From: a virus
Lineage: Duplodnaviria > Caudoviricetes
IMG/VR virus record: IMGVR_UViG_3300037424_000900
Location: 1 to 62,933 of that record
Reading direction: 5' to 3' (one strand)
Length of the DNA stretch: 62,933 bases
Shown here: piece by piece, positions 1 to 62,933 of the stretch
How the letters are laid out: each line of letters starts with the position of its first letter
Numbering within the stretch: position 1 is the stretch's first letter
The notes under the pieces: model-generated
Seen by the model: only the letters and a program-made list of their open reading frames with translations
The model's database searches: none
Told to the model about the DNA's origin: nothing
Position numbers and translations under genes: made by a program

Positions 1-2471
1 CCATTCTCTTGGTTTAAAATAGGTATGTAGAAATGTCCTGTATTTTTAATATATCCTGCTGTAGTTGCTCCATCATTTCCAACTTTAAATATTATTGCGT
101 TTTGATCTTCAACTGCATAATGAGAAGAACCTGTAATAGTGATTGAACTGGTAGAAGCCCCCCCTCCATATATTGTAGCAGCTATTAAATTCGTATTATT
201 TATAATTACTGGAAACCCTGTATTTCCAAGATATAATAACGTAGACGTAAAAGCAATAATATTATCTCCCCCTGCTGAAAAATAAAATGAATAAGAAGCA
301 TTTGCACTAAATACAATATTATTTCCATAATTAATCCCAGCACTAGATGGTATATTAACCACACCATTATTTTGAATTGAAATAGATTCTGTCGCACCAT
401 TATTACCAACTTTAAAAACTATTGCTTTAACCCCAGCAGTACCATTACCCAATGTTCCTTGAAAAACAAGTTGATCTCCAACATTTGTTCCACCTATTAA
501 CCATTGCCCACCTGATTGTCCAGGTAAATAAGCATAGGATTCGTTTAAAGGAACAGTTGACCCTGTCACTACAACATTTGTAGATTTAGTAGATGATTTA
601 GTCCCATTAATAGTATCTTCCATTGTTAAATTAATGGGGGCAAGGGTTTGTTGGGTTGTTAATAGTTCCGATAATTCTAATGTTATTTTACAATCTCTTG
701 ATTGTTTTGAGAATGATAAAATTTGATAGTAACGACTTTGTATTTGTATAATGTTATTAAACCCTATAGAATGGGTGTAATCAACATAAGTTAATTTTAA
801 ATAATTCTTGTAGCTATAACGATTGTTTATTATGTTTTTAGTGTATAAAGACAACAAATCTGTATTTTCTGTATATCCATAAGAATTCCATTGTGAAGTA
901 CTTTCCCACTCACTCGTGAATATAACGATAGCACTCATTTGGGTACGTTGATAGCTATCCATAAAATAAACTTCACTTTCGACAGCTTTAATACCTGTGG
1001 GATTTTTACGGTTAAAACTAATATCATACGTTACAACAGGAATATCCCCTGCTGATTCAATAGCATCCCCTGTTGACATAGATACTTTTGATATAAGTAT
1101 TCCAGTAAAGTAAGCATTGTATAAAGTATGAGGAGGTGGAAATGTTTGCAAAGGGCTATACCAATCTACAAATCCATATACAGGTACTCCCCTTATTTTT
1201 ATTCTCACTTTATAATCCCCAGAAACAGTAACATGTGAAGCACTGTCAAATGTACTAGCAATTGTCCTCCAACTAGTATCTATAAAACCTCCTAAAGATT
1301 CCCTCCATACTCCATCTGGATGTAATATCTCAAATACAATCCTAAGAGAAACCCCTGAATTGACAGGTAATGTGAGGTGTGTAACATCTACACTGATTCG
1401 TAAATAATCATCATCTGATATTTTTACAACTCCAAAATAATTAGTTAATTCAATATAAAATGTTTGGTCGGCATAATCGGAAAAGGCTAAAATAGGCAAT
1501 GCATTATTTATCGTTTCATGCCCATATTCATCCCATACATTTACAAAGTCGTTTAGATTAAATCCTGTAGTATCAACGCCTAAATCTTTATTATGTATAG
1601 CTCCTGTTATTTCTTTAATTGGAGTTATCTTTTTTATTATGGGATTTCCAGATTCATAATCATAAGATGTAACATCAACAATATTATTAGTAGCACTGCG
1701 ACTTGAAAAAGTAGTAGTTGCCCAATCCACAGAATAATAATAACTATTTAATTCATGATGATTAGTGATGTAATACTTTCCTTTGTATTGTTTTAACGTT
1801 ACATTATAATTAATTAAAACTGCATCAATTACTTTCCAACATTTCCATGGAATCCCTTTGTCATCTAAAAATCGACGACAATCAACTTGTACAATATCTA
1901 ATGCACATTCATCAGCTGCCATTAATAAGCTTTCGTAAGTGTTTAATTGTACTACAAAATCAAGATTAATGTCTAATGAATGTAAAGCATATTTGATAAT
2001 GTCAATTTTACGTTGTCGAGTAGAAACTACTTGTTCATTTATATCATAAAATGAAGTATTTTTTAAATCTGCTAAACCGTCTGTTGCTGACAATTTAAAT
2101 ACAGTAAATGGTTCGTTTTTATAAAAATCCCTGCTTAAATTCTCAGGTTTTATATACCCTTCAAATTCAAGTTGAGAATCTACATAATATCGCACTTTGT
2201 AATCTTTATAATTGGATTCAAATATTGCATCAAATGTAGATACATCAGCAGCAGCTACAACAAATGAAAATTTAAGTTCTTGCCCTTGTATGACTGTAAA
2301 ATCTAATTTATCCGCACTTGTTCCAGTATGCTGTAATGATATAGGATCAGATGTGACAGATTGTATGGTAGTAGCTCCTCCACTATATTCTAACAATAGT
2401 AATTCAACACGATGCAAAGTGTTTCCTATGTCATAAAATTCAGAATAATATATCAGATTATAATCATTCAT
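1..2471 (-). CDS. Large minor tail / tail-tip protein, partial (runs off the left edge; absent from ORF track)
   Basis: ATG at 2471 directly after the tape-measure stop. Hand translation gives MNDYNLIYYSEFYDIGNTLHRVEL...FEGYIKPENLSRDF...LSATDGLADLKN, and the same frame is open at the left edge (...GHFYIPILNQEN). Position after the tape measure fits a tail-tip protein. Confidence 0.75.
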   Translation of the reverse strand, partial: MNDYNLIYYSEFYDIGNTLHRVELLLLEYSGGATTIQSVTSDPISLQHTGTSADKLDFTVIQGQELKFSFVVAAADVSTFDAIFESNYKDYKVRYYVDSQLEFEGYIKPENLSRDFYKNEPFTVFKLSATDGLADLKNTSFYDINEQVVSTRQRKIDIIKYALHSLDINLDFVVQLNTYESLLMAADECALDIVQVDCRRFLDDKGIPWKCWKVIDAVLINYNVTLKQYKGKYYITNHHELNSYYYSVDWATTTFSSRSATNNIVDVTSYDYESGNPIIKKITPIKEITGAIHNKDLGVDTTGFNLNDFVNVWDEYGHETINNALPILAFSDYADQTFYIELTNYFGVVKISDDDYLRISVDVTHLTLPVNSGVSLRIVFEILHPDGVWRESLGGFIDTSWRTIASTFDSASHVTVSGDYKVRIKIRGVPVYGFVDWYSPLQTFPPPHTLYNAYFTGILISKVSMSTGDAIESAGDIPVVTYDISFNRKNPTGIKAVESEVYFMDSYQRTQMSAIVIFTSEWESTSQWNSYGYTENTDLLSLYTKNIINNRYSYKNYLKLTYVDYTHSIGFNNIIQIQSRYYQILSFSKQSRDCKITLELSELLTTQQTLAPINLTMEDTINGTKSSTKSTNVVVTGSTVPLNESYAYLPGQSGGQWLIGGTNVGDQLVFQGTLGNGTAGVKAIVFKVGNNGATESISIQNNGVVNIPSSAGINYGNNIVFSANASYSFYFSAGGDNIIAFTSTLLYLGNTGFPVIINNTNLIAATIYGGGASTSSITITGSSHYAVEDQNAIIFKVGNDGATTAGYIKNTGHFYIPILNQEN

Positions 2472-2472
2472 A

Positions 2473-5034
2473 TTAATAACTGTTAAGTATTCTTGTTTCT
2501 ACGTCTTTCACTATATGATATAAATCTTCTCCTTTTGTAAACCCTTCCACTTTAACAATAACTTCTACTTTGGTTGGAGAAATATTCGGTAATTTTCCCG
2601 GAGGGGTGACTGTTTCCCCAGTGGATAACATGGCAGGATAAGAATCATTTGGATACCCAGCTGGGATTATTCCCCCTTCTGCCATTTTAGAAGGAACAAC
2701 TGTTGATAGAGCAGAAAGTACAGCTGCAATCCCTGAAGCTATTGCTAAAATATTTCCCGGAAAAGGCACAGATGCTCCAGCAGAGGTAGCTCCTGCAATA
2801 GCAGATGCAGCATTGGCTGCTTGTAATGATTTTAAAGAATTTACAATTGTTGGGATACTTCCTAAAAACGCCCCAAAAAATTTAAACCATTCCCCTGCTG
2901 TCCCTTTTATAGAGTTTCCAATTGTATTAAATACATTTGAAAGATTCTGAAGAGCTTGTTGTTTTGATTGCATAATGTCTATTTCTAAATTCATCTGTTG
3001 AATACCAGCAACAATTGATTGATAATAAGCACTAGACATATCTCCAGAAGCAAGTAACCGTTCCCATTCCGCTGTATATAATTGTAGTTTAGCTGAATTT
3101 GAATCATATAAATCCCCCAAAGATGCTTCTTTTATTTGAACCATTCCAAGTTGGGTTTGTAGATCATTCATAGGGGATGTAAAATCAGTAATAATGGGAG
3201 TAAATGCAGTCATTTTTTGTTGCAAATCAGCTACTTCTTTTCCTGTTGTAATATGAGCTTCTGATAATTTCGTCAATGTATTTTGATACACTTCCATTCG
3301 AGAGCCTACAACGTCAAATCCTTCACTTGAAGCTTCTATACTTGTATCAATCAATAACAATTCTTTAGCCATATCTGCCATTATCTGTTTTGATTTTTCG
3401 GCAGGACTGTTTAAATTTTGAATTGATTGAGTTAATTTTTGAACATTTATGTCAGTTTCATTTAATCCTTCTTGGATTAACTTACTCAATGTGGATTTAT
3501 ACGCATTTAATAATTCATCTGATGCTTGGAAATCATTACCCATAATTTTTGTCATAGTAGCAACATATTGTTCTTTTGCTGCAAGATCATCCAAGGCATC
3601 GATAATTCCTTTTGTATAGCTTGTGCCAGCAACTTTCTCTAAAGGCATTGCCTTTAACCGGGAATCTGTCTGACTTAAAAAGGATTCCAATTCTTTTATT
3701 CGTTCATTATTTGTCTTTTTATCAATTTCTAATCCTTGTTTTAGTAAACCTTCCTGTGTAAGTATGGATGTCTTTATTCCATCCACTATAACGGTTTCAT
3801 ATTCTTGAACTGCTTCTTTTTGATTAGTCACTCTGCGATTAGCTTCTTCAACTAATTTAATAGAATGATCTTGTTCAAGTTTTAATTGTTGTTCTATATT
3901 TTGTTTTAAATCTTGCACTTGCTGCCGATTTAACTGAGCCATTATATTTACACGTTCTTGAATAGTCTTAGTTTGTTCACGTAAATCCAGCCCCTCTTTT
4001 GCAACAGAATTAAACTTCTTTTGGGATTCTGTTGCTTCATCTGCTTTATCTCTAAACAATAAATAACCAGTAGTTAATGCTGCTAATGCCGTTACCAAAG
4101 CCATAATTGGATTAGCAATTATTACTAACCGCAATACATTTAATACTTTAATTGTTCCTTGAACACCTGTAACAAGTCCTGTATAACCTTTTATCAACAA
4201 ACCTATTCCCATACTAAGTGGGCCAATTGCAGCACTGGCTGCAATTCCCCCAAGAATCCATTGCTTTTGTGTAGTCGTTAACTCTCCCAAAGATTTAAGC
4301 CAATTATTTAATCCATGAATCATAGGGGTTATAATTGGTAATAATTCTTGCCCAAATGTTGCCCCAACCTCTTTTACCGATTCTTGAAATATTCTCATTT
4401 GATTTGCTGCCCCATCACTTGTTCGTGCAAAATCCCCTTGTGAATTAGCAGTCATTGCAAGAACATATTCATAACGAGTTGCAACCTTTTCTGCCTGGGA
4501 CATTTCGTCATATTGCTTTTCGATACCATTTGCCATAGCCCATGCTGAAACATTGGCCTCTGTCATAACAATACCAAGTCGTTTCAACGATTCAGTTTCA
4601 CCAGTAAAAACCCCAGCTAATGCTGTGCGAGCAACATCCACTTGTATATTTTTAAATGATGCTAAATCCCCAGCAAGTCCTGTCAATCGTTTGGACATTT
4701 CAGCGGCCTTTTTAGTTGAAATCCCCATGCTTGTGCTCATATCCCCATACAAGGCTGCCATGTCCAATGCAGTCCCTTGCGCAATTCCAAACGATTCTAA
4801 TGTTGTTTTACTCCAATCCCTAACAGTTTTAGCCTGTTCATCAAATGCAACATCCACTTTATTTAAAGATTCGTTCAAATCGGATGCCATTTTAAAAGCC
4901 CCAACACCAGCGGCAACCAAAGGGGTTGTGAGATACAAAGATGCCTTTTTACCAAAATCCATCATTGTCTTTTCAGCTGCCTTTAATCCTGTATCATCAA
5001 TCCCTAATGTTGCCGTTAATGTGCCTATGTTCAT
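2473..5034 (-). CDS. Tail tape measure protein
   Basis: 853 aa, Ala/Gly/Leu-rich and helical, N-terminal MNIGTLTATLGIDD, hydrophobic mid segment; follows the tail chaperones. Confidence 0.93.
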   Translation of the reverse strand: MNIGTLTATLGIDDTGLKAAEKTMMDFGKKASLYLTTPLVAAGVGAFKMASDLNESLNKVDVAFDEQAKTVRDWSKTTLESFGIAQGTALDMAALYGDMSTSMGISTKKAAEMSKRLTGLAGDLASFKNIQVDVARTALAGVFTGETESLKRLGIVMTEANVSAWAMANGIEKQYDEMSQAEKVATRYEYVLAMTANSQGDFARTSDGAANQMRIFQESVKEVGATFGQELLPIITPMIHGLNNWLKSLGELTTTQKQWILGGIAASAAIGPLSMGIGLLIKGYTGLVTGVQGTIKVLNVLRLVIIANPIMALVTALAALTTGYLLFRDKADEATESQKKFNSVAKEGLDLREQTKTIQERVNIMAQLNRQQVQDLKQNIEQQLKLEQDHSIKLVEEANRRVTNQKEAVQEYETVIVDGIKTSILTQEGLLKQGLEIDKKTNNERIKELESFLSQTDSRLKAMPLEKVAGTSYTKGIIDALDDLAAKEQYVATMTKIMGNDFQASDELLNAYKSTLSKLIQEGLNETDINVQKLTQSIQNLNSPAEKSKQIMADMAKELLLIDTSIEASSEGFDVVGSRMEVYQNTLTKLSEAHITTGKEVADLQQKMTAFTPIITDFTSPMNDLQTQLGMVQIKEASLGDLYDSNSAKLQLYTAEWERLLASGDMSSAYYQSIVAGIQQMNLEIDIMQSKQQALQNLSNVFNTIGNSIKGTAGEWFKFFGAFLGSIPTIVNSLKSLQAANAASAIAGATSAGASVPFPGNILAIASGIAAVLSALSTVVPSKMAEGGIIPAGYPNDSYPAMLSTGETVTPPGKLPNISPTKVEVIVKVEGFTKGEDLYHIVKDVETRILNSY

Positions 5035-5869
5035 ACCTTATTTTTTATTGGTGGTTTTTTATTGTTTAATCGTTTCAAACGTTCTTTTTGTTTCTCCTGT
5101 CCCTTTATGACCTGACGAATCCCTTCCACTGCTAATCTAAGTTGATCAATAGATTGAGTTGGAACTAATTCGTTTGTTTTAGGAGTTCCATCCCAATTTG
5201 GCATAAAGTTTAAAGGGGATACCCATTTTGGTTCTTTGACAAAGTTTCCGTTTTTATCTCTTTTTGCATATATTGATAATATGGCATTTTCAAGAAACGA
5301 TAATAACTTAGCATTCCTGTAATCATCCCTCCATGTCCCTATTGGATCAATTTTATTATAAGCCTCCCATTCATTTATTTGGGATTGGGTTAATTGATCC
5401 TGTAACTTATCAGGATGAATTACCCCTAATTCTCTACAGAGCCGGAACTGGAATTGGCGTCCAGGCCGGCAGCGGAGTTTTTTACCAATACGGCCTTATC
5501 TTCTTCTGTTACTGAATTTAGTTTTTGAGCAACCTGCATGATCTTATCTAATCGTTTCGCCCCCATACTGTCACTTAATGTTCCAATATCACTGTCTTGT
5601 AATAATCGTTTTCCAGTTTCATCACATAGAGTAAATACAGCCAATCTTGCTCTAAAGTTAGCAAGATTACGGTCATATTCAGTTTCCCCTTTCTCATTCT
5701 TTTTTTCCACAATAATTGACCGTTCCCAAGTATCCTTTTCACGTCCAGTCATTTCCTTTACATACACAAATAATTCTTCGCCAGATTCTTCATCTTTTCC
5801 AAGATCAACCTTTTCAATTTTCAATGCTTGCTTTTGCAGCAATTTTTCTCTGTTCAAAAATAATCCCAT
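5031..5869 (-). CDS. Tail assembly chaperone G-T fusion via -1 programmed frameshift
   Basis: The -1 frame after A AAA AAC is open from 5477 to TGA 5031-5033 (LRCRPGRQFQFRLCRELG...EWEAYNKIDPIGTWRDDYR...NKV). Its stop overlaps the tape-measure ATG (ATGA). Confidence 0.85.
5426..5869 (-). CDS. Tail assembly chaperone (lambda gpG-like)
   Basis: 147 aa, between tail tube and tape measure; ends ...VKN over a slippery site. Confidence 0.85.
   Translation of the reverse strand: MGLFLNREKLLQKQALKIEKVDLGKDEESGEELFVYVKEMTGREKDTWERSIIVEKKNEKGETEYDRNLANFRARLAVFTLCDETGKRLLQDSDIGTLSDSMGAKRLDKIMQVAQKLNSVTEEDKAVLVKNSAAGLDANSSSGSVEN
5477..5483 (-). other. -1 ribosomal frameshift slippery heptamer A AAA AAC
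   Basis: X XXY YYZ pattern in frame (GTA AAA AAC) near the end of gpG, followed by GC-rich sequence. Confidence 0.82.
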
Positions 5870-5921
5870 GATTAGTTATTTTAAATTGTTAATAAAAAAA
5901 TTAAATCCCTGATTAGGATTT
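5866..5921 (-). promoter_or_regulatory. Twin CTAATCA element after the tail tube gene (hairpin loop + start-codon context)
   Basis: Hairpin AAATCC-TAATCAG-GGATTT, then CTAATCATGG at the gpG start. The two CTAATCA copies are 41 nt apart, the same layout as 14714-14771. Confidence 0.6.
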
Positions 5922-5928
5922 TAAATTG

Positions 5929-6360
5929 TTACAGCCCTGAACTTGCTCCTGAATTGAGTGTTGATGGGCCACTGATCTTAATAGTAACATCAGATGAAAT
6001 CTTGTCATCCATAGGGATAGCAAGACCAATTTCAGTTACCAATCCTTGAAATTCAACAGTTGAATCCTCAGCATCCGGCAAAACTATTTCGTAATTTTGA
6101 AGAACGTCACTTTCAAAATCATTATTCATGATCTCGTAAGTAGCACGAGTAAAATTCATGTTTAATGTGACTGTTCCTGCATCACGAAAACTTGCTTTAA
6201 ACTCTTTATACCCCCCTGTTGAATCTAAGGAAGTAGTTTCAAATGTGTCTCTGGACTTTTTTGGCCCATCGATTTGGGATATTTCGGCAATGTTTTGATA
6301 GGCAGAACCAGTCCACCGTCTAAACAAAGTACCTACCCCACTAACAGCATTACTAGGCAT
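5929..6360 (-). CDS. Major tail tube protein
   Basis: IAEISQIDGPKKSRDTFETTSLDSTGGYKEF...DAGTVT...TIKISG is a typical sipho tail tube pattern; AAAGGAGG upstream. Confidence 0.9.
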   Translation of the reverse strand: MPSNAVSGVGTLFRRWTGSAYQNIAEISQIDGPKKSRDTFETTSLDSTGGYKEFKASFRDAGTVTLNMNFTRATYEIMNNDFESDVLQNYEIVLPDAEDSTVEFQGLVTEIGLAIPMDDKISSDVTIKISGPSTLNSGASSGL

Positions 6361-6362
6361 TT

Positions 6363-6758
6363 TTACCTCCTTTGAATATTAAAATTTACAACAAATCTAC
6401 AATTGTCATTCTCATCCCAATCCAAAAACGCTGGATCATCAATGGCTCGAATGACAGTATATAATGTCCCATTCCATGTCTCTTGCGCCCGACCATGTAA
6501 TGAGTTCAATATATCATACGCTAATTGCCAAGCTATTTGATAAGACATATTTCTAACACGTATCTGGATGCTTGGCCGATAATAATTTTCATTCCCAGAC
6601 AAATTCATACCCGGTGGGAACCCTCCTGAATCAAATATAGTTGCACAATTTCTTGGGCTAGATGGCTCTCTTCCAATAAATAAATTAGTTCCAAGGGACA
6701 GTCCTAAGCTGCTATCAGCTTCTAACATGTCTTTTATATCATCACTGGTAGGGTTCAT
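6363..6758 (-). CDS. Tail terminator / completion protein
   Basis: PSIQIRVRN and FLDWDENDNCRFVVNF motifs; position just before the tail tube gene. Confidence 0.75.
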   Translation of the reverse strand: MNPTSDDIKDMLEADSSLGLSLGTNLFIGREPSSPRNCATIFDSGGFPPGMNLSGNENYYRPSIQIRVRNMSYQIAWQLAYDILNSLHGRAQETWNGTLYTVIRAIDDPAFLDWDENDNCRFVVNFNIQRR

Positions 6759-7153
6759 TGTTTTATTTTTACTCGGTTACGAATGACATTAATTATATTC
6801 TTGGCATTACGTTCTATGGCTTTTTGAAAGAATTTTGGACCTGAATTTGGTCGATTCCAATTCACTTTTTTATTCTTAGAAGCTAACAATTCATGCACAA
6901 ATACTGCATAATTAGCTGTAAATCCAATTACCAATCCAATCAAACCTAATCTTTTTATTGGGGATGTTGTCCAAGATGCTCTTAAGTTTCCAGTATCTAT
7001 AGGAATCAAAGGGGGAGTTTTATCCATGTCCCTACGTATTATTATGGCTGCATCAATCAATCCAGCCATACTTCGTCCTTGAATATTCCTAATTTCTTTA
7101 TTAAGATTACTCACTACTTTGGACAATCCTTTTATTTCATTCCTCTTAGCCAT
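6755..7153 (-). CDS. HK97 gp10-like neck protein
   Basis: Basic protein with PIDTGNLRAS, ANYAVFVHE and PKFFQKA motifs. Confidence 0.8.
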   Translation of the reverse strand: MAKRNEIKGLSKVVSNLNKEIRNIQGRSMAGLIDAAIIIRRDMDKTPPLIPIDTGNLRASWTTSPIKRLGLIGLVIGFTANYAVFVHELLASKNKKVNWNRPNSGPKFFQKAIERNAKNIINVIRNRVKIKQ

Positions 7154-7527
7154 TACAAATATGCCTTTCTTACAAATTTTGAAGTGGATCGAAATAATGG
7201 AACTTTTTCAAAAGCTTTAATTTCATACGCCCCATCAACTTCTTTTGGATCACCAATCTGAGCACTATTTAAATCATCCAAAATACCTAAATATACCCAC
7301 CCTTGTTCTTGTACATCCTGAGTTACTAACAATTGAGCTTTAGAAACCACCACTTTTCCCGTGGCTGTTGTTCCTTTGTCCCCTATTAACTCCACTTTAC
7401 TATCCCATCGGCAAGCTATTTCTACAGCGGCGTCAAATATAGTTCCTCCGTGACCATCTGGTCTTGGATTCCCCCAATACACAGCAGTCTGAACACAAAC
7501 TTTTTCTATGAATTGAATTATTCCCAT
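7153..7527 (-). CDS. Head-tail adaptor / head-closure protein
   Basis: QTAVYWGNP-x-PDGHGG motif; size and position in the neck module. Confidence 0.7.
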   Translation of the reverse strand: MGIIQFIEKVCVQTAVYWGNPRPDGHGGTIFDAAVEIACRWDSKVELIGDKGTTATGKVVVSKAQLLVTQDVQEQGWVYLGILDDLNSAQIGDPKEVDGAYEIKAFEKVPLFRSTSKFVRKAYL

Positions 7528-7880
7528 TACTCAATTGCCGTTATAGTAGCATTTTTTAATCCCAATGTTGCTAACTTCCCTGTGGTATCCAATATTTTTA
7601 CCATTTGACCAAATTGGGAAGCATCTAAACCCATCCCCGTTTTACCTACATATTCCACTTTAGCTCCTCCAGCCTCTTCTTTTGCTGATAGACGTGCCGC
7701 TCCACAAGCTAATAAATGAGCTGCTAAATACCTTTCAATTTCCTTTAATATTGCTGTAGTACCTGTTCCAAGGGCTTCATCTACCATAGCAGTTGCCCCA
7801 GCAATAGCAACTTCAACTTTAGTGTCATCCACATCAGTTTCCAATAATCCGTTTACATCATCAACTGTTACTCGTGCCAT
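7527..7880 (-). CDS. Head-tail connector protein
   Basis: Start moved to ATG 7880 (MARVTVDDV, AAGGAG upstream); IERYLAAHLL and SQFGQMVKILD motifs. Confidence 0.75.
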   Translation of the reverse strand: MARVTVDDVNGLLETDVDDTKVEVAIAGATAMVDEALGTGTTAILKEIERYLAAHLLACGAARLSAKEEAGGAKVEYVGKTGMGLDASQFGQMVKILDTTGKLATLGLKNATITAIE

Positions 7881-7881
7881 A

Positions 7882-8559
7882 TCAATCTCCTTTCTTTTGT
7901 CTACTATTCCACAATAATGGTTCAATCTTTTTTGGAATATTTGAATCCCACTCCAATCCAAGCCATGCTACTATTTTCTTTATTTGATCATAATCCCCAT
8001 TTACCATTCTTTCTGGCCATACTTCAACATAATTTAAATGGGATTGAACAATCTGAAGAAATAATTTTTCATGTTCATGAATCCACCATAACCACCCCTC
8101 TTCAGCATTATGAACATTAATAAATTTTCTATTTACCGAATCTTCAAATACATTCATATAGTCCGTATTAACACATGAATTTATTATATCACCAGTGCGC
8201 CTACGTACAATAATCCAACGAGCACTTGGAAATGCATTATTCCAAACAGGCCATATTTGACATATTCGTGAACTTTTATATCCCCAGTTTCCATCACTAC
8301 TTAATTTAAACCGTACATCATCCCTCCAATCAGTTGGAATTAATAAAGAATTTACATCAGGTAATGGGAATTGCCCTCTTTTATCTGCCCCACAATCAGC
8401 ATAATACTCATCTACTAATTGTTTAATTGCAACATTCTCCATCATAGAAGTTGTAACCCCAGTAAACATACCACATGATTGTAATATTTTTGCTATTATA
8501 GTGGCTCCAGACCTTTGTACACCTGTAATTAATATTGGGCTATTTGCTACATTTTTCAT
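7882..8559 (-). CDS. Sulfotransferase-family protein
   Basis: N-terminal ILITGVQRSGATII (PAPS 5'-phosphosulfate loop like RSGT[TS]), WGYK, FPSARWIIVRR...IINS, and C-terminal WLGLEW. Confidence 0.75.
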   Translation of the reverse strand: MKNVANSPILITGVQRSGATIIAKILQSCGMFTGVTTSMMENVAIKQLVDEYYADCGADKRGQFPLPDVNSLLIPTDWRDDVRFKLSSDGNWGYKSSRICQIWPVWNNAFPSARWIIVRRRTGDIINSCVNTDYMNVFEDSVNRKFINVHNAEEGWLWWIHEHEKLFLQIVQSHLNYVEVWPERMVNGDYDQIKKIVAWLGLEWDSNIPKKIEPLLWNSRQKKGD

Positions 8560-9836
8560 AAATAATCTTGTACTACTTGTTGTTTTTCACGTTGTTTATC
8601 TTCTGTGGATACCGTACGGACTTTCTGTTTTGGATGCCTACGATAAATGACAAGTTCTGTATTAGCATAACCAACCTTCATCCCAGCTTTCAAGCATCGT
8701 AAATTGAATTCAAATTCCTCTTGAGTGTTTAAAGATTCATCAAATGTTCCAACTATATTAAATACTTCTCGTTTATACATCAACGTAGCTGAATGAAATA
8801 CATTTTTTTCAATCAATTCATTTACAGTAGGGAATAATTTATTGGGAAAATAATACTTTTTTATTCCAGTTTCCTGATTTAATTCAATAGCATTTCCATG
8901 TATAAAATCAGCCCCGGTTTCTTTAAAACACCCCACCGAATCTCGTATACAATTAGGAGTTAACATATCATCCTCATGCAAAAATTTAATATACTTCCCA
9001 CGTGCCTGTGGTAATGCCTTATTAAAATTAGCTGGCCAATTACCTTCTCCCTGACTTACAATTAATTGTACAGTTGGATCATTAGGAACACTGTTTATAG
9101 CATCCTGTAACCATCCACGATCTTCTTTGTATGGAATTATAATAGTGACTAAAGGTACAACATCATTTTTACTTTTGAAATCCTGATTTATATAATTGTT
9201 TACCCATTTTATGGTATTAGCTTCAAAAATCCGAGGGTGCCCATGAAAACATATCAATATACTTTCGGCAGGTATATCGTTTAAATATGAGTGTGGTTTT
9301 GGCTTAAAATCTAAAATTTTATCGGTAAAGTGTTGCCAATATATTAATGGTTGAATAACTTTCCTTAAAAAATAATCCATTCTAAATCCTAAAGTTATGT
9401 TGCCTTTATTAAAGGTTTCCCAAACTAATCGTATCTTTTCTGATTTAGCAGGAAACCAAACCACTCCTGTTGCTAATTGGCCTTTCTGCCAAAAGTCTTC
9501 CAGTGTTATAAATTGGCTTTCATCTTTTACTAAATCAAATATTTTTTCAACTGATTGATTTACCACCGTATCCAAATCCAAATAAAGAAATGGTCTGTAT
9601 TGTTCCATTTCAGGACTATATAATTGCATACGGGACCAAGTGCCTGGCAGGTTATTTGTTAATGGTACGATTTTAATACTTCCAAGATCATACGATTGAC
9701 TTGCTTTATCCCACAACAATATAATTCTTGGAAGTTCTTTGAATTCCCACTTTCCAATAATATGACGGGTTAATAATTCTACATCTTTAAATGAAAAGTC
9801 TTTTCCCTCCTTCAATACCAATACTATTGTTTTCAT
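8556..9836 (-). CDS. Bifunctional glycosyltransferase (GT8-like N-domain + GT2 C-domain)
   Basis: N-half LPGTWSRMQLY...FLYLDLDTVV...CFHGHPR; C-half VTIIIPY...ARGKYIKFLHEDD...GTFDESLNTQEEFEFNLR...YRRH. Confidence 0.85.
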   Translation of the reverse strand: MKTIVLVLKEGKDFSFKDVELLTRHIIGKWEFKELPRIILLWDKASQSYDLGSIKIVPLTNNLPGTWSRMQLYSPEMEQYRPFLYLDLDTVVNQSVEKIFDLVKDESQFITLEDFWQKGQLATGVVWFPAKSEKIRLVWETFNKGNITLGFRMDYFLRKVIQPLIYWQHFTDKILDFKPKPHSYLNDIPAESILICFHGHPRIFEANTIKWVNNYINQDFKSKNDVVPLVTIIIPYKEDRGWLQDAINSVPNDPTVQLIVSQGEGNWPANFNKALPQARGKYIKFLHEDDMLTPNCIRDSVGCFKETGADFIHGNAIELNQETGIKKYYFPNKLFPTVNELIEKNVFHSATLMYKREVFNIVGTFDESLNTQEEFEFNLRCLKAGMKVGYANTELVIYRRHPKQKVRTVSTEDKQREKQQVVQDYL

Positions 9837-10414
9837 TTAAAAAATTTTAAAATGTTTTCTTCTATTTCATCCAAATTACTTAATAAGGTAGTCATTGGTG
9901 GAACAGTCTTAAAATGGTATATGTGCTTAAACATGGAAAAATTGTAATGATAGCAGTTTTCTTTTCCTTCTACTACACATTCAGAATCATGAACAATAAT
10001 ATAATCTGCCTTTATTTTCTCTAATACAGGCTGACGAAGTTCAGCAGGGGCCCCATCTACGAATGCAAGAGAATAATGTTCATTTAAAAAGAAATCCCCT
10101 AACAATTTATTTGGATTTATACAACGCATATCATGCCAATCACTCTTATAATGTATTAACTTATCAAACCATTTTGAATCAGTTTCAATTGATAATACCG
10201 GACATTTACGCAATCCAGATATTATATGAATTAATGGAGTGCTATTAAACCCCATTCCAAATTCCAATATTTTCCCACCATTAATAGAATTTAATAAGTG
10301 AATTAATAATGGCTGATGAGAACTAAAAGCAAGAGTTTGTTTACCATTAATCCAATTATTATAAGATTCTTTGTACTTATTCGGCAGTAATTCTGCATAT
10401 TTATCATTAATCAT
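9833..10414 (-). CDS. Class I SAM-dependent methyltransferase (probable sugar O-methyltransferase)
   Basis: ILEFGMGFNST motif I, SIETD, LAFVDG, IIVHDSE. Confidence 0.75.
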   Translation of the reverse strand: MINDKYAELLPNKYKESYNNWINGKQTLAFSSHQPLLIHLLNSINGGKILEFGMGFNSTPLIHIISGLRKCPVLSIETDSKWFDKLIHYKSDWHDMRCINPNKLLGDFFLNEHYSLAFVDGAPAELRQPVLEKIKADYIIVHDSECVVEGKENCYHYNFSMFKHIYHFKTVPPMTTLLSNLDEIEENILKFFK

Positions 10415-11223
10415 ACTTCAAGAATTTTAGTTTTCCAATATTCAAACGTTAATTTACTTAAATTCCATTTCTGGTTTACAATTCTTTGCAATTCCGAGTT
10501 TAAAAACCGCTCGTTAATTTCTTCCCAATCATCAACAAAACAAATCGGTAAGTCTTTATAAAATAATGTATTAATACAACCCTTAACAATTGGGATGGTA
10601 TTCATGTATAATGATTCCCATAATCTTACTGTATCAATTCCATTACCTTGTGGGCAAAGTACAAATCTATGATGATAAACATCATCTATGTATTTATCAA
10701 ATCTTTCCCCATTTGTCCCCCGTGCGCTAGTTACCCAAGGTTTGCCTTCAAACATTTGATATAATCTCATACGCTCTTTGACATTTGTCCCTGTTGTGAA
10801 ATTCATATACATCAAACTGCGGCAAGTCTTTACTTCATTAAGTTTATTTGTCATTTGTTCCTTTTTATGGATGTTAGGAAACCAACGAGAATTCTCCAAC
10901 CCTATTGGAATAGATTCAATTACAGGATTAATTATATCCACGTTCTGAGCAAACCACTTTTTAATATTAGGGGTAAATATACAAGTTTCATTTACAGCAT
11001 CATCAGAATTATGAGTTATTAAAATCAAAGACTTTTTAACCCCGGCAATAATTTCCAATAATTCCTTAACGTAAAAAGTATGACAATATATTTTACTTCC
11101 ATCCTTCAACAAATTTAAATCCAATGTATTGGCTAATTTATTACAATCATCCGTATGATTAGATGAATAAACAAAATCAGCCAATTCCACAAACTTTTCC
11201 CCTGTTATCCAATCGTTATTCAT
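10411..11223 (-). CDS. Exostosin-like (GT47-type) glycosyltransferase
   Basis: ITHNSD, WFAQN, IPIGLEN and FVLCPQGNGIDTVRLWESLYMNTIPIV. Confidence 0.8.
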   Translation of the reverse strand: MNNDWITGEKFVELADFVYSSNHTDDCNKLANTLDLNLLKDGSKIYCHTFYVKELLEIIAGVKKSLILITHNSDDAVNETCIFTPNIKKWFAQNVDIINPVIESIPIGLENSRWFPNIHKKEQMTNKLNEVKTCRSLMYMNFTTGTNVKERMRLYQMFEGKPWVTSARGTNGERFDKYIDDVYHHRFVLCPQGNGIDTVRLWESLYMNTIPIVKGCINTLFYKDLPICFVDDWEEINERFLNSELQRIVNQKWNLSKLTFEYWKTKILEV

Positions 11224-12133
11224 AACTCAAGTATTTATGTAAGTTTTTAGAATGAATATGTAAATTGTTTATTCGAACTTCTTTTGGAGAAAGGAAAGAA
11301 CCATAACGAAAATAAGGCACCTTTTTATGGTCTTCATCTTTCCAAACTACTTTATAAGATGCATTTTCACGAAGTAATTGACCAATGTAATGATCTTCTG
11401 GTTTAGCTCCTGGAATACCGTCTGTTGTTCCCCCGACAAATTGCCCCCAAGATGCTGGATCAAATATAGAATTAAATTTGTCTGCATCTTTTGAGTATGG
11501 GCCAAATGGTAATATCGGTAAAGATGACAACTCACTTTCTCCCTTTTCTTTTTGATATATTCTCATTAAAGTCATTTCATTTACCATGTCACAACTATAA
11601 TTATCACGTATCCACCCCAAAGGATTCTTAGATAATAAAGTGATAAAAAATTCTGTCATTCGAGAAAGGGCAAAGCTATCTTTAATAAACAATAGTCCTG
11701 TCATTGCTTTATCTGGGCCACCAACAGTTATAGCCAAACTGCGATATAATTGAGTAAATAATGAATGATGTTTACTAATATCATAGTAAAGTAATACATC
11801 ATTTTCAATATGATAAACATCATTTAATCCATATGTCCTCAACAATTCTTCAATATACATTAAACGAGTTGCTGTAATAGTCCAAAAATCATCCTTATCC
11901 TTTTTATATAATTCCTGAAATGTTGATATTTTTGGAGTTATAAAATTATCTTTATTCACAACCACCATATTAGGAAATTCTTTGAACATTGGATTAGCTT
12001 TATGCCCTTTATCTGTAAGAAACCAAACACGTGTATTAGGATTCCACCAGAATAATTGTTGTAAGCAGAACTTCAAATGGCTCGGAAATGTCGAACCAGA
12101 ATGAAACATAACTATGTTATTTAATTGATCCAT
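11216..12133 (-). CDS. Putative glycosyltransferase (GT-A-like)
   Basis: FWTITATRLMYI, HIENDVLLY (DxD-like), NEM, FDPASWGQFVGG, NLHIHSK; lies inside the GT cluster. Confidence 0.6.
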   Translation of the reverse strand: MDQLNNIVMFHSGSTFPSHLKFCLQQLFWWNPNTRVWFLTDKGHKANPMFKEFPNMVVVNKDNFITPKISTFQELYKKDKDDFWTITATRLMYIEELLRTYGLNDVYHIENDVLLYYDISKHHSLFTQLYRSLAITVGGPDKAMTGLLFIKDSFALSRMTEFFITLLSKNPLGWIRDNYSCDMVNEMTLMRIYQKEKGESELSSLPILPFGPYSKDADKFNSIFDPASWGQFVGGTTDGIPGAKPEDHYIGQLLRENASYKVVWKDEDHKKVPYFRYGSFLSPKEVRINNLHIHSKNLHKYLSYE

Positions 12134-12861
12134 GAGTGCAAACTTATTTTATCCAATCCCATATTATGACTATCTTGTATAAATTTCTCAACAGCTTCAT
12201 CAGACCATATTTCCTTTTTTGCTTTTGATCCCGTTCGTAAGATTCTATGAATATATGCCCCCGGATGATTTAAACTCATCCAATGTCCGTATAATTCATA
12301 TTCAGAAAATCCAGACCATTCCCTTGATTCATTTACATCTAAAATAACTTTATCAATAAAGCCAAATACTGACAAGTGTAATTTTTCAAGCATTTCCAAT
12401 ACATATCCCCGTTTAAATAACATAATTTCGTTAATAAATGAATAGGGATTAGCTTGGGTAACTCCAAATAGTCTTGTCATTAATTCAAAATAAGGTTTAT
12501 GAAACTGATTTTTACCATGATAAAAACAAGGGTAATTTGGATTAACCTGTAATGGACGCATTAAAACAGTATCTCCATCAATCACCAAATAATTATGATC
12601 AGTAATGGTTTGAAATAACTTTATGAATTGTTGTTTGTACCACCCCTTTCTTTTATTATCAAACAATTCAAAATCAATAGGTAAAACATCCCTGTCCAAA
12701 TGATAATTAATTGCTCGTTCAGGCTTATATTTTTCTGGTATTTCTATATCAGACACTACATGAATTTTATTAAACCTCAAAACATATAAGTCAATAGGGT
12801 TTACACAAAATCTCAATTTATTGAAATCTTTTTCTGCTATGGTTATTAATATGTCAAACAT
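12121..12861 (-). CDS. Putative glycosyltransferase (DUF6492-like GT-A)
   Basis: GWYKQQFIKL, YLVIDGDT (DxD), FSEYELYG; start set at ATG 12861 (MFDILIT). Confidence 0.65.
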   Translation of the reverse strand: MFDILITIAEKDFNKLRFCVNPIDLYVLRFNKIHVVSDIEIPEKYKPERAINYHLDRDVLPIDFELFDNKRKGWYKQQFIKLFQTITDHNYLVIDGDTVLMRPLQVNPNYPCFYHGKNQFHKPYFELMTRLFGVTQANPYSFINEIMLFKRGYVLEMLEKLHLSVFGFIDKVILDVNESREWSGFSEYELYGHWMSLNHPGAYIHRILRTGSKAKKEIWSDEAVEKFIQDSHNMGLDKISLHSWIN

Positions 12862-12871
12862 AAAATTTAAA

Positions 12872-13636
12872 TTAAATTTTAATCCAATTTGCTGGATAAA
12901 TTTGTTCAGTAGGTTTACCACCAATCCATTCTTTTGGAGCAACTACTGTTTTGCTTTCCCCTATAAAGGCCGGCCACCAACTAAACGTACTATGAGAAAT
13001 TACTTTGTTTGGAATAATTCTCATCAATTCAAATTCCAAATAATCTGTTAAGTGTACAAAATAAATATTACTACTAAAGTACATTTTTTTAAATACTCCT
13101 TTACACCATTTCAAATCATCTGAAAATATAAATAAATCCCCCTTATTACAATTCGACACTGCTTCATAATAATACTTAAAAGGCAAATATCCAAATCCGT
13201 TATGAGCCCCATAATCTCCACGCCTAACATGAATTGCTATTGAGTCTTCTTTTATAAGAGATTTCCAATCATAAAATTCCTTAGTCAACAATTCATCTTT
13301 TACTTGAATTTCCTGTTGTAGTATATTATAAATAGGCTCTGTATTGTAATAATTTAAATATTGCCAATAGCCATCATAATATGAAGCATCTGTCATTAAT
13401 AATTCTAAATTCTCTTTTGTATCCTGAGTAATTAATTTTCGTTTACCGGGCATTAATCCAGATTCTATTTCAATGGTTTTGAATTTATCAAGTAAATATG
13501 GCCGATCAGGTATTGTGTGAACTTTAAACCATTCAGTATCAAATGTAACATTAATGCCGTTTAACACTTGACAACGGGCAAATGCATATTGAAATAATTG
13601 ATTTCCTAATCCACCTTTAATTCGAATTACATTCAT
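12872..13636 (-). CDS. Alpha-1,2-fucosyltransferase family (GT11)
   Basis: GT11 motifs GGLGNQLFQYA, GYWQ, HVRRGDY, FSDD and STFSWW all present; start at 13636 overlaps the upstream stop (ATGA). Confidence 0.92.
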   Translation of the reverse strand: MNVIRIKGGLGNQLFQYAFARCQVLNGINVTFDTEWFKVHTIPDRPYLLDKFKTIEIESGLMPGKRKLITQDTKENLELLMTDASYYDGYWQYLNYYNTEPIYNILQQEIQVKDELLTKEFYDWKSLIKEDSIAIHVRRGDYGAHNGFGYLPFKYYYEAVSNCNKGDLFIFSDDLKWCKGVFKKMYFSSNIYFVHLTDYLEFELMRIIPNKVISHSTFSWWPAFIGESKTVVAPKEWIGGKPTEQIYPANWIKI

Positions 13637-14343
13637 AATAAATCCTTTACATTGCATTTTCTAAAATGAGTGATTTTACTATCAGGACTACAATTAATTA
13701 TTTCTACTCCTAATCGTTTAGCATCTTTGGATATTGCTTCAAACCCTATTAAATGAGTGTCAAACGTTGAAAATACATTCATTCTCTTTTTATTCCTTGG
13801 ATCAAGAATTCTACTTCTGCGCCCGTATAGATCATGCCAATGTTGGTTGCTAGCACTATCTAATGTCATATCAAATCCAAGTAAAATAATCCTTTTCGCT
13901 CCTGTTCGTACAGCAAGATTGATAGCAGCAGCCCCACTATTATTATTCCAACTCACCATACGGCTATTACTGGTTATTCCATGGGGGTAGTTAGTATCTT
14001 TAGGGACATATTTAACATAATCATAACAATTAACATTTGGGTGACATGATACTTTAATGCCGGGGTATTCTGCAAGTTGTTTTTTTCTTTCAAGAAAAAA
14101 AGTAACATCCCCAAAAAATACTATGTCCATCCAATCTCCAATTAAATATGCAACGTTTACTCCTATTGTATGTTTATTATGAATAACCTTCATATAATCT
14201 GAGTAAACGCTTGGAGAAGATGAGCCATTTATTACAGTTTTAACCACGTGATCTGGTATTTCAAACTGTTTAGTAATACTTGGCCCTCCTCCTATGATCC
14301 AAACGTCACCACCTTCCCATATTTTAGGAACCTGCCAAATCAT
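13633..14343 (-). CDS. Maf/DUF115- or sialyltransferase-like transferase
   Basis: WIIGGGPS, IGVN, FFGD, NSGAAAINLA...GAKRIILLGFDM...HWH, IINCS. Confidence 0.65.
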   Translation of the reverse strand: MIWQVPKIWEGGDVWIIGGGPSITKQFEIPDHVVKTVINGSSSPSVYSDYMKVIHNKHTIGVNVAYLIGDWMDIVFFGDVTFFLERKKQLAEYPGIKVSCHPNVNCYDYVKYVPKDTNYPHGITSNSRMVSWNNNSGAAAINLAVRTGAKRIILLGFDMTLDSASNQHWHDLYGRRSRILDPRNKKRMNVFSTFDTHLIGFEAISKDAKRLGVEIINCSPDSKITHFRKCNVKDLL

Positions 14344-14717
14344 TTCCCCAAATCTTCAATTAATTGGTTTGCAGCTTTTTCATCCAAGGCATTTTCTCCA
14401 ATAATCTTGCCCTTTTCGTTGACAATATAAAATAACCCTTCTTCACCTTCTTTATCTGATGGCAGTAATGAATAAGCCGGAATTTTTGCTTTGATTAGTT
14501 CCTTTTCCTTTTCAGGAGTAATAGGTATTGCTTCAAGAGGCAATGCCAAATCTACAGAGCCGGGGGGAATGTCATTTGGATGGGCTTGAAATTTCATACC
14601 GGGGGCAATTATACGAAGCTTTCCATCAATTTTAAGATACATTGATCCACCCCCTATTTTTCTGTACCAAATCTTGCCGTCATTTTGTACGGTCTTTTCT
14701 TTATTTCCTCGTTCCAT
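14340..14717 (-). CDS. Small capsid-adjacent protein
   Basis: 125 aa directly downstream of the MCP; coupled to the GT cluster by an ATGA overlap; begins MERG. Confidence 0.6.
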   Translation of the reverse strand: MERGNKEKTVQNDGKIWYRKIGGGSMYLKIDGKLRIIAPGMKFQAHPNDIPPGSVDLALPLEAIPITPEKEKELIKAKIPAYSLLPSDKEGEEGLFYIVNEKGKIIGENALDEKAANQLIEDLGK

Positions 14718-14771
14718 GATTAGATAATAATTAATTAATTAAACATTTAAAATCACATGATTAGTGATTTT
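14714..14771 (-). promoter_or_regulatory. Twin CTAATCA element after the major capsid gene
   Basis: Hairpin AAAATCAC-TAATCAT-GTGATTTT, then CTAATCATGG at the next start; 41-nt spacing identical to 5866-5921. Confidence 0.6.
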
Positions 14772-14775
14772 TTAA

Positions 14776-15906
14776 TTATGACATATGAACAATACCAGTT
14801 TTTCCGTTCTGATCACTACGTATCTGTGGAACTCGAATGGTCATGACTTTATATTTAGTAATCATGTTACCTTCGACAGCCCATTCAACGTTAGTTAAAC
14901 CCATTCCCTGAACTAACCGTACAACGTCAGAAGTCATTTGAACTAAAAGAATATTATCAGCGGTCAAAGTATCAACCACTTTTATTCCTTTAATACCATC
15001 AATCTTCAATATACGTTCACGAATAGTCGTGCCAGGAGTTGTAGAATCATAGTCTTCATCCAATACAGTTTCGTAAGCAGTTGGAATATACAATTGCCAT
15101 GGTCCAAAATGCAAAGCATTAATAGATGCCTGTTTCATATTAACAACATCCTTTATAATCTTTGCTCCCTTTCCAGTAGCAGTAGAATCTTCTATATCAT
15201 TCCAATGCCCATACGTAAATGACACTGTATTACGATCTGGATGATTGATATAACTGTAAATAGTATTACGATTGCGATCATCTTTTTCACCATAGGAATA
15301 ATTGATGTTAGTAAAGAACATCTTTTCTAACCTTTCCAACACTTTTCTGGTTGCTCTTTCAGCGTGGGTAGTATCTAATGGATTACCCATATTTCTACTT
15401 GCAGCCAAATCTCTAGCATTGATTTCATAATCGTAGTGAATGATTGGGATAGGTAAGTAATTATGTTTGAATTTCGGGCGGTCATTGTTGCCACGAGTAA
15501 CCCCATCCATTGATACAACAGCTTCACCGAAATCGCTAACATCATGCCATTCCAAAACAGTAGTAGCCATTCCATTACCGAGGTTATACACCAGCCCTTT
15601 TGAAATAAGGTCATCGGCTCCACCTAGTCTTTGACGACTAACTTCCATAATAGTTTGATCCAATTGCTTCCACTCATCCCTACGCAATGTGCCATTCGTT
15701 TGCATTCTATTTATTTGGAATTCTTTGTAATGTTTCGGATTTTTTGGATCACGACCCACCAACAAATTAACACAAATTGCTCCATTAGATTTCATGTATG
15801 GGCGCATCTTACCGATGTCCATACGACCATTTGTTGCAAGATAACCAGCTACATCCCCTTGGAATTGTACTTGGCCTTGTCCGTTATTTAAAATTAAGTC
15901 TACCAT
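14776..15906 (-). CDS. Major capsid protein (HK97 fold, encapsulin/Linocin M18-related type)
   Basis: 376 aa; LRRDEWKQLD, PIPIIHYDY, PLDTTHAERATRKV, VPQIRSD; strong AAAGGAGG; follows protease and decoration genes. Confidence 0.88.
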   Translation of the reverse strand: MVDLILNNGQGQVQFQGDVAGYLATNGRMDIGKMRPYMKSNGAICVNLLVGRDPKNPKHYKEFQINRMQTNGTLRRDEWKQLDQTIMEVSRQRLGGADDLISKGLVYNLGNGMATTVLEWHDVSDFGEAVVSMDGVTRGNNDRPKFKHNYLPIPIIHYDYEINARDLAASRNMGNPLDTTHAERATRKVLERLEKMFFTNINYSYGEKDDRNRNTIYSYINHPDRNTVSFTYGHWNDIEDSTATGKGAKIIKDVVNMKQASINALHFGPWQLYIPTAYETVLDEDYDSTTPGTTIRERILKIDGIKGIKVVDTLTADNILLVQMTSDVVRLVQGMGLTNVEWAVEGNMITKYKVMTIRVPQIRSDQNGKTGIVHMS

Positions 15907-15921
15907 GTGTTTCCTCCTTTC

Positions 15922-16419
15922 TTAAATGATTCTTATTTGAATCAACTGTGAATTTCCAGAAAGGCTTGATTCAGAACCTTCCAATGTAGATAAGTCCTGG
16001 GCTTCCAAAACAATCCCCACAATATGGGAATCATACTGTGAATGAGCAACCTGAGCATCTGCAGATTCCCAACTATCATTTGTTCTTACTTCCTTACGAA
16101 GATAACCAAGTCCATTTGATTCTACACGATCCCCAATCACTACATTTTCCCCATCAGCAAGTAAAGCATAAACAATATCCCCCCGATTTGGAATCCAGCA
16201 ACGTACTTGGTCGCTTGCGATGTAAGCATCATCAACATCTTTACCTTGTAAAGAGTCTTCAATAGCAAACATAGGCAATGCAGTTTTACCTGCTCCACTA
16301 TGTTTTTGAACAGTTCCTGCACTGGTAAGCTCTATCAGATTACCAGGAAGAATAGCAGCTGCTGCTGTATATTCTTCAAAAACATTCGAATAATTTTTTG
16401 CAATAATTGTATTAGGCAT
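15922..16419 (-). CDS. Capsid decoration / cement protein
   Basis: 165 aa between protease and MCP; AAAAILPGNLIE, GDRVESNGLGYLRK; AGGAGG upstream. Confidence 0.7.
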   Translation of the reverse strand: MPNTIIAKNYSNVFEEYTAAAAILPGNLIELTSAGTVQKHSGAGKTALPMFAIEDSLQGKDVDDAYIASDQVRCWIPNRGDIVYALLADGENVVIGDRVESNGLGYLRKEVRTNDSWESADAQVAHSQYDSHIVGIVLEAQDLSTLEGSESSLSGNSQLIQIRII

Positions 16420-16436
16420 ATTCTCCTCCTTTCTTA

Positions 16437-17918
16437 TTATTTAGATTCTATTTCAACACCTGTTGGATAAAGTGGTTCTTCATCCATATTTGTTGAAAAA
16501 TTATTTGAGGTAAATCCACCATTTAAAGTATAGTCAACCTTTTCGTCAACTTTTTTATTTAAGGTGGTATACAACCTTTCAAGCATAGTTCTGTCCATTG
16601 CGTTAAGAACTTCATCAGACCAAGTTTCCTTACCAGCATTTGCTTGGATACTTGATATCATTTGCTTTCTGTTTTCAGCCAATTGGTGTTCACCATAGGC
16701 AAGAGCTTCCTTCTGTTGAACAGACATTGCATTTAATATCTGTTCATTAGTTACCGTTACCGGGGCAGGTGTTTCTTCTTTTTTCGGCATGATTGAATCC
16801 AAAAAGGCTTCATCTTGCAGTAAAAGGAATTCCCGGTGAGCTTCAGTGTATGGAGTTGCATTACTGTTTATAATAGTAACGATCTTTTCCATGCACTGTC
16901 CACAATTTTTGTCAGGCATTTGATCCTCCTTTTTATTTAATTTATCACCCCTTTTCATTGTTATTGGTTGCTTCGGGGTGTATGAAACATCCACTTTTTT
17001 AACTACTTCTGTTGGTTCTCCGGTTAACTCCACCATACCATCATCCTTAGTTGTATAATTTTGCTTCATTAATTTTGCTTGACCCATATTTCGATCACGC
17101 ATTTCATAAATAACAGCATCGTCATACATTTCCTCAAGATAATGATATGTATTTTGAGTATCCATTGAATATATATGCTCTCGCATCTTGTCCGTCTTAG
17201 CTTTAAAACCAGGAATGTCCATTTTAGCTTTATTCTGAACAAATGTAAATCCAACAGAATTAAGTAATTTCATCGCCTCTAAAGTTTCCATACCTTCAGG
17301 CTTTATGTCATTACTGTTTAATTTTTCCACATTTTTGCCTCCTTTCATTTTATTGTTATTATTAAATCTGATTCCACAGCCATCCTCAAGACTACATGCA
17401 CCTACACCGTCGGGCAAGATTGCGAGGTGGTCAGGCTTGAAATTCTTGACTATTTCCTCATAGCTTTCTCCTTTCCATTGTCCTTGTATAGAATCATTGT
17501 CTGTAAATAATCCTGTACTAACTTCAATGCTATTTTTACTTTGAATGTTTTTTAACACCCCTGCTGCTATTGATTCAAGAGACTCTTTGTTCAAGTAAAG
17601 ATCAGCATTCAATCCCCCTTCTTCATTAACATGAGTGTTAAATATAGTTCCAACCTTTATTGTCTCCAACACATCCGGGGAATTCGCTGAAATACTCACT
17701 CCATCCTTTGTTGGATGATTAATTACTACAGGCCTACCATTCCATAATATAGAACTGTTTTCAATTTCTTCTTTTGGATAGTAGAGTGGACCATTGTTTC
17801 CACTATGAACCCCTTCAACAAGCATTGTTACTGGTACTACAAGATGAGGTTTCCCCTCAAACTCTATTTCTTTTATACTACCAGCAGCATTTGCCTTTAC
17901 AAATTGTATTGTTTTCAT
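16437..17918 (-). CDS. Prohead protease (DUF2213-like) with C-terminal scaffold
   Basis: WNGRPVVINHP, EVSTG, PDHLAILPDGVGACS...GCG; in-frame internal starts with AGGAGG at 17330 (GTG) and 16919 (ATG). Confidence 0.85.
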   Translation of the reverse strand: MKTIQFVKANAAGSIKEIEFEGKPHLVVPVTMLVEGVHSGNNGPLYYPKEEIENSSILWNGRPVVINHPTKDGVSISANSPDVLETIKVGTIFNTHVNEEGGLNADLYLNKESLESIAAGVLKNIQSKNSIEVSTGLFTDNDSIQGQWKGESYEEIVKNFKPDHLAILPDGVGACSLEDGCGIRFNNNNKMKGGKNVEKLNSNDIKPEGMETLEAMKLLNSVGFTFVQNKAKMDIPGFKAKTDKMREHIYSMDTQNTYHYLEEMYDDAVIYEMRDRNMGQAKLMKQNYTTKDDGMVELTGEPTEVVKKVDVSYTPKQPITMKRGDKLNKKEDQMPDKNCGQCMEKIVTIINSNATPYTEAHREFLLLQDEAFLDSIMPKKEETPAPVTVTNEQILNAMSVQQKEALAYGEHQLAENRKQMISSIQANAGKETWSDEVLNAMDRTMLERLYTTLNKKVDEKVDYTLNGGFTSNNFSTNMDEEPLYPTGVEIESK

Positions 17919-17929
17919 ATGAGTTGTTA

Positions 17930-18331
17930 TTATTTTTTAACATTTTCTCCATTCATATCAACTAATTTCCCCCAAATATTATCCACCGTTGTATGAACTT
18001 CCTCTTGGCTTGTATGAATTAAATTTAAAGTTTCCCTAAGCATATCCATTTGACATTTCAATGAATCTATATCATCTGTACTTGCTTTACCACGAAACCG
18101 ATCATCCAATTCTTTTTTTTCTTCTTTTCTTCTTTGAGAAAAAGCCCCCCATGCAAAAAGACTTGCTGATGCTAATAAACCATACCCCCAAATTAAAATT
18201 TCCTGTGGATTTTGCCAACCTATTTTAAATACAACAGATGTAATAATAATACAGATTGCAAGACCTCCAAACCAAGCCAAAATAGGCTGCCAAAAATATT
18301 TATTCATAAAATCATTGTTTTTAATTATCAT
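17930..18331 (-). CDS. Membrane protein, 2 TM + coiled coil (holin-like or anti-sigma)
   Basis: Two hydrophobic segments then a charged helical tail; start set at 18331 by TAATG coupling. Confidence 0.55.
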   Translation of the reverse strand: MIIKNNDFMNKYFWQPILAWFGGLAICIIITSVVFKIGWQNPQEILIWGYGLLASASLFAWGAFSQRRKEEKKELDDRFRGKASTDDIDSLKCQMDMLRETLNLIHTSQEEVHTTVDNIWGKLVDMNGENVKK

Positions 18332-18711
18332 TACCTTCTCATAATTATTACATAGGTGATTCCCAACAAAATTAAACATACTAAAATAACACTCCAAATA
18401 GATTCCCAAGTCTGTTTGGAAAATAAATATATCCCAGAATAACAACTAAATTGATACACTAATTTCAAAAAAAAATAAGGCATTAAAATGTAACGAAAAA
18501 CATTCCGAACTACTTCGAATGTCAAAATTGAAATAATCCATGTTAAAAATAAAAATAAACCATTTTCAGCTACAGACCATTCCATGTCCCAAAACGTAGC
18601 AGATAAGCCTAAATAACCATTGAACGAAAGATGGTATAGGCTTATTGCTACCATAAACAATAAACACCCAACTATTATTAACACTTCCAACAAATCTACT
18701 TTCTTTTTCAC
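18331..18711 (-). CDS. Polytopic membrane protein (about 4 TM)
   Basis: Very hydrophobic 126 aa; GTG start overlaps the upstream stop (GTGA). Confidence 0.6.
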   Translation of the reverse strand: MKKKVDLLEVLIIVGCLLFMVAISLYHLSFNGYLGLSATFWDMEWSVAENGLFLFLTWIISILTFEVVRNVFRYILMPYFFLKLVYQFSCYSGIYLFSKQTWESIWSVILVCLILLGITYVIIMRR

Positions 18712-18788
18712 TTTTTCGTTCCTTTTCCTTTTGTTTTAGTTCCACTTCCTCCAGTTGGGGGTTTAGGTGGTTTTGGTTCTACTGGCAT
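18708..18788 (-). CDS. 26-aa Pro/Gly/Lys peptide MPVEPKPPKPPTGGSGTKTKGKGTKK
   Basis: Fills the gap between the sigma gene and the membrane gene exactly, with a GTGA overlap; below the ORF-track cutoff. Confidence 0.55.
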   Translation of the reverse strand: MPVEPKPPKPPTGGSGTKTKGKGTKK

Positions 18789-18791
18789 ACT

Positions 18792-19292
18792 TCATTCCTC
18801 CATTTTTAGTTTTAAACATTTTTTAAGCGTTACTTTTGCCCTTAAAAATTGACACCGCAAATTTACGGATGGACATTTCAATTCTTCTGCAATTTCTCTA
18901 TACCTCAACCCATCCCAATAATGCTTTTTGATAATTAACTGTTGTAATTTAGAAATCTCTTTATTGGACAGTATAATATCCAACAATGTATCTTTAAACT
19001 CATCGTAATCATCATTCACTGGTAGGTTTATCAAATTCGTTTGTGAGTAATCCGTTGTTTTATTATTTCTTCTGTACTCATCTATACAAAGGTTAATTAC
19101 CACACGACGCAAAAACATATATAAATGCATCTCTGTCTCAAACTCATACTCATTCTTGCGGGCATCTAATATCCGCAAGCTGCTTTCTTGAATTACTTCA
19201 TCGAATTCCAAATGATAGGATTGAGCCAAGTTATAATAGTTTTTACGATTTTCGTAAAACACATTTAACATCTGTACTTTTGTTAGTTTCAT
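18792..19292 (-). CDS. ECF-type sigma-70 factor (late arm)
   Basis: DEVIQE...FLRRVVINLCIDEYRR (region 2); HYWDGLRYREIAEELK...RAKVTLKK (region 4). Confidence 0.8.
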   Translation of the reverse strand: MKLTKVQMLNVFYENRKNYYNLAQSYHLEFDEVIQESSLRILDARKNEYEFETEMHLYMFLRRVVINLCIDEYRRNNKTTDYSQTNLINLPVNDDYDEFKDTLLDIILSNKEISKLQQLIIKKHYWDGLRYREIAEELKCPSVNLRCQFLRAKVTLKKCLKLKMEE

Positions 19293-19294
19293 AA

Positions 19295-20242
19295 TCAGCT
19301 TACTTTAAAAGGTAAAGCAATACACCTACACCTCGGATGTAAAGGAATCATATTATTTATTTCATCCAATGTATATATATTTCCTTGTAAGGATGCACAT
19401 TGATCACAAACTCTTCCATCACCTGCAGTCATCCATTCTCCTTTAACTACAACTCCATACACTGCCCAATTACGATATTCCTGTATTGTAGCCTGATGAT
19501 GAGCCCGTATGATTTCCGTACGTGCTAACATTTCAGCCCTTTGCATTGCTGGAATAAATCTTCCTGTTGTAGTTGTTATCCCTAAATCCCCAACCCCTTC
19601 TCCATTAATTACTGCTACTAGTTTACGAGCAATTACACGCGGGTTATCTCCATCAGCCATTCCCTGAGCAAGAACTCTACTAATTAAGGAATCCATTTGA
19701 TCTGTAATCCCTTTTAATTCATTAAATACTCTGGTGTAAAGTAATCCCACACGATCTATATGGAAAGGAACTTGCATTGACATTGATATTCCCCCGGTTT
19801 GCTCCATAGATGGAACTTCAAAACCTGCTTTGTTTAATTCATACCGGGCACGAATTACCCCCCGTTTATATGAATCAACTATATATTTATTTGTCCAAGC
19901 ATCGTTAATAGCATCCCCAACTTGTTCAAACTCTTTCAACATTAATATTCCAGCATCTTCCTGTTTCTTTAACCAAGCCATAAACGCCCGTACTTTGTCT
20001 TGACTACGTGGAAATGCAAAAGCCTGTTGTGTAGGAACAGTCATCTGTAAATGTTGGAGGGTGTTACGATTTAATCCAAATACATCCTGATCAACAACAG
20101 CCTTTTTAATGACAACAATTAGTTCTGAGAAATGTTTCTTCATATCTCTAGCAAATGCATTTCTTAAGGCAGTAGTATGGGTTGGATCCACTGCATGAAC
20201 TGCATTAACAGTTATTTCATTATGACAACAAATTTCACTCAT
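19295..20242 (-). CDS. Minor head protein (SPP1 gp7 / MuF family)
   Basis: RAEMLARTE, WMTAGDGRVCDQC, IPLHPRCRC. Confidence 0.9.
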   Translation of the reverse strand: MSEICCHNEITVNAVHAVDPTHTTALRNAFARDMKKHFSELIVVIKKAVVDQDVFGLNRNTLQHLQMTVPTQQAFAFPRSQDKVRAFMAWLKKQEDAGILMLKEFEQVGDAINDAWTNKYIVDSYKRGVIRARYELNKAGFEVPSMEQTGGISMSMQVPFHIDRVGLLYTRVFNELKGITDQMDSLISRVLAQGMADGDNPRVIARKLVAVINGEGVGDLGITTTTGRFIPAMQRAEMLARTEIIRAHHQATIQEYRNWAVYGVVVKGEWMTAGDGRVCDQCASLQGNIYTLDEINNMIPLHPRCRCIALPFKVS

Positions 20243-21698
20243 TCGGTGTAGGCTTTATCGTTTGCGTTGTATCTTTCTGTTGTTCTTCAATATCTTCTTC
20301 AGGAATCTTGTTAATTGATTTTTGTTCTTCTGTCATATCATCTTCTTGCATCTTTTCAATCAAAGTAATTTGATCAGATGAAAATCCTTGGTAAAATTCA
20401 AGGAATGCCCGCAATGGAATAATTGATTGAGCCATTGAATCAGAATACTCCTTCAATGCAGTTGTTCTGTTCTTGGCTATTTCAGTTAATTCTTTTTCAC
20501 TCTTAGCAAATAAATTACTCCATTTAACTTTATACTCTCCTGTACTCGGTTTAGGCAATATCCTTAATTCAATACAACGTTGAATAAACGGCCTAACAAT
20601 GTTAGGTTCTGCATGTTCATCCCGTCTGTTTTGTATAGTTTGATTCCATTCATCTGCATCTTGGCCACTAGACAATTCCCCACGTTCACTTCCCATTAAT
20701 ATTCGCTTGGGGATTCTCTTAACAGCTGAGATCATTTGTACTTGTACATCCACGTGAGATGTTGGGTCAGATACTTGTGGAGCTAATGCATTTATATCAA
20801 CCCCTTCATTAATTAGAAATCGTGTAAGGTTATGCTCAAACTTTGCTATTTGATCCTTCAATGCGTCTTTAGTTTTTGGCGTCATTTGAAAATCCTTATC
20901 AACCTTACCGTGATACCCCGGCCTTGCTCCACGCCAAAACATCTCAGCATCACCCCCAACAATCTTCTCAACATCCATCAATCGGTCAAATACTATCTCC
21001 AATTGAGGATCACTTTCAATATCCGATTCCAATGGATCATTTAATATGTGTAATACTCTTGAGTAATGAACAGTTATTGTTTGTTGACTTCCTGTGGAAT
21101 TACTATTGCTTGATATAGAATTATTAATTGTAATGCTATATTCCAACGGCATACCATATCTTGGGTTATTTGTATCAGTTTCGTGCTTACTTATAGTGGC
21201 TGAACCTTCTCCAAAGGGGCGTACATATTTCAATTTACGATCCCCCAATTTAACTGGTTTAGCAAAATCATCTTGCAACTTAACGTCATCTAGTCCAAAC
21301 AATAATATTCCATAACGTCCAATACTAGACAATCTGTCTACACGAGAAAACTTTGATTTCAATCTAAAATCTGTATTTAATGTTTTCCAAGCCTTTTCAA
21401 ATGCTGTATCTTCAGCAGCATTAGACTCTTCCAATTCCAATTCCCCCTCCCAAGTTTTCTTTACAGGTAAATCAATAATGGCACGAGCCATATCCTGTCT
21501 TTTGTAACGTGCCAAATAATCAGTATACAAAATATTCTTCAAATACCCCAACGCTTCATAGATGTCCCGGTCACCTCCATAAGACTGTTGACCAAGTGAC
21601 GTTGCTAATGCCATTCTGTCCACCAGAACGCTATTTAACAGAATCAAATTTTGTAAGGTTGGATTATTATTATCCACTTCATCTATGCCTCTTTTCAT
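20235..21698 (-). CDS. Portal protein (DUF1073-type)
   Basis: 487 aa; ARAIIDLP...TW, VHYSRVLH, IPKRILMGSERGELSS; directly upstream of MuF. Confidence 0.88.
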   Translation of the reverse strand: MKRGIDEVDNNNPTLQNLILLNSVLVDRMALATSLGQQSYGGDRDIYEALGYLKNILYTDYLARYKRQDMARAIIDLPVKKTWEGELELEESNAAEDTAFEKAWKTLNTDFRLKSKFSRVDRLSSIGRYGILLFGLDDVKLQDDFAKPVKLGDRKLKYVRPFGEGSATISKHETDTNNPRYGMPLEYSITINNSISSNSNSTGSQQTITVHYSRVLHILNDPLESDIESDPQLEIVFDRLMDVEKIVGGDAEMFWRGARPGYHGKVDKDFQMTPKTKDALKDQIAKFEHNLTRFLINEGVDINALAPQVSDPTSHVDVQVQMISAVKRIPKRILMGSERGELSSGQDADEWNQTIQNRRDEHAEPNIVRPFIQRCIELRILPKPSTGEYKVKWSNLFAKSEKELTEIAKNRTTALKEYSDSMAQSIIPLRAFLEFYQGFSSDQITLIEKMQEDDMTEEQKSINKIPEEDIEEQQKDTTQTIKPTPNE

Positions 21699-22078
21699 AT
21701 GCTTTTATTTAAAAGTTTTCTCCATAATCCATAAGCCCCATTTGCTCCTAATCCCCAACAAAACAAAGCCACTGGAAATATTGTCCATCTTGCTCCATAT
21801 GCCGTCCATTCTACTCCTGGTTGGTACAATAAACAAAGCATAGTAATCCAACACAAAATGGATAATGTCCAAAATGTATGATGAGCATCTCCAAACATAC
21901 TCATAATAGGATAACCGATATACCCCAATTTAAATTTATTATCTTGAGATAATTCTGGATCAAACCAGTGATTTCCTTTAAATCGTTTAAACCAAGAATC
22001 CCCAAAAGTTGCAGGAACATGTATTACATCCCCTGTTACTTTTAAAAATCCTGCTAATATAATAAGTAATATGATCAT
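21695..22078 (-). CDS. Membrane protein, unknown
   Basis: About three hydrophobic segments; ATGA-coupled on both sides. Confidence 0.55.
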   Translation of the reverse strand: MIILLIILAGFLKVTGDVIHVPATFGDSWFKRFKGNHWFDPELSQDNKFKLGYIGYPIMSMFGDAHHTFWTLSILCWITMLCLLYQPGVEWTAYGARWTIFPVALFCWGLGANGAYGLWRKLLNKSI

Positions 22079-22365
22079 TTTTCGTCAGAATAAATCTTTT
22101 CTGTTACAGTTTCCCCACGGGCTTCACGACCATCAGAGAATTTAATAAATGCCCAAAACTTCCAATTACCCGTTTGATCCAAAAAGGAAGTTGCTGGCAT
22201 ATCATAGTAAATTACTCCTGGATTCGATGTCAACACCTGAGCAGTAACACTCGCAATTGTAGCATCCGGCTTTCTGTAATATATTGAGATTTCTAGTGCA
22301 TCAGTTATATTAACCCCGGTTGACAACTGAATCCTTAAATATGATTGATCTTTGAATATACTCAT
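22075..22365 (-). CDS. Small beta-sandwich virion protein (BppU-like)
   Basis: YRKPD...YY...LDQTGNWKFWAFIKFSDG pattern. Confidence 0.55.
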   Translation of the reverse strand: MSIFKDQSYLRIQLSTGVNITDALEISIYYRKPDATIASVTAQVLTSNPGVIYYDMPATSFLDQTGNWKFWAFIKFSDGREARGETVTEKIYSDEK

Positions 22366-23441
22366 ATCAAACTATTTTCAGTAATTGTTAATTCAATAGT
22401 ACTATTTTCTGTCAATTCTAAAGTAATGGAACTATCCCCTTCAAGCAACTCAAATTCATGGACGGTAATCAAACTTAATTCACTGACTCCATTTACTACA
22501 CCTATTAATTTGCCAATCCCTTTAACAATAGCATCCAATGATGATTCCCCATCCGATTGACCGATGATATATAAAGTTTGAGTTGGACTTTGTACAGTTC
22601 CTGATAATTCCGAATAGGTTATAATAGTTCCAGACAAATCACCAATTCCACCTAATGTCCCCCCTACATCTGCTATACTATCTGTAGTGGTTATCAACTT
22701 TCCGATTCCTTTTAAATCCCCTAATATTTCAGTTATGCTATCAGATGTTCCAAGTAAGTCCCCCTGCCCTTTCAATATTCCTTCTAATGATGATATATTG
22801 TCTATTACACCTATTAATTCCCCATGACCCTTTAATGATGATTCTATAGACGTTGTATCATCTATAGTTCCTGACAACTTTCCTATTCCATTTAACGTTC
22901 CTGAAACATCTGCCACTCCATCCGCTTGTCCAGCAATGGTAACAGAAACTGCAGTACCATTTACTTCGAATAAGAAATCAATATCAGTATAATCAGTCCA
23001 ACTACTTCCCGAATCTTGAGACTCTACTATATTACCCCCTGAATATCCTCCTGCCCCTGCATAATTCCAAAGTACACATACAGATGTACTACCACCTGTA
23101 ATATGAATTACTATCGCATAGGTTGTTGATGGTTGTAATTCATAACTTGTAGACATACTGACGGCTTGCTCTGTTGCCCCATATAAATCAAATGTATTAG
23201 CATTTATTGTTCCTGATGATAGAGCAGAACCTGTTGGTTGATCATTAACATCTACAGCATATAACTCAACTGTTAATGTCCCCGGTGAACCTTGCCTTTG
23301 TACCCATAAATTAATAGTATCAAGCGTAAACGCCTCATTTGCCGCTGTAGCTCCAACGGTAAACGTTTGACATTGCCATAAACCGTCATATACATAAAAG
23401 CTATTAGAGCCTCCAGTGGTAAATGATTCGTATACTGCCAT
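22362..23441 (-). CDS. Putative virion fibre: N-terminal beta-sandwich (choice-of-anchor R-like) + 20-aa Gly-rich repeats
   Basis: CQTFT...LTVELY...PTGSAL...TTYAIV domain, then at least five repeats like GTLNGIGKLSGTIDDTTSIE; Ser/Thr-rich. Confidence 0.6.
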   Translation of the reverse strand: MAVYESFTTGGSNSFYVYDGLWQCQTFTVGATAANEAFTLDTINLWVQRQGSPGTLTVELYAVDVNDQPTGSALSSGTINANTFDLYGATEQAVSMSTSYELQPSTTYAIVIHITGGSTSVCVLWNYAGAGGYSGGNIVESQDSGSSWTDYTDIDFLFEVNGTAVSVTIAGQADGVADVSGTLNGIGKLSGTIDDTTSIESSLKGHGELIGVIDNISSLEGILKGQGDLLGTSDSITEILGDLKGIGKLITTTDSIADVGGTLGGIGDLSGTIITYSELSGTVQSPTQTLYIIGQSDGESSLDAIVKGIGKLIGVVNGVSELSLITVHEFELLEGDSSITLELTENSTIELTITENSLI

Positions 23442-23451
23442 GATATATTAT

Positions 23452-23895
23452 TTAATCTTCATTTATATCCAAATCCCCAATTGCAAACTCTGGTGTAATT
23501 CCTGTACTTATTGCTAAGTTAGCACTCAGATCACCCCAATAGATTGCATCATCCACTCCAGCTGTAGCCCCTGTACATATAGCAAATGCTACAGCTGTAT
23601 TAGTCCCCCCCGTACATTCTGGAAAAGATATTGCTGCTGCATTACTACAATTGTTTCCTGATACAGTCCATCCTACAGCTGACCGTACTACAGCCACCCT
23701 TGCATAATCAGTATAATCACACTCTGTTCCTTGAGCAGAATCAGATGGGGCTGCTGTGAATAATGCAATATAAAGATTACCTGCTACAGCGGAGTTCTGC
23801 AATCCTGCTGCATCCCCTACATTTGCTATGTCCGCATTTTGGAATATATGCTGTAGCAAACTCGTTTCAAAACCATTCTTTTTACTTCCTGCCAT
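23452..23895 (-). CDS. Virion structural protein
   Basis: LYIALFTAAPSD...E...YARVAV...N...ISFP...FAIGDLDINED, a recurrent phage structural pattern. Confidence 0.65.
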   Translation of the reverse strand: MAGSKKNGFETSLLQHIFQNADIANVGDAAGLQNSAVAGNLYIALFTAAPSDSAQGTECDYTDYARVAVVRSAVGWTVSGNNCSNAAAISFPECTGGTNTAVAFAICTGATAGVDDAIYWGDLSANLAISTGITPEFAIGDLDINED

Positions 23896-23900
23896 ACCTA

Positions 23901-24110
23901 TTAGTTTTTAATACGTTTAATAACATTAATTGCTACTGTTCCACGTTTGGTTTCTTCTAAGTTAAATGCAACTAAATCATTAGTTTTTACTTCATCCAGC
24001 GTTTTTGTTACGTGGAAGAAATATTCTTTTGAGGATTTATCATCAGTTATAAACCCATAACCTTTTGCTGCTGCAAAAAACTTTACTGTTCCCGAATTTG
24101 ATGTGTTCAT
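23901..24110 (-). CDS. Cold-shock domain protein
   Basis: GTVKFF..AKGYGFI (RNP1), EYFFHV (RNP2), KRG..AINV; start set at ATG 24110. Confidence 0.88.
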   Translation of the reverse strand: MNTSNSGTVKFFAAAKGYGFITDDKSSKEYFFHVTKTLDEVKTNDLVAFNLEETKRGTVAINVIKRIKN

Positions 24111-24256
24111 GTTCTTAAAATTTAAATTAATTTTCCTTAATATATTGCTATCAATAATTGCTTCTCCTTTACATATACTGTATTCATCTGACATATAGTT
24201 TTTACTAATTATTCCCCCTATTTCAAATTGAGTGTCCATACTTAATATGTTATTAA

Positions 24257-24556
24257 TTAAATCTCAGGTAATTCAACCGTTTGACCTACTAACTTATGAG
24301 TACAATCACTAAGATATTGTATCTTTCCATTCTTGACAAATGAATGACAACGATGCATAAGAACCTTTCCACTCATCATTGTGTGATTAATAGAAGGGTT
24401 TATTGTAGGTTTATCCATGTCCCCATTAAATTCCCACGTTGGCCCTGAATATCCTTCTTTCTTTATAAATATTCCATGACTATAACCACAACCAGGACAA
24501 TCAAACACATAGTCATAATCCCCTATTCTTGCATTTTCAGTTGCTCTTATCTTCAT
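24257..24556 (-). CDS. DUF6527-like Cys/His protein
   Basis: CPGCG..H, WEFNG...PT..PSI, CHSFVKNGKIQYLSDCTH. Confidence 0.7.
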   Translation of the reverse strand: MKIRATENARIGDYDYVFDCPGCGYSHGIFIKKEGYSGPTWEFNGDMDKPTINPSINHTMMSGKVLMHRCHSFVKNGKIQYLSDCTHKLVGQTVELPEI

Positions 24557-24568
24557 ACTAAATAAAAT

Positions 24569-26101
24569 TTATACTGGTCCCGCTGTTCGTTTATTATTAA
24601 GACGATTAAATGCACCTGAGCTGGCATCCACTTGATCTTTATACTTACCAAATGGAAAAAATTTCAATTCTTCTAAGTAATCATGATTCCAATCTCCATG
24701 TAACATCATTACATTACCTTCGTTAACTTGCACGCTAAATGGTTTAGCTCTCACGGCCTTATCTCCAGTTGGGTGCTCTCTGAATGCATTAAATCCTGCT
24801 AAATTTAAAATAGTTGATTTTGCACTGTCTACTCCACTTGATCCTGGTTCCTGCTCAATACCAATCTCAACATCCACTTCATCCGCTTCAGCTACTGACT
24901 TAATCATACGTTCACGTTCTTCAGTAGCCCATTGCCCTCTAATAACATCCATGATAATAAATTTACCACTACGTAATTTAACCATCTTAACTCCTGCTGA
25001 ATAACAGCCACCTCCTTCTGTTGCAGCTTTATCCCAATAGCGTACCCATTGAACAAAATTAACATCAGCAGGGGGATATAATAGTTTTATTATTTTATCA
25101 ACTTTGAACATTCCCCCTCCTTTTGGAATTGGGCTTTGTCCCACCTGACCTGCATAGTCTTGTTCTCCCAAATCTTTTACCATTTTGTCCAATGATCTTT
25201 GACTTAACCGTATTGGATCAAGTAAACCATCTTTTGAATACTTTTCTATTAATGATGCTGGTTTAACATAATTCCTATAGTTATTAATTTCCCCCGGTAA
25301 ACAAATATGATTTATTTCATTTGGTTTCTTTTCCAACAAGTATCCTGTAGGATCATCCTGAGCTAATCTTTGCATGATTAAAACAATTGGGGTGACTTCC
25401 TTATTCGTTTTACGAGTTGATAATGTTTTCCCCATCCAATCATTTGCCGTGTTGATTTCCGTTTTGCTGACAGCCTTTTTTGGATCAATTGGATCATCTA
25501 CTAATATGATGTGTGCATGAGTTCCTGTTACTGAACTATCAACAGACGTGGTAAACCTACCGCCCCCAATATGAATACGTGGAACATGTCCGGGGGATGC
25601 AAATTCCTTTTTAATAACCCGAAAGTCTGATTTGTTATCCTCATCCGCTTTCACCCCTATCTCTGGATATAACAGCCTATACTTTTCACTCTTGATTAAG
25701 TCCCTACATGCAACTGCACTCTTTAACGCTATAGGCATACTGTGACTACCCGTGATAAACTTCATCCAGTACCATTTTGTCCATGCCCAAGCAGGGAATA
25801 CTATCAAGCATATAATAGTTTTGGTTGAACCCGGTGGAACGTTAAATATTGTATCCTTTTCACATGGTTCGTTTCTTGCTACCTTTTCTGCTAACTCTTC
25901 CAACTCATGACATATTAATTCCATATGCCAATTTAATACTAATTTATCCTGACATACTTCTTCCCAGAATACTTGCAGGAATTCGTATAATGTTAATCCA
26001 CCTAATGACCGTATTGATGTAATGGGATCATCTACTGCTCTTTGTAGTAGTATGTTTTTTTCTTCTTCTTTGGTGATTATTTTAGTTCTGACTAATTCCA
26101 T
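24569..26101 (-). CDS. terL: Terminase large subunit
   Basis: NVPPGSTKT (Walker A variant), ILVDDP (Walker B), IMQRL, YWDKAAT, EQEPGSSG, KDQVDASSGAF. Confidence 0.95.
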   Translation of the reverse strand: MELVRTKIITKEEEKNILLQRAVDDPITSIRSLGGLTLYEFLQVFWEEVCQDKLVLNWHMELICHELEELAEKVARNEPCEKDTIFNVPPGSTKTIICLIVFPAWAWTKWYWMKFITGSHSMPIALKSAVACRDLIKSEKYRLLYPEIGVKADEDNKSDFRVIKKEFASPGHVPRIHIGGGRFTTSVDSSVTGTHAHIILVDDPIDPKKAVSKTEINTANDWMGKTLSTRKTNKEVTPIVLIMQRLAQDDPTGYLLEKKPNEINHICLPGEINNYRNYVKPASLIEKYSKDGLLDPIRLSQRSLDKMVKDLGEQDYAGQVGQSPIPKGGGMFKVDKIIKLLYPPADVNFVQWVRYWDKAATEGGGCYSAGVKMVKLRSGKFIIMDVIRGQWATEERERMIKSVAEADEVDVEIGIEQEPGSSGVDSAKSTILNLAGFNAFREHPTGDKAVRAKPFSVQVNEGNVMMLHGDWNHDYLEELKFFPFGKYKDQVDASSGAFNRLNNKRTAGPV

Positions 26102-26663
26102 TGATGGCTGATAATTTTTTGATGGCTATACTACGTAAGAATGATTTTTCTTCATCCGTGCAAGTTGATAAATCGAATGGTTTACTTTGGTGATTGAAAT
26201 TAATATTCCCATGTATTTCTGTTTTGTTAACGTCGGCCCATAAAGCACGCTGACGATTCTTTAACCAGAATATAATTGCTGTTACATCTGCTGGTATATG
26301 TTTTGTTATTGTTTTTACATTTGTATGATGTTTCCCAAATTTATCGTATACTTCAGCGGTTTCTGTTTCTGTGAATTCATACCCCAATGCCCTTTTCCCT
26401 AACGATTTTACAACCTTGAAATCATATTCCCATTTACCTTCTTTTAATGCTTCCATAAAATCAGGCCGGGTTTGCTTCCAATAATCTATTGTGGTTACAT
26501 CTACTTGAAAAAAGTCTGCAAAGTCTTGATCTCTTGCTCCCAATAAGGCTAAACCGTATACCTGACGAACAAAATCATCTTGATACTTTTCACGCTTCTC
26601 TCCTTTTCTGCTTGTACGAACCATTTTATGTTGTTGATTCGTTTGACTGCCACGTATGGTCAT
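26082..26663 (-). CDS. terS: Terminase small subunit
   Basis: HTH LGARDQDFADFFQV..TIDYWK; RALGY; PADVTAIIFWLKNRQ...W. Confidence 0.9.
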   Translation of the reverse strand: MTIRGSQTNQQHKMVRTSRKGEKREKYQDDFVRQVYGLALLGARDQDFADFFQVDVTTIDYWKQTRPDFMEALKEGKWEYDFKVVKSLGKRALGYEFTETETAEVYDKFGKHHTNVKTITKHIPADVTAIIFWLKNRQRALWADVNKTEIHGNINFNHQSKPFDLSTCTDEEKSFLRSIAIKKLSAINGISQN

Positions 26664-26689
26664 ATGATTTGATAATTTTAAATTGAGTT

Positions 26690-26721
26690 TAAAATTATTA
26701 TGAAATAACGGAATAAACTAA
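26690..26721 (-). promoter_or_regulatory. Leftward promoter TTAG-N20-TAATTTTA
   Basis: Variant of the Bacteroidota -33 TTTG / -7 TAnnTTTG promoter; same spacing at 33317 and 36516; 26 nt upstream of terS. Confidence 0.55.
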
Positions 26722-26842
26722 ATGATTTGAAACTATTTTGATACTGCCCTCGTAATTTATTGAATTGAAATATATTATAAGTATTTAAAAAATCTTTTAA
26801 AAAATAATTTAAAGAATAGTTTTTTATTTCGAAAACATTTTT

Positions 26843-26864
26843 TACCTTTACTTCATCAAACAAT
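26843..26864 (+). promoter_or_regulatory. Rightward early promoter, -7 element TACCTTTA
   Basis: TACCTTTACTTCATCAAACAAT is nearly identical to TATCTTTACGTCATCAAACAAT at 36540; poor -33 match. Confidence 0.55.
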
Positions 26865-26878
26865 AAATACTCAATTCA

Positions 26879-27067
26879 ATGAAAACTACAACTTTTTCCA
26901 AAATCAAAAAGGGTGAATACTTCAGATTCCCCAATAAATCTAAGGTTTACATATACAATGGGAAACCATTAAAAGATGGTACTTTTGAATATTATGATTT
27001 CGATGATGTTAACAATTACCATTGGACTAAAACAGACAGAGCAATTGAAATAGATTTCGATTTTTAA
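26879..27067 (+). CDS. Early hypothetical protein
   Basis: First ORF after the early promoter, 62 aa. Confidence 0.65.
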   Translation: MKTTTFSKIKKGEYFRFPNKSKVYIYNGKPLKDGTFEYYDFDDVNNYHWTKTDRAIEIDFDF

Positions 27068-27084
27068 ACCAAACAATCATAATC

Positions 27085-27300
27085 ATGAAAGCTAAAAGAA
27101 CAAAACAAATTGAAATTCATGTTGCCGAAGGGGTAACAGGAAAAGAGTTTGCTAGACTCTTAAAAGGTAATAATCTTCAATTCTTCTACCCACGCAAACG
27201 GGAATTTAAAAATGACAAGTTTGCTAAGAAATTGCATAAACGTCTTCACAACGCTGCACTAAATCAAAAAGTCCTTAATGGATGGAGACCAGTTATTTAA
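27085..27300 (+). CDS. Early basic hypothetical protein
   Basis: 71 aa with an AATCATG leader. Confidence 0.6.
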   Translation: MKAKRTKQIEIHVAEGVTGKEFARLLKGNNLQFFYPRKREFKNDKFAKKLHKRLHNAALNQKVLNGWRPVI

Positions 27301-27311
27301 AACTTATTAAA

Positions 27312-27650
27312 ATGAAAAAGATATTCATTAATACATGTAAAATCCCACTATTTATTATTAGTGGGATTATTTCGTTGTTATCTTATTTGATAGGTAAAAT
27401 TTATTCACTTATCAAAAAAAGTAAACCCCGAAAGGGTTGTATAGATCAACAAATTGAACGTAATGATTGTGTAACTAGAATGGAATTCATAATGCAAGAA
27501 TTATATAATATACATCTCCTTAACAAATATAAACATCTATTTGTAGAAGATAGGATAGTTTCACAATCTGAAATGGTAAATCGCAAATGTGAAGTATATT
27601 TACCATGTAATCATTCAACATTTCCTGCTATAATCCTTTATCTATCATAA
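27312..27650 (+). CDS. Hypothetical protein with N-terminal TM
   Basis: Hydrophobic N-terminus; start moved to ATG 27312. Confidence 0.5.
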   Translation: MKKIFINTCKIPLFIISGIISLLSYLIGKIYSLIKKSKPRKGCIDQQIERNDCVTRMEFIMQELYNIHLLNKYKHLFVEDRIVSQSEMVNRKCEVYLPCNHSTFPAIILYLS

Positions 27651-27651
27651 T

Positions 27652-28071
27652 ATGAGTACAAAATTAGCTACTGCAAAACCAAACGTTGAATATCGTTGGT
27701 TTCGTAATTTCTCAAAAGTGTCAATTGAAGCCCGGTTGGAAAGCAATGGTGTTTATTTTTATGAAATTTATAATGACGGAGAGCATTGTTATGACAGAGA
27801 AATTTCTCAAGATTTGGTTAAATCTTTATTTCCTATTGGATGTCGTAAAAAAGATCAACCTTATACGATTCATTCCAATGTTGATTTCTATGCAATCTTA
27901 AATCGTCATCGGGTTAAATTTCGATCAAGATTCAAAGAAATTGTAAAAGAATTGACCCGGCCTAAGTTTATAAGAACGTCATCTCCATCTAAATTTGTTC
28001 ATCCCCTATCTCAATTTAAGTTTGTAAGAACATCAACATCATCTCAAACTAAATTAAAAAGAGGTAGATGA
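27652..28071 (+). CDS. Hypothetical protein with C-terminal KFIRT/KFVRT/KLKRG repeats
   Basis: 139 aa, ATGA-coupled to the helicase. Confidence 0.6.
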   Translation: MSTKLATAKPNVEYRWFRNFSKVSIEARLESNGVYFYEIYNDGEHCYDREISQDLVKSLFPIGCRKKDQPYTIHSNVDFYAILNRHRVKFRSRFKEIVKELTRPKFIRTSSPSKFVHPLSQFKFVRTSTSSQTKLKRGR

Positions 28072-29684
28072 AACCCAGTTACATATACCCAAGATTAATG
28101 GTTAAAACAGCTAAAATAACGGATATTAATGGAGTACCCGTTATTTTAATTAAATTCCCGTTCAGTAATTCTACATTGTCACAAATACGTACTATCCCAG
28201 GCCGGGAATATCATTCTGAAATAAAATCATGGTCTTGTCCTATAAATTCTAAAAATGTTCAATTACTTACTTCCTTTGGGTTTAATATGGACAAAGAATT
28301 GTTAACATATAATCAAAAGAACACTTTAAAAATACCAGTCATAAATGGGTTACTTGGAGAATTAAAAAACTATCAAAAATTAGTAATCCCTTTTATTGAT
28401 TCTTGTAATGGTAGAGCTATAATTGGAGATGATATGGGTTTGGGTAAAACAATTGAAGCCATATCATATTTACAATATTATAGAAATGAAAGGCCTGCCA
28501 TAATTGTAACTGCCGCTTCATTGAAAGATAATTGGAGGTCAGAAATCAAGAAATGGATGCCTTATCCAAAAATTCAAATGGTACAAGGAGAAAAATACTT
28601 TGACTTAGAAGGGGATATTTTAATCATAAATTATGATATTCTTGATTTCTGGTTAGATTACTTAATTAAAATAAACCCCAAAATATTAATTACAGATGAA
28701 AGCCAATACTTTAAAAGCCGTACAGCAATAAGATCAAATTGCATTAAAGTATTATCATCTGTAACCCCTAAATTTATACAATTATCAGGAACCCTTTTAG
28801 AAAACAGACCTGTTGAAATATATAACTCTTGGAAATTTGCTGACCCTTTGAATTGTCCTCCATTTGTTATTTATGGAGAAAGATATTGTGGTGGAAAAGA
28901 ACGTGATTATAAAGGGGCTACTAACTTGGAAGAACTCCATTTTAATTTGAAAAAAATAATGATACGCAGATTAAAATCTGAAGTTGCTCCCGAATTACCT
29001 AAACGTACAATTCAAATGGTTCCTTTAGAAATTGATAACAGGAAGGAATATGATGAAGCTCAAAACGATTTCGTACAATACATGAAAAAGTTCAAAGGGG
29101 ACTACGATACCATGAAAGCATCGTCAATGTTTATATTCTCCAAGATTGAAATATTAAAACAATTAACAGCCAAAGGAAAGCAAAAAATGGTGTTGGATTG
29201 GGTGAAGGTATTCCTATCAACCGGGAATAAATTGGTAATTTTCGTTACTTATTTGGAATCTATCAACTACTTGTATAGAGCATTTGAAAAACAATCAGTA
29301 TATATGAATGGTTCTGTTCCAAGTAATAAAAGACAAGGATTGGTTGATCAATTCCAAAATGACCCAAAAACTCAGTTATTCATTGGCATGTTAGATAAAC
29401 AAGCGAAACCAGCTGGAGTAGGTTGGAATCTAACCGCCGCATCATGTACTGCTACAGTAGAATTTCAATGGACACCGGGGGTACATGAACAAGCAGATGC
29501 TAGAGTACATCGATTAACAACTATTTATCCAGTAACAAATTATTATTTACCTGCTATTAATACTATTGATGAACGAATAATGTCAGTTATTGATAGAAAG
29601 ACAAAGATTGTTAATAAAGTCCTTGATAATAAAGACATTTATGATGATATATTAACTAATTTACTTTTAAATTACAAATTATGA
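28068..29684 (+). CDS. SNF2-family helicase with N-terminal HARP-like domain
   Basis: GDDMGLGKT, ITDESQ, LSGT..ENRP, AGVGWNLTAA, EQADARVHR; N-terminal KFPF...IRTIPGREY...W. Confidence 0.9.
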   Translation: MKPSYIYPRLMVKTAKITDINGVPVILIKFPFSNSTLSQIRTIPGREYHSEIKSWSCPINSKNVQLLTSFGFNMDKELLTYNQKNTLKIPVINGLLGELKNYQKLVIPFIDSCNGRAIIGDDMGLGKTIEAISYLQYYRNERPAIIVTAASLKDNWRSEIKKWMPYPKIQMVQGEKYFDLEGDILIINYDILDFWLDYLIKINPKILITDESQYFKSRTAIRSNCIKVLSSVTPKFIQLSGTLLENRPVEIYNSWKFADPLNCPPFVIYGERYCGGKERDYKGATNLEELHFNLKKIMIRRLKSEVAPELPKRTIQMVPLEIDNRKEYDEAQNDFVQYMKKFKGDYDTMKASSMFIFSKIEILKQLTAKGKQKMVLDWVKVFLSTGNKLVIFVTYLESINYLYRAFEKQSVYMNGSVPSNKRQGLVDQFQNDPKTQLFIGMLDKQAKPAGVGWNLTAASCTATVEFQWTPGVHEQADARVHRLTTIYPVTNYYLPAINTIDERIMSVIDRKTKIVNKVLDNKDIYDDILTNLLLNYKL

Positions 29685-30385
29685 AAACAATTTATTTATT
29701 AGAAAATTACACATGGAAAAGTTTTGAATTTAATGAATTACAAGAAATTCAAACAGAACTTGAAAAAAGAAGAATATATTTTAATTATGAAGCCAAGATA
29801 GGTGATAGAGCCAAGATAGGTTATGAAGCCGAGATAGGTTATGGAACCGAGATAGGTGATGGAGCCGAGATAGGTGATGGAGCCAAGATAGGTTATGGAG
29901 CCAAGATAGGTGATGGAGCCAAGATAGGTTATGGAGCCAAGATAGGTTATGGAGCCAAGATAGGTGATGGAACCGAGATAGGTTATGAAGCCGAGATAGG
30001 TGATAAAGCCGAGATAGGTTATGGAGCCAAGATAGGTGATAGAGCTAAGATAGGTTATGGAGCCAAGATAGGTGATAGAGCTAAGATAGGCAATGAAGCC
30101 AAGATAGGTGATAGAGCTAAGATAGGCAATGAAGCCAAGATAGGTTATGGAGCCAAGATAATTAAATCTTTATTTATAACAGGCTCAAGACACTCACTAA
30201 ATTGGTATTCTAACAATGAAATAAATATAGGATGTTATAAACGCTCTATTGAATGGTGGTTAGAAAACGGAAATGAAGTTGCTGACAATGAAAACTATTC
30301 CACCAATGAAAAAGAAGAGTATAAACAATATATTATATTTTGTCAACAATTACAAAAAACAATTGAAGAACATGACAAAGAATAA
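29681..30385 (+). CDS. Hexapeptide-repeat (left-handed beta-helix) protein
   Basis: 21 consecutive G-[YDN]-x-[AT]-[KE]-I-type units; C-terminal INIGC...IEWW. Confidence 0.85.
   Translation: MKTIYLLENYTWKSFEFNELQEIQTELEKRRIYFNYEAKIGDRAKIGYEAEIGYGTEIGDGAEIGDGAKIGYGAKIGDGAKIGYGAKIGYGAKIGDGTEIGYEAEIGDKAEIGYGAKIGDRAKIGYGAKIGDRAKIGNEAKIGDRAKIGNEAKIGYGAKIIKSLFITGSRHSLNWYSNNEINIGCYKRSIEWWLENGNEVADNENYSTNEKEEYKQYIIFCQQLQKTIEEHDKE
29783..30160 (+). repeat. 18-bp coding tandem repeat, 21 copies (consensus ggt-[tg]at-gga-gcc-aag-ata)
   Basis: Directly visible; units differ at only a few positions. Confidence 0.92.
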
Positions 30386-30827
30386 TATCAACTTAATTCG
30401 TAAAATTGCCTGGTCATTCCATCACACCACTGGAATTGAATTTGATGAACTGTTCTCCGAGGCTTGTTTAGCATATTGTGAGTCATTAAAAAAATATGAT
30501 AATAAAAGGGGGAAAATGACTACATATGCTTATATGTATATTCAAAACCATTTGAAAAATTATTTAAAAAAGAATCAACGACAAATCCACGTCGTTTCCT
30601 TTGAAGATATTCAATATGATAAACATATTAATTATCATCAATTAATTGATCAAATGAGCCAAGAAGCCATTCAAATTTCAACGATCTTAACTCATTATTC
30701 TAAATACTTCGCTTGTCCGTCTCAAATTGATTCTCGAAAGAGAATTATCAAAATGATGCTACAACGTGGGTGGAGTTTAGAAAAGATTTGGATTGGCTTC
30801 AATGATATTCGTTTAGCACTTTCTTAA
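30372..30827 (+). CDS. Phage sigma-70-like factor (early/middle arm)
   Basis: NLIRKIAWSF...FDELFSEACLAY...YDNKRGKMTTYAY..IQNHL (region 2); start at ATG 30372. Confidence 0.8.
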   Translation: MTKNNINLIRKIAWSFHHTTGIEFDELFSEACLAYCESLKKYDNKRGKMTTYAYMYIQNHLKNYLKKNQRQIHVVSFEDIQYDKHINYHQLIDQMSQEAIQISTILTHYSKYFACPSQIDSRKRIIKMMLQRGWSLEKIWIGFNDIRLALS

Positions 30828-30830
30828 ACA

Positions 30831-30842
30831 AATTGTATAATA
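30831..30842 (+). promoter_or_regulatory. Repeated motif AATTGTATAATA (candidate phage middle promoter)
   Basis: Exact copies at 30831, 39999, 48864 and 57498; 11/12 match at 46560; all on the + strand upstream of starts. Confidence 0.6.
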
Positions 30843-30859
30843 ATTTAAAACTTAATTTT

Positions 30860-31267
30860 ATGTGGAAAAAAGTATCAAATAAACTAAAACAATGGAAAAA
30901 CGCTCTTATTAGAGCCTGGAAATGGGTAGCCGGGAATGCTTTAATGGTATGGTATTGGCTCAAATGTCTTTTTTATTTATATATCTCGTGGAAAGATAAA
31001 ATGATTACCTTCTCTGGTTGGGGACATTATTGGTTTGCAAAACAATATGCCGATAAAAGACACCGAATGACTAAAAATGAAGTTTGTTCCGGTCGACGCT
31101 TTTATGTCCTTCCTTGGCATGGTTATTCTTTGATAGTTTTAAATCGTGATGAAATCCTTTATTGGATTCGTAAAGGGGTTTACAACAAATCCATGAAAAT
31201 TGAGAAGATATTAAAAAATGCATATTACGTGACTAAAGATCCAAATAATAAACAAACTAAAAAATAA
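30860..31267 (+). CDS. Hypothetical protein
   Basis: Trp/Tyr-rich; start moved to ATG 30860. Confidence 0.6.
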   Translation: MWKKVSNKLKQWKNALIRAWKWVAGNALMVWYWLKCLFYLYISWKDKMITFSGWGHYWFAKQYADKRHRMTKNEVCSGRRFYVLPWHGYSLIVLNRDEILYWIRKGVYNKSMKIEKILKNAYYVTKDPNNKQTKK

Positions 31268-31272
31268 AAATC

Positions 31273-31503
31273 ATGGGAACATTAAAAAAATTAATCGCAA
31301 AGTTTATTCCTTTTATGGTAGCTGCTGAAGCTTTAGCAACTAAGAAGCATAATATTAATATGAACTTAGAAAGGGCTTACCGTGAAAAAGAAATAGCTGT
31401 TAAAAGAGGTAAAAACGTCTTTGCTTATGGGGGTTGTATGGCTAGTAATGACCAAGCCATCTTTATTCCTAAAAGAACCAAACGGAAATATTGGATGGTA
31501 TAG
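31273..31503 (+). CDS. Hypothetical protein
   Basis: 76 aa in operon. Confidence 0.55.
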   Translation: MGTLKKLIAKFIPFMVAAEALATKKHNINMNLERAYREKEIAVKRGKNVFAYGGCMASNDQAIFIPKRTKRKYWMV

Positions 31504-31509
31504 TAAAAT

Positions 31510-32514
31510 ATGGATATTATTCAATTATATAACGATTTCAGCATTCCACATATGACCGAGGGGCATAAACACTGTCGCCCTGGTTGGGTAAATGTGGAAT
31601 GCCCTTTTTGTTCTGGAAACCCTGGATTACATCTTGGTTTTGATTTAACTCTAAATAGATATGTTTGTTGGAGATGTGGATGGCATGCTATTATTCCCAC
31701 TCTTTCTACACTTCTTAAAATACCTGAATATGAAGTAAGGAATGTTGTTAAACAATACAATCTTCTTTATATTCCAACAATAGAACCAATCATTCATATT
31801 CGTAAAAAATCTCATAAACTTCCAAGTAATACAGCTCCAATGCAATTACAACATAAAATTTATTTGGAAAAAAGAGGATTTGATGCTGATAAATTAGAAC
31901 GTGAATGGAATCTCTTAGGGACTGGGCCAATTTCAACCCTTTCTACAGGTATGGATAATGAAAAAATAATTGATTTTAAACATCGCATAATAGCCCCTAT
32001 CCATTGGAACGGTCAGGAAGTTTCTTTTCAAGCAAGAGATATTACTGGAAAATCAAAATTAAAATATATTTCATGTCCAGAAGATAGGGAATTAATTGAT
32101 TTAAAACGTTTAATCTATGGGCAATCAGAAAATTGGAAAGATGTTGGTATTTGTGTAGAAGGTATAACAGATGCATGGCGTTTTGGTTCTGTTGCATTTA
32201 GCACTTTCGGGATTAAATATACTGATGAACAGGTACGATTAATTGGAAAAATATTCAAAAGAGTATTTATTTGTTTTGATTCATCTACAGAAGTGGAAGA
32301 AAATACCATTGAAGACATCAAGACAAATACTATTGGATTGTATATAGATCATACAATCAGTAAAGAACAACAGGCTAAACATCAAGCAGAAAAACTAATG
32401 GGGGATTTAAAATTCAGAGGAGTTGATGCCATTCAAATACCACTCCCCAAAGGTGACCCAGGAGGATTAAAACAAAGTGAAGCCGATTATTTAGTGAAAC
32501 AATTAATATCTTAA
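31510..32514 (+). CDS. DNA primase (Zn finger + TOPRIM)
   Basis: CPFC...CWRCG, RIIAPI, FQARDI, VEGITDAW, ICFD, KGDPG. Confidence 0.9.
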   Translation: MDIIQLYNDFSIPHMTEGHKHCRPGWVNVECPFCSGNPGLHLGFDLTLNRYVCWRCGWHAIIPTLSTLLKIPEYEVRNVVKQYNLLYIPTIEPIIHIRKKSHKLPSNTAPMQLQHKIYLEKRGFDADKLEREWNLLGTGPISTLSTGMDNEKIIDFKHRIIAPIHWNGQEVSFQARDITGKSKLKYISCPEDRELIDLKRLIYGQSENWKDVGICVEGITDAWRFGSVAFSTFGIKYTDEQVRLIGKIFKRVFICFDSSTEVEENTIEDIKTNTIGLYIDHTISKEQQAKHQAEKLMGDLKFRGVDAIQIPLPKGDPGGLKQSEADYLVKQLIS

Positions 32515-32518
32515 AATT

Positions 32519-32812
32519 ATGAAAAAGAAAGATTTAAAAACAGGTATGATAGTTGAAACAAGGGCTGGGGAAAAGGCTCTTATTGTTAAGGATAATGTTT
32601 ATGGAAAAGACGCTGTCATATTTAGTGAAAACAATTGGACTCCATTAGATGAGTTTGATAATGATCTTATATGGCATAATACTCCTAATAGAACTGATTT
32701 TGCCGAAACTGTTGATATTTGTAAGGTATATAAACCAGATTTGCCAACTGGTTTTTTATCCAGGTATTCTAAATTTGGAGATTTAGAATTATTATGGGAA
32801 CGTAAAGATTGA
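32519..32812 (+). CDS. Hypothetical protein
   Basis: DLKTGMIVETRAG...DICKVY...LLWER, a common phage pattern. Confidence 0.65.
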   Translation: MKKKDLKTGMIVETRAGEKALIVKDNVYGKDAVIFSENNWTPLDEFDNDLIWHNTPNRTDFAETVDICKVYKPDLPTGFLSRYSKFGDLELLWERKD

Positions 32813-32849
32813 TAATAAATTAATTAAACAAATTAAAACAATTAAAATC

Positions 32850-33281
32850 ATGAGACACAATTTAATCGGAGTAGCCAAAACTAGACAAGTTTATCTTAAT
32901 GGAGAATTACTTGATCCACAAGAAAGTCAGAAATATCGCAATCATTCTCCAGATGGATTTAACTGGGGATATGCTGGAAGTGGCCCGGCTCAATTAGCTT
33001 TGGCCATTATGTTAAAAGCTACAAAAAAACCAGATGCTTATCAAGATTTGAAATTTAGAGTGATAGCAGCTTTACAGCAAAATAAGGATTTTAACATCGA
33101 CTTTTATATTGACAGTCCTGAAGATAAAGCTCGTAATGAAGCCATAAGAAATGCTAATGCTTTCAATAAACATGCTTCTAAAGAATACCTTTCTAACTTA
33201 TCAGACTCTGAACTCATTTGTTGGGTGCACCCATTAGAAAGGGTTGAAATTGCAAAAAAACTTGGATTACACGTAATGTAG
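32850..33281 (+). CDS. DUF6166-like protein
   Basis: NHSPDGFNWGYAGSGPAQLALAI. Confidence 0.75.
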   Translation: MRHNLIGVAKTRQVYLNGELLDPQESQKYRNHSPDGFNWGYAGSGPAQLALAIMLKATKKPDAYQDLKFRVIAALQQNKDFNIDFYIDSPEDKARNEAIRNANAFNKHASKEYLSNLSDSELICWVHPLERVEIAKKLGLHVM

Positions 33282-33316
33282 TAAAATTAAGCTTTTCTAA
33301 AATACTTTTATGAAAA

Positions 33317-33348
33317 TTAGGATTTTTAAAATATCCAATTTAATTTTA
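33317..33348 (+). promoter_or_regulatory. Promoter TTAG-N20-TAATTTTA
   Basis: Same architecture as 26690-26721 and 36516-36547. Confidence 0.55.
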
Positions 33349-33363
33349 CGAAGATTTTTGAAT

Positions 33364-33450
33364 TTATTGACAATGCCGTGTCAAATAATAATATCTTAAA
33401 TACAAAACCATCGGGAGTAGCTGCGGCATCAGTGAAACCGATGGTTTTCT
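33364..33450 (+). ncRNA. Structured leader RNA: two hairpins with complementary 6-nt loops and a loop-E motif
   Basis: TTGACA-[ATGCCG]-TGTCAA and AAAACCATCGG-GAGTA-GCTG-[CGGCAT]-CAGT-GAAA-CCGATGGTTTT. Confidence 0.7.
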
Positions 33451-33461
33451 ATTTTTAATAT

Positions 33462-33851
33462 ATGAATTTCTTTTTACAATATAAAGACCCACGTTGGCAA
33501 AAAAGACGTTTAGAAATATTACAACGAGATAATTTTACATGTACTTCTTGTGGAAATAATTCTGAAACATTAAATATCCACCACTGTGTTCCTTATAAGA
33601 AAAATTTAAAAATATGGGAATATCAAGACAATGAATTAACTACGTTATGTGAAAATTGCCATAAAGAAATATCCAAAATAATAAACAATTGTAAAAATAT
33701 TATAACTAATAATTGTAGCAGAGGGCTTGAAATATCTATGTATATACAGGAAATAATACAATTATTAGACAATCAAACTCCCCCTATTTATGAAAATATT
33801 GTAAATATTATAAAAAAGAAAAATATATGCAACGAGGACTTAACAAAATAG
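33462..33851 (+). CDS. HNH endonuclease
   Basis: PRWQKRRLEILQRDNFTCTSCG...LNIHH...WEY...TLCENCH. Confidence 0.85.
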   Translation: MNFFLQYKDPRWQKRRLEILQRDNFTCTSCGNNSETLNIHHCVPYKKNLKIWEYQDNELTTLCENCHKEISKIINNCKNIITNNCSRGLEISMYIQEIIQLLDNQTPPIYENIVNIIKKKNICNEDLTK

Positions 33852-34783
33852 ACAATTTACCAGATGCTATTAATTGTGGAATACAAGAGAATTTTACACA
33901 AATACCCAATGATCTCTTAAAAAATCCAAATATATCTTCTAAAGCAAAAATACTCCTTTCCATATTACTGTCTAATCGTTATGGATGGAAAAGCTGTATT
34001 GAATCATTATCTTCTATGGTAAAAGAAAAGAAAGATTCAATATCAGCATCCTTACATGAATTAGAAAAATTTGGATATTTGATTCGAATTCGTTACAGAA
34101 ACAAATATAACAAAAAATGGATAGGCTCTTTTTGGGCATATACCAATGATCCTTTTAAATTTAATTATGAAAACCAAATTAAATTATTAGAACATCAGAA
34201 TTTAGAAGCAATTGAACCCACAACTGGAAAACCCATATCTGGGTTAGCCACAACTGGAAAATCCGTTACTAATAATACTAATAATAATAATACTAATCTT
34301 CTTCGTGAAGAAGATGAAAATGAAGATAAAAAAGAATTAATCACCCCAAAATTATTTGAAAGGTTTTGGAATATTTATCCAAAAAAGGTAGATAAAGGAA
34401 AAGCTTTAAAAAGCTGGAATGATATATGTACTCAAAAAAGTAAACAAAGTATAAGACCAGAATGGAGTACTGTATTGAGAGCCATTAGAAGTCAAATAAA
34501 AACAGAAAGATGGCAAAATCCACAATATATTCCCCACGCTTCAACGTGGTTAAATCAAACAAGATGGATTGATGATCCCAACGAAATGAAATCAAATAAT
34601 TCCCCGGAAAAAGAATTTGTTCTAAATGATTGGGTAAAACTAACCCATAAAGAAAGAATGAAGATTGCAGTGGAACAGTCTAAAATATTAAGGGATAAGC
34701 CATACAAAGAGAATGATTATGATGTACGTTATTATTTATGCCCAGATGGATTATACCGGGGGTGGAATGGAGAACCTTTTTAA
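33827..34783 (+). CDS. Replication initiator (N-terminal HTH, lambda O-like layout)
   Basis: FTQIPNDLL...ISSKAK...L.ELEKFGYL; repeat/Asn linker; C-terminal FERFWNIYPKKVDK...YIPHASTWLNQTRW. Confidence 0.85.
   Translation: MQRGLNKIDNLPDAINCGIQENFTQIPNDLLKNPNISSKAKILLSILLSNRYGWKSCIESLSSMVKEKKDSISASLHELEKFGYLIRIRYRNKYNKKWIGSFWAYTNDPFKFNYENQIKLLEHQNLEAIEPTTGKPISGLATTGKSVTNNTNNNNTNLLREEDENEDKKELITPKLFERFWNIYPKKVDKGKALKSWNDICTQKSKQSIRPEWSTVLRAIRSQIKTERWQNPQYIPHASTWLNQTRWIDDPNEMKSNNSPEKEFVLNDWVKLTHKERMKIAVEQSKILRDKPYKENDYDVRYYLCPDGLYRGWNGEPF
34217..34287 (+). repeat. Iteron-like 15-bp units + AT-rich tract inside the initiator gene (candidate origin)
   Basis: CCACAACTGGAAAA at 34218 and 34248 flank the palindrome AACCCA-tatc-TGGGTT, followed by AATAATACTAATAATAATAATACTAAT. 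Confidence 0.55.
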
Positions 34784-34802
34784 TAATTTAAATTTTTAAA
34801 TC

Positions 34803-35066
34803 ATGATAACAATTTATTTTTGGATTTTCATAATAATACTAACAGCTTATGCTGGTTTTAAATTTTGGATTTTAATTGAAGAGCGTATTCATTTCCGTAA
34901 ATGGTCAAAAGAATTAGAATTGCTTATAAAAAATATTTCTGCTAAGAACTATACTGAAGAAGAAGTTAAAAATTTATGTTCCAGGGCTTGGTTAAAAATC
35001 CCTAATGATCCAAATATATTAGAGAATTTTGATAAATGGTTTGAACAAAATAAAAAGAAATCATAA
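34803..35066 (+). CDS. Hypothetical protein, N-terminal TM
   Basis: 87 aa. Confidence 0.55.
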   Translation: MITIYFWIFIIILTAYAGFKFWILIEERIHFRKWSKELELLIKNISAKNYTEEEVKNLCSRAWLKIPNDPNILENFDKWFEQNKKKS

Positions 35067-35209
35067 TGAAGGATGAGTTTAAATACCCACCATTGCATTG
35101 GGATTGTCGTTGCGCTTTACCTAAGGTGGATCATCCATGGAAGCCAAAAAGAGAATTACAGATTGCATTAGCTTTAATTCAAAGAACATCGAAAATATTA
35201 TTAAATTGA
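35066..35209 (+). CDS. 47-aa protein with PPLHWDCRC motif
   Basis: Fills the gap exactly (TAATG overlap upstream, 1-nt gap before the helicase ATG); below track cutoff. Confidence 0.5.
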   Translation: MKDEFKYPPLHWDCRCALPKVDHPWKPKRELQIALALIQRTSKILLN

Positions 35210-35210
35210 T

Positions 35211-36470
35211 ATGATTGAACGTAAGATTATTATTGGGCTCATAACTAGCACCGAATTTTGTGAAAAAATACAGCCTATTTGGGATTCAAAACTGTTAGAA
35301 TCTTCAACAGCTAAAATAATGAGTCAATGGTGTTGGGAATATTTTATCAAATTTAATGTTGCTCCTGGCCGACATATTGAGGATGTGTTTTATCAGAAAA
35401 TAAAAGCCCCTAATTTTTCAAAGGATGTAGCAAAAGATATTGAAGAGAATATTTTGCCAGGATTGTCAAATGAATACGAAAAAGAACCAATAAATGTAGA
35501 TTATTTATACAAAGAATCAGAAAAACACCTTTCCCAACGTCATTTAATTATTCATAAACAAACTATAGAAGCATTAATATCCAATGGAGAGTTAGAGAAA
35601 GCTGAAAAACTTGCTCTTGAATTTAAACCATTACTATCTAACATTCATAAGTTATCCACTCACATACGTTCCATTCAACAAATTCGTAAATTAGAACGTG
35701 AACCTGCTAAAGTATTATTAAGTCCATGGTTACGAGCAGGTCAAACTACTATAATTTTTGGGAATTATGGAAGTGGAAAATCATTAGTAGTCATACTTGT
35801 TTCTTATTTATTAGGATTAAAAAATTATAGCAATAAAGAGTGTGAAATAAATGGTTGGCAGGTGAAAAATCCTACAGGGTGTTTATATGTTGACGGGGAA
35901 TTGGGAGAAGTAGAAATGGAGGAACGAATTTCTCAATTTGAATGGGTGGGATGTCAAAACAATAGACACAAAATCAAAATTTTTTCCATACCGGAATATC
36001 AAACTGATACAGATGATTCCTTTTATCTCAGTAATAGAAATAATCAATTGAAGTTAATTCAATGGTTAAAAGAACATACAGAATATAAATTGATAATATT
36101 AGACAGTGCAAGCACTCTGTTTGGATTAGAGAATGAAAATGATAATAGTGAGTGGAGCAATAAAGTTAATCCATTTTTGCGTGATTTACGATCTTTAAAA
36201 GTGGGGTGTATTCTACTTCACCACTCAGGAAAAGATAGCAAAAAGGGTTTGAGAGGGGCATCTGCAATGGGGGCAATGGCTCATAATATATTTAAAATTA
36301 AAGATCATCCGAGAAAGAAAGAAGTGGAAGGAGAAGCATGGTTTACCATTGAAAAAGATAAACAACGTCAGGGAGGTTATATGTTTAAACCATTTGGATT
36401 ACATTTTACTCAATCCGATGATAAGAAAGAAACATATTGGGAGGAAACAGGAATGGGGTACGAAGATTGA
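35211..36470 (+). CDS. Replicative helicase (RecA-fold, DnaB/RepA AAA_25-like)
   Basis: GNYGSGKS (Walker A), LYVDGE, IILDS, LLHHSGK...LRGASA. Confidence 0.85.
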   Translation: MIERKIIIGLITSTEFCEKIQPIWDSKLLESSTAKIMSQWCWEYFIKFNVAPGRHIEDVFYQKIKAPNFSKDVAKDIEENILPGLSNEYEKEPINVDYLYKESEKHLSQRHLIIHKQTIEALISNGELEKAEKLALEFKPLLSNIHKLSTHIRSIQQIRKLEREPAKVLLSPWLRAGQTTIIFGNYGSGKSLVVILVSYLLGLKNYSNKECEINGWQVKNPTGCLYVDGELGEVEMEERISQFEWVGCQNNRHKIKIFSIPEYQTDTDDSFYLSNRNNQLKLIQWLKEHTEYKLIILDSASTLFGLENENDNSEWSNKVNPFLRDLRSLKVGCILLHHSGKDSKKGLRGASAMGAMAHNIFKIKDHPRKKEVEGEAWFTIEKDKQRQGGYMFKPFGLHFTQSDDKKETYWEETGMGYED

Positions 36471-36515
36471 TTTTACTGTAAATTTAAAAATTTTTTAAAA
36501 ATTTCTTTAAAAAAA

Positions 36516-36547
36516 TTAGGATATGTCAAAAGTGCTATATATCTTTA
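36516..36547 (+). promoter_or_regulatory. Promoter TTAG-N20-TATCTTTA with AT-rich upstream tracts
   Basis: Shares its downstream TCATCAAACAAT with the 26843 promoter. Confidence 0.6.
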
Positions 36548-36577
36548 CGTCATCAAACAATTTAAAACTTTTGCGAT

Positions 36578-36802
36578 ATGAAAACTTTATTTCAATCTTT
36601 AAATTTAAAAACAGGGGAAAAGGCATCTTGTGTTGCTGGGCACCCTGTTTCACAATTAGTTACTGTGGTCTGTATAAAAGACTTTGAAACATCACTTTCC
36701 AATTGGGATAGTATTATAAATAATGCTATGACTTATGTAAAAGTTACAAGTGGGATTCTTTTAACCAGTCATTTAATATCTTCTAATTGGATTAGATCAT
36801 AA
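36578..36802 (+). CDS. Hypothetical protein
   Basis: 74 aa after a promoter. Confidence 0.5.
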   Translation: MKTLFQSLNLKTGEKASCVAGHPVSQLVTVVCIKDFETSLSNWDSIINNAMTYVKVTSGILLTSHLISSNWIRS

Positions 36803-36897
36803 TATTTCCGCCAGGTTTTTCGCAAAAGTCCTTGCGGAAACTTAGCCCAACACCTTTCGAGGTTTGGGCTTTTGGTGGCAATAAAAGTTCTTTAACA
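36803..36897 (+). ncRNA. Three-way-junction RNA followed by boxA-like AAGTTCTTTAACA
   Basis: Outer stem CCGCCAG/TTGGTGG; hairpin GTTTT(T)CGCAA/TTGCGGAAAC; hairpin AGCCCAA(C)ACCT-TTCG-AGGTTTGGGCT. Confidence 0.55.
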
Positions 36898-37018
36898 CAT
36901 TGAATCAAAAACCTAAAAAGAAAGGATGGTGAATATGCGGGCTGAGGGTAAAACCTGCCCTATCATACTAATAAACTTATGATAAATGCACTATTTTTTT
37001 AATTTAAAAAGGCAAATT

Positions 37019-37049
37019 GACCCGGCTCTGCAAAGGCATCCGGGTTTTA
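37019..37049 (+). terminator. Possible intrinsic terminator
   Basis: GACCCGG...CCGGGTT stem with a short T run. Confidence 0.4.
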
Positions 37050-37205
37050 ACATTGAGTAAAGTTCTTTTTATTGAGAGTTGTTTGGTTAGAAAGGATGCT
37101 CTAAATGGTAATTGAAAGAGTGCCTAAGTATCCTTTCATCAAGCAAGTAAATTGAATTAGAAACTCAAATATAATAAACATTTTTATTAACTTAAATTTT
37201 TTATC

Positions 37206-38033
37206 ATGGACAAAAAACAATTTTCTGCTTACAAAGCAGCGTATCAAGAGCTAATCGATGCTCTCTTGTTAAAAGATGACAAAACTGATGAACCTATCAA
37301 AATTCCAAGAAACATTTCTGAAGATGGTTTGTTGTTAGGTTTGAATGAATCTATTGCACTTTTAAAACCAGAAGAAATTGAGACTGGTAAAGTTGATGAT
37401 GCAACTCTTACTGAAGAAACACTGGCGGTAATTGCTGAATTGTCTGATACAAAAAAGTCATCAAAAAAAGGAAATTCCAAACCACCAGTAAAAATGACCG
37501 TTGTTGAAAAAGAAGAAGAAGAAGAAAATAACGACGATGATGACGATGACGATAACCTTATGGATGATTTGATTGAAGCAGTAGAAGCCACTGAAAAAAT
37601 TGCTGATTTGAAAGATTTGGTAAAAACAAATGATACTTTCAAACCCTTACGCACCAAACTTGTAACTTTCAAAACTGCCGATACTTTGCGTGAAGCAATG
37701 TTGGATATTATTGATGGTTTAGAGAAAGTTGACAATGACGATGATAATGATAATAAACCATCAAAAACCCCTGATAAATCCGAAAAGAAGAACACCCCAA
37801 CCCCCCCGGCAAAGAAAGCAGAAAAAACGCCCCCTGCCCCCAAGAAAGAATCTATGAGCAGGATTGATGCGGTTGCTATTGCCCTTCGTGATCACAAACC
37901 GAAAACAGTTGCCAAATGGATTGAATGTGCCGATACAGTATTTGGCCGGGAAAATGAAAATGAAAGCCGAATGATGATTAAGTATGCTCAAAAGGTGCTG
38001 TCAAAATTTGACATTGATTTCCCAACAGAATAA
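37206..38033 (+). CDS. Highly acidic low-complexity protein
   Basis: Poly-E/D tracts and a Pro/Lys linker; followed by a terminator. Confidence 0.75.
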   Translation: MDKKQFSAYKAAYQELIDALLLKDDKTDEPIKIPRNISEDGLLLGLNESIALLKPEEIETGKVDDATLTEETLAVIAELSDTKKSSKKGNSKPPVKMTVVEKEEEEENNDDDDDDDNLMDDLIEAVEATEKIADLKDLVKTNDTFKPLRTKLVTFKTADTLREAMLDIIDGLEKVDNDDDNDNKPSKTPDKSEKKNTPTPPAKKAEKTPPAPKKESMSRIDAVAIALRDHKPKTVAKWIECADTVFGRENENESRMMIKYAQKVLSKFDIDFPTE

Positions 38034-38066
38034 GTTTTCATAGTTTGATAGTTGGTTAATAATGCT

Positions 38067-38097
38067 AAAACCCGGTTCTTAATAAGGCCGGGTTTTT
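38067..38097 (+). terminator. Intrinsic terminator
   Basis: AAAACCCGGTTCTT-aat-AAGGCCGGGTTTTT. Confidence 0.65.
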
Positions 38098-38117
38098 CCA
38101 CTGAAGGTAGATTACAT

Positions 38118-39173
38118 ATGGAAAAATTATTAAAAAATAGTCTAAGTGTTAGAGGGGATTCAGTTTATTGTCCCCTCTGTTTTAGTTTAGACAGCTATGG
38201 TAATTGTTTGACAGATTGTCACCACTGCTATCTAAGGAATCTCAACCACGTTTGGGGAAAAGACTTAAAACCTGCTGATACAGATTTACTAGAGAAAAAA
38301 TTGCGGATAGGAATAGCGAACAAAAACCCAAAATCAACCATTTCTTTTTGCCTTAGTAACAAAAAAACTATAAGATGGGGGAATAAGACAGACCCTTTTC
38401 AGAACGCTGAAATAAAACACCGAATTGCCCCAAAGATATTTTCATTGTTTTATGAATATGATTGGTCTTTTGTTATCCAGACGAAACATACAGAAACAAT
38501 GATGCGTTATGAGAAATATATTATGAGTTGTAATAAAAAACAGTTAGTAACAATAATGCCTGAAATCTCTCCTGGCCTTGAACAAGATTGGGAAGTATTT
38601 GAAATGAAAAGAACAACAAATCCAATACAACGATTGGAACACGTAAAATACTTACAATCTAATGGAGTAAATATTGGAGTAAATGGTGAACCTTTTATTC
38701 CCGGTTATCATACAGAGAAAGACTTTGAGACTGCTTTGAAATTGTTAAAGCAATATAATATACAATCATACAATACTTATAATTTTCATTTTAATGCATT
38801 CGTCGCTAAACGTCTTCATTCAATTGGTATTGATATTGAAAAGATATGGTTTTACAATCAAGACAATGAATGGAAGAAGATACTTGTTAAATTGCTTGAT
38901 TTATCCAAAAAATATAATATTCGATTAGGTTGTCCAGACTTCGTTAATACTGGCCCAAATTGGGTAGAAAAAGCAAATACATGTTGTGGAATAAACGTTC
39001 CAAATCCTTGCACATTTAATTCCCATCGTTTTAAACAGTTAAAACAAAAAGGGTATTCAGATGAAGATATATTAAAAGAAACTTGGGATGGTTCTGCTGA
39101 TTATTTAATGGGTAAAGCGGTGTTACAAGGAACTACTAAAAAATTTTATACACTTAAAGATTCTGGATTATGA
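38118..39173 (+). CDS. Radical SAM enzyme 1 (spore-photoproduct-lyase-like family)
   Basis: CLTDCHHC (CX3CX2C), GNKTDPFQ, IQTK, EPFIPG, C-terminal CPD...TCCG; start moved to ATG 38118, past the terminator. Confidence 0.85.
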   Translation: MEKLLKNSLSVRGDSVYCPLCFSLDSYGNCLTDCHHCYLRNLNHVWGKDLKPADTDLLEKKLRIGIANKNPKSTISFCLSNKKTIRWGNKTDPFQNAEIKHRIAPKIFSLFYEYDWSFVIQTKHTETMMRYEKYIMSCNKKQLVTIMPEISPGLEQDWEVFEMKRTTNPIQRLEHVKYLQSNGVNIGVNGEPFIPGYHTEKDFETALKLLKQYNIQSYNTYNFHFNAFVAKRLHSIGIDIEKIWFYNQDNEWKKILVKLLDLSKKYNIRLGCPDFVNTGPNWVEKANTCCGINVPNPCTFNSHRFKQLKQKGYSDEDILKETWDGSADYLMGKAVLQGTTKKFYTLKDSGL

Positions 39174-39991
39174 CAACCCCTATTGAAAAATATGATGGTA
39201 TTTATGTTAAACGAGAAGATTTGTGTTTTAAACCACCTGCTCCTCCATTTTCCAAATGTCGTGGAATAATAGAACATTTAAAAGAATTAAAATCTCAGGG
39301 AATAACAACTGTGGGATATGTTGAAACTTCCGTATCCATGGCCGGGTGGGGCTTAGCATGGGTTTGTGAGCAATTAGATATGACTGTTGTTATATTTGAT
39401 CCACAATATAAAGAAACTCCTGAAACTTTAAAATACCATAGAGAACAATGGAGAACCCATAAATCACATGTTATCATAGAGCCTATTAAAGCAGGAATGG
39501 CTAAGGTTAATTGGTATATATGTAAGAAAATATTAGAAAAATATTCGAATTCCATATTATTACCATTAGGATTGCCATTTGAAGAGACAATTAGTCAAAC
39601 GGCTTTGGAATTAACAAATATAGATATTAATCGTTATAAATTTAAATCTATTGTGGTTTGTGTGGGTAGTGGAACTATATGTGCTGGTATATTAAAAGGA
39701 GTAGATAAAAGACAATATTCAATCGATATTTATGGAGTAATGACAAGAAAAGGAGACAAGGATGCAAAACGTTCAAAAATAATAGATAAAGCAGGAATAT
39801 TTGGGTATGGTTTATTTAAAAACAATTGGGAATTATCTATTTTTGATGAAGGTTGGGAATATGCTCAAAAGTCTAATATACCAGTACCATTTCCTTGTCA
39901 TACTTATTATGATGCTAAAGCATGGGAGTTTCTTATGAAACATAGAAAACGAATTCCAGAACCCATTTTATTTTGGAATATCGGACATTAA
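39170..39991 (+). CDS. PLP-dependent fold-type II enzyme (D-cysteine desulfhydrase/ACC deaminase-like)
   Basis: YVKREDL...SKCRG (PLP lysine), VCVGSGTICAG, YDAKAW, LFWNIG. Confidence 0.85.
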   Translation: MTTPIEKYDGIYVKREDLCFKPPAPPFSKCRGIIEHLKELKSQGITTVGYVETSVSMAGWGLAWVCEQLDMTVVIFDPQYKETPETLKYHREQWRTHKSHVIIEPIKAGMAKVNWYICKKILEKYSNSILLPLGLPFEETISQTALELTNIDINRYKFKSIVVCVGSGTICAGILKGVDKRQYSIDIYGVMTRKGDKDAKRSKIIDKAGIFGYGLFKNNWELSIFDEGWEYAQKSNIPVPFPCHTYYDAKAWEFLMKHRKRIPEPILFWNIGH

Positions 39992-39998
39992 AAATATG

Positions 39999-40010
39999 AA
40001 TTGTATAATA
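39999..40010 (+). promoter_or_regulatory. AATTGTATAATA motif
   Basis: Intergenic, 16 nt before radical SAM 2. Confidence 0.6.
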
Positions 40011-40026
40011 TATTTAAACACAAAGT

Positions 40027-41442
40027 ATGAATAAACTCACATATTGGGATGTAAGAAAAGCAGTAATCAGGATTATACCAAGAATGACCCAATTAAGTCA
40101 TTCTAAACGCAAAGCAGAAGCTGTTCAGGAGAAAGGGCGTAAAAAGAATTACAGCCAATTCAACTTACGTCATAAAGAATGGCGTAAACAGGAACGGTTA
40201 CTAAACACTGAAGAAATTAACTCTTTTTTAGAAATATCCATACGGGCTGCAGCTTGTCCAATGCCTTTTAATATGGATATTTGGGATGGTTTAATTTGTC
40301 CATATGCTTGTGTATATTGTTATGCTAATGCTTTTAGAGCTTCATTATATACAGCATTCTTTGATAATAGTAAGACCATGGGATTTAGGCATTGTAATCC
40401 TACCTATTACAAGCAAGAGATGGATAAAATGGAGAAATTCAGAGTTATGTCATTTAAAGAAAAACAAAATTTACAAGGTATTAACAAAGCATTTGCATTA
40501 GGCATTCCCGTTCGTATGGGTATTCGTTTTGAAGATTTCTTACGTAATGAAGGAAAAGAAGGGGTCAGCCTAGAAATGTTAAAGTATTTGAAAGAAATAG
40601 AATATCCAGTTATGATTAATAGTAAATCAGCATTGGCTGGAAATGAAGAATATGTACGAGCCTTAGCAGATAATCCAGCAGGGGGAGCAATTCACATTAC
40701 TGCAATAACATCTAATGAAGAAATAACAAAAGCATTGGAACCTGGGGCACCAGCATATGCAGAACGGTTAAGAGCCATTAAAATATTAGTTGATTCCGGG
40801 GTTCGTGTAGTAGCCAGAATTGAACCATATTTATTCCTTGTTAATGATAATCCAGACGAGATTAAACAATATATGGAAGATATGTGGGGGGCAGGAGTAA
40901 GAAATATTACATTTGATACATATTCATACACTGCTCAAAATCCCGGTATTAGACAAAGTTTTATAAACAAGGGTTATGACTTTGACCGTATATTTCTTGC
41001 AGGATGTGATAGTCAGCCATTAGGTTCTTTACTACTTGGTAAATTTATGGAACTATTTCGTGAATATGGTTTTTCATGTTCAACATTCGATATGGGAAAT
41101 GCCCCAACAAATGATCAAGCTATCTGTTGTGAGGTTGGGGATTGGTTTACCGGGGAATTTAATTATGGGTGTACCGTAATGGCAGCCCGGTTTATATTTA
41201 ATAACAAAGGAACCAAAGTATCATGGAAAGAATTTGAGAAGTGGGTGGATTCTCATGGAGGATTCTTGACAGATGTTTTAAAACAAGAAGTTAAAGAGCT
41301 TTGGAACCTTGGAGGGAATCTAGCATATAGTCATCGTTGGGCTGCTGGTTTAACTCCTTGTGGACGGGATGAAGATGGAATACTTTGGATTTATGAAGAC
41401 AAGCAAGATTATAGAATTAACATATTAAATGAATTATTATGA
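40027..41442 (+). CDS. Radical SAM enzyme 2 (SPL-like family)
   Basis: CPYACVYC, INSKS, LEPGAP...RL, VARIEP, C-terminal AICCE. Confidence 0.87.
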   Translation: MNKLTYWDVRKAVIRIIPRMTQLSHSKRKAEAVQEKGRKKNYSQFNLRHKEWRKQERLLNTEEINSFLEISIRAAACPMPFNMDIWDGLICPYACVYCYANAFRASLYTAFFDNSKTMGFRHCNPTYYKQEMDKMEKFRVMSFKEKQNLQGINKAFALGIPVRMGIRFEDFLRNEGKEGVSLEMLKYLKEIEYPVMINSKSALAGNEEYVRALADNPAGGAIHITAITSNEEITKALEPGAPAYAERLRAIKILVDSGVRVVARIEPYLFLVNDNPDEIKQYMEDMWGAGVRNITFDTYSYTAQNPGIRQSFINKGYDFDRIFLAGCDSQPLGSLLLGKFMELFREYGFSCSTFDMGNAPTNDQAICCEVGDWFTGEFNYGCTVMAARFIFNNKGTKVSWKEFEKWVDSHGGFLTDVLKQEVKELWNLGGNLAYSHRWAAGLTPCGRDEDGILWIYEDKQDYRINILNELL

Positions 41443-42203
41443 AAATATCCAACTTAGTAGAACAAATTTTTGCTACAGCAGTAGCATTAGACCAATCAGG
41501 TGGTCTACGTAATACCATATATGCTTTGAATAATGAAGTATATATAATGAATTATGACCATACAGTATTACTCCGCTTTAGATTGCGACGCAGTGAAGGA
41601 TTCTTTGATCATCCAATTTCTTTTAAGGCTAATGATTACGACAGTAATGAGTTTGAAGAAAAAGACGGGAGAATTGTATTTTATAGTGGTAATGATGGCT
41701 ATAAAAAGAAGAAAGTTTGTGGAACAACCGATTTAACCCCGGAACAAGTAAAGGAGTTATTTTCTGAGTATATTCAAGAAGATTCCCAAGCTCAATCTTA
41801 TCTTTTATCCAAAGACATTCTTGAATTAATGGATGACTCTCTAAGTCATGTGGAATTTATTGGGGATAAAAAGAATCCATTAAAAATGATTCAACGTAAC
41901 ATATACAGCGGTGGAATAATAGAGATTGAAAAAAAGTCAGATGGTTTCTTTAAGGAAACTTTAATCAATGATTTTGGTCCAGTAGCTATTAAGACACAGG
42001 ATTTTCAAGCATTGTTTCAATTTCAGAATCAATTGAAGTTTTCTTTTCCAACGAACGGACAAGAAGACTTGATAGTAATTCGAAGTGTAAACAATGATAA
42101 ACGAGATATGGCAGGAATAATAGCCTGTTGTCTTTATGATGAAATAATTAAAATTAAGGAGGTTGAACATGGGGGGCAAAAGCAGAAAGTCAGGAGGGGT
42201 TAG
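41439..42203 (+). CDS. Unknown protein, possibly a degenerate sliding-clamp fold
   Basis: 254 aa; IMNYDHTVLLRFRL is reminiscent of the PCNA AMDxSHVxLVxL strand; weak resemblance. Confidence 0.4.
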   Translation: MKISNLVEQIFATAVALDQSGGLRNTIYALNNEVYIMNYDHTVLLRFRLRRSEGFFDHPISFKANDYDSNEFEEKDGRIVFYSGNDGYKKKKVCGTTDLTPEQVKELFSEYIQEDSQAQSYLLSKDILELMDDSLSHVEFIGDKKNPLKMIQRNIYSGGIIEIEKKSDGFFKETLINDFGPVAIKTQDFQALFQFQNQLKFSFPTNGQEDLIVIRSVNNDKRDMAGIIACCLYDEIIKIKEVEHGGQKQKVRRG

Positions 42204-42321
42204 CAAGAAGCTAATTGCTCAAATTAAGTCAGGACAATTAAACACTAAAACATCATCCTGTGGTAAAAAGAACACAACAGAGGAACTCAAAAAAGATGGA
42301 TTTAAGCCTTTATTTGATTAG
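42169..42321 (+). CDS. 50-aa basic Gly/Ser/Lys peptide MGGKSRKSGGVSKK...GFKPLFD
   Basis: AAGGAGG 6 nt before ATG 42169; bridges the two flanking genes; below track cutoff. Confidence 0.6.
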   Translation: MGGKSRKSGGVSKKLIAQIKSGQLNTKTSSCGKKNTTEELKKDGFKPLFD

Positions 42322-43084
42322 GGCTTATGAATTACAAGTAGTTCCTAATTTCTTCATGTCTTTACCATCTTTAGAATTATATGATGTAAAGGTAAAATTG
42401 GACAATGATTGGGTATGGTTGGAAGAAAATCATAAATGTATTCTTCCACCTTTACCAATTAAATCTGGATTTACAATGGATACATATCCAAAGATTGATT
42501 CTGTTTGGGCATGTTTCGAAAAGGGGAATTGGAGAATGCCTACAAATCACCAACAAACCTTTTTGGATTACCAATACATATTTGATATGAATAATTTCCA
42601 AGACCTGAGTGGAGGAAAATGGGAATCTTTCAGAAAGAATATAAGAAAATGGCCAAAAAATAATTCCGGGTATTCATACAGTCGAATCAAACCAAGTGCA
42701 AAGAAAGCTGGAAAATTAATTGGATGTTGGTTAGAAGATCATGAAAAGGATGTTCAAGATGCTGTTCATTTAAGTGAATTTGTTTATTTTTATAACAATT
42801 CACAAATACATCGAAAATTTTTGTACAATAAATATAATGAATTAGTGGGTATTAATGCTTGGGATGAGAACTATTTTTATATTAATTATCGATATTGTAT
42901 TATCAAAGACATCCCATATTTAGATGAATTTATGCGTTGGTTATTCTATACTGATGATGATGTTTTTAAATGTGATAAATTAATCAATGATGGAGGCTGT
43001 TTAGATAGCCCCGGACTTGAAAAATTCAAAGATAAATTAAACCCAATACGCAAAGTGCCTATTTATACATGGACTAAAATTTAA
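42296..43084 (+). CDS. DUF2156 / MprF-C-like (Fem/GNAT fold) aminoacyl-tRNA-dependent transferase
   Basis: DYQYIF...DLSGGKWESFRKNIRKW and INDGG.LDSPGLEKFKDKLNP match the DUF2156 pattern (L.G.K....RN.IN; IN...DLG..GL...K....P); no TM domain. Confidence 0.7.
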   Translation: MDLSLYLIRAYELQVVPNFFMSLPSLELYDVKVKLDNDWVWLEENHKCILPPLPIKSGFTMDTYPKIDSVWACFEKGNWRMPTNHQQTFLDYQYIFDMNNFQDLSGGKWESFRKNIRKWPKNNSGYSYSRIKPSAKKAGKLIGCWLEDHEKDVQDAVHLSEFVYFYNNSQIHRKFLYNKYNELVGINAWDENYFYINYRYCIIKDIPYLDEFMRWLFYTDDDVFKCDKLINDGGCLDSPGLEKFKDKLNPIRKVPIYTWTKI

Positions 43085-43088
43085 TATT

Positions 43089-44093
43089 ATGAAAATAAAT
43101 CGTAAAGAACTACAAACAGCCTTGGAAATAGTTAAACCGGGATTGGCTAACCGAGAAGTAATTGAACAAGCAAATTCATTTGCTTTTATGGATGATCGTT
43201 TGGTCACTTACAATGATGAAATTAGTATATCTCACCCAATATCTGGATTAGAGATAACTGGAGCAGTAAAAGCAGATGAGCTTTACAAATTCATAAACAA
43301 GGTAAAAAAAGACGAATTGGAGTTTGAATTAACTGATAATGAAATAGTATTAATATCAGGGCGTTCGAAAGCTGGATTTGCTATTCAATCTGAAATAAAA
43401 TTACCTATAAAGGACATTGGAAACATTGGTAAATGGAAAGCTTTGCCTGATGATTTTATGAGTAAAATATCATTTGTGTCTTCTTCAGCTGGAAAGACTA
43501 TGAGCAAACCAATACTTGCTTGTGTACATGTTAATAAGGAAGGTTTTGTTGAAGCGTCGGATGGTTTTAGAATTACAAAGAATATGTTAAGTGATACAAT
43601 GCCAGTTAAAACATTTCTAATTCCTGCCACTTCAGTATCTCAAATAATTCGTCTAAAACCAACTAAAATAGCAGAGGGACAAGGCTGGATACACTTTAAA
43701 ACATAATCTGAAACTACAATATCCTGTAGAATATTTGAAGATGACAAGTTTCCCGAAACATCTAATTTCTTTAAAGTAGATGGGGATTGTGTTGAATTCC
43801 CAAATACATTATTGGATATTATAGACAGGGCATTAATCTTTAGTAATACAGATTTAGTTGATATTTTGATAAAGAACAAAAGATTTAAAGTATCTAGTAA
43901 AAATGATACTGGCTGGTTTGAAGAAGAAGCAAACAGCAAATATGATGGAAATGAGATTCAATTTACAATGAATCCTAATTTACTGAAGGACATTTTATCA
44001 GTAACTAAAAATGCAATTATAGGGGATGATAAATTGAAATTTGAGGGAGAAGATTGGGTATTTGTAACAGTACTTCAAAACAAACAACAATGA
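43089..44093 (+). pseudogene. dnaN: DNA polymerase III beta sliding clamp with one in-frame TAA at 43704-43706
   Basis: Track ORFs 43089-43706 and 43812-44093 share a frame; the read-through is HFKT*SETTISCRIFEDDKFP; LACVHV...EASDGFRI and MNPNLLKDIL are clamp motifs. Confidence 0.8.
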
Positions 44094-44254
44094 GAAAAAA
44101 TGGGTTTTATTGGGTTAAATACAATTCTAATTGGATAGTTGCCGAATGGGATGATGATAGTTGGGCTTTACCTGGTGCAATTTTTTCTCCTGATTTAAAG
44201 GATAGTAATTTTGAGTTAATAATCGAATTACCTTTAACACCTCTAGTAAAATGA
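44090..44254 (+). CDS. Small hypothetical protein
   Basis: MRKNGFYWVK..W.VAEW; ATGA overlaps on both sides. Confidence 0.6.
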   Translation: MRKNGFYWVKYNSNWIVAEWDDDSWALPGAIFSPDLKDSNFELIIELPLTPLVK

Positions 44255-45501
44255 CAGGATTTTTTTCAAATAAACAAGTAGAAAGTATTACCCGTCCAAA
44301 CGGTAAGGTGTATTCATGCTCATCTTGCGGGCTTCATTTACACGTTAACACTCCAAGAATGAAACCATATGGTAATTTTTCGAAAGGAATTATAATTGTT
44401 GGAGAAGCACCGGGGGAAATAGAAGATTCAAAAGGAAAGCCATGGCAAGGCAAAACGGGGCGTTTACTTCAACATACTCTACGTGACTTTGGAATTGATT
44501 TATTTGAAGATTGTTTGAGTATACATGCTTGTCATTGTAAACCTATGGATGAAAAAGGGAATAATAGAAACCCATCCAATTTTGAAATTGAATCCTGTCG
44601 TAAAACTACACTATCTTATATTAAACAATACAAACCAAAAATAGTAATATTGCTTGGAAATGCTGCTATTTATAGCATTATAGGACATCGTTGGAAGAAA
44701 GACTTGGGAAATATTTCTAAATGGAGAGGGTGGACAATTCCCGATCGTGATTTTAATTGTTGGGTTTGTCCCACTTTTCATCCAAGTTATATAGAACGGT
44801 CTGAAGATGATGTAGCAAAAATTGTTTGGAAGAAAGATTTAGAATTAATATTATCTTTATTAAACAAGCCTTTCCCAGAGTATAAAGAACCCATTATTGA
44901 TATAATTACTGATTTATCTGTTTTATATGACAAGAAAATGGGAACAAATAAGATATTTGCTGCCCCCCATATAGCAATAGATTACGAAACTACTGGTATT
45001 AAACCCCATTCGATTGGACATCGTATTGTTTGTGTATCAATAGCTGATAATGAAGACCATGCATATGTATTTATGTTACCTACTACAAGAATGGAAAGAA
45101 AGCCTTTTGTTGATTTATTAGCAAATAAAGATATTTTCAAAATGGCCCATAATATGAAATTTGAGGAAACTTGGTCTGTTGTTAGATTACAACAATCTGT
45201 TATAAGTTGGGCATGGGATTCTATGCAAGCTGCTCATATATTAGACAATAGAAGATACATAACAGGCTTAAAATTTCAAGTATATGTTAATTTTGGAATT
45301 GTCGATTATGACAGTGATATTTCTCCTTATTTGAAATCAAAGGATGAAGAAGCCAACAGTTTAAATCGAATTCATGAATTAATAAATATACCCGGTGGAA
45401 AAGAAAAACTAATGCATTACTGTGGATTAGATTCTGTTTTTACTTATCGATTAGCAATGATACAAAAACCATTAATAATTAATAACTATGAAAGGAATTA
45501 A
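44251..45501 (+). CDS. Family-4 uracil-DNA glycosylase fused to 3'-5' exonuclease (N-terminal part of an SPO1-type DNA polymerase)
   Basis: CSSCGL, VGEAPG..ED..G.PWQG..G, TFHPSY; exonuclease AIDYETTG, AHNMKFE, DSM, YCGLD. Confidence 0.9.
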   Translation: MTGFFSNKQVESITRPNGKVYSCSSCGLHLHVNTPRMKPYGNFSKGIIIVGEAPGEIEDSKGKPWQGKTGRLLQHTLRDFGIDLFEDCLSIHACHCKPMDEKGNNRNPSNFEIESCRKTTLSYIKQYKPKIVILLGNAAIYSIIGHRWKKDLGNISKWRGWTIPDRDFNCWVCPTFHPSYIERSEDDVAKIVWKKDLELILSLLNKPFPEYKEPIIDIITDLSVLYDKKMGTNKIFAAPHIAIDYETTGIKPHSIGHRIVCVSIADNEDHAYVFMLPTTRMERKPFVDLLANKDIFKMAHNMKFEETWSVVRLQQSVISWAWDSMQAAHILDNRRYITGLKFQVYVNFGIVDYDSDISPYLKSKDEEANSLNRIHELINIPGGKEKLMHYCGLDSVFTYRLAMIQKPLIINNYERN

Positions 45502-45853
45502 GAATTATTTACATTATACCATGTTAATAGAGGATGATCATTCAAAATGGAAAGAAACTATATCTGAAGTAGTTGAGGATATGACAGAACTACAACATGC
45601 TAAATTATTAATAAATAAATTTAATAATAGTTTAAAACTAGGTGAACTTCCGAGAAGGTTAAAATTATTACGTGTTCACAAAGAAGTAGGTAAATTTAGA
45701 CATGATTGGATTAAGAAAAGTCTTGTTACGGAAAAGGGAGGATATGACATTTATATATGCTCTAATTGTAAAGCTACTGGAAAAAGACATGGTTTATCAT
45801 CTACAATAGTGCCTGATATGGAATATGAACAATTTTGTAAAACTAAATTATAA
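45488..45853 (+). CDS. Hypothetical protein with His/Cys zinc motif
   Basis: HDWIKKSLVT...YD...CSNCKATGKR. Confidence 0.65.
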   Translation: MKGIKNYLHYTMLIEDDHSKWKETISEVVEDMTELQHAKLLINKFNNSLKLGELPRRLKLLRVHKEVGKFRHDWIKKSLVTEKGGYDIYICSNCKATGKRHGLSSTIVPDMEYEQFCKTKL

Positions 45854-45979
45854 AGCTATGACAGAAATTGAACAATTAACAATTGCAGCAGCTTGTATAG
45901 GTGCTAAAATTGATCGACGATTAAGATTAAATGATCCAGAATTATTGTAACGCTTAAATATTAACGAAAACTTAAAGTT

Positions 45980-47170
45980 ATGAAGAGACTGATGTTAATT
46001 GTGTTATTAGCTGCTTTGTACTTAATAAAGTTACAAGCTCCAATTGATGTAATAACACCAGAGAATAATTACAGGAAAACTGTAAATAATGTTTACGAGA
46101 ATTTGGAATTATATACATTTTTAGATTCATTAGCAATTCCAGAATCAGGAAACATCGATCATTATCCAATAATATATAAAGGTAAGAAGGTGGAAAGTCC
46201 TTATCATATTGTTAATGGGATTGGGGCAGCTGGTAGATGGCAAATGATGCCTTGTGCTAGAAGAGATGTAGGGTATAAAGGAACATTAAAAGAATTCCTT
46301 TCCTCTCCAGATATTCAAAGGAAATGTATTATAAAATTCATGAAGAAGAATAAAAAATATATGGATTATTACATTCCAAATTACAGGGATTACATAGGAA
46401 AGGAAATAATCACCCATAGAAAAGTTTTTACAAAAAGAATTATCCAAGGAAAGGATACGATTTATAAAAAATGTATAATTCGGGCAGATACTGCTGTTAT
46501 CACTTTTTCTGGATTGATTGGAACTATGCATTTAACAGGGGTGGGGGGTTTAAAAAGATTATTGTATAATAAAATTAACTCTACAGATGGGAATGCTACT
46601 GCAATGCAATACATGAAAAGGTTTAAAGATTTTAAAATTAGTAATATGTTAAATTCGGAAGATATAGAAAAGAGAGTATTAATGGTGTATGAAGAAAATG
46701 ATATTAATGAAGAAATAACTCACAAAAATCTTTGTTTAATAGCTGCAAAATATTTAAAAAATCAAGGAATACATCCATTTCATAGATGTAAATATGTTGT
46801 TTGTGAATTAGAGCGGGAGGGAGAAAGCCCCGATGCTTTTGGATGGGGGGGAACATCTACTCAGCTGATTGAAGTCAAAATTTCTCGGTCAGATTTTTTG
46901 TCTGATAAAAATAAAAGGTGGAGAAAATTACCAGAAATAGGACTTGCTGCCTGGCGTAGTTATTTATGCCCTAAAAACATTATAAAACCTAAAGATTTGC
47001 CGAATAATTGGGGTTTATTATATTTTGATAAAGGAAAAGTTGAAATTATAAAAAGTCCATCTTATCAAGATCATAATAAATCAGAAGAACTTCATTTGGT
47101 AACCAATATAATGAGAAGAGAAGGCATAAAATCTCAAATATTTAGTTACAAACAATACAAAGTTGTATGA
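45980..47170 (+). CDS. Lysozyme-like domain (signal peptide) in frame with an MmcB-like PD-(D/E)xK nuclease domain
   Basis: N-terminal hydrophobic leader, IPESGN, GAAGRWQM, HLTGVGG; C-terminal CE...ESPDAFG...LIEVKISRSDFLSD...LP..WGLL. Confidence 0.65.
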   Translation: MKRLMLIVLLAALYLIKLQAPIDVITPENNYRKTVNNVYENLELYTFLDSLAIPESGNIDHYPIIYKGKKVESPYHIVNGIGAAGRWQMMPCARRDVGYKGTLKEFLSSPDIQRKCIIKFMKKNKKYMDYYIPNYRDYIGKEIITHRKVFTKRIIQGKDTIYKKCIIRADTAVITFSGLIGTMHLTGVGGLKRLLYNKINSTDGNATAMQYMKRFKDFKISNMLNSEDIEKRVLMVYEENDINEEITHKNLCLIAAKYLKNQGIHPFHRCKYVVCELEREGESPDAFGWGGTSTQLIEVKISRSDFLSDKNKRWRKLPEIGLAAWRSYLCPKNIIKPKDLPNNWGLLYFDKGKVEIIKSPSYQDHNKSEELHLVTNIMRREGIKSQIFSYKQYKVV

Positions 47171-47364
47171 AAAAATTATATACCATAGTTAAATTAATAA
47201 AATTTCCAGGCAGAAATCCCATCCAATATGGAATGGAAGAAACAAGTTTTGGTTGGTTCTTTGATTTACCTACAGCAGAAAAGACATTAGAAGATCATTT
47301 TACCAATAATAATGACGAAAAATCATACGCTATAATATCAATTTATTGCAAAGGCAGAAAATGA
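47167..47364 (+). CDS. Hypothetical protein
   Basis: 65 aa, ATGA-coupled. Confidence 0.5.
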   Translation: MKKLYTIVKLIKFPGRNPIQYGMEETSFGWFFDLPTAEKTLEDHFTNNNDEKSYAIISIYCKGRK

Positions 47365-48758
47365 TGACTATCAATCCAAAAACATACAAGGCATATCATT
47401 TATTTCATGATGGTATTTTAGCTTTAGCGAGGGCTGAACAACAAGGATTTCGTATTGATTTAGATTATATTCAAAAAAAGAAAACCGAATTAAATCGAAA
47501 GCGATCCAGATTGGAGAATAATTTCAAAGATTCCGAATTATTTAACGAATGGAAAAAGCATTTTCCAAATGTTAATTTAAATTCTCATGATCAACTGAAG
47601 GAATTGTTGTATCAAATAAAGGGAATAAAACCAATGAAAGAAACAGCTTCAGGAAAAGGCTCAACTGACATTGATTCCTTACGTTATTTACAAATTCCAG
47701 AAATTGAATTCTTCATCGAAAAAAATAGAATTAAAAAGGCTTTAGATGTGCTTTCAGGTTTTGAAAGAGAGCAAGTTGATGGGGTTGTTCACCCCTTTTT
47801 CAATTTGCATATTCCTGTAACATTCCGTGGCAGTTCAGATTCCCCTAATTTCCAAAATATTCCAGTCAGGGATGAAGAATTAATGCAAATATGTCGTCAA
47901 ACAGTTTTCCCCCGTTTTGGAAATCAACTACTTGAAACAGACTTTAAAGGAATTGAAGTTGGTATTTCTGCTTGTTATAACAATGACCCCGCTTTAATCA
48001 AATATGTATCAAATCTTCAATTAGATATGCATGGAGATATGGCAAAGCAGATATTCCTTATTAAAAATTTTGATAAAGACATCCATTCTCATGATATATT
48101 AAGAAAAGCAGCAAAAAATGGATTTGTGTTTCCGCAATTTTATGGAGACTATTTTGTAAAGAATGCTTTCAGTTTAGCTTGTGAGTGGGGAAAATTACCT
48201 GATGGGGTATGGAAAAAGGGACAAGGTATACAATTAGATGATACTACAACCCTTTCTGATCATTTAATTTCCAATAGATTTAAATCATTAGAATCTTTTA
48301 CTAAACACTTGGAAAAGATTGAACATGATTTTTGGAATAAACGCTTTCCTGTTTATAAACAATGGAAGGAAGATTGGTACAACGACTATCAGAAAAAAGG
48401 GTATGTTGATTTAAAGACTGGTTTCAGATGTAGTGGAATAATGTCGAAGAATGAAGTGACTAATTACCCTGTTCAGGGAGCAGCTTTTCATTGTCTTCTT
48501 TGGTCGTTAATACAACTGGATAAGTTTATCATTGCCTTTAATTTAAAATCAAGAATAATTGGACAAATCCATGATAGTATAATTATTGATGTATTCCCTA
48601 AAGAATTGAAAATTATAACAGAAAGGATACGTGAAATAACAACGAAAGAATTACCAAAGGTATTTGATTGGATTATAGTTCCACTTGAAATTAGTATGGA
48701 AGTTTGTAATATTGATGAATCATGGGCAGAAAAGAAGAAATTAAAAAAAGCCGCTTAA
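47361..48758 (+). CDS. Family A DNA polymerase, polymerase domain only
   Basis: TFRGSSDSPNFQNIP, motif A DFKGIEV, motif B RKAAKNGFVFPQFYG, NYPVQG, motif C QIHDS; start at ATG 47361. Confidence 0.93.
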   Translation: MMTINPKTYKAYHLFHDGILALARAEQQGFRIDLDYIQKKKTELNRKRSRLENNFKDSELFNEWKKHFPNVNLNSHDQLKELLYQIKGIKPMKETASGKGSTDIDSLRYLQIPEIEFFIEKNRIKKALDVLSGFEREQVDGVVHPFFNLHIPVTFRGSSDSPNFQNIPVRDEELMQICRQTVFPRFGNQLLETDFKGIEVGISACYNNDPALIKYVSNLQLDMHGDMAKQIFLIKNFDKDIHSHDILRKAAKNGFVFPQFYGDYFVKNAFSLACEWGKLPDGVWKKGQGIQLDDTTTLSDHLISNRFKSLESFTKHLEKIEHDFWNKRFPVYKQWKEDWYNDYQKKGYVDLKTGFRCSGIMSKNEVTNYPVQGAAFHCLLWSLIQLDKFIIAFNLKSRIIGQIHDSIIIDVFPKELKIITERIREITTKELPKVFDWIIVPLEISMEVCNIDESWAEKKKLKKAA

Positions 48759-48863
48759 TATATGAAATGTCAATCTGAAGGGTGTAAAAACAAATACATT
48801 ATTAGCCATAGGAAAACTTAATCCAGATTGGATTATGTTGGATTATTGCCCATATTAAAATTA

Positions 48864-48875
48864 AATTGTATAATA
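48864..48875 (+). promoter_or_regulatory. AATTGTATAATA motif
   Basis: Intergenic, 15 nt before ORF 48891. Confidence 0.6.
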
Positions 48876-48890
48876 TAAAAACAAATAATT

Positions 48891-49085
48891 ATGGTACTAA
48901 TATTATTAAAACCTTTAAATCAAGAATTCACAAGTGACAAAAGTATGGATGAAGTGAAGGATATTATTGAGAAAGTAATTAAAGATGAAATCCAATTCCT
49001 TTCTTTTGATGAATCCAAGCAAAAAAGAGTGTATTTACCAAGACAATATTTTGTAGAAAATATAATTGAAATAACTGAAAAATGA
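48891..49085 (+). CDS. Hypothetical protein
   Basis: 64 aa, coupled to the clamp loader. Confidence 0.55.
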   Translation: MVLILLKPLNQEFTSDKSMDEVKDIIEKVIKDEIQFLSFDESKQKRVYLPRQYFVENIIEITEK

Positions 49086-49993
49086 ACTTATACAACAAAT
49101 ACCGCCCATCTACATTTGAAAAAGTAATGGGAAATGATGCTGTAGTATCATCATTAAGTAAAATGCTTACCAATCTTACAACTTGTCCCCATTCTTTTCT
49201 TTTAACTGGCCCTACAGGTTGTGGTAAAACTACAATTGGTAGAATAATATCCAACGAACTTGGTTGTAAGGGTTCTGATCTTAGAGAGAATAACACTGCG
49301 GACTTTCGTGGCATTGATACGGTTAGGGAAATAATTAGCAATAGTTCATTTAAGCCATTGGAAGGGGCTTGTCGTGTTTGGATTATTGATGAATGTCATA
49401 AGATGACAAATGATGCTCAAAATGCTTTGTTGAAAATTCTTGAAGATACTCCAAATCATGTTTATTTTATTCTCTGTACAACAGAACCACAAAAACTATT
49501 ACAAACGATCAAGGGACGTTGCCAAACGTTCCAATTAAACGTGCTTTCGGATGATCAAATGCGTATTTTACTACGTAAAATTGTCAGAGAAGAAAAAGAA
49601 ATGGTGGAAAAAGAAGTATTTGATCAAATCGTCCAAGATAGTTTAGGGCATCCCCGTAATGCTATTAACATTCTTGAACAAGTTCTTTCTGTTGAACCTG
49701 ATTTAAGGTTAGAAATAGCCAAAAAGACTGCGGAAAGACAAAGTCAATCAATTGAACTTTGCCGAGCGTTAATTAAAAGGGAATCGTGGAAGAAAATCAT
49801 TCAAATTCTTGATGGTTTAAAAGATCAGGAGGCTGAAGATATAAGAAGGGTGGTGTTAGGTTACTGCCAAGCAATTTTATTGAAGGAAAGCAATGATTTT
49901 GCCGCTCGTATTATTGAGGAATTCTGGGAACCATTTTATAATGTAGGTTTCCCCGGTCTTGTTTACAGTTGTTATTCAATCACTAAAAATTAA
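49082..49993 (+). CDS. dnaX: Clamp loader ATPase (DNA pol III gamma/tau-like)
   Basis: LYNKYRP..F, GPTGCGKTT, IIDECH, AQNALLKILE, TIKGRC. Confidence 0.92.
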   Translation: MNLYNKYRPSTFEKVMGNDAVVSSLSKMLTNLTTCPHSFLLTGPTGCGKTTIGRIISNELGCKGSDLRENNTADFRGIDTVREIISNSSFKPLEGACRVWIIDECHKMTNDAQNALLKILEDTPNHVYFILCTTEPQKLLQTIKGRCQTFQLNVLSDDQMRILLRKIVREEKEMVEKEVFDQIVQDSLGHPRNAINILEQVLSVEPDLRLEIAKKTAERQSQSIELCRALIKRESWKKIIQILDGLKDQEAEDIRRVVLGYCQAILLKESNDFAARIIEEFWEPFYNVGFPGLVYSCYSITKN

Positions 49994-49996
49994 AAT

Positions 49997-50503
49997 ATGG
50001 AGGAATTAGATTATATTAAAGATGTCAAAATTGATGAGTCTGCTTTAGATGTAGAATGGTTGGAGCAAACTACATTATTAGTAAAGTACGCTCGAAATGC
50101 TGCTAAATGGCATAAAAGGGTAATGCAAGCTGAAGAAAAAATAAAAGTTGTACGTGCCGAATTGATTGAAGAAGCTAATCAATTTCCTGATAGATGTTTG
50201 GGTAAAGGTATAAAACCAACTGCCCCAAATATAGAATCTTATTACAGAAATCATGAAGATCACAAAGCAGCAAAGGAAGAATGGATAACTGCTACTTTTG
50301 AATATGACATTGCACTAGCTGCAAAAGATGCTATATCGTTTTCAAGAAAAGCTGCTTTGGAGAATTTAGTTATTTTACATGGACAACAATACTTTGCTGG
50401 GCCAAGAGTACCAAGAAATTTATCAGAAGAAAGGGAAATGAGAGCAAAAAAAGTAGATGAAGGCATAGCAAATGGCTTAAATAAAAGGATCAGAAGATCA
50501 TAA
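49997..50503 (+). CDS. Recombination mediator (UvsY-like)
   Basis: DVKIDESALDVEWLEQ, helical; next to SSB and RecA. Confidence 0.55.
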   Translation: MEELDYIKDVKIDESALDVEWLEQTTLLVKYARNAAKWHKRVMQAEEKIKVVRAELIEEANQFPDRCLGKGIKPTAPNIESYYRNHEDHKAAKEEWITATFEYDIALAAKDAISFSRKAALENLVILHGQQYFAGPRVPRNLSEEREMRAKKVDEGIANGLNKRIRRS

Positions 50504-50535
50504 TTATAATTATAAACAATTTAAAACTTAAAAAA

Positions 50536-52008
50536 ATGAGCAGACCTGAAAGAAAAAGTAATTTTAGAGGAAAAGTTGGTGAAGATGCTGAGCGTCACCA
50601 AAGAGAAGGCAGTGAATATGGATATTTAAACTTGCCTAAAGGAATTAAAATGTTTAAACCAGTAGAAGGTCAATATTTTATTGATATTATACCTTATGTG
50701 GTGACTGACGAAAAGCACCCAGACGCAGACGCAGAAAAAGAAATCGCTTTGCCTGATATGCTTTGGTACAAGCGCCCATTTAAAATTCACCGTAATATTG
50801 GAGGGGGCCAAGGAGAATCAGTTGTATGTCTTTCTTCTATTGGTAAACCTTGTCCAATTTGTAAGGCACGAGCAGAAATGACTCGAAATGGGGCAGATAA
50901 AAAAGAAACTGATACCTTAAAACCATCCTTGCGTAATCTATACGCCGTTATTCCCTTAGGTTCAAAAGATTTCGATGAAAATGTTCATCTTTGGGATATG
51001 TCTAATGCTTTATTTCAAGATTTATTGGAGCAGGAAATAGGGTATAATAAAAAATATGATGTATTTCCTGATCTTGAAGAAGGGTACACCTTAAAAGTTC
51101 GTTTTGAAGAAGATTCGTATATGAAAAATAAATTCTATGAAGCTAAACGAATTGACTTTGAAGATCGTGAGCAACCTTACAAAGAATCCATTTTGGATGA
51201 AGTTATTGACTTGGATAATGTATTGAAAATACTAAGTTACGAAGAACTTGAAAAGAAATTCCTTGAAATTGACGATGACGATGATGCAAAAGATCGTAAA
51301 GACAATAAAACCGACAAAACACGATGCAGTCACAAAGATGAAAGTAATGACAGAAGATCGGAAAGGAATACCAGACTGCCAGAAAAGGAAGAAGAAAAAT
51401 CATCATCCAGACGTGAAGAAAGGTCAACATCAAGGAGAGATGATAAAAGGTCATCCAGACAAACAGAAAAGGAATCAGAACCTGAATTTACTTGGCAAGA
51501 TTTACAAGCAATGAGTGAAGAAAGGTTAATTAGGATAATAGACAGCAAAGATTTAGACATCAATGTGGATGATTACAAAGATGATATTGATGGTTTAACT
51601 GAGGCCGTGGCTACTGCTCTTGGAGTGGAAATTCCAGAACCCCCAAAAAAGTCATCTGGTAAGGAAAAGGACAATGTTTGTGTAGCTTGTCAAGGTACTG
51701 GTAAGAATTCCCGTGGTAGAACTTGCCCAATATGTAACGGAACAGGAATGAAACCTGAAGAAAAAGAAGAAAGGCAAGAAAGAACTTCTACAAGAGGCAG
51801 TAGAAATGATAAGGATGATGAACCTGTAAGGCAAACTAGAATAGTTAGCAGAAATCAACCAAAAGAAGTGGCATCAGGTGGTCGTTCAAAATCAGATAAA
51901 GAATGCCCTGCTGGTCTTGTATTCGGTAAGGATAATGGAACTGATGTGGCTTGTGATACTTGCGATCTGTATGACGACTGTATTGAAGCTAAAGTAAAAA
52001 GAAGATAA
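50536..52008 (+). CDS. Single-stranded DNA-binding protein (gp32-like) with charged IDR and zinc modules
   Basis: HRNIG...VVC...PCPIC core; R/E/S/D-rich tract; two CxxCxGTG; C-terminal CP...FG...CDTC..YDDC. Confidence 0.7.
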   Translation: MSRPERKSNFRGKVGEDAERHQREGSEYGYLNLPKGIKMFKPVEGQYFIDIIPYVVTDEKHPDADAEKEIALPDMLWYKRPFKIHRNIGGGQGESVVCLSSIGKPCPICKARAEMTRNGADKKETDTLKPSLRNLYAVIPLGSKDFDENVHLWDMSNALFQDLLEQEIGYNKKYDVFPDLEEGYTLKVRFEEDSYMKNKFYEAKRIDFEDREQPYKESILDEVIDLDNVLKILSYEELEKKFLEIDDDDDAKDRKDNKTDKTRCSHKDESNDRRSERNTRLPEKEEEKSSSRREERSTSRRDDKRSSRQTEKESEPEFTWQDLQAMSEERLIRIIDSKDLDINVDDYKDDIDGLTEAVATALGVEIPEPPKKSSGKEKDNVCVACQGTGKNSRGRTCPICNGTGMKPEEKEERQERTSTRGSRNDKDDEPVRQTRIVSRNQPKEVASGGRSKSDKECPAGLVFGKDNGTDVACDTCDLYDDCIEAKVKRR

Positions 52009-52365
52009 ATGAAAATACTGAAAAGCTCAAGTAAAGGAGAGTGTGTATCAGGAAAGATTGTAGGAGCTATGTTGCCTGGGCAACTACACTCCTACCTTTC
52101 TTTGTATGCAGTGGCTACTAGCCAAACCAAAACATCTATTGTGAAGAAAGAACTTCAGAAATGGGCAGAACTTGAGATGAAGGTAAATACTGAAGATGTT
52201 TTGGTCAAATTACTTTCTGATAAGATATTAGAATCCTGGGAGAAGTTCAAAGATGAACATAAAAAAGCAACTTTTTCTACATTTAAGGCTTATATCAAAA
52301 CAGAATTGAAAGATAAGGGGATTTCTTACAATATTATTCGTGAAATATTTAAAATTATTGAGTAA
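52009..52365 (+). CDS. Hypothetical protein
   Basis: 118 aa between SSB and RecA. Confidence 0.6.
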   Translation: MKILKSSSKGECVSGKIVGAMLPGQLHSYLSLYAVATSQTKTSIVKKELQKWAELEMKVNTEDVLVKLLSDKILESWEKFKDEHKKATFSTFKAYIKTELKDKGISYNIIREIFKIIE

Positions 52366-53396
52366 TGCAGAGAGGCACAGCAAGTTTAAGTCAACAGATG
52401 AAACGCCATTCCAATACCAAGGAAGTTGACAAAGCATTTGAAGGGAATTTTTCCATGGTTACCAGTTCAGGTTCCACTCTATTGGATTTAGCAATATCAT
52501 CAAATAGAGTTCGTGGAGGGGGCTTTCCATCGGGAATAGTGGTAGAGGCTTTTGGACCAAGCCAAAGTGGTAAAACAGCATTATTATGTGAAACTGCTGG
52601 TGGTATAGAAAGGAATGGTGGAGATAATCAATTTCATGATCCAGAAGCGAGGTTGGATGAAGAATTTGCCAGGTTATTTGGTATGACTTTATCAAAGAAA
52701 AATTATTACAGGCCTGATTTAGTCCCAGAAGTATTTGAAAAAGTTCGTTTATGGAAGCCTGATATAAAAGTCGTTAATGGGATTTTTGCTGATTCTCTTG
52801 CTGCTTTGTCTACAGAAATGGAAATGGACAAAGATGAAGGGGATAAAATGGGTGGAAGAAGGGCTAAGGAATTCAGTGAACAACTTAGAAAAACTTGCAG
52901 AATTCTTAAAAATAATAATTACCTAATGGTATGTAGTAATCAAATCCGTGAGAATATGGGGGGATTTGGTGAAAAATATTGTACTCCAGGGGGCCATGCC
53001 ATGGAATTTTATTCAACTGTTCGACTCAAATTTGGATGGCCCGCTAAAATACCGAAAGAAAAAACTATAGCTAACAAGAAAGTTGAAAGAATAATTGGGA
53101 TTAAGACCGAAATTGAAGTTGTTAAAACTGCTGATGTTCCTTATAGAAAAGCTCCTATTTACATCATTTATGGGTATGGTATTGACGATATTCGTGCCAA
53201 TCTACAATATATAAAAGATCACACTAAAAACACCGTTTATCAGGTAGGTTCTGAAATACTTTCCAATTCAATGGATGATTCTATAAAGTATGTTGAAGAA
53301 GATAAATTGCAACAAAAACTTAAAGATGAGGTTATTGAATTATGGAATTTTATTGAAAAAAAATTTAGCAGTAACCGTACAAAAATAAGAATATGA
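52365..53396 (+). CDS. recA: RecA/UvsX recombinase
   Basis: SSGSTLLDLAI, GPSQSGKT, DSLAAL, NQIR, TPGG.AMEFYS. Confidence 0.93.
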   Translation: MQRGTASLSQQMKRHSNTKEVDKAFEGNFSMVTSSGSTLLDLAISSNRVRGGGFPSGIVVEAFGPSQSGKTALLCETAGGIERNGGDNQFHDPEARLDEEFARLFGMTLSKKNYYRPDLVPEVFEKVRLWKPDIKVVNGIFADSLAALSTEMEMDKDEGDKMGGRRAKEFSEQLRKTCRILKNNNYLMVCSNQIRENMGGFGEKYCTPGGHAMEFYSTVRLKFGWPAKIPKEKTIANKKVERIIGIKTEIEVVKTADVPYRKAPIYIIYGYGIDDIRANLQYIKDHTKNTVYQVGSEILSNSMDDSIKYVEEDKLQQKLKDEVIELWNFIEKKFSSNRTKIRI

Positions 53397-53596
53397 ACGA
53401 AATTATATTCACTTTGATAATAACTTTAATTTTAGGGTGTTTTGCTGGTAGAGAATTATATAAAATAGAGTTGAAAAGAAAGGCAAAAAGAAAGAAGAAA
53501 AACCCTGACTATTGTGCTTGCAAAGAAATATGTTCTAATCATCTTTGTAAGAATATGCCTGATGAATGTTGTTACGATACAAGACCATGGGAATGA
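53393..53596 (+). CDS. Small TM + Cys-rich protein
   Basis: 67 aa, ATGA overlaps. Confidence 0.5.
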   Translation: MNEIIFTLIITLILGCFAGRELYKIELKRKAKRKKKNPDYCACKEICSNHLCKNMPDECCYDTRPWE

Positions 53597-53835
53597 TGCA
53601 ACCAACACCATTAGAATTACTCAGAAAATGTCTTGCTGAATACAAAAGAGATTTAGAAAAATCAACTGAATTGTATAAGGATGGCAAGATTGATGTTGAA
53701 ACTCATCTTATTCATAAGGAGAATATACGCCCTACTATAGTTACTTATGAAAAAGCAATAAATATCTTGGAAATAAACGAAAAAACTGAAACACAATGCG
53801 ACGAGATACACGACCACCTCAAAACAATATCTTAA
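53593..53835 (+). CDS. Hypothetical protein
   Basis: Start moved to ATG 53593. Confidence 0.55.
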   Translation: MMQPTPLELLRKCLAEYKRDLEKSTELYKDGKIDVETHLIHKENIRPTIVTYEKAINILEINEKTETQCDEIHDHLKTIS

Positions 53836-54278
53836 ACCTTCTTGCTCTTGATGTAGCTACTCATTGTGGATGGGCTACATCAATAAATGTATATGGGGTT
53901 TGGGATTTAACACCAAAACGTGATGAAAGTGCTGGAATGCGTTTAATAAGATTCAGATGTAAATTGAAAGAGATAATTCAATCAGAAAAAATTAATCTGG
54001 TAGTTTTTGAACGTCCGGGGGGACAACATAAAGGAGCCATTATTGTTCAATCTGAATTACAAGGACAAATTAAAACTATTTGTGAGGACTTAAAAATCCA
54101 ATATCGTGGGTATTCTTCACAAGAAATTAAAAAATATGCTACAGGAAAAGGAAATTGTGGTAAACCTGTTATGATTAAAGCCGCACAAGATAAATTAGGC
54201 TATCGAGGTGAAAATGATAATGAAGCAGATGCCTTATGGCTCTTAGAACTTGCTAAACATGATTATAAACAAAATTAA
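53796..54278 (+). CDS. ruvC: RuvC-like Holliday junction resolvase
   Basis: LALDVATHCGWA, VVFE, IKKYATGKGN..K, DNEADAL. Confidence 0.88.
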   Translation: MRRDTRPPQNNILNLLALDVATHCGWATSINVYGVWDLTPKRDESAGMRLIRFRCKLKEIIQSEKINLVVFERPGGQHKGAIIVQSELQGQIKTICEDLKIQYRGYSSQEIKKYATGKGNCGKPVMIKAAQDKLGYRGENDNEADALWLLELAKHDYKQN

Positions 54279-54290
54279 AATGTTTAAAAA

Positions 54291-54503
54291 ATGAAAAAAT
54301 CAAAAGTAATTAAATCGAAAAATTTACCTACCAGATTACCATTATGGCAGACAATTACAACTTTGTTGGCTTTGGATTATTGGAATGCTCCACAATGGTT
54401 ATGGGGAGTGTTAGCAACTGTATTTTTAATTGTTTGGGGGGTCGGTGTTGCTGGATTAATTTCAGAAGACAGTGTTGACATTTTTAAAGATAAACAACTA
54501 TGA
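54291..54503 (+). CDS. Small membrane protein
   Basis: Two hydrophobic segments. Confidence 0.6.
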   Translation: MKKSKVIKSKNLPTRLPLWQTITTLLALDYWNAPQWLWGVLATVFLIVWGVGVAGLISEDSVDIFKDKQL

Positions 54504-55006
54504 AAAAATCAGTATTACAAGAATGGGTTGAAGAGCTTACGTATATGCAACAATCGGTTTTATTAACATCATTACGTGGCCCAGATACAATTAAAAAAGA
54601 TCACGTTTCCAAATTACTTATTCGTTGGATGCGTAGATGTGTATTGTTATCTGCTTTTGATGGTAAAGTTTTAAAAACCCCATATGAACCCGGTGGAGGT
54701 TCTTTTACTGGACCATCCTGTACTCTTAAAATGTGGGAAGTTCAAATGGATACATTAATAAATGCTTATCTTAAAACAGTTGATAATCTTCCTCATCATT
54801 TCCAATTGTGTTTTATGCATGCTGCGGAAATTATTGGGTATAAGCATCCTGATAAAGAAATACGTCAGTGGTGGTATGTTCTTTATTTACGATTAGTAAA
54901 TGATCTTCACTTAATGCCAGAACCAGTAGAGAGAATGGATTGGAGATTAGGTGATAAAGAAGAATCTTGGAGAAAAGCTGAAGAAGTAACTGCAAAAAAT
55001 CCTTAA
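54500..55006 (+). CDS. Phage protein of unknown function
   Basis: SVLQEWV...MQQSVLL..LRGPD; LPHHFQL.FMHAAEIIGYKHPD. Confidence 0.7.
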   Translation: MKKSVLQEWVEELTYMQQSVLLTSLRGPDTIKKDHVSKLLIRWMRRCVLLSAFDGKVLKTPYEPGGGSFTGPSCTLKMWEVQMDTLINAYLKTVDNLPHHFQLCFMHAAEIIGYKHPDKEIRQWWYVLYLRLVNDLHLMPEPVERMDWRLGDKEESWRKAEEVTAKNP

Positions 55007-55008
55007 TT

Positions 55009-55383
55009 ATGGTATACAATAATTTACAAATTTACATTAATCAAAACTTTTATTCTAATTCTATTGAAGTTTGGGTGATTGAATTGCAAAGAATTAAACA
55101 ATATAATATTAGTTGTGATGAAAATGGAAAACTTGTAGAAACTGAAATTGATGAAATGGGAGTATTGACAATTAATGACAAGTTAAAGCCCTTTTTAAAT
55201 CTTCCTATGCGTTTTGCTAATGAATTGTTTAAGAGATTAGCGGAATACAATGACAAAAATGGTGTAAAAACAGTGGATCAGAATTTACTTGAAGGTAAAT
55301 TAATGGCCACTGAAGATCACCTAAAAGACATGAAAGAAATGTCTAAAAAACTTCTGGATGCGTATATTTCACAAAAAGATTAA
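55009..55383 (+). CDS. Hypothetical protein
   Basis: C-terminal EGKLMATEDHLKDM. Confidence 0.65.
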   Translation: MVYNNLQIYINQNFYSNSIEVWVIELQRIKQYNISCDENGKLVETEIDEMGVLTINDKLKPFLNLPMRFANELFKRLAEYNDKNGVKTVDQNLLEGKLMATEDHLKDMKEMSKKLLDAYISQKD

Positions 55384-55463
55384 AGACACATTCTATTTTT
55401 ATTCTAAAAAAAGACAAGCGGTTAATGCTTTAAACCGACCGATGCCGGGTTAGCATCCGGCAA

Positions 55464-55997
55464 ATGAATATTAATTTAAAACCAAATATTATGAATACCT
55501 TAAATCTCATATTATTACTATTTTCTATGCTGATTTTTCTATTTTATAATTTATATTATATGGTGGATTTAAAACTTGGTGTACTTAAATCAATTTCTGA
55601 CAGCATCTATCATCTTCCAAAAAATGAAACCTATTTATTCACCTTTTTTCAATGGGGATTAGCTATACCATTAATGATTGTTGGCAATACCCCTTTGATG
55701 TTCTTTTCAGGAGCTTTTATTTGTTTTGTAGGAGTAGCTAATGGACTTGCCAGGTGGGAGCTTGAAGATGCTATTCATGTAGTTGGAGCAACAGGAGGTA
55801 TTGCCCTTGGAGGAGCTTCCATGTGGATTGATTTAAAAATGTGGTATGTTACTGTAATTCTTATTTTATTTACATTATATACCACATCCAAGTGGAATAA
55901 AATATCCAATCATACCACTTGGATTGAAGTATTGGCTTATTTTCTATTTTGGGGGTGTTTATTATATAAAAAAGTTTTAGTTTTAATTATTTTATAA
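55464..55997 (+). CDS. Polytopic membrane protein
   Basis: SISDSIY, FVG, IHVVGA; several TM segments. Confidence 0.65.
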   Translation: MNINLKPNIMNTLNLILLLFSMLIFLFYNLYYMVDLKLGVLKSISDSIYHLPKNETYLFTFFQWGLAIPLMIVGNTPLMFFSGAFICFVGVANGLARWELEDAIHVVGATGGIALGGASMWIDLKMWYVTVILILFTLYTTSKWNKISNHTTWIEVLAYFLFWGCLLYKKVLVLIIL

Positions 55998-56007
55998 GAT
56001 AATCCCC

Positions 56008-56541
56008 ATGAAAACCCTTATTTTAATTGATTTATCATCTATACAAAAGAATCCAAATGCTGGAAATACCATTACTTATTTATTTGGTGATCAAAACGCC
56101 GAATTTGAATGTAATAAAATTCCAGAGTTTTTAATTGAAAATAAACATTATATTTTAACAGAAACTAATATTACAGATAAAAAGGAAAAGTATAAAGGAA
56201 TTTTAATTCAAAAAGAATTTACCAATGATTTAATTGAATTGTTTCAAAAATGGGCTTTTGATAATAAAATAAATAATACTGATTATTTTTTCAATATTAC
56301 TTGGGACAGATCAATAATAGAAGTATCACATATTCCAGAACCAAAATATTTTTATAATTATGAAAACCCCTACGTTAAATGTAGCTATTGTGAAGCTGAT
56401 TTTTTAGTGGGTGAATTAGAAAGTGATGAACTGGATGATGTATTTATCGATAAAATCTGTCCTAAATGTGGTATGAGTGGTTGTGTCGATATTATATTTG
56501 AATCTATTGAAGATGCTTTAAAACGTAAAAACCATGATTAA
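56008..56541 (+). CDS. Hypothetical protein with C-terminal Zn ribbon
   Basis: CSYC...CPKC. Confidence 0.6.
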   Translation: MKTLILIDLSSIQKNPNAGNTITYLFGDQNAEFECNKIPEFLIENKHYILTETNITDKKEKYKGILIQKEFTNDLIELFQKWAFDNKINNTDYFFNITWDRSIIEVSHIPEPKYFYNYENPYVKCSYCEADFLVGELESDELDDVFIDKICPKCGMSGCVDIIFESIEDALKRKNHD

Positions 56542-57580
56542 ATCCTTAGATATATTTAATTTTCAATCTCATAAACATTCTACTTTACATTTTCATTCGG
56601 GTTTAAATGTGATTGTTGGCCCTACTGATAGTGGTAAATCTGTTATTTTACGCACATTACGAAAATTATTTTTTAACAGACCATTTGGCAGTGCTTTTCG
56701 TTCCACATGGGGGGGAGAAACCTATATTGAAACGTTAACGGATGATGATACTTTAATTGGACTTAAAGAAGATTCAGAAAAGACTTACTTTTTAAATGAT
56801 TTGGAATTTAAAGCGTTTGGTCAAAGCATTCCAAAAGAAATAGCTGATAATTTAAACGTTAATGAAGTTAACATTCAACAACAACTAGATTCCCCTTTCC
56901 TTTTCAGCCAAAGTCCCGGCGAAGTTGCTCAACATTTTAATAAAATAGCCCACCTTGAACAAATAACTCTTTCAATATCCAATCTTAAAAAATGGGTTAC
57001 TCAACTTGAATCTACAATAAAACATAAACAAGAAGACTTATCCAAGAAAATAGATGAATTAAAAACATTCGATTATCTTGAAAAGTTTGAGATTGAATTG
57101 GAAGTATTGGAAGATATGGAAAAGAAAGTATCTTCTAAAAAGTCGCAGAAAACCCAATTATCCATCATTATAAACAAATTTAATTTTGTTGAAGATGAAA
57201 TAGAATGCTATCAAGATATATTGTTAATTGAAGATAATTTAATATTAATAATTGATAAAATTCAAGAAGTACAACAAAAGAAACAAAAAGCAGACGATTT
57301 TTCAAAATTAATTTACAATATTGAAGGTATCGAATTAGATATTGAAAGTGAAAAGAATTTAATTTCATGTGAAAAAGATGTTGGGATTTTAATTGAAACG
57401 TTAAATAAGCTATCTAATATCGAATCAGACAGAGATCGTTTAAATAAAGTGGTTAAAAATGTAAACTCAGTTTCCGACGATTTAGAATATAATAAAAAAT
57501 TGTATAATAAATTATACGCTCAGTTCGAAAAGGAAATGGGGGGTGTTTGTATACTTTGTGGAACTAAATTAAAAAAATAA
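56534..57580 (+). CDS. sbcC: SbcC/Rad50 N-terminal half
   Basis: IFNFQSH, GPTDSGKS (Walker A), Q-loop QQQLD, coiled coil, ends at the zinc hook CILCG. Confidence 0.88.
   Translation: MIKSLDIFNFQSHKHSTLHFHSGLNVIVGPTDSGKSVILRTLRKLFFNRPFGSAFRSTWGGETYIETLTDDDTLIGLKEDSEKTYFLNDLEFKAFGQSIPKEIADNLNVNEVNIQQQLDSPFLFSQSPGEVAQHFNKIAHLEQITLSISNLKKWVTQLESTIKHKQEDLSKKIDELKTFDYLEKFEIELEVLEDMEKKVSSKKSQKTQLSIIINKFNFVEDEIECYQDILLIEDNLILIIDKIQEVQQKKQKADDFSKLIYNIEGIELDIESEKNLISCEKDVGILIETLNKLSNIESDRDRLNKVVKNVNSVSDDLEYNKKLYNKLYAQFEKEMGGVCILCGTKLKK
57498..57509 (+). promoter_or_regulatory. AATTGTATAATA motif (inside the sbcC-N 3' end)
   Basis: 74 nt upstream of the nucleotidyltransferase start. Confidence 0.45.
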
Positions 57581-57583
57581 CTA

Positions 57584-58297
57584 ATGAAAACAATTCCAAT
57601 AAAAAGAGGATTCCAAGAAATTTCAATTATTTATGAGCTATCTCAAAAAAACGATTGTGTTATTTGTGGGGGGTATGTTCGTTATTGTGCTTCTCCTTTA
57701 CCTACTCCAAAAGTCAAGCCCGCTGGAGATGTTGATATTTTTCCAAAAACAGAGAAAGCTACAGAAAATATGTTAAATGATTTGAAAACGTTAGGGTATG
57801 AAGTGACTTATGAAAATCATGTTTGTTACACTTTAAAACCAATAGAATCCAAAAAAGAGGAGTTACAATATATCCCCCTCCCACAAATCATAAAGCCAGT
57901 TATTGAAGGGAAAATTGTAACATTAGGCACTATTGAAGAGATTCTAATAAATTTTGACTTTACAATAGTTCGGGCAGCGTTGATAAATGATAAAGAAGCA
58001 TTAGTTGATGACGATTTTGAAGAAGATGAAAAACATCATATTTTACGATTAAAAAATATTCATTGCCCTATAAGTTCATTATTACGTTGTTGTAAATATG
58101 CTCGTAAAGGATATTTTATGAGACCTGCTGAAGCTTTAAAATTATTCATGAATTGGAATAATCGTGGAGAAGAATATCAAAATAAAATAATAGCTCTATT
58201 CAAAGAATCTTCCAAAGGGATTGCAAGTGAAAGTAATCCTGATGGAATTACCCAAAAAGAAATTGACGAACTTGAAGCCTTATTAAGAATAGATTGA
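57584..58297 (+). CDS. Nucleotidyltransferase (poly(A) polymerase/CCA head-domain-like)
   Basis: ICGGYVR, GDVDIF, NFDFTI, R..KY..KGY. Confidence 0.75.
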   Translation: MKTIPIKRGFQEISIIYELSQKNDCVICGGYVRYCASPLPTPKVKPAGDVDIFPKTEKATENMLNDLKTLGYEVTYENHVCYTLKPIESKKEELQYIPLPQIIKPVIEGKIVTLGTIEEILINFDFTIVRAALINDKEALVDDDFEEDEKHHILRLKNIHCPISSLLRCCKYARKGYFMRPAEALKLFMNWNNRGEEYQNKIIALFKESSKGIASESNPDGITQKEIDELEALLRID

Positions 58298-58298
58298 T

Positions 58299-59219
58299 AT
58301 GCAGCGAACAATCAAAAATAAGCCTGATTTAATATTAATGTCTGATAAGCATCTTAGGGAGCCGGATGCCCAGCCAATATGTCGATTAGATAATGCATGG
58401 GAAACCCAATGGATTAAACTTGATTTTATCACATCTTTACAAGATAAATATGGTTGTCCTGTTGTAAATGCTGGTGATCTTTTTGATAAATGGAAACCAT
58501 CTCCCTATTTGCTTTCTAAAGTAATGGAACACTTACCTAACCAATTTTTATCAATTTATGGACAACATGATTTACCAGAACATAATTTTAAACTTAGATA
58601 TAAATCTGGAATTCGTACTTTAGAAACTGCTTTTAAATTACAAACGTTGGGAAAATATACAAATCTTACCCATCTAAAGTTTTGTGTGTATGGTTGTAAT
58701 TGGAAAGAATCCCCTGTATCTGATGTAAACCCAAATATTATAAATGTTCTTGTTTGGCATACATTTACCTACCAAGGTAAAGAACCATGGCCAGGTTGTA
58801 CTGATCCAAAAGCAAAAACTTTACTGCGTAAATACCCCCAATTTGATTTAATTCTTACCGGGGATAACCACACACCCTTTGTCGAAGAATTTGAAGGAAG
58901 ATTGCTTGTTAATCCCGGTTCTATTATGCGAATGGATGCTGATCAGATTAATCACAGACCAAGAGTTTATTTATGGTATGCTGAAACAAATACAGTTGAA
59001 CCTGTTTATATTCCTATTAATCCTGCTATTGATGTGATTAGCCGGGAACATTTGGAACATAAAAAACAAAGAGACAAAAGAATAAATGCTTTTATTGATC
59101 GTTTGGATAATGATTGGAAAGTTGAATTATCTTTTGAGAACAATCTGAAAGCTTTCCAACAACAAAACAAAGTAGATGAACAAGTAATGGGTATAATATA
59201 CAAATCCTTAGAAGTATGA
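58299..59219 (+). CDS. sbcD: SbcD/Mre11 metallophosphoesterase nuclease
   Basis: SDKH, AGDLFD, GQHD, WH, TGDNH, NPGSIMR. Confidence 0.9.
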   Translation: MQRTIKNKPDLILMSDKHLREPDAQPICRLDNAWETQWIKLDFITSLQDKYGCPVVNAGDLFDKWKPSPYLLSKVMEHLPNQFLSIYGQHDLPEHNFKLRYKSGIRTLETAFKLQTLGKYTNLTHLKFCVYGCNWKESPVSDVNPNIINVLVWHTFTYQGKEPWPGCTDPKAKTLLRKYPQFDLILTGDNHTPFVEEFEGRLLVNPGSIMRMDADQINHRPRVYLWYAETNTVEPVYIPINPAIDVISREHLEHKKQRDKRINAFIDRLDNDWKVELSFENNLKAFQQQNKVDEQVMGIIYKSLEV

Positions 59220-59618
59220 AACGTGGAAATGATGTAAAAGAAGAGAGTATTATGGATTTAATTGATGTATGGCTTTTCAAAGTTAGACAAATAGAAGAAT
59301 TAACTCAAAGAATAAATAAAATAACTTCAATTAGAGATTTAATTTTAAAAGTAGAACGAAATGAAATTAGTAAGTGGGAATTAATAAATGCCTTAAGAGA
59401 CACTTATAATTTTTATTCTTCAGAAAATAAAGAAAAACAATTAAGAATGGATAGAAAAAATATGTGTTTTAAAATGAAAAGTGAATTTAAAAATATAAAA
59501 AATCAAAAATTAAAACACCAATTAAATGAAGTATCTATGCACATTACATATAAAACAATAACATCTTATGTAAATTTATATTTATGATAGTAATGTACAA
59601 ATTCTTAGAAGTATGAAA
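59194..59618 (+). repeat. 28-bp direct repeats (59194-59221, 59591-59618; 2 mismatches) flanking ORF 59216-59587
   Basis: TAATATACAAATCCTTAGAAGTATGAAA vs TAATGTACAAATTCTTAGAAGTATGAAA. Confidence 0.8.
59216..59587 (+). CDS. AT-rich hypothetical protein (moron-like)
   Basis: 123 aa between direct repeats. Confidence 0.55.
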   Translation: MKRGNDVKEESIMDLIDVWLFKVRQIEELTQRINKITSIRDLILKVERNEISKWELINALRDTYNFYSSENKEKQLRMDRKNMCFKMKSEFKNIKNQKLKHQLNEVSMHITYKTITSYVNLYL

Positions 59619-59897
59619 ATATTAGTTTCCAAAAATTTAAATCAACTTTTTGTTGGTAATCTCTGTCGAACGGGAGTTGAATTCAATTTGCTAAATAAAT
59701 CTAAACTTGAAAAAGTTAAAAAGGATTCTCTAATTGAAATTAAACAAGATGACATATTGTTTTCAGTTCTAATTGAGAAACGAGAAACAAAAGTGTTACT
59801 TGCTGAAATTTTAATTCCTAAAATTAAAGATCGGGCACCTTTTATTGGGGTTTCTGAACGGACATATTTTCGTATACGTGAAAAAGTAAATTTTTAA
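59613..59897 (+). CDS. Hypothetical protein with possible C-terminal HTH
   Basis: APFIGVSERTYFR. Confidence 0.55.
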   Translation: MKILVSKNLNQLFVGNLCRTGVEFNLLNKSKLEKVKKDSLIEIKQDDILFSVLIEKRETKVLLAEILIPKIKDRAPFIGVSERTYFRIREKVNF

Positions 59898-59901
59898 GAT
59901 T

Positions 59902-60297
59902 ATGAAAACAATAAATAACTTTGGAAAAACAATAGAATTTAACGAAAGATTTCATGCTGTTATTTATATAAAAAATAAAGAATTAATACAGACAAAATTA
60001 TATTTACCTGTTACTGTTGATGATGCCGATTACTTTCCACATAAAAATATTCCTTTTTCAAAATGTATACGAAAATTAACATTTAATATGGAATCTGGAA
60101 AAGGTATTATAATTGGGCAAACTACAAAACATGAAGGAGAATATTTTCCAGCAATTGGAAGAGATCACTATTTTGAAGATGATGAATCTGAACAAGCTTA
60201 TCTAAAAATATCAAAAGTATATTCTTTTTGGAAAGTGGCTACTAAAATGAATGAAATTTTATTAATTCCAAAACATTCAAATTATAAAATATTTTAG
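59902..60297 (+). CDS. Hypothetical protein
   Basis: 131 aa in operon. Confidence 0.6.
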   Translation: MKTINNFGKTIEFNERFHAVIYIKNKELIQTKLYLPVTVDDADYFPHKNIPFSKCIRKLTFNMESGKGIIIGQTTKHEGEYFPAIGRDHYFEDDESEQAYLKISKVYSFWKVATKMNEILLIPKHSNYKIF

Positions 60298-60301
60298 AAA
60301 T

Positions 60302-60496
60302 ATGAAAACACCAGAAGAAATTGAAGCTGCAAAATGGGTATTAAATGGCTTAGTAAGTGGAATTATGTCTAGTGGAGAACAAGCAGATAATTTTACAGAA
60401 AATTGTGAAATACGAGGAATGAATTTTAATGAAGCAATTGTTAAAATAGCATTTGCAATTGCTAAAGAATTTGTAAAACAATCTAAAGAAGAATGA
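60302..60496 (+). CDS. Hypothetical protein
   Basis: 64 aa. Confidence 0.55.
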   Translation: MKTPEEIEAAKWVLNGLVSGIMSSGEQADNFTENCEIRGMNFNEAIVKIAFAIAKEFVKQSKEE

Positions 60497-60843
60497 AACT
60501 ACCAATAGTTGATAATCCTTTTTATAAACCTACAAAAAAGCAATTAAAAAATGTACAAAAATGGGTTGATTCAACCTTAGCAAAAAGAAAATTTGAAAGT
60601 AAAAATCCAATAATTATAATTAAAACAAAAATTAATATGATAGCAATACACAAAAAGACAGGAATGCGTTATATAATTCTCGAAAGAGAAGTTATAAACA
60701 AAACAAACGAACAAAACGGGCAAAGAATGGTTATGTATTGTCCTGAGGGTTGTGAGGAACCTACAATATTTGTTAGGGAAGAAAAGGAATTTTTGGAAAA
60801 ATTTGACGAATTAAAACCATACCCTATTATACCAAACACTTAA
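60493..60843 (+). CDS. DUF1653-like protein
   Basis: HKKTGMRY...MVMY...IFVREEKEFLEKF. Confidence 0.6.
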   Translation: MKLPIVDNPFYKPTKKQLKNVQKWVDSTLAKRKFESKNPIIIIKTKINMIAIHKKTGMRYIILEREVINKTNEQNGQRMVMYCPEGCEEPTIFVREEKEFLEKFDELKPYPIIPNT

Positions 60844-60847
60844 ATAT

Positions 60848-61093
60848 ATGACAGATAAAGACTTATTGGAACTAAAGAAAAAGGTTGATGATGCTAAGAC
60901 TGAAGTCAACAAATTAGAAGGGCAAAAAACTGCTCTTTTGAAACAACTTAAAGAAGACTGGAAATGTAAAGATATTATTGATGCTAAAAAGAAATTGTCC
61001 GAAATGGACAATGAAATTGAGACTCTTGAAAATCAAATAGAACAAGGGAAGCAAGAACTTGAAGAAAAATATAATTCTGATGAAAAGGTTTAA
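60848..61093 (+). CDS. Small coiled-coil protein (possible SbcC accessory piece)
   Basis: Heptad pattern across 81 aa; lies before sbcC-C. Confidence 0.6.
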   Translation: MTDKDLLELKKKVDDAKTEVNKLEGQKTALLKQLKEDWKCKDIIDAKKKLSEMDNEIETLENQIEQGKQELEEKYNSDEKV

Positions 61094-61110
61094 TTTAAAA
61101 CACTAATAAT

Positions 61111-61329
61111 ATGAAACCAATATTTAATGAGTCTCAACGGTTGTTAATAATTATGTATGACTGTGGATATAAGACAATGATGGGAGCTATTTTAAAACTA
61201 GAATTGGCTTGGAGGAAAATGATTCGTGAAATGCATGAATCCCTTATTAATATTAATCCAATGATTATATATTGCTTTATTATGATTTGGATTTTATTGG
61301 TTTTATACATTTTAATTGAATATCGATAA
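61111..61329 (+). CDS. Hypothetical protein, C-terminal TM
   Basis: 72 aa. Confidence 0.45.
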   Translation: MKPIFNESQRLLIIMYDCGYKTMMGAILKLELAWRKMIREMHESLININPMIIYCFIMIWILLVLYILIEYR

Positions 61330-61940
61330 TGATGAACACTCAACAATATCGAAACAGATTGGAGCAATTAAAAGGGAAACGACAACAAGTAGAGTCCAAC
61401 ATAAAGACTTTAAAAAAGGAAATTCGAACAACTCAAATTGACTTGCGTCAACATGAACAAGCCCTTATAATTGTGCGTCAGGTGGGATTAAAGACCCAAC
61501 AACAACTCCAATTTCATATATCTGACATTACTTCTCTTGCTATCGAATCAGTGTTTAGTGATCCCTATGAATTAAAAGTGGAATTTGTAGAATGCAGAAA
61601 TAAAGTGGAATGTGATTTATACTTTGAACGAAAAGGGCAGCGGGTTGATCCTTTAACGGCAGCCGGGGTTGGTTCAGTTGATGTTGCGGCTTTCGCTCTC
61701 AGAATAGCCAGTTGGTCAATGCAAACCCCTAAATTACGAAACTTGATAATATTAGATGAACCATTGCGATTTCTTTCTATGGAATATCAAGAACTTGCAA
61801 GTCAAATGATAAAGGAAATTTCTCAACGGCTCAAAATTCAATTCATTATTGTGACTCATAATCGGACATTAACATCATACGCTGATAAAATATTTGAAGT
61901 AAGTATTCGTAAAGGAATAAGTAAAGTGGAGGTAATATGA
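61329..61940 (+). CDS. sbcC: SbcC/Rad50 C-terminal half
   Basis: Coiled coil, signature variant AAGVG..DVAAFALR, Walker B IILDEP, H-loop IVTH. Confidence 0.88.
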   Translation: MMNTQQYRNRLEQLKGKRQQVESNIKTLKKEIRTTQIDLRQHEQALIIVRQVGLKTQQQLQFHISDITSLAIESVFSDPYELKVEFVECRNKVECDLYFERKGQRVDPLTAAGVGSVDVAAFALRIASWSMQTPKLRNLIILDEPLRFLSMEYQELASQMIKEISQRLKIQFIIVTHNRTLTSYADKIFEVSIRKGISKVEVI

Positions 61941-62055
61941 AAATAAAAAAAGTTGATGTTGTTAGTTATTATTTAGTAACAACAGATAATACAGAAGCTT
62001 ATAATTACCATTGTGAGGATGACACAGAGCACGCTCCTTTAAAAGATTAATTGAT

Positions 62056-62595
62056 ATGAGAAGTAAAAATGATACAGGTTTATTCCAACCTTACGACACT
62101 AAAATTGAGTCAGATTATATAGTACAGTATATTATAAAAAACAAATCAATTCTTAATTTATCTAAAATTGCTTGTTTATGTGGTATGGAAAGACATACGT
62201 TAGTCAAATTAAGTAAGGGTCAATTACAAACATTATCTGAAAAAAACATTCTCCCATTATCAAACATCTTAAAAGAACTTGAATTTGAAATTCCAATTCG
62301 AGTCATAACAATTGAAACCATTCAACAAAAAATAAGCAAGGTTTCAAGGGTTTCTTTAAAAGAAATGAAATTAAAACATAGAAGACAACCAGCAACCGAA
62401 GAACGTCAAATCATAATGTATCTCTGTAAAGAATTACTAAAAAGAACATCGTTAAAGAAAATAGGGGAACATTTTGAAGCTGGAAAAACCCATGTATATA
62501 ATTCATGGAAGACTATAAAAATACAATTAGAAGTGGATTGTCATTTAAGAAAAAAGGTGGATAATTATATTAAATTATTGAAAAATGTTGACTAA
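62056..62595 (+). CDS. HTH + DnaA C-terminal-like DNA-binding protein
   Basis: IETIQQKIS...RQIIMYLCKEL...SLKKIGEHF...H. Confidence 0.75.
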   Translation: MRSKNDTGLFQPYDTKIESDYIVQYIIKNKSILNLSKIACLCGMERHTLVKLSKGQLQTLSEKNILPLSNILKELEFEIPIRVITIETIQQKISKVSRVSLKEMKLKHRRQPATEERQIIMYLCKELLKRTSLKKIGEHFEAGKTHVYNSWKTIKIQLEVDCHLRKKVDNYIKLLKNVD

Positions 62596-62770
62596 AAGAG
62601 AATCTGAAGTATTGGGGCTGGTTGTTAAGGGCTTATCCAGTAAAGAGATTGCAAATAAATTATTCTTATCTATGCATACTGTACTTAATCATAGAAAGAA
62701 CCTTCGAAGAAAAACGGATTGTCATAACACCGCACAATTGATTCAATATTACCATGAATATACAAAATAA
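62585..62770 (+). CDS. LuxR-type HTH protein
   Basis: LTKRESEVL..V.KGLSSKEIANKLFLS.HTV.NHRKNL. Confidence 0.9.
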   Translation: MLTKRESEVLGLVVKGLSSKEIANKLFLSMHTVLNHRKNLRRKTDCHNTAQLIQYYHEYTK

Positions 62771-62799
62771 AAAGGCCACTTCACAGCGGCCTTTCTTTT
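62771..62799. terminator. Bidirectional intrinsic terminator between convergent arms
   Basis: AAAGGCC-ACT-TCAC-AGC-GGCCTTT flanked by A and T runs. Confidence 0.75.
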
Positions 62800-62825
62800 A
62801 CACTACTAACTAACATTTCCAATTT

Positions 62826-62933
62826 TCAAACTGCTTCTTTCTCTAACTTAAACAGCCTAAGAATTATTTTTATGAGTTTAATATCAAATATACCATTCGC
62901 CATAAAGCCGGCAGCCAATGCGTGAACAAGTAA
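62826..62933 (-). CDS. 3' end of a probable holin (partial)
   Basis: Reads LLVHALAAGFMANGIFDIKLIKIILRLFKLEKEAV*, ending toward the terminator; hydrophobic, with an ANG.FD motif. Confidence 0.5.
   Translation of the reverse strand, partial: LLVHALAAGFMANGIFDIKLIKIILRLFKLEKEAV

Follow-up and report, generated by a model that had tools for sequence, protein, structure and literature searches.

The six genes at 38118-43084 of the window (the whole 62,933-nt stretch of viral DNA that was analysed) on balance probably encode a 5hmU-independent hypermodification pathway for the phage's own DNA, by a route so far undescribed. We favor this reading because the PLP enzyme and two radical SAM enzymes (RS1 and RS2) are related to gp52 and gp53 of phage M6, because the block is co-inherited, with a variable tailoring slot, inside the replication module by the clamp gene, and because the genes for entry into the 5hmU route are missing from the 20 records searched. 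The phage comes from sediment and is uncultured, and the analysis of the block covers its genes, their homologies and their co-occurrence.

In the mechanism that we propose, the cassette (RS1, a tailoring gene, RS2, u254, p52 and t274) would modify phage DNA after replication, and a canonical base would receive an amino-acid-derived group with no need for a 5-hydroxymethyl-pyrimidine intermediate. RS1 and RS2 would carry out radical steps on DNA, which might activate a base position, rearrange an amino acid already attached (the role of M6 gp53), or both. t274 would provide the amino acid, with aminoacyl-tRNA as the most plausible source, in the manner of MprF, FemX and Mom, and u254 and p52 would be obligatory accessories in DNA or clamp tethering or in a carrier role. 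The slot gene would then tailor the adduct: the M6 gp52-type PLP decarboxylase of this phage would give an amine, and the MTase-like protein, aldo/keto reductase, FAD oxidoreductase or amidoligase of its relatives would give other end products. The modified base might act against restriction.

Table 1. Features of the block and its immediate neighbours in the window.
Feature	Coordinates	Strand	Matches and remarks
275-aa ORF upstream of RS1	37206..38033	+	no family, poor conservation
RS1, radical SAM, PA0069/Rv2578c (COG1533, SPL-related) kind, 351 aa	38118..39173	+	NCBIfam, phrog_13321
Fold-type II PLP enzyme, M6 gp52-type homologue	39170..39991	+	PF00291 39.5 bits (cut-off 35); phrog_7093 E 7.9e-46
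RS2, second radical SAM, paralogue of RS1	40027..41442	+	PF04055 30.2 bits (cut-off 29.5)
u254, conserved 254-aa protein, core member	41439..42203	+	found in 35/35 (RS2-anchored) and 59/60 (t274-anchored) loci
p52, 50-aa basic peptide, core member	42169..42321	+	AAGGAGG RBS upstream
t274, soluble DUF2156/LPG_synthase_C-like protein, candidate aminoacyl transferase, core member	42296..43084	+	PF09924 in relatives
DnaN-type sliding clamp	43089..44093	+	phrog_947 E 3.4e-21; TIGR00663 E 1.7e-4

All six genes are present on the + strand in the order given by the initial annotation, namely RS1, PLP enzyme, RS2, u254, p52 and t274 (Table 1). From RS1 to the clamp gene, which begins 4 nt past the end of the block, neighbouring genes overlap or sit 4-35 nt apart. 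The clamp is followed by a UDG plus 3'-5' exonuclease and by PolA, and the block lies inside the replication module. The succession of t274 and clamp was found in 34/35 loci anchored on RS2 and in 69/74 loci anchored on t274. We regard the clamp as genomic context, and its membership in the pathway is only putative. The clamp gene of this record carries an in-frame TAA at 43704-43706; the clamps of relatives are intact (332-350 aa). The 275-aa ORF upstream of RS1 had no match in Pfam, PHROG or NCBIfam, was matched in part at no more than 8 of 41 loci, and is probably outside the unit. The same arm also codes for RecA, an SbcCD-like ATPase and nuclease, and a protein with a weak UvsY match. No tRNA genes were found in the window, which is a point against the reading that we favor.

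The block is a conserved, co-inherited unit. RS1 was present in 31/31 and t274 in 35/35 of the loci anchored on RS2, and among 60 related viral loci anchored on t274, RS2 was found in 59, RS1 in 58 and the p52 motif in 56 (for u254, see Table 1). The co-occurrence in gene neighbourhoods suggested as a check in the initial annotation was therefore seen for RS1, RS2, u254, p52 and t274 but not for the PLP enzyme, which occurred in 14/31 and 29/60 loci, respectively, and is a variable (tailoring) member outside the conserved core. At one locus (L116), t274 was present and the RS genes, u254 and p52 were all missing. A TET-associated glycosyltransferase was detected there (E 5.4e-40), which we count as a link since it represents another family of DNA-hypermodification enzymes.

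The PLP enzyme is the strongest link to DNA hypermodification, and its absence from about half of the loci counts against the reading that we favor. It aligned over its full length with PAE1 Orf44 (35% identity, E 8.5e-49) and was 33.5% identical to the phage phi_M6 homologue; K29 in the motif PPFSKxRG corresponds in the alignment to K36 of PAE1, and the enzyme retains the GSGT loop. In the description of M6 gp52 in PMC8989533, K36 is the named lysine and the glycine-thymine adduct in DNA is decarboxylated by gp52. The kinship with M6 gp52 is borne out by full-length homology at 33-35% identity with the catalytic Lys retained, and judged by sequence the enzyme is a member of the gp52 family, decarboxylases of DNA-bound amino acids. 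Both cultured-phage lineages tested that have this PLP family (PAE1 and RHph_I65) also have ADDT and HMUDK. In the relatives, the slot between RS1 and RS2 is occupied by the PLP gene or by another enzyme gene: an MTase-like family (PDB 3ntv, E 0.0015; one member weakly a D12 N6-A MTase), an aldo/keto reductase (E 1e-40), a DAO-type FAD oxidoreductase, Amidoligase_2 or an N6/N4 DNA methylase. The same kind of combinatorial tailoring is described for thymidine hypermodification clusters in the NAR 2021 paper.

RS1 and RS2 matched each other in hhalign with a probability of 98.7%. Both are, by profile comparison, remote homologues of the M6 gp53-type radical SAM enzyme (RS1 against PAE1 Orf46, 96.4%, E 1.4e-9; RS2 against the M6 gp53-type enzyme, 86%, E 4.7e-6). 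RS1 starts at the ATG at 38118, the one that homologues use, and contains the CX3CX2C motif as C52x3C56x2C59 (residue numbers from the longer 38052 ORF). Its invariant Cys (alignment A4) are C40, C52, C56, C59, C294, C311 and C312, four of them beyond the motif; the set of RS2 (alignment A5) is C91x3C95x2C98 plus C77, C123, C351, C367 and C368. RS1 had no match in Pfam and matched the PA0069 (E 3.6e-14) and Rv2578c (E 5.3e-9) families of NCBIfam, the latter of which was also matched by RS2 (E 1.2e-12). The solved SPL was not matched in single-sequence or profile searches. RS2 is the best-conserved protein of the region (50-82% identity over 41 loci). In some relatives RS2 is broken by inteins (Hint/intein domains) or a homing endonuclease gene, and split N-terminal fragments occur. 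PA0069 and Rv2578c are SOS/LexA-linked genes (table row, PMC3381160; bioRxiv 10.1101/2022.03.14.484287). Since the relatives of RS1 and RS2 are the M6 gp53-type enzyme and these SOS/LexA-linked families, their characterised or contextualised kin all point to DNA.

The repair association of the cellular kin also fits a repair role and in this respect counts against hypermodification. RS1 and RS2 would then be SPL/PA0069-type repair enzymes that undo or process a lesion in phage DNA, such as UV or radical damage, and the genes around them would supply accessory factors for repair or replication within a large phage repair set (RecA, SbcCD-like, UvsY-like). The nearest named families, the presence of this set in the same arm and the adjoining clamp and polymerase are consistent with such a role. 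However, the scores against the cellular families are far under the cut-offs (52.5 vs 360 bits; 47.6 vs 430 bits), the two paralogues are retained together in 58/60 loci, and repair gives no account of the gp52-type decarboxylase, t274, p52 or the changing slot gene (reductase, oxidoreductase, amidoligase or MTase-like). We consider a repair function improbable.

The t274 copy of the window scored below the Pfam cut-off for PF09924 (16 vs 27.5 bits), while 11/26 family members matched PF09924 in a central segment at E<=0.01 (best 1.3e-6). All 110 relatives in the database are short and phage-like, and 16 of them carry PF09924. The family profile matched the DUF2156 structure PDB 2hqy (E 0.0029). 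A GTG at 42260 could serve as another start, and the database gene call has 262 aa (P0016). The PF09924 and 2hqy matches weakly assign t274 to the tRNA-dependent DUF2156/MprF-C branch of the acyltransferase fold, and we infer its use of aminoacyl-tRNA from family membership only; the low score of the window copy counts against the favored reading. Mom gives a precedent for such a donor to DNA: the use of Gly-tRNA on DNA adenine by Mom, mentioned in the initial annotation, is in print, where Mu Mom is classed as a GNAT enzyme and its reaction is given as the transfer of the glycine of Gly-tRNA(Gly) onto N6 of adenine in dsDNA (PMC13219725).

It is also conceivable, but in our view improbable, that the block acts on tRNA or other RNA, the pre-replication nucleotide pool, or a host molecule (an envelope lipid or peptidoglycan precursor, the targets of DUF2156 and Fem relatives), with a role in host takeover or superinfection exclusion and not in DNA marking. 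The chemistry of RNA and cofactors often involves radical SAM together with PLP enzymes, and none of the core proteins showed a recognisable domain for DNA binding or base flipping, which also counts against hypermodification of DNA. The DUF2156-domain relatives that have been characterised (MprF) attach amino acids to lipids (Pfam entry; PMC13219725). On the other hand, the PLP and radical SAM kin are DNA-acting enzymes, the linkage to replication genes is fixed, and no thymidylate-synthase-like nucleotide-level enzyme was found. In addition, and as weak evidence, no membrane domain could be recognised in t274, nor was the protein found in any longer, fused form.

Of the two remaining core members, u254 matched a Pfam family in 0/22 members and had no relative among solved structures; out of 1.84 billion, 218 representatives matched it at E<=0.001. 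The label "clamp-like" for u254 is a candidate one that draws only on two weak leads, an ESM feature match (0.91) to a cluster in which 33% of the members carry DNA_pol3_beta and an hhalign probability of 18% against the phage's own clamp. The peptide p52 has a nearly invariant N-terminus (G2, G3, K4, S5, R6, K7, G9, S12 and L15 are invariant in 27 distinct aligned sequences), a variable Lys-rich middle and a hydrophobic plus acidic tail.

The main rival to DNA as substrate, which we regard as unlikely, is p52 itself, the product being either a peptide that bears the modification or a small molecule made on a carrier peptide. The invariant N-terminus would be a leader-like recognition or acceptor region, t274 would act like FemX or L/F-transferase and aminoacylate p52 on a Lys side chain or at the N-terminal amine, after which p52 or the amino acid carried on it would be changed by the radical SAM and tailoring enzymes. 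The near-universal occurrence of p52 (motif in 56/60 loci), its leader-like N-terminus and one fusion fit this possibility and count against a DNA substrate. The first ~20 residues outdo the flanking proteins in conservation (83% vs 47-48% in L004), the C-terminal part varies in the manner of leader/core peptides, and the overlap of the p52 frame with both u254 and t274 suggests translational coupling. In the database protein P0261, p52 is fused to the C-terminus of an unrelated CX3CX2C radical SAM-like domain. Auxiliary clusters occur in peptide-modifying radical SAM enzymes, and the four extra invariant Cys common to RS1 and RS2 could hold one. However, neither RS1 nor RS2 matched SPASM or another peptide-maturase family, their kin are DNA-linked, and the fusion is a single protein on one contig. 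Many p52 variants lack Cys, and the C-terminal part has no conserved residue. Moreover, in nearly all loci the block lies in the replication module by the clamp, genes resembling DNA methylases fill the variable slot, and the characterised relatives of the PLP enzyme act on DNA adducts (PMC8989533).

For DNA hypermodification, independence from 5hmU is suggested by the searches for the entry genes. The PF00303 hydroxymethylase, PF18724 amino acid:DNA transferase and PF18723 5-hmdU DNA kinase were found in 0/20 records (the window and 19 relatives, three of which are at least 90% complete), and the same searches detected the positive controls in phage PAE1. Tet/JBP was also not found in the 20 records, in a search without a positive control. 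The initial statement on the hydroxymethylase, the kinase and aGPT-Pplase, that none of them can be recognised, thus holds in the window and the 19 relatives. Its premise that the window contains the whole early/middle arm fails, as CheckV puts the record at 85% complete; the standard 5hmU genes, which might have lain in the missing segment, were not found even in near-complete relatives.

Carrier or scaffold peptides serve biosynthesis in LysW-type amino-group carrier systems and in 'pearlin' peptide aminoacyl-tRNA ligase systems. Like these, the block has a small conserved peptide inside an enzyme cluster with a putative tRNA-dependent transferase, and many p52 variants end in acidic residues; however, p52 and the block have no known homology to those carriers or ligases. 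RS1 and RS2 share with SPL, PA0069 and Rv2578c (COG1533) the CX3CX2C near the N-terminus and have partial profile matches to the latter two, but they differ in scores under the family cut-offs, in the extra Cys set and in long C-terminal regions. Cellular PA0069/Rv2578c members are DNA-damage regulated (PMC3381160; bioRxiv 10.1101/2022.03.14.484287), whereas the neighbourhood of RS1 and RS2 is biosynthetic. t274 resembles the MprF C-terminal domain/DUF2156 and Fem-type transferases in its central-segment and 2hqy matches; unlike them, it is soluble, about 262 aa long, free of a membrane domain and confined to phage-like contigs, and its window copy is under the Pfam cut-off. Mom offers the precedent of a charged tRNA as amino-acid donor to DNA by an enzyme of the acyltransferase fold, to which t274 weakly belongs, but Mom acts alone, without radical SAM and PLP steps, whereas the block keeps five core genes together. 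In the M6/Yuavirus 5-NedU pathway, as outlined in PMC8989533, a dUMP hydroxymethylase, a 5-hmdU DNA kinase, the amino acid:DNA transferase gp51, the radical SAM isomerase gp53 and the PLP decarboxylase gp52 take part. Unlike M6, the 20 records searched lack the entry genes and Tet/JBP, the core adds u254, p52 and the DUF2156-like t274, the PLP enzyme is optional, and a pair of radical SAM paralogues, which share four additional invariant Cys, stands in place of one enzyme. As in M6, the genes are clustered near replication genes, with a clear full-length PLP homologue and two remote gp53-type homologues, and, like thymidine hypermodification clusters, relatives of the block have combinatorial tailoring with an FAD oxidoreductase and an amidoligase.

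Two radical SAM enzymes (RS1 and RS2), a fold-type II PLP enzyme encoded between them, a 254-aa protein (u254), a 50-aa basic peptide (p52) and a DUF2156/LPG_synthase_C-like candidate transferase (t274) are encoded by six consecutive genes, each confirmed at the position given in the initial annotation. The intergenic gaps from RS1 to the DnaN-type clamp gene downstream are only -4, 35, -4, -35, -26 and 4 nt, and the genes therefore form a single tightly packed unit that ends at the clamp gene. The window is the complete IMG/VR record, linear and 62,933 bp long, with a CheckV estimate of 85% completeness. Structural genes occupy the minus strand to about 26.6 kb, and the plus strand carries the early/replication arm, which starts at 27.3 kb and extends to the record end. 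The arm encodes an SNF2 helicase, a hexapeptide transferase, a sigma factor, a primase, a DnaB-like ATPase, the block, the clamp, a UDG with a 3'-5' exonuclease, PolA, a clamp loader, RecA, SbcCD-like genes and a DnaA-C HTH protein. A promoter and terminator scan gave nothing above shuffled expectation, and no tRNA genes were found in the window.

Genes of the block in the window and the basis of their assignment
Gene	Position	Strand	Remark
RS1	38118-39173	+	start at ATG 38118, from homologues
PLP enzyme	39170-39991	+	PF00291 passed
RS2	40027-41442	+	PF04055, 30.2 bits against a cut-off of 29.5
u254	41439-42203	+	no family
p52	42169-42321	+	conserved peptide motif
t274	42296-43084	+	PF09924 below cut-off in the window copy

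The block from RS1 to t274 is a co-inherited unit. A scan anchored on RS2 recovered 41 viral loci, in which RS1 was counted where the locus reached 4 kb upstream and the other genes where it reached 3 kb downstream. RS1 was present in 31/31 such loci (four of them with a divergent paralogue), u254 and t274 in 35/35, and the clamp followed in 34. An independent scan with t274 as anchor recovered 80 loci, of which 48 lie on contigs outside the first set; among those extending 6.5 kb or more upstream (60 loci), RS2 and u254 were each found in 59, RS1 in 58 and the p52 motif in 56. The expected co-occurrence in relatives thus holds for the core genes. The PLP gene, which had been counted with the block, is present in the window but in only 14/31 and 29/60 of the loci of the two scans.

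The position between RS1 and RS2 is variable. In relatives it is empty or holds the PLP gene, a methyltransferase-like gene, an aldo/keto reductase (E 1.2e-40), a DAO-type FAD oxidoreductase, an Amidoligase_2 gene (alongside PLP) or an N6/N4 DNA methylase. The methyltransferase-like family is Rossmann-type (232-255 aa); its profile matches PDB 3ntv (E 0.0015), and one member is weakly similar to D12 N6-adenine methyltransferases. Biosynthetic clusters are laid out in this way, with a constant core and an exchangeable tailoring gene, and these enzyme classes are listed around thymidine hypermodification genes in the available text of a NAR 2021 paper. As a separate observation, the hexapeptide-repeat acyltransferase of the early arm (29681-30385) has no counterpart in 19 related records; it could be an extra tailoring enzyme specific to the window, acting for example in amine acetylation, or it could be unrelated.

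The PLP enzyme provides the closest tie to a characterized pathway. It finds 67 cultured-phage records, 66 of them full-length and most from Pseudomonas Yuavirus, including phi_M6 and the M6-type control phage PAE1. Identity is 35% to PAE1 Orf44 over the full length (E 8.5e-49) and 33.5% to phi_M6. Lys29 aligns with PAE1 Lys36, the Schiff-base lysine, and the GSGT phosphate loop is kept; Lys36 is the residue named for M6 gp52 in the available text of PMC8989533. The alignments thus identify the enzyme as a homologue in the M6 gp52/ViI gp226 decarboxylase family, with a predicted activity. According to the same part of that paper, the SPL-like radical SAM enzyme gp53 makes a glycine-thymine adduct in DNA by isomerization, which gp52 decarboxylates.

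RS1 and RS2 belong to the radical SAM superfamily. The CX3CX2C motif is invariant in both (24 and 23 aligned sequences, respectively), RS2 reaches PF04055, and RS1 matches NCBIfam radical SAM families but no Pfam family. Both match phrog_13321, and hhalign identifies them as paralogues (98.7%). Against the gp53-type enzyme of PAE1, hhalign gave 96.4% for RS1 (E 1.4e-9) and 86% for RS2. Four further conserved cysteines are common to both (C40, C294, C311 and C312 in RS1; C77, C351, C367 and C368 in RS2) and may form a second metal site. No other protein of the region is as conserved as RS2, at 50-82% identity compared with 33-55% for PolA. Both RS1 and RS2 match the PA0069 and Rv2578c NCBIfam families, with scores far under cut-off (52.5 bits against 360 and 47.6 against 430), and neither single sequences nor profiles of RS1 and RS2 gave a usable PDB match, solved SPL included. 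Judged by these scores, PA0069, Rv2578c and SPL are related families of which RS1 and RS2 are not members. PA0069 and Rv2578c, the nearest cellular families, are SOS-linked according to the available parts of PMC3381160 and bioRxiv 10.1101/2022.03.14.484287; that the block itself serves DNA repair is, in our estimate, very improbable.

At or just after the CX3CX2C motif, RS2 is interrupted in six loci (L024, L026-L029 and L031) by Hint/intein domains or by a split into two ORFs, which flank a NUMOD3/DUF559 homing endonuclease gene. The RS1 position is taken in L015, L016, L021 and L032 by a divergent paralogue of 377-409 aa (23-26% identical), one of which has a weak Radical_SAM match.

The genes that start the standard 5hmU route were not recognized. 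Neither PF00303 (thymidylate-synthase-like dUMP hydroxymethylase), PF18723 (5-hmdU DNA kinase) nor PF18724 (amino acid:DNA transferase, aGPT-Pplase2) was found in any of 20 records, the window and 19 relatives, including a record of 75 kb that has terminal repeats and two more with completeness ratings of 90% or above. The same searches detected PF00303 in control genomes, the kinase in PAE1 (E 7.6e-57) and RHph_I65 (E 1.3e-44), and the transferase in PAE1 (E 2.4e-48) and RHph_I65 (E 1.5e-18). PAE1 carries transferase, kinase and a thymidylate-synthase-like gene, and Rhizobium phage RHph_I65, the most distant cultured carrier of the PLP family, has both transferase and kinase. PF12851 (Tet/JBP dioxygenase) was likewise absent from the 20 records, in a search without a positive control. 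The failure to recognize these genes in the window, noted in the initial annotation, was therefore borne out, and it is unlikely that a standard 5hmU route lies in the missing 15%. None of the three features of a 5hmU/5-PmdU thymidine hypermodification cluster of the M6, ViI and PaMx11 type was found in the window.

The last gene of the block, t274, scores 16 bits against PF09924 in its window copy, where the cut-off is 27.5. Of its relatives, 11/26 match PF09924 at E<=0.01 (best 1.3e-6), with only the central ~60 residues aligned; 16/110 database relatives carry the domain, and the family profile matches the DUF2156 structure PDB 2hqy (E 0.0029). Despite the sub-cut-off score of the window copy, these matches support a putative link to the DUF2156/PF09924 family. 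No longer forms of t274 were found, which is weak evidence. Aminoacyl-tRNA would be the donor of t274, by analogy with MprF, Fem and Mom, the phage Mu enzyme that uses Gly-tRNA on DNA adenine (available text of PMC13219725). It is also conceivable that the target of the block is RNA, nucleotides or the envelope, but we give this little credence.

One locus, L116, has a t274-like gene beside the clamp and none of RS1, RS2, u254 and p52. Here a TET-associated glycosyltransferase (PF20691, E 5.4e-40), which represents another DNA-hypermodification family, lies upstream of the DUF2156-like gene instead (L116:4710-5855 and 7022-7843). No PF00303 gene was found in its 60-kb record, nor was Tet/JBP in a search that had no positive control.

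Conservation argues that p52 is a genuine peptide and not a chance ORF. Its 27 distinct versions share a near-invariant start (G2 G3 K4 S5 R6 K7 G9 S12 L15) and a middle that is variable but rich in Lys, and their tail has a hydrophobic pair followed by acidic residues. This tail presumably resembles clamp-binding or SSB-tail motifs, and clamp binding is putative. The ESM Atlas gave no lead (best score 0.78). In P0261, a 341-aa protein on one 19-kb contig, p52 is fused C-terminally to a CX3CX2C protein of ~288 aa that is related to neither RS1 nor RS2; downstream in the locus L122 lies a relative of the CX3CX2C domain with 26% identity. Because of its conserved pattern and this fusion, p52 may be either an adaptor or tether of the enzymes or their substrate or carrier. 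Were p52 the true substrate, its leader-like and core-like pattern and its single fusion to a radical SAM-like protein would fit. Pfam and NCBIfam searches of RS1 and RS2 brought up neither an RRE nor a SPASM family. We regard p52 as the substrate as unlikely.

u254, described as clamp-like in the initial annotation, falls into no recognized family, and its resemblance to a clamp is tentative: an ESM feature lead scored 0.91 with 156 shared features, hhalign against the phage clamp gave 18%, and 0/22 members match the clamp Pfam families. Domain-wise hhalign against the clamp was uninformative, as the clamp's own domains fail to find each other, and PDB searches with sequences and profiles returned nothing usable. 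One homologue, P0150 (566 aa), has a 285-aa N-terminal extension, and further relatives carry N- or C-terminal extensions of 80-150 aa.

The clamp gene itself (43089-44093) contains an in-frame TAA at 43704-43706, after codon 205, beyond which the frame runs for 128 codons; the gene is intact in all 34 relatives listed, mostly at 332-368 aa. The TAA may reflect an error in sequencing or assembly, a pseudogene or readthrough. A recoded stop was rejected, since TAA is the commonest true stop (17/27 genes) and the other genes are clean under table 11. One sequencing run, a sediment metagenome that is possibly the source sample, holds the whole stretch, and its contig ends at 43407, before the TAA site. 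Two wetland runs hold only short diverged pieces, and there is no RNA run among the runs listed as holding the stretch. Further downstream, two ORFs of 121 and 396 aa (45488-47170) separate the UDG/exonuclease and PolA genes, which are adjacent in relatives. The 396-aa ORF matches phrog_631 and, in its C-terminal half, a 'DNA repair protein' PHROG; no copy of either ORF was seen in any of the 41 loci, and the pair appears to have been inserted into the polymerase region, splitting it.

The block family is not rare, with 41 and a further 48 viral contigs in the two scans. A search of 50,697 cultured-phage records did not find it: the block gave no match in distant blastn, and in tblastn RS1 and RS2 each had a single weak partial match and t274 had none. 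A genome scan returned only five MAG contigs (L044-L048), apparently of the same phage group, with RS2 49-74% identical. They are labeled Bacteroidota, Nitrospiraceae, Thioalkalivibrio, Bacillota and Melioribacteraceae; this spread across five phyla suggests binning artefacts, and no host can be deduced from it.

The best-supported explanation of the block, and one towards which we lean by a small degree, is a post-replicative DNA hypermodification cassette that bypasses 5hmU. What the analysis shows is homology, co-inheritance, a tailoring slot and missing genes; a DNA substrate, the base modified, aminoacyl-tRNA as donor, the sequence of steps and an anti-restriction role are inferred. If the block marks DNA, it would represent new radical chemistry on DNA, a second family of tRNA-dependent DNA-modifying enzymes and, for each tailoring variant, a new base. 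These bases would be of use both as marks that evade restriction and CRISPR and as enzyme tools.

In a literature search, no paper joined radical SAM, phage DNA modification and aminoacyl-tRNA; DUF2156 with phage returned only unrelated work, and related topics only the known M6 and Mom papers. The metavirome cluster catalogues in the supplements of PMC8989533 and PMC13219725 might show such contigs. The block would belong among phage DNA hypermodification clusters and, should the proposed entry chemistry be right, would represent a new route. Compared with M6, it keeps the late enzymes and lacks every early one, instead of which three conserved genes of unassigned function are present. To our knowledge, amino-acid-type DNA hypermodifications with a known pathway have only two starts: a hydroxymethyl-pyrimidine that is phosphorylated and then displaced (M6, ViI, SP10, phiW-14 and PaMx11), and the single GNAT enzyme Mom. 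We tentatively propose, as one joint reading about which we remain doubtful, a third entry route, in which the SPL-family radical SAM enzymes would directly functionalize a canonical base in replicated DNA, the DUF2156-type transferase would deliver an amino acid from aminoacyl-tRNA, p52 and u254 would organize the whole machine, possibly riding on the sliding clamp, and the swappable tailoring gene would lead to different final bases in different lineages.
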